DNA from: an uncultured virus (IMG/VR IMGVR_UViG_3300044946_000014)
Taxonomy: Duplodnaviria; Heunggongvirae; Uroviricota; Caudoviricetes
Strand: one strand, 5' to 3'
DNA length: 20,000 bases
IMG/VR virus record: IMGVR_UViG_3300044946_000014
Part shown: in pieces, positions 1 to 20,000 of the stretch
How positions within the stretch are numbered: the first letter of the stretch is position 1
How the letters are laid out: each line of letters opens with the position of its first letter
The notes under the pieces: model-generated
Told to the model about the DNA's origin: nothing
The model's database searches: none
What the model saw: the letters and a program-made list of their open reading frames with translations, nothing else
Translations under genes and position numbers: made by a program

Positions 1-354
1 GTCGGCGCGTACCCTTGCGAGTTCGCCATGAAGACTAGGTGGCCGATCATCGATCAACTTTCCCGAATGCTTGGCATCGAGAAGAATGCCGATGCAGGCG
101 AGGGCATTCGCCAGGTGCGGCGTTCCGTCAGCCGGATCAAGCTCTTCGCCTTCCCACCATGCATCCATATGGCGATCAAGCGCAGCTCGATATACCGATG
201 CGCGAGCGCCCGCAGCCCGGTAGTTCCACGCGCCATATTTCACGTTCCCGAGGTAATGGGCGATGGCCTGATATGCCTTGACAATCGGCGAAACAAGGTG
301 ATTTGGCAGCTTGTTTGTCGCGATGGCGTCCTTAGGATTGGTCGGCTTCGTCAT
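1..354 (-). CDS. DUF5664-like dATP/dGTP diphosphohydrolase-domain protein (runs off the window; missing from the ORF track)
   Basis: Manual translation from ATG at 354 (ATGA overlap with DUF4406 stop): MTKPTNPKDAIATNKLPNHLVSP...VKYGAWNYRAAGARASVYRAALDRHMDAWWEGEELDPADGTPHLANALACIGILLDA..DDRP, matching the KYG.WN..RH..GE..DP.G..HLA.A pattern. Confidence 0.8.
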   Translation of the reverse strand, partial: MTKPTNPKDAIATNKLPNHLVSPIVKAYQAIAHYLGNVKYGAWNYRAAGARASVYRAALDRHMDAWWEGEELDPADGTPHLANALACIGILLDAKHSGKLIDDRPPSLHGELARVRAD

Positions 355-662
355 GCCGCCACCTTTTCCACGATATCCGCCGCATGCAGCACGACAAGCC
401 CATACTTCCGTGCAGTGATGTATTCCATCTGCGCGCCGTTCGAAAAGATCCAGCCGGGAAGCAGGGCGATTGCATGGCACGATTTCACGGCCGGCAAGTC
501 GATCAGCATGCACTCCATCCAGTCGGCATCCTCGGCTGGATTCAGTTCCCAAGGGTTCACCACGTCATAGCCGAGGGATCGCAGACGAGCAGTTTCGGAC
601 TCGAACAAAGGACGGTTCCCGTGCGGGATGTCAGTGATCGGGCCTGACAGATATACTTTCAT
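351..662 (-). CDS. DUF4406 family protein (nucleoside 2-deoxyribosyltransferase-like fold)
   Basis: KVYLSGPIT...VVNP...CHAIALLPGW..SNGAQME motifs. Confidence 0.85.
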   Translation of the reverse strand: MKVYLSGPITDIPHGNRPLFESETARLRSLGYDVVNPWELNPAEDADWMECMLIDLPAVKSCHAIALLPGWIFSNGAQMEYITARKYGLVVLHAADIVEKVAA

Positions 663-886
663 GCTGCCTCCCGTTTATCCGTCAGCCCCGCAAGATAATC
701 AAGACTGACGCCAAAGAATCGAGCAAATTCAAGAAGCGACCAATATGCTGGGGTACGCAATCCGCGCTCCAACATCGAGACGCCTTGAGGATGAAGGCGA
801 CATTTTTCCGCCAATGCCGTTTGGCTCAATTTCCGCTCTTTGCGAAGCTCACGTAAGCGCGTATTGAATGTTGGATCATGGCTCAT
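659..886 (-). CDS. XRE-family helix-turn-helix protein
   Basis: RLRELRKERKLSQTALAEK...SMLERG...FFGVSLDYLAG. Confidence 0.9.
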   Translation of the reverse strand: MSHDPTFNTRLRELRKERKLSQTALAEKCRLHPQGVSMLERGLRTPAYWSLLEFARFFGVSLDYLAGLTDKREAA

Positions 887-1251
887 TTCGTCACCTGGCT
901 AATAAGAGAGGCAAAGTGATTGGTCTGGCGCCCAGCTCGCCTGACCTTGATCAATGCCTTGTTGTTTTGGTAATAGCGAGCGTTCGTGGCCTTACGGTTC
1001 TGCACAAACGGCTCGGCGTCCGGCCGATTGCCAATCGCATAGATACCCGCCGCAAGCCCAGCGATGCCCGTTTGCGGCCTCCAGTCCTTTACGTAGAAGT
1101 GCTTCTTCTTTCCTGAGCGTGAAGTACTGATACACGAACCAATCGTCTTAACTGGCTTTCCAAGTTCTTCCGCCAGTTCCCGAGCCGTCATCGGCCCGTA
1201 TTCCCTGATTGCGCGCTTGATCGCGTCGCGCGTAGTTGGTTTGGTTGGCAT
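883..1251 (-). CDS. Winged-HTH phage protein
   Basis: GPMTARELAEELGK HTH; start placed at ATG 1251 (TAATG overlap with the upstream stop). Confidence 0.7.
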   Translation of the reverse strand: MPTKPTTRDAIKRAIREYGPMTARELAEELGKPVKTIGSCISTSRSGKKKHFYVKDWRPQTGIAGLAAGIYAIGNRPDAEPFVQNRKATNARYYQNNKALIKVRRAGRQTNHFASLISQVTK

Positions 1252-1730
1252 TACGCAGCCTCCCGATGTTTCCAATACTCACGCTCCACCACGGCAAGCG
1301 CAGCATTCATCTCGCCAATCGTGATGATCTTCAGTTGCTCGATCCACGTCGTGATGGCCTGCTCAACGGTCGAACGATCCACACCCGACACGAACGCCAG
1401 CTTTCCTGTCTCGTGATACGCCGGCACCATACGGCGCATCGCTTCGTGTGCGGCATCGAACAGATCGCGCGCTTCGGGGCCGAGGCCGGCGCGAGCTAGC
1501 AACCAGCCGTGATTCAAGCAATTGGCGACCACATCCCATTGATCCTTCGTGCCATGCCCGCGCGTAACAGCATCCAGAGCGGTGAGGGCGGCCATCTCGA
1601 ACTCATCGGAGAAGTCCTCGGTGACTGCCTGCTTCATGATCCGATTGCGCTCGATGGTCATCAGGCATGAGTGCAGCCTCACTGGCTTCGGTCGATATGC
1701 CTTACGCGATTTCTTGCTTGCTGCCATCAC
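1251..1730 (-). CDS. Hypothetical phage protein
   Basis: 159-aa ORF translationally coupled on both sides. Confidence 0.75.
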   Translation of the reverse strand: MMAASKKSRKAYRPKPVRLHSCLMTIERNRIMKQAVTEDFSDEFEMAALTALDAVTRGHGTKDQWDVVANCLNHGWLLARAGLGPEARDLFDAAHEAMRRMVPAYHETGKLAFVSGVDRSTVEQAITTWIEQLKIITIGEMNAALAVVEREYWKHREAA

Positions 1731-2137
1731 ACACCTCCTAACGTTGCCGCCATTTCACGCGCATGCGCCGCCCAAACATCAATCGATCCTTCAAGCGTCC
1801 ATTCGTAACCAGGCCAATCACCGCCCGCGTCGTCCACCAATCCGGCAGATGGCCAAACTGCGCGCCACTCGTCTCGATCCTTACGGAAGAACAGAACCGG
1901 CACGCGTTGCTCGGCCTTTGCCTGCTTAACCGCCTGATCCCACCAACCGGCGATTTCAGCGCGCGTCGCCGTCGCATGTCGCTTCACTTCCGGCGTGAAA
2001 TGGGGAATGCCTTCGAGGTCGGCCTCTCCGTCGAGCTGGCGCACCTTGCGCTTCACATCCCAGCCGGTCAGGTCGCGCACGATGGCTGCGATCTCCCTTT
2101 CACCGACCTTTCCCTTCGTCCGAGACTTCATTCCCAT
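1727..2137 (-). CDS. PD-(D/E)XK Holliday junction resolvase-like (Hjc-type) nuclease
   Basis: SRTKGKVGEREIA...ADL...EVKR motif; lies downstream of the replication genes. Confidence 0.75.
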   Translation of the reverse strand: MGMKSRTKGKVGEREIAAIVRDLTGWDVKRKVRQLDGEADLEGIPHFTPEVKRHATATRAEIAGWWDQAVKQAKAEQRVPVLFFRKDRDEWRAVWPSAGLVDDAGGDWPGYEWTLEGSIDVWAAHAREMAATLGGV

Positions 2138-2198
2138 CTTTCACTCCGTAAGTACTGCTTAGTTCGTTGGGTGGATTGCTTGGCGTTTATTCGCCTTC

Positions 2199-2354
2199 TT
2201 ACTTCGCCGCCCACCTATCGCATGTCTGGCCGCCCACTACGAACATCCAGACCGGGCGATGCTTACAATTCCGCAAGCCAACGCGATAGTGCGATTCGTT
2301 GCCCGGATTCTTGGTCGCGTGTCGGCAGGTGCGACATTGGCGAACAGCGCTCAC
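2199..2354 (-). CDS. Small Cys-rich (putative Zn-binding) protein, 51 aa
   Basis: Manual translation MSAVRQCRTCRHA...NCKHRP...TCDRWAAK; GTGA overlap with the P-like gene stop. Confidence 0.6.
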   Translation of the reverse strand: MSAVRQCRTCRHATKNPGNESHYRVGLRNCKHRPVWMFVVGGQTCDRWAAK

Positions 2355-3091
2355 GCTTCTTTCCCTGTCGCATTGAAAATCGCTTGCCGCGCGATGCTCA
2401 ACTTATTGAACGGAACTTTCCCGGTCTTCTTTTCCTCTTCAACAATGCTCAGTGCCCAGCCGATGTTGGCGCCACCCGGAGCCCGCTTGAATGCTGCCGA
2501 TGCCCCAAGCTCTTGCAGCCTCTGCGCGCCATACTCGCGGGTCGATACTGCTGCACCTGGTGCGGCCAAGGCTGCAACTCGCTCAGGCACCGGCAGAACC
2601 GCGCCTTCCAATACCACCTTCAGCGCTGACTCAAAACGCGGCTTGATGCTTGAAAACGTCTGGCTGATCATGTCGAATTCACCAACCTTGACAGCCGCCC
2701 AATAGATCGCCGGATTACTCCATACGTCTTTGCCGTGCTGTCGCTTACGCATCTGTTCGATAGCCTCGTAGATTGCGGCATCGACGTTGATCTGTGGCTT
2801 GCATGCCTTCATGAATTCGGTGATGGAAGGCGGCCAATCGTACGATTTGCGGCAGACCTTCAGCCCTTCGGAAATCATCTGAGGCGTCAAACCTTCTTCA
2901 TCGAATGCCTCAGACCAAGAATCCCGCCAGTTCGCCACCGCTTGCTCGTTAGCAAATGCGGCTCGCCAACGATTCGGATACGCGCCGTCGAAGCGATTGA
3001 ACAAATGGTCCATGAGCGAGATTCCGAGCTTCGGATGCTGCTCAAGCCAGAGGCTTTGCTTAAACGTCGATGTAGTCGTCGGGGCGTTCAT
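2351..3091 (-). CDS. Replication protein P-like helicase loader
   Basis: LFNRFDGAYPNRW...W..AF...GL..CR...WPPSITEFMKAC motif; directly follows the initiator gene. Confidence 0.75.
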   Translation of the reverse strand: MNAPTTTSTFKQSLWLEQHPKLGISLMDHLFNRFDGAYPNRWRAAFANEQAVANWRDSWSEAFDEEGLTPQMISEGLKVCRKSYDWPPSITEFMKACKPQINVDAAIYEAIEQMRKRQHGKDVWSNPAIYWAAVKVGEFDMISQTFSSIKPRFESALKVVLEGAVLPVPERVAALAAPGAAVSTREYGAQRLQELGASAAFKRAPGGANIGWALSIVEEEKKTGKVPFNKLSIARQAIFNATGKEA

Positions 3092-3821
3092 GGTCGGTTA
3101 CTCGATCTTTGTTCACGTATGCAACGGGGTCGAATTTTCGATTTCCTCCCGATGCTTGGACATTTCCTTTGCCAGTCAACCAAGAGGCATCAAACCCACC
3201 CCATCCACGTGTACAACAAAGGCGTATCACGGCGTCCATCGTCATCTCGGCTTTTATCGCTTCAGCCTGTACGCCGGCAAGAGCGGTTTCCGTAGGCTTC
3301 AGTCGCTTGCCTTTACGAAGGTCTAGCCAGTCCCTTGCGACTTTCGGGTCAACACCCGCAGATTCGAGATGCGCCTGCGCATCGAATCGCGAAGCGTGCT
3401 GCGTTTTAGGTTTTACTTCTTCTCTATTCTTCTCTTCTCTATTCTTCTCTAGGCCGTTACCGTCACGTTTCTGTAACGTTACATCGCCGTTACCTTCCAT
3501 AAGTCTTTGTTTTTCACGAAATTTTGCAACGCGGCCAGCGCTCGAATCACTTTTCTTCTGGCGATCACTCCACGCGTTGATGACGACCTCGCCAGATTCG
3601 TTCAAAACAACAAGTTCACGCTGTAACAACTCATGTAACGTTACTGAAGCGTTACGGCGAAGAGCCCAATCAATGCTCTGTTGAGTGAGTTTCGTATTGC
3701 CATCGGCCTCCGCAGTGGTCGCAACCATCAGCAATTCCATCCACGTGCGGAATTGCGCGTCCGAGAGAGTTCCGACCTTCGGGTCATTCAGCATCTCACC
3801 GTAAAGACGACACCATTCCAT
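3060..3821 (-). CDS. Phage replication initiator (O-like)
   Basis: MEWCRLYGEMLNDPKV N-terminus, low-complexity linker containing iterons, C-terminal W...RK.KR..TETA...RGWGGF domain; start ATG at 3821. Confidence 0.8.
   Translation of the reverse strand: MEWCRLYGEMLNDPKVGTLSDAQFRTWMELLMVATTAEADGNTKLTQQSIDWALRRNASVTLHELLQRELVVLNESGEVVINAWSDRQKKSDSSAGRVAKFREKQRLMEGNGDVTLQKRDGNGLEKNREEKNREEVKPKTQHASRFDAQAHLESAGVDPKVARDWLDLRKGKRLKPTETALAGVQAEAIKAEMTMDAVIRLCCTRGWGGFDASWLTGKGNVQASGGNRKFDPVAYVNKDRVTDHERPDDYIDV
3414..3656. repeat. Putative replication origin iterons inside the initiator gene
   Basis: Clustered GTAAC/GTTAC units: TGTAACGTTACA palindrome 3472-3483, TGTAACGTTAC 3634-3644, CCGTTACC 3454 and 3487, GCGTTAC 3649; next to a duplicated TCTTCTCTATTCTTC pyrimidine tract. 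Confidence 0.65.
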
Positions 3822-3840
3822 CAACGTTCCTTGCTTGTTC

Positions 3841-4041
3841 TCAATCGTTTCGCAGCAAAAGTTCACACTGAATTCCAACGAATCGAATCCCCTGTTTCTT
3901 CGCCTGCTTCCAAATCTTGTTCGGTGACAGGTTAGCGACGTGAGCCAGACGCTTCATGCACTCGTTGACGCCGCCGGCCGGGTAGTGCTCGCGCAGGACG
4001 CGAAGCTCGCCGGTCGTCCAGTGGTGGTAAGGGCGTGTCAT
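3841..4041 (-). CDS. Small hypothetical protein (WT..E...LREHYP, Myb-like helical motif)
   Basis: ATG at 4041 coupled to the upstream micro-ORF. Confidence 0.6.
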   Translation of the reverse strand: MTRPYHHWTTGELRVLREHYPAGGVNECMKRLAHVANLSPNKIWKQAKKQGIRFVGIQCELLLRND

Positions 4042-4115
4042 ACAAACACCCATGCGCCACCGAACATGAGCCGAATCATGGCGAGTGCCCAGAAGTCGAT
4101 CAGAAAGTCGATCAT
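4038..4115 (-). CDS. 25-aa hydrophobic micropeptide
   Basis: MIDFLIDFWALAMIRLMFGGAWVFV; ATGA overlaps at both ends. Confidence 0.55.
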   Translation of the reverse strand: MIDFLIDFWALAMIRLMFGGAWVFV

Positions 4116-4489
4116 GCTGTCAGTCCTGCCTGCTTAAGCAATTCCACAAACTGCGGACCGAAAGCCTGAAGGGCCTCCATCGCCGCTACCTTTTTGCTGC
4201 TTTTATCGCCGACGTACTTCTCGACGAGGTAATAGATCGGCGTCAAATCGCCGGTCTTATCGAGATACTTCTCCAACGAATCGACGGAGAAATGGCGCGA
4301 CATATCGTCCGAAAGTTGGACGCTCAAATTGCTCGGCGCCTGGTCAAGGTCGATTGCTATTCGCTTAAGACCTCGCTGATAGACGCCCGTCGCCACGCAG
4401 TCTCGAAGACTTGCGTAACGGTCCACGAGCCCTGGCTCGAAGTCCAAAACAAGTTGCCCTTCCTTGGGCCTGATAAGCGCCGATTTCAT
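4112..4489 (-). CDS. CII-like phage regulatory protein
   Basis: Position between cro and O; HTH-like GLKRIAIDLDQAPSNLSVQLS. Confidence 0.6.
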   Translation of the reverse strand: MKSALIRPKEGQLVLDFEPGLVDRYASLRDCVATGVYQRGLKRIAIDLDQAPSNLSVQLSDDMSRHFSVDSLEKYLDKTGDLTPIYYLVEKYVGDKSSKKVAAMEALQAFGPQFVELLKQAGLTA

Positions 4490-4724
4490 TTGTTATCGCC
4501 CCTATTCACCAGTTATCAATGTTCTTGATGAAAAATGACGCCATCGACGCCACTATCACTTTAAGACTACTTACAGCATGAACAGCTTTCACGGCCCGCT
4601 AGAAGCAAACCGTACTTTCATAAAAAAGAGCGAGATCCTCTTCGCTCAAAACATCGCACATCGGGGTGTTGTGCGACGCCACAACTTGGTGCGAGTCGTC
4701 GTTGCCGACGCGCTCGCGGATTCA

Positions 4725-5693
4725 TCAAATTCCCGCGATCAACATCTTTGCTTCACGGATCCGTTTCTCGCATTCTTGAAGATAAGCGGTGCGGGCTTCT
4801 TGCTCCGTCGCGAAGTTGCCAATTCGAGTCGATCCGACCATCACCTGATACGGTCGCAGAGTACATTTCTTGTTATACGTCCAGCCTCGACCATGCCCGA
4901 GCCTCGACTTCCTATTCGGATTGGCTTTAGCCTTGGCTGCACGTATATGGCCCGGAGTCTTGATATATCCATCTTTCACGTTCTGACTCTGCGTGCAGAT
5001 ATAGACGTTGCCAACCGAATACGAACCATTGTCGCCCTTACGGGCCATAACATAGCCATTGCCACGGCCTCTCTCTTCCCACTTGCCAGACTTCTGCCAA
5101 ACTGCCCACCACTGCGGGAAAGTCAGAGAAAATTCAATGTTCCGAAAGGTGCTATTCTTCCTGTGCTGAACGTAAGCCTTAGTAGCTTTGTTGGATGTCA
5201 ATCGAACGCCAACCCCAAGAAGAGTCTCAAGAGAGGAATAAATGCATCCGTAGACGCGGAGGCATTGCTCATCTCGGCGAGCGATGATGCGTGTAGAGCG
5301 CGCAACCTTTCGGGCCGCCGAATTGATAGCGATGCCGCCATCGAGTCGCGTAATACCACGAGCGGAAATTATTTGGCGGACACGTTCTCGCGTTACACCG
5401 TGGATCTCGCCAATTTTCTTGAGGCTCAATCCGGCAGAATATGCGTCAATCATTTGCTGTGCGCGGGATTCCGATGTAAGCGACTTTGGCTGGATGCGCT
5501 TTCGCTTTGCGCCAGCAGCACGAGCGGCATTGTAGATAGTCACGACATGTACGCCGTACTTTTCCGCGATTTGACTGGTCGGAATGCCCTTATTCCAATC
5601 TTCCGCGAACATGTCAAACGTCAAAATCTTTCGCGCCTTACGGGCATTCTGATCGCAGTCGCGGCAATTTGCGGGGACGGTCGTGTAGGCCAT
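4725..5693 (-). CDS. HNH/His-Me-type homing endonuclease-like protein with two N-terminal HTHs and a C-terminal AP2-like domain
   Basis: IAEKYGV and IGEIHGVTRERVRQI HTHs; IEFSLTF..WW..W, MARKGDNGSYSVGNVYICTQSQN nuclease core; IGNFATEQEARTAY tail. Confidence 0.75.
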   Translation of the reverse strand: MAYTTVPANCRDCDQNARKARKILTFDMFAEDWNKGIPTSQIAEKYGVHVVTIYNAARAAGAKRKRIQPKSLTSESRAQQMIDAYSAGLSLKKIGEIHGVTRERVRQIISARGITRLDGGIAINSAARKVARSTRIIARRDEQCLRVYGCIYSSLETLLGVGVRLTSNKATKAYVQHRKNSTFRNIEFSLTFPQWWAVWQKSGKWEERGRGNGYVMARKGDNGSYSVGNVYICTQSQNVKDGYIKTPGHIRAAKAKANPNRKSRLGHGRGWTYNKKCTLRPYQVMVGSTRIGNFATEQEARTAYLQECEKRIREAKMLIAGI

Positions 5694-5981
5694 TTAAGCC
5701 ACCGTTCGGGATTGTTTGACCTTGCGGCTGGACGTGCCCGCCGACTCTTGCACATCATCGCTGGCGACGATGTTCTCTATGCCGTTACCCCATATATCGG
5801 GGCGCAACTCTGCCAGCGTAAAACGCGAATCCTGTCTGACAATTTCTTTGCAGAGTTCTGTGCCGGGACGCCGGGCGCCACGAGCGCAGTGGTACAGATA
5901 GTCATGATTGACCTCCAAAGACTGAGCGAACGCCTCACGATCTGGGCGTTTCGTCTGCTTGAAGTAAGTCTTGAGGTCCAT
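5694..5981 (-). CDS. cro: Cro/YdaS-like repressor
   Basis: MDLKTYF...REAFAQSL...GARRP...TLAELRPDIW; divergent from cI. Confidence 0.8.
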   Translation of the reverse strand: MDLKTYFKQTKRPDREAFAQSLEVNHDYLYHCARGARRPGTELCKEIVRQDSRFTLAELRPDIWGNGIENIVASDDVQESAGTSSRKVKQSRTVA

Positions 5982-6015
5982 GCCGCCATCCAAAGGTCTG
6001 CGTATGGGATCAGTA

Positions 6016-6032
6016 TAGACCAAAAAGGACTA
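6016..6032. promoter_or_regulatory. Right operator TAGACCAAAAAGGACTA overlapping the cro promoter (-10 TATACT on the minus strand, 6012-6017)
   Basis: 15/17 identical to the palindromic operator at 6871-6887. Confidence 0.75.
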
Positions 6033-6053
6033 TTGCATAGGACTTTTTGCGCG

Positions 6054-6089
6054 TTTATCAAATTGATCTGCGTTGGTAGGGTTGAGTCA
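6054..6089 (+). promoter_or_regulatory. Putative PRM-like promoter giving leaderless cI mRNA
   Basis: TTTATC-17 bp-TAGGGT with extended -10 TG; the cI ATG follows after 6 nt; no clear SD. Confidence 0.5.
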
Positions 6090-6586
6090 TGAAAACGTGC
6101 CGACAAATACGCTACGAAAACGCGCGAACACTCATCGTCAAGGATGGCCCTGCGAACTTCGCCAGGAAGATTTCGAGCGCTACCGAAGACGTTATGACGC
6201 CCCAGCAAGTCAATTCTTGGGGCGGCCCCAATCCGCGACGAGGGATTGGCGATGACATTGCGAGGCGCATCGAGCGAGCATATGAGAAGGAAGAAGGATG
6301 GCTTGACCATGAGTGGATCGGCGCTGGCGAAACGCAGAACAAAGGCCAAAATCGGGCTCTGAGTAACGAAGCAAAAAGTTTGATTGTGTGTGTCGAGCGT
6401 CTGGATGTCCTTGGCGACTTGGCTAGGAAAACATTCACCTACCATACGGGTTTGCTCTTACTTTCTTTGGCTTCTGCTGAGTTGCAGACTGGCGCAGTGC
6501 GGTCCCAAATGTTGGAAGAGATAGAGCGTCTGCTGGGTCCGACACAAACGGATTCCACGGGGGCATCAAATGAACGAAAGAGCTAA
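6089..6586 (+). CDS. cI: CI-like phage repressor (N-terminal HTH, no S24 peptidase domain)
   Basis: IRYENARTL...FARKI...RGIGDDIARRIERAY...GWLD; divergent from cro. Confidence 0.8.
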   Translation: MKTCRQIRYENARTLIVKDGPANFARKISSATEDVMTPQQVNSWGGPNPRRGIGDDIARRIERAYEKEEGWLDHEWIGAGETQNKGQNRALSNEAKSLIVCVERLDVLGDLARKTFTYHTGLLLLSLASAELQTGAVRSQMLEEIERLLGPTQTDSTGASNERKS

Positions 6587-6743
6587 CGGCGCCATTATTG
6601 ATCTAGCGCAATACCGGCAGCGAATCTTGCAACAACAGCAACGGAGCGAGCTGCATCGAGATATCTCGGATGCGCTCCTTGATACAATTTCCTATCACAT
6701 CCTGATGGCCGCCCGAGCCATCGCGGCCTCCAAGACCAAGTAA
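6570..6743 (+). CDS. 57-aa protein co-transcribed with cI
   Basis: MNERANGAIIDLAQYRQRI...; GGGGG SD-like run; ends just before the terminator. Confidence 0.6.
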   Translation: MNERANGAIIDLAQYRQRILQQQQRSELHRDISDALLDTISYHILMAARAIAASKTK

Positions 6744-6763
6744 GCATCTCCAGTTAAATATAG

Positions 6764-6786
6764 AGCCCGCTTCGCGCGGGCTTTTT
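6764..6786 (+). terminator. Rho-independent terminator of the cI operon
   Basis: AGCCCGC-ttcgc-GCGGGCT followed by a T run. Confidence 0.85.
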
Positions 6787-6863
6787 CACGTGCTCAAGAT
6801 GCATGACTATCGGCATGAAGTGTTCGATTAAAAACAATTATGCTGATGATGGGGCAAAAAGGT

Positions 6864-6891
6864 TTGCAAATAGACCAATAAGGTCTAAGAT
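6864..6891 (+). promoter_or_regulatory. PL-like promoter with a left operator in the spacer
   Basis: TTGCAA-16 bp-TAAGAT; perfect palindrome TAGACC-aataa-GGTCTA at 6871-6887. Confidence 0.75.
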
Positions 6892-6952
6892 TCATTCCAA
6901 GGCAGTACACGACGTCACGACAGACGAACAACGCAATCGAAGGGGCAACGAC

Positions 6953-7186
6953 GTGAACGCAGAGACCGAAGCAATCGATACGGACAGCGTCCCGGCCGGC
7001 ATGGTCGAGGTCAGCGAAGAGAAGTTTTTTGCCGTCATGGGACCGCGTGACGTGCATCCACGCGCGAAGCCTGATCGCAGCGTTTGGGAAATGCCGAATC
7101 GCACGGTGCTCGGCCACTCGATGCCGGGATACCTGGCACCGACTGGAAAGCCGAAGCTCTTCTTTCTGACGGCCAGTCTCGCCTAA
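6953..7186 (+). CDS. Hypothetical protein, first gene of the PL operon
   Basis: GTG start after an AGGGG SD; 77 aa. Confidence 0.65.
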   Translation: MNAETEAIDTDSVPAGMVEVSEEKFFAVMGPRDVHPRAKPDRSVWEMPNRTVLGHSMPGYLAPTGKPKLFFLTASLA

Positions 7187-7214
7187 CAACCGCTCCCGCT
7201 ACAGGAGAAAGACC

Positions 7215-7316
7215 ATGCGCATTGATCTCGATCTCTATCGCGAACTGCGAGCCGAGGGATGGGCCGCCCAAGCAGCGATCTTTTATGCGCGTCGCGCCGG
7301 CCGTTGGCTTGCCTGA
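7215..7316 (+). CDS. 33-aa peptide
   Basis: AGGAG SD; MRIDLDLYRELRAEGWAAQAAIFYARRAGRWLA. Confidence 0.6.
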   Translation: MRIDLDLYRELRAEGWAAQAAIFYARRAGRWLA

Positions 7317-7343
7317 CCAACCGCGCCTGCTAGGAGAAAGACC

Positions 7344-7550
7344 ATGGCACACCAAACGATGAGTGGGCGCTCTGCGCAGGCTCAAATCGACCTCGCGACT
7401 GAACGCTATTCCCATCTGCTGATGGAGGACGAGTGGACGCTCGAATATGCACATCAAGTCCTAGCGCATATCGACGCGCACCACATCGATCTATTTGAGG
7501 TGGCCGGACTTGCGAAAGCGATCGCGTGCTTTCAATGCGCCGCTGACTGA
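7344..7550 (+). CDS. Hypothetical protein
   Basis: AGGAG SD; 68 aa. Confidence 0.7.
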   Translation: MAHQTMSGRSAQAQIDLATERYSHLLMEDEWTLEYAHQVLAHIDAHHIDLFEVAGLAKAIACFQCAAD

Positions 7551-8768
7551 CCAACCGCGCCCGCTACGGCGGGAAAAAGATCGAAACGCCTAGAGGAAGC
7601 GGCAACACACGGCTAGGTGTCTACGCGTGATGCGCGTACTGACGAGATCGTAATAGCGCCAACGGGCGCGCCGTTCTGGTGACAGCGGGCGGGTTCTTTA
7701 AAAATCGACGGTTTTGATCCGGGACGCGCAAGCGAGCAACCGGGCGTTGTGCTCATGGTGCACACGAGATAGCGCTAGGACAGGCAACCATTTCCCGAAA
7801 GGGACACCGAACAAAGCAACCGCTGGTGTAGAAAGCGGAGCGCCCGCGATAGTCGCGTGACCAGGTGAGTCATGATGGCGTCACGGAAGGCGTGCGGCCC
7901 GGGAATACAGACCGGCGCCGCACGTAAAGCAGTTCTTCTGAGAAGGCCGCTGAACTCCCTACGCGGCCGAGTAATCGCGAAACCGATCCACCTTAATGCC
8001 CAGCCCCTCGTGGCGGGTTGGTGCAGTAGATTAGCCGAAGGCCGCTGTATAGCAACAGCGCCTTCTCAGAAGGATTGCGGTAGAGCAGCGTGTGCATCCA
8101 CACCGCGAAAGCGGGTTGCATGAACGGGAGAAGGTGGATAGGCCCGTTTCTCCAGGCTGGCACGGAGACTTTGTCGGAACGGCGTACCGCAAGAAGCCAG
8201 TTAGCTCCGCCCGATTGACCGCCGTAAGCGGTCGCCCGGTAAGCGCATTCGTTGAGTGTGCTTACCGGGACTGGATGACTTTGCGGAGGTTCAAGACGGT
8301 CCCCATAAATGTCCACGAATCTCCAAAGTTGGCGACTCAATAGCCTGGCAGCCCGGAAAGACGGCCCTCAGCAGTGCTGAGGCGAGACGATTGCCGCGGA
8401 AGCGGTGCAGGCACTGTCCGGGAGCCAGCCTTAAGAACAATCGTCTCGACCTGAGCATTGCAAGCAGCTTGAGTGGATGGTGCTATGCGGCTCCTAGCGA
8501 GCTGGTGACGTGCGCTGGCAGACATGGAAACGGCGATGCTTAGGCATTTAGGTCCGCCCATAGCCGATCGGAAACACAGGCCGATCCATAGCGTCATCCA
8601 CTGAAGCTGTTTCAAGGCACCCCACCCAAGCAACCCGCAGACATTGACGATTGGGCCTCGTCAACCATACCCCATGCTTAGGGATGAGACTCCAAAACCG
8701 CTGCCTGATGCGGAATCTGCCGGTTGCTTGGCTGGACTGCTTTTTCTGTCACTAATTTAGGACTCCAT
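7551..8768 (+). ncRNA. Putative structured non-coding RNA array (~1.2 kb)
   Basis: Successive long stems with G-U pairs: 7929-7952/8056-8078, 8235-8250/8254-8269, 8383-8393/8438-8448, 8458-8487/8587-8615, 8626-8641/8716-8731; GNRA/UNCG tetraloops; no convincing SD-led ORF. Confidence 0.6.
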
Positions 8769-8876
8769 ATGCTTTGGGGAATTGTTGTGACACTCATCGC
8801 TGCGTTTGCTCTGTTCTTGTGGGCACTTCGCAGCGGCTTCAAGATCATCGAGAGAGATGATCATCATCGGCATTAA
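8769..8876 (+). CDS. 35-aa single-TM peptide
   Basis: AGGA SD; MLWGIVVTLIAAFALFLWALRSGFKIIERDDHHRH. Confidence 0.6.
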   Translation: MLWGIVVTLIAAFALFLWALRSGFKIIERDDHHRH

Positions 8877-8888
8877 CTAGGAGCAATC

Positions 8889-9251
8889 ATGCAGATTCAG
8901 CTTCCCCCGCTCACTGACGGCGAGATTTATCTCTGCGGCTTCGTCGACAAGAATGGCGACGTCACTCACACGATCCTGCTGCCGGGTGACAACGATCCTG
9001 CGACATGGCAGGAACAGATGAACTGGGCCAAGAGCATCGGTGGTGATTTGCCGACGCGCGCCGAGCTCGTGATCGCCTACGAACAGCATCGCGACCTGTT
9101 CGAGAAGGCTGCGTACTGGTCCAACACGCCGGACGACGCCCCCGACTATGCCGGCTGGGCTTGGTGTCAGGGCTTCGGCCACGGTAGCCAGAACTGTGAC
9201 GGCCGCTACTTTCAGTTCCGTGCCCGGGCCGTTCGCAGATTGTCGATTTAA
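8889..9251 (+). CDS. DUF1566 (Lcl/CLec-fold) protein, DGR target gene 1
   Basis: WAKSIGGDLPTRAEL...YWS...WAW.Q.F..G.Q...FRARAVRR. Confidence 0.9.
   Translation: MQIQLPPLTDGEIYLCGFVDKNGDVTHTILLPGDNDPATWQEQMNWAKSIGGDLPTRAELVIAYEQHRDLFEKAAYWSNTPDDAPDYAGWAWCQGFGHGSQNCDGRYFQFRARAVRRLSI
9151..9238 (+). repeat. DGR variable repeat VR1
   Basis: 88-nt ungapped match to 9636-9723; 16 mismatches, all at codon positions 1-2. Confidence 0.85.
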
Positions 9252-9280
9252 CCCTTCATCCATTTTCAACGGAGAAAGCA

Positions 9281-9745
9281 ATGACGATGACGCTTGAAGC
9301 AATCGAAGCCGAGCACGTGCGCATCGGCGCGATGATCGAAGAATTCAAGAAGCAGCCGAGAGCAACCGAGTACCATGTCGACGCCGTCACCATCCCGCTC
9401 GCGGCAGGTGAGCGCATCGCCGGCCAGATTCTTCTCGAAGACGGATCGTTGAGCCACTACCTGATTCTCCTGCCGGGGGAGGCCGAAGATCTGGATTGGG
9501 AGGCGGCGAAGGCATGGGCCGCCGAACGTGGCGGCGAACTGCCGACGCGACGGGAGCAATCGCTTCTGTTCGCCAATCTGAAGCCTGAGTTCGAGCCGAC
9601 TTGGTACTGGTCCGGCGAACGTCACGAATCGAACTCCGGCTGGGCTTGGTTTCAGTACTTCACCAGCGGTACCCAGTACTCTACCGGCCACGACAATCAG
9701 TTCCGTGCCCGGGCCGTTCGCAGGTTCATTCCTTCAATTTTTTAG
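9281..9745 (+). CDS. DUF1566 (Lcl/CLec-fold) protein, DGR target gene 2
   Basis: WAAERGGELPTRREQSLLFAN...WYWS...WAWFQYFTSGTQ...FRARAVRR. Confidence 0.9.
   Translation: MTMTLEAIEAEHVRIGAMIEEFKKQPRATEYHVDAVTIPLAAGERIAGQILLEDGSLSHYLILLPGEAEDLDWEAAKAWAAERGGELPTRREQSLLFANLKPEFEPTWYWSGERHESNSGWAWFQYFTSGTQYSTGHDNQFRARAVRRFIPSIF
9636..9723 (+). repeat. DGR variable repeat VR2
   Basis: See VR1; shared invariant GC-rich 3' end CAGTTCCGTGCCCGGGCCGTTCGCAG (IMH-like). Confidence 0.85.
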
Positions 9746-9757
9746 TCATTCATCCCC

Positions 9758-9967
9758 ATGGCGCTTCATACCGAGCTCGACATATATCGAGATGCGTGTG
9801 ACTTGTTTGCCGCGATCGCGAATGCCGTCGCGAACATGCGAAAGGACTTCAAGCCATTGATCGGTCAGGAGCTTTTGAGAGAAAGCACGCGAATCACGAT
9901 CTACATCTTCCGCGCGAATGCGGCCACCGACAAGGCGCCGCATCTGATGAAGAGCGCACATCCATGA
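9758..9967 (+). pseudogene. avd: Truncated DGR accessory variability determinant (four-helix-bundle protein)
   Basis: MALHTELDIYRDACDL...NMRKDFKPLIGQEL...IFRANAATDKAPHL is the Avd N-terminal half; only 69 aa, too short for the four-helix bundle. Confidence 0.8.
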
Positions 9968-10563
9968 ATCCAAACGGCAACATCAAACACGGTCATCACG
10001 GATCGCGAACGTACCAGCGTTGGAAGTCCATGCGCCAGCGCACCAATCCGGGCCGGAGCGCGCATCACGCGAAGTATTACGACGGAGTGACATGCTGTGA
10101 ACGGTGGGCAGATTTCGAAGCATTCCTCGCTGATATGGGCGAATGTCCCGCCGAGCATACACTTGATCGTTTCCCGAATGCGAATGGTAATTATGAACCG
10201 GGAAACTGCCGCTGGGCGACGATGGCCGAGCAGAACGCCAATCGCTCTAACTGCCACATGATCACACGCGATGGCGTGACGAAAACAGCAACGGAATGGG
10301 CGAAAGCACTTGGATTGCGACCAGTCACAGTCATCGCCCGTTTGCAGCGCGGCTGGGATCATGAGCGTGTACTGTCTGAGGCACCGGGAACGACTGGTGG
10401 CTGCTCATATCCAGAGATTGATCTGACATTTCGCGGACAGACCAAACCTCTCGTTGCATGGGCGCGCGAGATTGGAATGACGCCCAATGCATTTCGAATG
10501 AGATTGCGGCTCGGCTGGTCAGTCGAGCGCGCACTCACGCAACCACTTAAGGCGCGCGGCTAA
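9964..10563 (+). CDS. HNH-type homing endonuclease-like protein with a duplicated C-terminal HTH
   Basis: HG..SRTYQRWKSMRQR...CERW.DFEAFLADMG...TLDR..NGNYEPGNCRWAT..EQ..NR; two G.TK...WA..G......RL..GW..ER.L units. Confidence 0.85.
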   Translation: MNPNGNIKHGHHGSRTYQRWKSMRQRTNPGRSAHHAKYYDGVTCCERWADFEAFLADMGECPAEHTLDRFPNANGNYEPGNCRWATMAEQNANRSNCHMITRDGVTKTATEWAKALGLRPVTVIARLQRGWDHERVLSEAPGTTGGCSYPEIDLTFRGQTKPLVAWAREIGMTPNAFRMRLRLGWSVERALTQPLKARG

Positions 10564-10620
10564 GGGAGTTCGACATATTTCCTACGCGCATATCTGCCAA
10601 ATATTACTGGAGGAAATGCC

Positions 10621-10686
10621 GTGGAAGTCTTTCTGATTCTGCTCATTTGGATACTCGTGCTTCTCGCGCTTCTTATGGGCCGGTGA
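10621..10686 (+). CDS. 21-aa hydrophobic micropeptide
   Basis: GGAGG SD, GTG start; MEVFLILLIWILVLLALLMGR. Confidence 0.5.
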   Translation: MEVFLILLIWILVLLALLMGR

Positions 10687-10687
10687 C

Positions 10688-10978
10688 ATGAGCACTCTAT
10701 CCGAAACAATGCGCGGCGTTGAGTATCGGGACGCGCGCATGCAAGCGCAGGCCGAACGCGATTCGCAGCGTTTCGACGCCGGCCACGAGCTTGGCATGGC
10801 CGAGGCCGAACACGAGATTGCTGGCTTTGCGAAGAAGTTCAAGTTTGATCCGAACGAGCCAATGGATGCCCGCTGCCGTCGTTTCGTGGCCGAGTTCATC
10901 GATAGCTGCGATTGCTGCTATGACGAACTGGCGAAGGCAGTTGCTGAGGCGACGGGAGTGTTTAACGGAGAGGTGTGA
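10688..10978 (+). CDS. Hypothetical protein
   Basis: 96-aa ORF in operon. Confidence 0.7.
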   Translation: MSTLSETMRGVEYRDARMQAQAERDSQRFDAGHELGMAEAEHEIAGFAKKFKFDPNEPMDARCRRFVAEFIDSCDCCYDELAKAVAEATGVFNGEV

Positions 10979-10979
10979 G

Positions 10980-11402
10980 ATGGCACAGATCGGGCACGAA
11001 GAAGGTGAACAATGCGGCCGCGACGGTTGCGATGGGCGCATTGAATACACGAAGCCGGAAAACTGCTCTTGCCACATTTCGGCGCCATGCAGCGCGTGCA
11101 CCAATACCTACCTGCATTGCCCCAATTGTGGATGGGAGGCGCAAGAGCAACTGTTCAACGATTACATCGTGACGGTCAACACGAAGAGCCATGTGTACGA
11201 AGCATGGCGTCCTCGGCCGCTCGATCCGACGAAGGTCGACTGGCACAGCAAATCGCATTCGTCGTGCTCAATGATTAAGGAAGGCGTCTATCCAGACGGC
11301 GCAACGCGCGATGACGTGCGCAAGATTGTCGACGGAACGTTCGGCGGTCACTTCGAATATTTTGGTGGCGGAAAGTTCAAATTCATAGCGTACACGGATT
11401 GA
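10980..11402 (+). CDS. Cys-rich (Zn-ribbon) hypothetical protein
   Basis: GAGG SD, ATG at 10980; CGRDGC...CSCHISAPCSAC...CPNCGW. Confidence 0.75.
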   Translation: MAQIGHEEGEQCGRDGCDGRIEYTKPENCSCHISAPCSACTNTYLHCPNCGWEAQEQLFNDYIVTVNTKSHVYEAWRPRPLDPTKVDWHSKSHSSCSMIKEGVYPDGATRDDVRKIVDGTFGGHFEYFGGGKFKFIAYTD

Positions 11403-11410
11403 GGTGAATC

Positions 11411-11620
11411 ATGGACTGGAACCGAGGCGATCTCGAATTGAACGACGGGATGCTTTACTCGAACGGTCGATTTCTCGGCACGTTCTCTTGCTGGGCCGCC
11501 GGCAAGGAAGCAATCGGGATCATGAAAGAAGGGCGGCAGGTTTGCACTGCTCGCGATACACACACGATGTCAGAGGAAGACATCGATCTGATGCTGGCCA
11601 TTAATTATGACGAGAGGTGA
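11411..11620 (+). CDS. Hypothetical protein
   Basis: GAGGTG SD; 69 aa. Confidence 0.7.
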   Translation: MDWNRGDLELNDGMLYSNGRFLGTFSCWAAGKEAIGIMKEGRQVCTARDTHTMSEEDIDLMLAINYDER

Positions 11621-11623
11621 ATC

Positions 11624-11905
11624 ATGGCACTCACTCCCGAAAAGCGCAAAGCTTTGAAACTGGCACGCAGAATAATAGAAGATAATAAATCTTATTTTAT
11701 TTGCATTGCTCTTGATAATGTGGAATCAGATTATCCTGGTCTGACGCAGGCATGCTTTAGCCTCAGAAGTTACATAGCAAAAAAACTCGGATCACATCAT
11801 ACGCTTGATTCGTGGTCAAAGTCGAAGGCTAGACGCGGGTCGATTACGGTAAAACAGGGGCGCGCATTACGTTTGGCATGGATCGACTGGATGCTCGGAG
11901 ACTAA
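11624..11905 (+). CDS. Hypothetical protein, AT-richer than its neighbours
   Basis: GAGGTG SD; 93 aa. Confidence 0.7.
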   Translation: MALTPEKRKALKLARRIIEDNKSYFICIALDNVESDYPGLTQACFSLRSYIAKKLGSHHTLDSWSKSKARRGSITVKQGRALRLAWIDWMLGD

Positions 11906-12088
11906 CGTGCGCCCCACCAAAGCCCTACATCGCGCGGCGACTGCGAGTCTGGACGGCCATTTGCGTTTCTTAGTAACGATTCGCGGCGTCACGCAAGTAA
12001 TGACGCTTCCCGAACTCGCCTGCTGCAACGAAGCCCGCGTGCAATGTGCTTTGTTCTGCGGGCATGTTGTTAATCCGAGGGGGTGAGA

Positions 12089-12844
12089 ATGAGCAAAGAC
12101 AAGAGTATTGAAGTTATGACGGGTGAGCATCGCAATCGGATTATTCGCCTACATAACGCACTGGAAGGCGCAGAAAATATTGGCGAAGCAATGGCGGGAC
12201 GCTATGCCGAATCACTGCGTGTCCTGCTCGATGCATGTTCAGTCGAGCAGCACGAAGCAGCGCCGACTGGATACTGCGAGCGTGCTGGCGGTTGCGTGTG
12301 CGGCGGCGACTTGCCGCGAGTCCGCGAAGGTTGTTCAGAGTGGGTGTCGACTAAACCGCAGCACGAAGCCGCGCGGTCTGAGAAGCGATATAACGGCAGG
12401 ACAGCGGCAGATTTGCGAGAAATATGTTCAACGCGTCCTGCGCGCTACCCTGCCGCTCATCATGACTTTGACAAAACCATCCTTGCGTTGCTGGATGACA
12501 TCGAGCAACCCACACCATCCGCCCCGCTCGAAGGCACGGGCAATGGGGCGGAGACGTGCAAGACGTGCGGCGGTTCGCGCGTGGTGAACGACGGCGAAAT
12601 CACGGGCTCTGGCGGCGTCGAATTCGAGAATGGCCCGATCAGATGCGTCAAGGACTGTCCGGATTGCACATACCGCGCCCCTCGCACTGAGGTGGCGGGA
12701 GCGGTGCCGAGCACCGATCAAATTCACGCGATTGGTGCGCTTGTGTCGCTTGGCGAAGCAATGGGACACGAAATTATCACCAAGCACGCACGCGATTTTT
12801 TGGCTGCTTGCGCGAGAGATAAAAATGGACATCAGCAAACTTAG
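12089..12844 (+). CDS. Mosaic accessory protein with Cys-rich modules and shared linkers
   Basis: GAGGGGG SD; contains the VEQHEAAP, APLEGTGNGA and RAPRTEVAGAV linkers also found in 17687-18835. Confidence 0.75.
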   Translation: MSKDKSIEVMTGEHRNRIIRLHNALEGAENIGEAMAGRYAESLRVLLDACSVEQHEAAPTGYCERAGGCVCGGDLPRVREGCSEWVSTKPQHEAARSEKRYNGRTAADLREICSTRPARYPAAHHDFDKTILALLDDIEQPTPSAPLEGTGNGAETCKTCGGSRVVNDGEITGSGGVEFENGPIRCVKDCPDCTYRAPRTEVAGAVPSTDQIHAIGALVSLGEAMGHEIITKHARDFLAACARDKNGHQQT

Positions 12845-12983
12845 ACGGGCCTATGAAATCGCTCGCAACGCTGGCGATAAACAGGCCATGGATTTGATCG
12901 CCCAGGCCATCAGCTACGCCGTCTCCGGCTATGTCGAATACGCGGAACCGGTCTACAACAAGTATGTGAAGGAGGTGCCATGA
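12825..12983 (+). CDS. Small hypothetical protein
   Basis: MDISKLRRAYEIARN..., coupled to the next ORF by ATGA. Confidence 0.6.
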   Translation: MDISKLRRAYEIARNAGDKQAMDLIAQAISYAVSGYVEYAEPVYNKYVKEVP

Positions 12984-13135
12984 AAGAGGAAAGCCATGAG
13001 GAAATTTTCGCTCGTCTCGACAAGGCGCGCGCAATCATGACCGATTTCAGAGACTGGATTCGCGGCGAGCAACGCAAGCGCGACGATGCGGCGTTCAGGG
13101 CATTCATGGCGAAGATCCAGACGCCGGTCAAATAA
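12980..13135 (+). CDS. Small hypothetical protein (51 aa)
   Basis: AAGGAGGT SD; MKEESHEEIFARLDKARAIM... Confidence 0.65.
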   Translation: MKEESHEEIFARLDKARAIMTDFRDWIRGEQRKRDDAAFRAFMAKIQTPVK

Positions 13136-13147
13136 CATGGTGCTTAG

Positions 13148-13288
13148 GGCTTTGTAGGGATGGGAATGCGCGGGCTGACGCGCGTAAGTCAGGAGAACGC
13201 TTCGTTCGCTTCCTGCCCCGTCTTAAAGGTGACGGTCGAGCGAGTACGAAATGCCGGAGATCAGCACCGGCCCCATCCCCACAAAGCC
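13148..13288 (+). ncRNA. Putative multibranch structured RNA with a kissing loop
   Basis: 17-bp closing stem (1 mismatch) enclosing four hairpins; loop GCTGA is complementary to loop TCAGC. Confidence 0.6.
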
Positions 13289-13313
13289 GTGAGGACTACT
13301 ACTGGAGAACGCC

Positions 13314-13604
13314 ATGGCAACAATGAGCAAACTGAAACCTGGCGATGTGCTCTATGACGTGCATCGAACGAAGATGGGCAATACGACGGCGAGCACGATG
13401 GGATGTTGGATCGTGCGCGTTATCGAAGTGCACGGGACATACATCATCGCCTCATGGAATGGTAATCCACCGCGTCGCATGTTTGAGCACAGCATCAAGA
13501 AGCTTCGCGTCAACAAGCCAGTATTCGTCAAATCCGGTTTCGGTAAGCGTCTCGCAACTTGCGACGAAATAAAGGCCATGAAAGCCGAAAAGGAAGGGCC
13601 ATGA
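13314..13604 (+). CDS. Hypothetical basic protein
   Basis: GGAG SD; 96 aa. Confidence 0.75.
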   Translation: MATMSKLKPGDVLYDVHRTKMGNTTASTMGCWIVRVIEVHGTYIIASWNGNPPRRMFEHSIKKLRVNKPVFVKSGFGKRLATCDEIKAMKAEKEGP

Positions 13605-13714
13605 ACGGATTCTGGGTTCGCTTCTACGCCGCGCTCGTCGCAAACCTGATCGTCGGATCGTTCTGCGCGTACCAGGCGATTCGATACGTTGAACTGTACG
13701 CGCTGGGGCAGTGA
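13601..13714 (+). CDS. 37-aa TM peptide
   Basis: MNGFWVRFYAALVANLIVGSFCAYQAIRYVELYALGQ; coupled on both sides. Confidence 0.6.
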   Translation: MNGFWVRFYAALVANLIVGSFCAYQAIRYVELYALGQ

Positions 13715-13917
13715 TGGACAGAGAAGCGTGGAACAGCCGCCAGATGACGACGCGCGTGCTGGATCGGTGCGACGAATGCGGGAACCTGAAGGACGACGTG
13801 AAGACGCGTGAATATTTCACAGGCTATGCCTTGGGCCGTCGATGCGACGCAAAGATAACGAGTTGCACTGCTTGTTTCGAACTCGTGAAGCAGAAGCAGG
13901 CGGCTGAGTATTCGTGA
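13711..13917 (+). CDS. Small Zn-finger-like protein
   Basis: CDEC...CTAC. Confidence 0.65.
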   Translation: MMDREAWNSRQMTTRVLDRCDECGNLKDDVKTREYFTGYALGRRCDAKITSCTACFELVKQKQAAEYS

Positions 13918-13938
13918 CTTGGATGCTAGGAGAGCGAG

Positions 13939-14124
13939 ATGATTGCAAAGAATACCGATATCAAAAACTGGGACACGGGTCTGAGCGATGCTGAACGTCG
14001 CGACGCTCTCTACGAGTTCCAACGATTCAAGCAGATCGAGGCGCTCGGGACGCGGTATCTGGCGCATCGCGACAATGCGCCGAAGCGCGGTTCCTATAAT
14101 CCGCGGACGGGAGCGCCGGCATGA
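13939..14124 (+). CDS. Hypothetical protein
   Basis: AGGAG SD; 61 aa. Confidence 0.7.
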   Translation: MIAKNTDIKNWDTGLSDAERRDALYEFQRFKQIEALGTRYLAHRDNAPKRGSYNPRTGAPA

Positions 14125-14279
14125 AAAAGCTTGATCGCTGGGCGGCAAAGCATCGGATTCTGGTGTCCGCCATCGCCACTGCGATCGTGTTCGGCTGCTT
14201 GTATGCGGCCAACCAGATCGATCGGGCTAACACTGCCGAGATTCGTATGCAGATGATGGCGTCGAGGAATTGGACATGA
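14121..14279 (+). CDS. 52-aa TM protein
   Basis: MKKLDRWAAKHRILVSAIATAIVFGCLYAANQID...; ATGA overlaps at both ends. Confidence 0.65.
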   Translation: MKKLDRWAAKHRILVSAIATAIVFGCLYAANQIDRANTAEIRMQMMASRNWT

Positions 14280-14458
14280 ACATCGCAACCATGAACCGGC
14301 GAGAACTTCTGGCGCAAATCAACCAAGCATCGAACGCTCGTAGACGCTACGAACTCGCAGACGGCAACCGCTGGCACGACGAGAAGCATGCGAGGGAAGC
14401 AGTTGGGGCGGAACTGGATGCGCTGGTGGCCGAGTGGCATCGGCGCAACCTCGAATAG
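14276..14458 (+). CDS. Hypothetical protein
   Basis: GAGGA SD, ATGA overlap. Confidence 0.65.
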   Translation: MNIATMNRRELLAQINQASNARRRYELADGNRWHDEKHAREAVGAELDALVAEWHRRNLE

Positions 14459-14465
14459 GTGTCGC

Positions 14466-14702
14466 ATGACTGACGACGACGATTCATTCTGGCAGGCGCA
14501 GCAAGAACAGGAACAGCAGGAGCAAGAGGCCGCTGAGGCGCTGTATTGCTTCGAACATTTGGGAGCGAAAAATGCAAATCCGCAAAGCACAACGGAAAAA
14601 ATCGAAACTGAGGCTCGGAATCGCCGCGCCGAGCGGCGCGGGCAAGACGTTCTCCGCTCTGCTTTTGGCCTTCGGGATCGGCGGGAAGGTGGGCGTGATT
14701 GA
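14466..14702 (+). CDS. Acidic peptide overlapping the start of the ATPase gene
   Basis: AGGTG SD; MTDDDDSFWQAQQEQEQQEQEAAEA... Confidence 0.5.
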   Translation: MTDDDDSFWQAQQEQEQQEQEAAEALYCFEHLGAKNANPQSTTEKIETEARNRRAERRGQDVLRSAFGLRDRREGGRD

Positions 14703-15501
14703 CACTGAACATGGGTCGGCAGATCTGTACGAAGACCTTGGCGAATTCGATGTGATCAACATCGAGGCCCCGTACACGATTCAAAAGTACCGCGACGCCA
14801 TCAGCATGTTCGAGAAGGCCGAATACGACATCATCATCATTGATAGCCTGTCTCATGGGTGGGCTGGCGACGGCGGTCTGCTAGACAAACAGGGCAAGCT
14901 CGCCGACCGCGGCACGAATAGCTTCGCAGCCTGGCGCACGATCACACCCGAGCACAACGGGCTTGTGGAAGCCATGCTGACGAGCCCGTGCCACATCATC
15001 GCCACCATGCGCGCCAAACAGGAATACGTGCTGGAAACGAACGAGCGCGGCAAGCAGACGCCGAAGAAGGTTGGTCTTGCTCCGGTGCAGCGCGAGGGCA
15101 TGGAATACGAATTCACGGTGATGCTGGATATCGATATGAACCATATTGCTAGCACCAGCAAAGACCGCACGCGGCTTTTCGACGGACAACTGTTCAAGAT
15201 TGACCGCGCGCACGGCGAATCACTCCGCAACTGGCTGGAAAACGGCGTAGATCAAGTGCAAAAAGTTTCGGCAACGGAGCGCGACGAAATGCTTGATCTG
15301 ATGTCGGCGGCAGGACTGTCGGCGCAGCGGTTCTGCGAAAAATTCGAGATCGCAAGCGCCGCAGACTTGCCACGCGACAAGCTGGGCGAGGCGAAAGAGG
15401 CAATCGAATCTTTCCGCGCCGCACGCGATGCGGCTCGGGCTGCAAAGACGGCTATCCAACAAGATCAGCAACAAGACCAATTCGAAGACATCCCGCACTG
15501 A
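14572..15501 (+). CDS. sak4: Sak4-like AAA_24 ATPase (phage single-strand annealing recombinase)
   Basis: Walker A APSGAGKT, IDTEHGSA, Walker B IIIIDSLSH, HIIATMRAK, EYEFTV. Confidence 0.85.
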   Translation: MQIRKAQRKKSKLRLGIAAPSGAGKTFSALLLAFGIGGKVGVIDTEHGSADLYEDLGEFDVINIEAPYTIQKYRDAISMFEKAEYDIIIIDSLSHGWAGDGGLLDKQGKLADRGTNSFAAWRTITPEHNGLVEAMLTSPCHIIATMRAKQEYVLETNERGKQTPKKVGLAPVQREGMEYEFTVMLDIDMNHIASTSKDRTRLFDGQLFKIDRAHGESLRNWLENGVDQVQKVSATERDEMLDLMSAAGLSAQRFCEKFEIASAADLPRDKLGEAKEAIESFRAARDAARAAKTAIQQDQQQDQFEDIPH

Positions 15502-15508
15502 GGAATTC

Positions 15509-16288
15509 ATGGCAAACATTTTTCTCGATCTCGAAACGGTGCCGAGCCAAGATTCCGCCGTCCTCGAAGCGATTCGAGCCGATCTGCGCGAGAACTTCAA
15601 GGCTCCCTCCACGCTGACAAAGGAAAAGGCATGCGCCGAACTGGGTATGATCGATCCGGACAAGATCAAGTACACGTCGAAGGATAAGGCGCTAGAGATG
15701 TGGGTCGAGCGCTTCCGCGACGAGAAGCTCGAAGAAACGGCGCAGGAGGAATTGCATAAAACCAGTTTTGATGGCGGCAACGGGCATATCGCCGTTTTCG
15801 GGCTAGCGATTGACGACGGCGACGTGCATTCATTTGCGACGATGGATGCGGCTGGCGGGTTCGATATCAGTACTGAGTGCGCCATTGTCCGCGAGGCGTT
15901 CGATTCAATCTCGCATGCATTCGACCCATCCCGTGACACACGGCCCGTCTTCATCGGTCACAACATCACTGGCTTCGATCTGCGTTTTTTGTTTCAGCGT
16001 GCCGTCGTGCTGGGCATCAAGCCGCCGAGCATCATCCCTTTCAACGCCCGTCCGTGGGATGCGCACGTCTTCGACACGATGATCGCGTGGGCCGGCCTTG
16101 GCAACCGCGTGTCGCTCGACAATCTCTGCAAAGCATTGAGGATTGAAGGGAAGGGCGGTATCAGCGGTGCTGACGTCTGGCCGATGATCAAGGAAGGACG
16201 CATCGCGGAAGTGGCCGACTACTGCAAGCACGACGTCGATATCACACGCGAGGCGTTTTATCGGCTCAGCTTCCAACAAGCCGCCTAA
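15509..16288 (+). CDS. DnaQ/PolB-type 3'-5' exonuclease
   Basis: ExoI LDLET, ExoII GHNITGFDLRFL, FDTM, ExoIII YCKHDV; GAGGA SD. Confidence 0.85.
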   Translation: MANIFLDLETVPSQDSAVLEAIRADLRENFKAPSTLTKEKACAELGMIDPDKIKYTSKDKALEMWVERFRDEKLEETAQEELHKTSFDGGNGHIAVFGLAIDDGDVHSFATMDAAGGFDISTECAIVREAFDSISHAFDPSRDTRPVFIGHNITGFDLRFLFQRAVVLGIKPPSIIPFNARPWDAHVFDTMIAWAGLGNRVSLDNLCKALRIEGKGGISGADVWPMIKEGRIAEVADYCKHDVDITREAFYRLSFQQAA

Positions 16289-16387
16289 TCTTCCCTCCAC
16301 GCACCACCCACCCATACAGGAATAGGCCGACATAAGGGCGGCGTTTCTCCGAAGGGTGGAGTGGTGCGCCTATTTCCCCGTGGTGAT

Positions 16388-16417
16388 TTGGCCCGCTGGT
16401 ATAGGGGCCGATTTTTT
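16388..16417 (+). terminator. Possible intrinsic terminator
   Basis: TTGGCCC-10 nt-GGGCCGA followed by TTTTTT. Confidence 0.45.
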
Positions 16418-16445
16418 GCCATTGATGCTGTTCTACTGATTGAGG

Positions 16446-17678
16446 ATGACGATGACCCTCCGATTTGGATCGGTTTGCAGCGGTATTGAGGCGGCGAGCT
16501 GCGCCTGGCATCCGCTCGGCTTGCGCGCTGCATTCGTGAGCGAGATAGAACCGTTCCCGTCCGCTGTGCTGGCGCATCACTACCCGACCGTGCCGAACCT
16601 CGGCGACATGACCAAATTCAAGGAATGGCCCCATGCAGCTATTGATCTTCTCGTCGGCGGAACTCCCTGCCAAAGCTTTAGCGTCGCCGGACTTCGAAAG
16701 GGACTGGCTGACCCGCGTGGCAACCTCATGCTCACCTATCTTGCCATTGCTGAGCGCTACGCTCCCCGCTGGCTGGTCTGGGAAAACGTCCCCGGTGTGC
16801 TGTCGTCCAACGGCGGACGGGATTTTGGTGCCTTCCTCGGGACGCTGGCGCAGCTCGGGTATGGGTTCGCATACCGGGTTCTTGACGCTCAGTTCTTCGG
16901 AGTGGCCCAGCGACGCCGTCGTGTGTTCGTTGTCGGACATCTTGGAGACTGGCGACGTGCCGCAGCGGTACTTTTTGAGCGCGAAAGCCTGCTCGGGAAT
17001 CCTGCGCCGAGCCGCGAAACGGGGAAAGGAATTGCCCCCACCCTTAGCGCGCGCACTAAAGGCGGTGGCGGACTCGGAACCGACTTCGACTGTGACGGCG
17101 GCTTGATTGCTGGAGCCCTCTGCGCTGACTCGCACCCCGGTTCGTACAGTGGACAAGACGCCTATACCGGGCGCCTTGTCGCGCACGCACTCTGCGGCGA
17201 AGGATTCGACGCAAGCGAAGATGGCACGGGACGAGGCACGCCGCTCGTCCCTGTGCCTTTCGATACGACGCAAATCACGTCGCGTACCAATCGCAGTAAC
17301 CCACGCGCTGGCGATCCATGCCATCCGATTGCGGCTGGCGCTCATCCCCCGGCAATCGCTTTCGATTGCAAGGCATCCGGTCAAAACGGATTCGGTGTCG
17401 GTGAGATTGCCTCCACGATGAGAAGTATGGGCCATCACGGATCGCATCAGAACGGCGGCGGCCATCAGGCCGTCATGCATAGCACTGGAGTGCGCCGCCT
17501 CACTCCTCGCGAATGCGAACGGCTGCAAGGCTTCCCCGACGACTACACCCGCATCACCGTGCGCGGCAAACCCGCTGCCGATGGCCCGCGCTACAAGGCG
17601 CTCGGCAACAGCATGGCCGTGCCCGTCATGCGCTGGATTGGCGAGCGAATTGAGCTCGTCGAATCACTGACCATCTGA
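16446..17678 (+). CDS. DNA (cytosine-5)-methyltransferase
   Basis: SVCSGIEAAS (I), GGTPCQSFS (IV), WENVPG (VI), QRRRRVFVVG (VIII), RRLTPRECERLQGFPD (IX), YKALGNSMAVPV (X). Confidence 0.95.
   Translation: MTMTLRFGSVCSGIEAASCAWHPLGLRAAFVSEIEPFPSAVLAHHYPTVPNLGDMTKFKEWPHAAIDLLVGGTPCQSFSVAGLRKGLADPRGNLMLTYLAIAERYAPRWLVWENVPGVLSSNGGRDFGAFLGTLAQLGYGFAYRVLDAQFFGVAQRRRRVFVVGHLGDWRRAAAVLFERESLLGNPAPSRETGKGIAPTLSARTKGGGGLGTDFDCDGGLIAGALCADSHPGSYSGQDAYTGRLVAHALCGEGFDASEDGTGRGTPLVPVPFDTTQITSRTNRSNPRAGDPCHPIAAGAHPPAIAFDCKASGQNGFGVGEIASTMRSMGHHGSHQNGGGHQAVMHSTGVRRLTPRECERLQGFPDDYTRITVRGKPAADGPRYKALGNSMAVPVMRWIGERIELVESLTI
16633..17106 (+). CDS. Nested +1-frame ORF resembling the M.EcoHK31I-type methyltransferase beta polypeptide
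   Basis: AAGGA SD 8 nt upstream; SLSDILETGDVPQRYFLSAKACSGILRRAAKRGKELP motif. Confidence 0.65.
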   Translation: MQLLIFSSAELPAKALASPDFERDWLTRVATSCSPILPLLSATLPAGWSGKTSPVCCRPTADGILVPSSGRWRSSGMGSHTGFLTLSSSEWPSDAVVCSLSDILETGDVPQRYFLSAKACSGILRRAAKRGKELPPPLARALKAVADSEPTSTVTAA

Positions 17679-17686
17679 GGACCACC

Positions 17687-18835
17687 ATGACCGAACAACA
17701 ACACAGCCGCGCAGCCGTCCGCGTATGCGCAATCGCCGACGCCGAATGCTCGCGCAACTGCGGCACCGGGCCGTGCAAGCGCGAAACGTCAACTGTCGAG
17801 CAGCACGAAGCAGCGCCGGCCGACGACAAACTCGAACGACCAGCGCGTGTCGGCGGCCGGAATTATGTCGCTGGGGAGCTTAAACAGCAGGTCGTAGGTC
17901 GTGCATATGCCGAATATGACCGCTGGAAATCGCGCGCCCCGCTCGAAGGCACGGGCAATGGGGCGGATGAACGGGCGACCGAAGACGTTCCCACCGGTGC
18001 CATCGTCAATGGCAGAACGCTTGCCGATCGTCTGGAAGCGTATCCATTCGAAAGCGAAGGTGGTGATTTACGTCTTTGCTCCGATTGGGTGGAATTTCGT
18101 CGATGCTTCGAGCATTTGGCCGAATGGGCTCAGTTCCGCGCCCCTCGCACTGAGGTGGCGGGAGCGGTGGAGATCCAGGCCGGATGTGTACTGATCTCGG
18201 AAGCTGATCTCGAATCGTTTGTTCATCCGCAATACGGCCCGGGCGTGTTCTGTACCGAGGACTGTGTGAACAAGCTCGCACCCGCTCCCTCCGCAGATGC
18301 AGCGGCAGCGCCGGCAGACGAGCGGGCGATGTGCAATTGCGGCGTGTACTGCCAGGATCAGGGGCATGGAGATTGCCGCTATGATGCCCGCGCGGCAGCA
18401 TCGCAGCCCGCAGCGGCAGCGGGGCAAGAGGTGGCGCAATATCAGTATCGTCTCGTCACTCCGGACTATGAGGGCGAGTGGCACAACTGCAGTGCAGAAA
18501 AGATTAGAACGCTTCAAGAACAACCGACTCAAAAAAGCTTTGAAATACGTGAACTTTATACCGATGTGCCTGCGAAGCCTGAAGTAGAACCGCAGGCGCA
18601 AGCGGCCGGTATGTTCGTGAAACGCTCAATGTTCGGACCTTGGATCGAAGTTGACAAACCGGAACCCGGAGCCGTGCGGCTCTACACCGTCCCGCCCGCG
18701 CAGGTCGCCACTCGGAGGGATCTGACGGACGAGCAAGCTGCATCGATCTCATGGGCGATCCGCGCCGCGAAGGAGTGCGGTTATACGGCGGACGCCGAGG
18801 TGCTCCGCGCCCTTCTCGAAGGAGCCAAGCCGTGA
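17687..18835 (+). CDS. Mosaic accessory protein made of short modules joined by Ala/Pro-rich linkers
   Basis: GAGGA SD; shares three exact DNA linkers with 12089-12844. Confidence 0.8.
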   Translation: MTEQQHSRAAVRVCAIADAECSRNCGTGPCKRETSTVEQHEAAPADDKLERPARVGGRNYVAGELKQQVVGRAYAEYDRWKSRAPLEGTGNGADERATEDVPTGAIVNGRTLADRLEAYPFESEGGDLRLCSDWVEFRRCFEHLAEWAQFRAPRTEVAGAVEIQAGCVLISEADLESFVHPQYGPGVFCTEDCVNKLAPAPSADAAAAPADERAMCNCGVYCQDQGHGDCRYDARAAASQPAAAAGQEVAQYQYRLVTPDYEGEWHNCSAEKIRTLQEQPTQKSFEIRELYTDVPAKPEVEPQAQAAGMFVKRSMFGPWIEVDKPEPGAVRLYTVPPAQVATRRDLTDEQAASISWAIRAAKECGYTADAEVLRALLEGAKP

Positions 18836-19323
18836 GTGCCGTCATCTCTTCCTGCGGCCAGCACCGCCTGCGACTTGACCGCTGGGTAGCGAATTCGTGC
18901 GGCATGCTGACGTTCGCCTACTTCGGCGTCAATCCCGGTATGGCCGGCCCAGTGGTCAACGACCACACCGTGACCAAGCTGGGCGAGTTCACGCGCCGGC
19001 ACGGTGGCAACCACTTCATCATCGGTAACGCGTTCACGTACCGCGCCACTGATGTGCGCGCGCTGTACACCGTGATGCCGAACGACGCGGAGGCCGACCG
19101 GTATCTCGACGAGATTATCGCCGAGGCCGACATCCTAGTGCCAATGTGGGGCCGCACGAAGAAAGTGCCATCGCACCTGCTGCCACGCTTCGACGAGGTG
19201 GCAATCAAGATAATGGCGGCTGGCAAGCCTGTGCGCATCTTCGGCCGCACGGCGGACGGTGATCCCAAGCACCCACTCATGTTGGCGTACGAAACGCCTC
19301 TGATCGAATGGAGCCAAGCATGA
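18832..19323 (+). CDS. DUF1643 family protein
   Basis: SAVISSCG.HR..L.R, GVNP, NDHTV, GNAFTYRATD, T.DG.PKHPL; GTGA overlap. Confidence 0.85.
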   Translation: MSAVISSCGQHRLRLDRWVANSCGMLTFAYFGVNPGMAGPVVNDHTVTKLGEFTRRHGGNHFIIGNAFTYRATDVRALYTVMPNDAEADRYLDEIIAEADILVPMWGRTKKVPSHLLPRFDEVAIKIMAAGKPVRIFGRTADGDPKHPLMLAYETPLIEWSQA

Positions 19324-19895
19324 ATAAGACGCTGACGGATGAGCAGATCGAAGATGTACTCGCTGATGCAGGTATCGATTTCTACAGCCAGGGGAACGTT
19401 GCAGGTTCGGCAAAGGACCTATTCAACGGCATTCGCGCTTGTGTGATCCTCGCCGCTCAGCAGCCGGAGCCGTTCACCCTCACCAGCGCACTCGAATGGG
19501 CCGGCGTGCCCGACGTCTGTCGGAAGAATCCGGAGCCGCGCGCCGAGGTGACGCGACTTCGAGCCGAGATCGACCGCCTCAACGCGATCATCAACACACC
19601 ACATGCGGACGAATTTCTGCGAGCCGTGAGCATCGAGGCCGAGCACCAGCGGCAGCGCTGGAGCAGCGAACACGACGCTGGAAAGACGCCCGCTGACTGG
19701 TTCTGGCTTGTCGGCTACCTCGCAGGGAAAGCACTTCATGCGGCTGCGGCGTGCGATGCCAAGAAAGCCGAGCATCACATCATCACGACAAGCGCGGCAT
19801 GCGCAAATTGGCATCTGGCCCTGTTCGGCAAAACAGATATGAGACCTGGGATCGACGCCGCCCGCGCAGGAGAAGGCCATGCCGATCAAGCCTGA
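19320..19895 (+). CDS. Hypothetical protein with a possible MazG-like all-alpha C-terminal domain
   Basis: EAEHQRQRW..HDAGKTPADWFWLVGYLAGKAL; the fold call is tentative. Confidence 0.65.
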   Translation: MNKTLTDEQIEDVLADAGIDFYSQGNVAGSAKDLFNGIRACVILAAQQPEPFTLTSALEWAGVPDVCRKNPEPRAEVTRLRAEIDRLNAIINTPHADEFLRAVSIEAEHQRQRWSSEHDAGKTPADWFWLVGYLAGKALHAAAACDAKKAEHHIITTSAACANWHLALFGKTDMRPGIDAARAGEGHADQA

Positions 19896-20000
19896 AAACC
19901 GCGGTCGCTACCCATCCAACTGGCCCGAGATCCGCGCGCGCATCCTCGCGCGGGCCGGCAACCGCTGCGAGCAGTGCCGCGTCGCGAACGGCGATCACAT
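19879..20000 (+). CDS. HNH-like phage protein, N-terminal part (runs off the window)
   Basis: AGGAG SD; MPIKPENRGRYPSNWPEIRARILARAGNRCEQC. Confidence 0.7.
   Translation, partial: MPIKPENRGRYPSNWPEIRARILARAGNRCEQCRVANGDH

Follow-up and report, generated by a model that had tools for sequence, protein, structure and literature searches.

How is a 1.2-kb stretch without recognisable genes to be understood when it lies in the early-left operon of an otherwise gene-packed temperate phage? Phage early regions are usually seen as strings of small anti-host proteins, and gaps of 0.4-1.1 kb go unannotated. The stretch studied here, positions 7551-8768 of a 20,000-nucleotide window from an uncultured Caudoviricetes virus (IMG/VR record IMGVR_UViG_3300044946_000014), had been described in a first-pass annotation of the sequence as an array of consecutive folded RNA domains in the PL operon, possibly a polycistronic cassette of small RNAs. 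Sequence comparison with other phages indicates that it is a real non-coding array of uncatalogued RNAs with a predicted ribozyme and a boxA at its head. The helices, the non-coding pattern and the homologous modules support a polycistronic cassette of independently folding RNAs in the PL operon; the hammerhead ribozyme, the boxA, the swapping of modules among phages and the pseudoknot-forming module were absent from the earlier description.

The array is carried by a temperate lambdoid phage of soil bacteria, with Burkholderiaceae-type hosts, and lies in its immunity and early-left region. An array of this kind is also present in the B. aenigmatica LMG 13014 prophage (L026). The closest relatives of this phage stretch are prophages of Burkholderia and Caballeronia. 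A cro-like gene and a repressor gene face each other (Table 1). The palindrome TAGACC-N5-GGTCTA is perfect at 6871-6887 and has one mismatch in its second copy, with 0.20 matches expected in a search whose pattern was itself derived from the first copy. The operator and the position of PL are apparent, its promoter activity being presumed: the putative promoter falls below the 9/12 threshold of a scan that found no site in the window. The hairpin interpreted as terminator of the repressor transcript appears in the automated listing on the minus strand only. Three small ORFs follow PL, spaced by copies of a repeated intergenic element that is also present in loci L011, L017, L018, L049 and L050 and in BcepC6B, and then comes the RNA array. 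Its 3' side has a 35-aa ORF, two Lcl/DUF1566 genes, a truncated avd and an HNH gene. Among 13 array loci, eight have a repressor-type gene just 5' on the same strand and one an antirepressor (45 of 70 upstream ORFs scanned). A fixed orientation and position typify these arrays.

Table 1. Features of the immunity region and of the RNA array, in window coordinates. Pair counts give compensatory pairs over consensus pairs.
Feature	Position	Strand	Basis
cro-like gene	5694-6023	-	PHROGs match
Operator-like palindrome (OR), cro/repressor junction	6016-6032		1 mismatch to the 6871 palindrome
CI-like repressor gene	6089-6586	+	phrog_12107, E 1e-12
Hairpin and U-tract, putative terminator of repressor transcript	6763-6786	+	Sequence
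Putative PL promoter	6863-6891	+	8/12 consensus matches, by eye; 6871-6887 palindrome is its spacer
Repeated intergenic element, copy 1	7187-7218	+	Ends in SD and ATG of 33-aa ORF
Repeated intergenic element, copy 2	7318-7346	+	Sequence repeat
Repeated intergenic element, copy 3	7552-7576	+	Ends in UACG hairpin 7560-7573, no SD
Type II hammerhead ribozyme (predicted)	7579-7649	+	Sub-threshold Rfam match, descriptor search, covariation
Hammerhead stem II	7579-7582/7646-7649	+	Structure
Hammerhead GAAA (G12 A13 A14 A15)	7583-7586	+	Core
Hammerhead stem III closing base; predicted cut after C7621	7620; 7621	+	Structure
Hammerhead stem I	7622-7627/7633-7638	+	Structure
Hammerhead core C3 U4 G5 A6 N7 G8 A9	7639-7645	+	Exact match
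Two small hairpins before boxA	7656-7688	+	14 sequences, 5/8 consensus pairs changed on both sides
boxA, candidate NusB-NusE site, GTTCTTTAAAA	7693-7703	+	Exact match to GYTCTTTAANA
Module 1, two small stem-loops with internal loops	7719-7767	+	Homologues L057, L002, L058, L154, L159
Module 2, three hairpins, conserved A-rich linkers and loop	7788-7890	+	9 sequences, 13/28 pairs
Module 3, stem with conserved 9-nt loop	7891-7924	+	BLAST homologues, 11 loci on 5 contigs
Module 4, 23-bp carrier around 103-nt cargo	7929-8078	+	8 sequences, 19/36 pairs
Module 5, small hairpins, weakest part	8085-8204	+	Sequence fold
Hairpins 8217-8233 and 8235-8269 (16 bp)	8217-8269	+	14 sequences, 8/21 pairs (8205-8270)
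Module 6, compact three-helix pseudoknot	8267-8324	+	50 viral loci, comparative alignment
Module 6 P1	8267-8271/8299-8303	+	Alignment
Module 6 P2	8272-8277/8310-8315	+	Alignment
Module 6 P3	8285-8292/8317-8324	+	Alignment
Recurrent small hairpin, GGAAAGAC-type loop	8345-8365	+	Found at 26 fetched records
Module 7, 22-bp carrier around 44-nt cargo	8371-8461	+	4 sequences, 6/28 pairs
Module 8, 25-27-bp carrier around 99-nt multi-hairpin cargo	8458-8615	+	8 sequences, 11/38 pairs
Module 9, interrupted 24-bp carrier around 74-nt cargo	8614-8743	+	One full homologue, L049, 91%
SD and first ORF after array (35 aa, hydrophobic), array end	8759-8876	+	Sequence

The stretch was said to be free of genes, and no ORF of at least 28 aa led by a Shine-Dalgarno sequence starts on the plus strand within 7551-8768. 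ORFs of 83-115 aa do overlap it on both strands and could represent small proteins overlooked by ORF calling. This reading is very improbable and largely refuted: they lack a Shine-Dalgarno sequence, the five longest have no Pfam match, and codon-type periodicity is absent. Substitutions are spread evenly over the three frames in module 2 (78/81/83), module 4 (116/113/92) and module 8 (76/75/97), against 162/142/461 in the adjoining gene taken as control, where 461 of 765 are third-position changes. Frameshifting indels occur in 29 of 41 homologue rows of array modules, 77 of the 90 indels not being multiples of three.

All 11 helices proposed in the first-pass annotation form at the positions assigned to them. 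The helix 7929-7952/8056-8078 has 23 pairs (2 of them G-U), 8458-8487/8587-8615 has 27 (3 G-U), 8383-8393/8438-8448 is paired at 11 of 11 positions and 8235-8269 makes a hairpin of 16 bp. Two helices need qualification. Hairpin 8366-8382 forms but competes with the longer stem 8371-8393/8438-8461, and in 8277-8292/8317-8330 the inner part covaries as one helix of a pseudoknot while the rest shows no covariation. Folding energy alone makes a weaker case than had been implied. Both halves of the array beat dinucleotide shuffles (z -3.3 for 7551-8200 with 20 shuffles, z -6.8 for 8200-8770 with 100), but 150-nt tiles (z +0.4 to -2.4) do not single out the region. With 8 shuffles each, 400-nt tiles give z -1.4, -2.7 and -5.1 across it, and 3 of 46 tiles elsewhere, in coding DNA, reach -3.3 to -5.2. 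Energy is not decisive because these three coding tiles score equally low; it is the comparative evidence that decides that the structure is real. Selection at the level of plus-strand RNA, which had been deduced from G-U pairs, agrees with consensus folds that favour the plus strand in 5 of 5 module alignments, but helix 8626-8641/8716-8731 folds as well on the minus strand (energies of -27.1 vs -25.2).

The array head starts with the putative ribozyme. No match reaches the Rfam gathering threshold in the window, and a permissive scan aligns 7579-7656 with Hammerhead_II (RF02276) at 19.8 bits, under the gathering value of 37; the long stem III loop lies outside the Rfam model and relatives also fall under gathering. 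By the criteria of Perreault et al. (2011, PMC3088659) the core is exact, U16 and H17 at 7620-7621 included. The three stems have no mispair beside the core, stems I and III being looped and stem II open. In 14 aligned hammerheads 99.1% of cells are paired and both partners change in 12 of 16 pairs, which none of 500 shuffles reaches in a test that ignores relatedness and whose search pattern held part of the core but not the stems; slid registers pair at most 49%. A pseudoknot between loop I and the 3' tail, a majority feature of type II hammerheads, can be drawn by eye with 6 pairs in L049 and with one G-A mismatch in the window. The first IMG/VR scan asked for a hammerhead core with a boxA-like motif behind it and gave 30 loci: 12 type II hammerheads, 3 type I hammerheads and 15 chance matches, which were dropped. 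L077, one of 7 metagenome matches, was also discarded as a chance match inside a gene.

Behind the ribozyme, two small hairpins occupy the position that boxB has in rrn leaders, just ahead of boxA. The boxA itself follows the consensus of PMC5725501. Among loci retrieved with module patterns, it is found no more than 1.2 kb upstream in all 7 for module 2 and in 6 of 7 for module 8, as compared to 0 and 1 on the opposite strand; of these 14, 3 module-2 and 1 module-8 loci are contigs already chosen by a boxA pattern. The motif has 5 genomic matches; three places in two Burkholderiaceae genomes (L149, L151, L152) look rrn-like, with flanks that we take to be rrn leader or spacer on contigs without the 16S start. 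The motif and its association with arrays are observed features; binding of Nus factors is presumed.

The slot 5' of boxA is occupied in different ways. Among 33 boxA sites, 16 have a hammerhead within 60 nt, a number that over-counts hammerhead-headed arrays as two scans demanded the hammerhead core, and 3 have a promoter of at least 9/12 within 70 nt. Three further sites have a promoter recognised by eye directly 3' of the repressor terminator. At 6 boxA loci the slot holds a different conserved hairpin, just past a stop codon. A hammerhead and a strong promoter occur together at none of the 33 sites. The alternation of hammerhead, promoter and hairpin suggests that the array needs its own 5' end, obtained through initiation or cutting.

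About nine modules follow the head, several of them closed by carrier stems of 22-27 bp. The earlier description saw one design shared by several units, a long closing stem around smaller hairpins; modules 4, 7, 8 and 9 show it, and modules 1-3, 5 and 6 have no long enclosing carrier. Compensatory changes are present in 7 of 8 multi-sequence module alignments, in counts that ignore relatedness and lean favourable because the folds were derived from the same alignments. Module 1 has 2 compensatory pairs of 19 in 3 sequences and module 9 has none in its 2 sequences. An unpaired UCCC is retained in the cargo of module 4 in 8 of 8 rows; a search with the module-4 pattern yielded a single locus. 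For module 3 nhmmer gave no homologue at its cut-off, and a pattern search yielded 9 matches, 4 of them without boxA, of which three lie in AT-rich contigs and are probably due to chance. Module 5 had no match for 8085-8180 among the fetched loci; a relative's contig covers 8021-8213 with 12 differences.

Every module but module 5 has homologues in other phages, in differing combinations, and the whole array was found in no single record searched. Positions 7745-7938 match L058, 7927-8086 match L050 (95%), 8177-8319 match L039 and L059, 8346-8443 match Ralstonia phage UAM5 (which thereby has the module 7 cargo), 8463-8619 match L025 and 8614-8761 match L049. The ends of these cross-phage matches fall near stem ends. 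Carrier and cargo are uncoupled: L141 has the module-8 cargo inside the first-module carrier of L040 and L046, L058 has another cargo inside a module-8-type carrier, and the L046 carrier encloses a tRNA-like RNA. Relatives' contigs that skip 8480-8591 and 8078-8353 agree with exchange, on short sides only. Judged from these alignments, the modules are a mosaic exchanged between phages, in which carriers and cargo are swapped independently. Recombination at shared stem bases would move them. Two stem-base motifs are mildly enriched in the arrays, WGCAGY (30 vs 14.5 in shuffled sequence and 16 in coding DNA) and GAGTG (21 vs 12.9 and 3), while RYTGCR (25 vs 27.6) is not. UCCC shows no enrichment across the arrays (35 vs 31). 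Since 8 of 397 Burkholderiaceae-family genomes match part of the array (4 more outside scoring) and 1 of 401 has the strict hammerhead-boxA pattern, the element is patchy in the genomes searched. The L058 array has no match in the annotated phage collection.

The 13 arrays are 351-1076 nt long and hold 32 helices of at least 18 bp in 9468 nt, versus 11 in the 9240 nt of coding DNA next to them. This three-fold excess, with carriers persisting while cargo differs freely between phages, would suit a bulk decoy in which RNase III or RNA-sensing defence proteins are soaked up by the long stems and Nus factors by boxA, the identity of the cargo being secondary. Conserved cargo cores with invariant junction bases across distant phages, and the retention of module 6 without any carrier, make such a role rather unlikely. 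The highly variable content of the arrays and the insertions they accept (translations read by eye give L057 an HNH-like ORF and L054 one resembling a transposase) could also be explained by a neutral sink, with structured elements of selfish or relic origin piling up behind a boxA tolerant of untranslated RNA. We regard this as unlikely in view of the compensatory changes in the modules and the ribozyme and of the fixed orientation and position, and the modules carry neither mobility gene nor terminal repeats.

The strongest indication that cargo can stand on its own as an RNA comes from module 6. A pattern for 8272-8313 retrieved 50 viral loci, and the alignment comprises 46 distinct sequences, including other loci and the window. 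At the P1 position whose 5' partner lies outside the pattern, 29 sequences have A-U, 16 U-A and 1 a mismatch. P3 varies in sequence, yet it pairs in 35-43 of the 46 at six positions. In 30 of the 46 sequences, 98% of cells are paired, and each of the 4 P3 pairs has changes in both partners; none of 500 shuffles reaches the number of paired cells, while the count of pairs changed on both sides is not above shuffles (124/500). P2 rests on one G-C/G-U alternation because it is near-invariant and inside the pattern. The 16-bp hairpin 8235-8269 sequesters the first three G of the pseudoknot, and a long hairpin overlaps the first bases of the module in about half of the loci (25/49 by a crude rule), the window included. 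Most loci (40 of 48) have no upstream boxA, and a terminator lies within 150 nt at just 8 of 46. In 4 of 46 cases a strong promoter stands 6 nt ahead of the module, and in L116 the module lies between promoter and terminator without an ORF. A tRNA or tmRNA is found within 2 kb in 10 of 50 loci; in Xanthomonas phage RiverRider module 6 comes after a five-tRNA cluster and in L122 it abuts the 3' end of a tRNA.

The HDV-like theta ribozymes described in PMC10879173 also adjoin phage tRNAs and share with module 6 a compact pseudoknot with P1 formed from the 5' end and P2 closing the 3' end. They have an invariant catalytic C in J4/2, in contrast to module 6, where the linker before P2 has no invariant cytosine (U in 43 of 46, then a variable position, then C in 25 of 46 before an A-run). 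There is no P3-L3 nested inside P1 either; the third helix crosses and pairs with the 3' tail. An HDV-like identity was rejected on these grounds. Some likeness to SRP, SAM-II, pistol, twister and hairpin ribozyme was judged by eye and dropped as well.

We favour, with moderate confidence, a processed polycistronic small-RNA operon of the phage within the repressor-controlled PL transcript. PL would fire upon induction or infection. The type II hammerhead, the structure of which is seen, would then cut after C7621, as known hammerhead chemistry leads one to expect. The RNA block would thereby be separated from the three small ORFs ahead of it and begin with a 5'-OH, an end expected to withstand decay that depends on the 5' end. 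Loading of the host Nus complex at boxA would allow the ribosome-free 1.1 kb to be read through without Rho termination. RNase III is the presumed enzyme that would cut the 22-27-bp carrier stems and free the enclosed cargo RNAs, and cutting of the 16-bp hairpin 8235-8269 would release the pseudoknot's 5' end in the same way. The carrier duplexes exceed the 11-bp minimum that PMC1540722 gives for RNase III, whose box rules may differ in these hosts. Once freed, the RNAs might work in trans during the first phase of infection. Most would presumably bind proteins, serving as decoys or ligands aimed at host regulators or at defence proteins, a role favoured because folded cores and junction bases are conserved rather than an exposed seed; alternatively, the unpaired UCCC of module 4 could pair with Shine-Dalgarno sequences. 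In public sequencing data, 12 runs matched, among them one near-identical DNA run that may be the source and RNA runs at shares of 0.05-0.13; the four runs examined consist of assembled contigs from relatives, which extend over ORFs too.

The lambda N leader and HK022 put are cis-acting elements of phage early transcripts, and the whole array might similarly be a cis-acting platform in which hammerhead, boxA and stems punctuate, stabilise and antiterminate the PL message for distal early genes, none of the modules being a trans effector. We give this a clearly smaller probability than the processed operon. In its favour, roles in cis are known for boxA and hammerheads, and prophage hammerheads that occur in clusters have been proposed to cut transcripts into mRNAs (PMC3088659); the small ORFs include no recognisable N-like antiterminator gene, and module 6 sits at some loci at promoter +1, the place of put-like elements. 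One boxA and one cut, however, need about 150 nt and not 350-1100 nt of exchangeable cargo, and the platform does not account for a tRNA-like RNA among the cargo or for the occurrence of module 6 between promoter and terminator without an ORF and in tRNA clusters.

Beyond the processed operon itself, it is conceivable, as a tentative extension, that the arrays are an RNA-only accessory cassette system whose standard carriers and standard head (a promoter, ribozyme or processing hairpin with boxA behind it) let any folded RNA plug in and be expressed and released. With the same reserve, its RNA effectors would form a recombining library directed at host defence or regulation, comparable at the RNA level to variable islands of anti-defence genes. 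Within such a system the widespread pseudoknot of module 6 would represent a new class of functional RNA, a protein or small-molecule ligand; that it is a new self-cleaving ribozyme is less likely and we consider it doubtful. The alternative hairpin in the hammerhead slot would be a second candidate cutter. If the processed-operon reading holds, a group of temperate phages of plant-, soil- and clinic-associated Burkholderiaceae carries swappable, uncatalogued structured RNAs with a logic borrowed from rRNA operons, prophage hammerheads acquire a concrete role, several new RNA families become available with ready alignments, and there is a direct place to seek RNA-based host takeover or counter-defence.

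Parts and logic of the array have precedents. Its closest working analogue appears to be the Qin dicBF operon combined with rrn. As in dicBF, the array lies in a repressor-controlled PL-equivalent operon; Qin dicBF/DicF (bioRxiv 10.1101/2023.04.14.536235) has one sRNA, in contrast to the roughly nine unrelated structured modules found here together with the ribozyme and boxA head and the inter-phage exchange of modules. No Rfam match to DicF was found at E values up to 10. Read-through of untranslated RNA by boxA and Nus is described for rrn operons and CRISPR arrays (PMC5725501; bioRxiv 10.64898/2026.07.09.737519). The rrn leader and boxA-led CRISPR arrays have the same exact boxA ahead of long untranslated RNA, with long stems bracketing the payload. 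The present array differs from them in being phage-borne, in its mid-operon location and in its heterogeneous payload, with no rRNA, repeat-spacer units or cas genes. The type II hammerheads of prophages reported in PMC3088659, one of which, from Burkholderia phage Bcep176, was tested, have the same architecture, core and prophage context and were proposed to process long phage transcripts, their purpose being left open. There they flank protein genes and are often clustered, whereas here a single one heads a non-coding array beside boxA.

The ncRNA arrays of UG27 reverse transcriptases (bioRxiv 10.64898/2026.09.22.753630) are likewise prophage arrays of structured units, about 150 nt long, that are gained and lost. 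All UG27 units have one fold and serve as cDNA templates for a neighbouring RT, which has two partner proteins. Such an identity does not fit here: the modules differ in fold and share no secondary structure, there is no RT near the array in the window or among the upstream ORFs of the 13 arrays, and no partner gene is constant. GOLLD and ROOL (PMC5737381) are also structured phage RNAs of unknown function found in prophages and near tRNAs; they are single large conserved folds, unlike this mosaic of small modules without Rfam match. A CsrA/RsmA sponge is argued against because GGA is not enriched in the 13 arrays (177 vs 180 expected, a motif count only). No module reaches the Rfam threshold, and the other sub-threshold matches in the window look like chance. 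Rfam scans of 40 loci returned only tRNA, tmRNA and RT-15, and 14 loci scanned by E value brought no further credible match. The literature searched, as listings and the starts of abstracts with subscription papers mostly outside it, yielded no description of such arrays, and a search with sequence strings returned primers only. Nothing matching was present in passages of PMC5737381, PMC11109978 and bioRxiv 10.64898/2026.06.01.729453; motif supplements of the first two could hold single modules. The assembly and the module families are without precedent in the literature searched.

The array does lie upstream of the target genes of a diversity-generating retroelement (DGR), as the first-pass annotation had pointed out, but the link is incidental. 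Only L025, among 27 Lcl/DUF1566 loci (25 viral and 2 genomic), has window-like modules directly upstream, and most arrays precede other genes. A DGR template or RT-associated RNA was dismissed as an identity for the array, which is upstream of the targets, no RT following the truncated avd. RT-15 matches only L049, downstream. The DGR of the window is broken, its avd being cut at 69 aa and followed by the HNH gene, with no RT; L001, used for comparison, has a full avd and an RT. The two Lcl genes of the window share a 91-nt repeat at their ends.

In six arrays the hammerhead slot ahead of boxA holds a conserved irregular hairpin that directly follows a stop codon. One compensatory change was recognized by eye in this hairpin, which is a candidate RNase III site or a candidate for an unknown self-cleaving RNA. 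The AT-rich phages L033, L044 and L056 carry type I and III hammerheads in clusters, with a boxA-like motif after one of them. Locus L072 has two type II hammerheads.

Within the L046 array a carrier stem, a long closing helix, encloses a tRNA-like RNA whose anticodon arm is abnormal. Loci L025, L039, L046, L049, L059 and L063 hold cargo RNAs that form one family with kinship to module 4; by eye, both arms feature pseudo-symmetric C-rich internal loops. The array is broken after boxA by a transposase- or TnpB-like ORF in L054 and L074 and by an HNH-like ORF in L057 (translations judged by eye). Near module 6, a three-helix pseudoknot, many phages have a small hairpin with the loop GGAAAGAC or GGAGAGAC, present in the window and in 25 other records; this hairpin gave no Rfam family at gathering.

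A short repeated element, common to the window, BcepC6B and several prophages, is localized between small early genes and usually has an SD and a start codon at its end. It may be a recombination point for small-gene cassettes.

Coordinates of features in the window and at other loci
Feature	Locus	Position (strand)
Short intergenic element	window	7187-7218, 7318-7346, 7552-7576
Small hairpin	window	8345-8365
DGR	window	8889-10563
Slot hairpin	L064	1076-1135
Slot hairpin	L065, L104, L134, L136, L159	
tRNA-like RNA	L046	2538-2625 (-)
RT-15 motif	L049	264-454 (-)

Downstream of the array, the DGR of the window is broken. Its pair of Lcl/DUF1566 genes has 91-nt variable-region-like repeats (81% alike), avd is truncated at 69 aa with an HNH gene after it, and the template repeat and RT are both absent, whereas the L001 DGR has a full avd and RT. 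In L049 the Rfam motif RT-15, an RNA scored at 161.7 bits, lies on the downstream side of DUF1566-like genes and is likely the DGR template region.

Two ORFs of the window 5.4 kb apart (12242-12706 and 17795-18169) have in common three exact repeats of 24-34 nt, which are shuffled protein segments. Low folding z-scores, -3.3 to -6.2 with few shuffles, were found in coding tiles 11551-11950, 12351-12750, 13151-13550 and 17151-17300.
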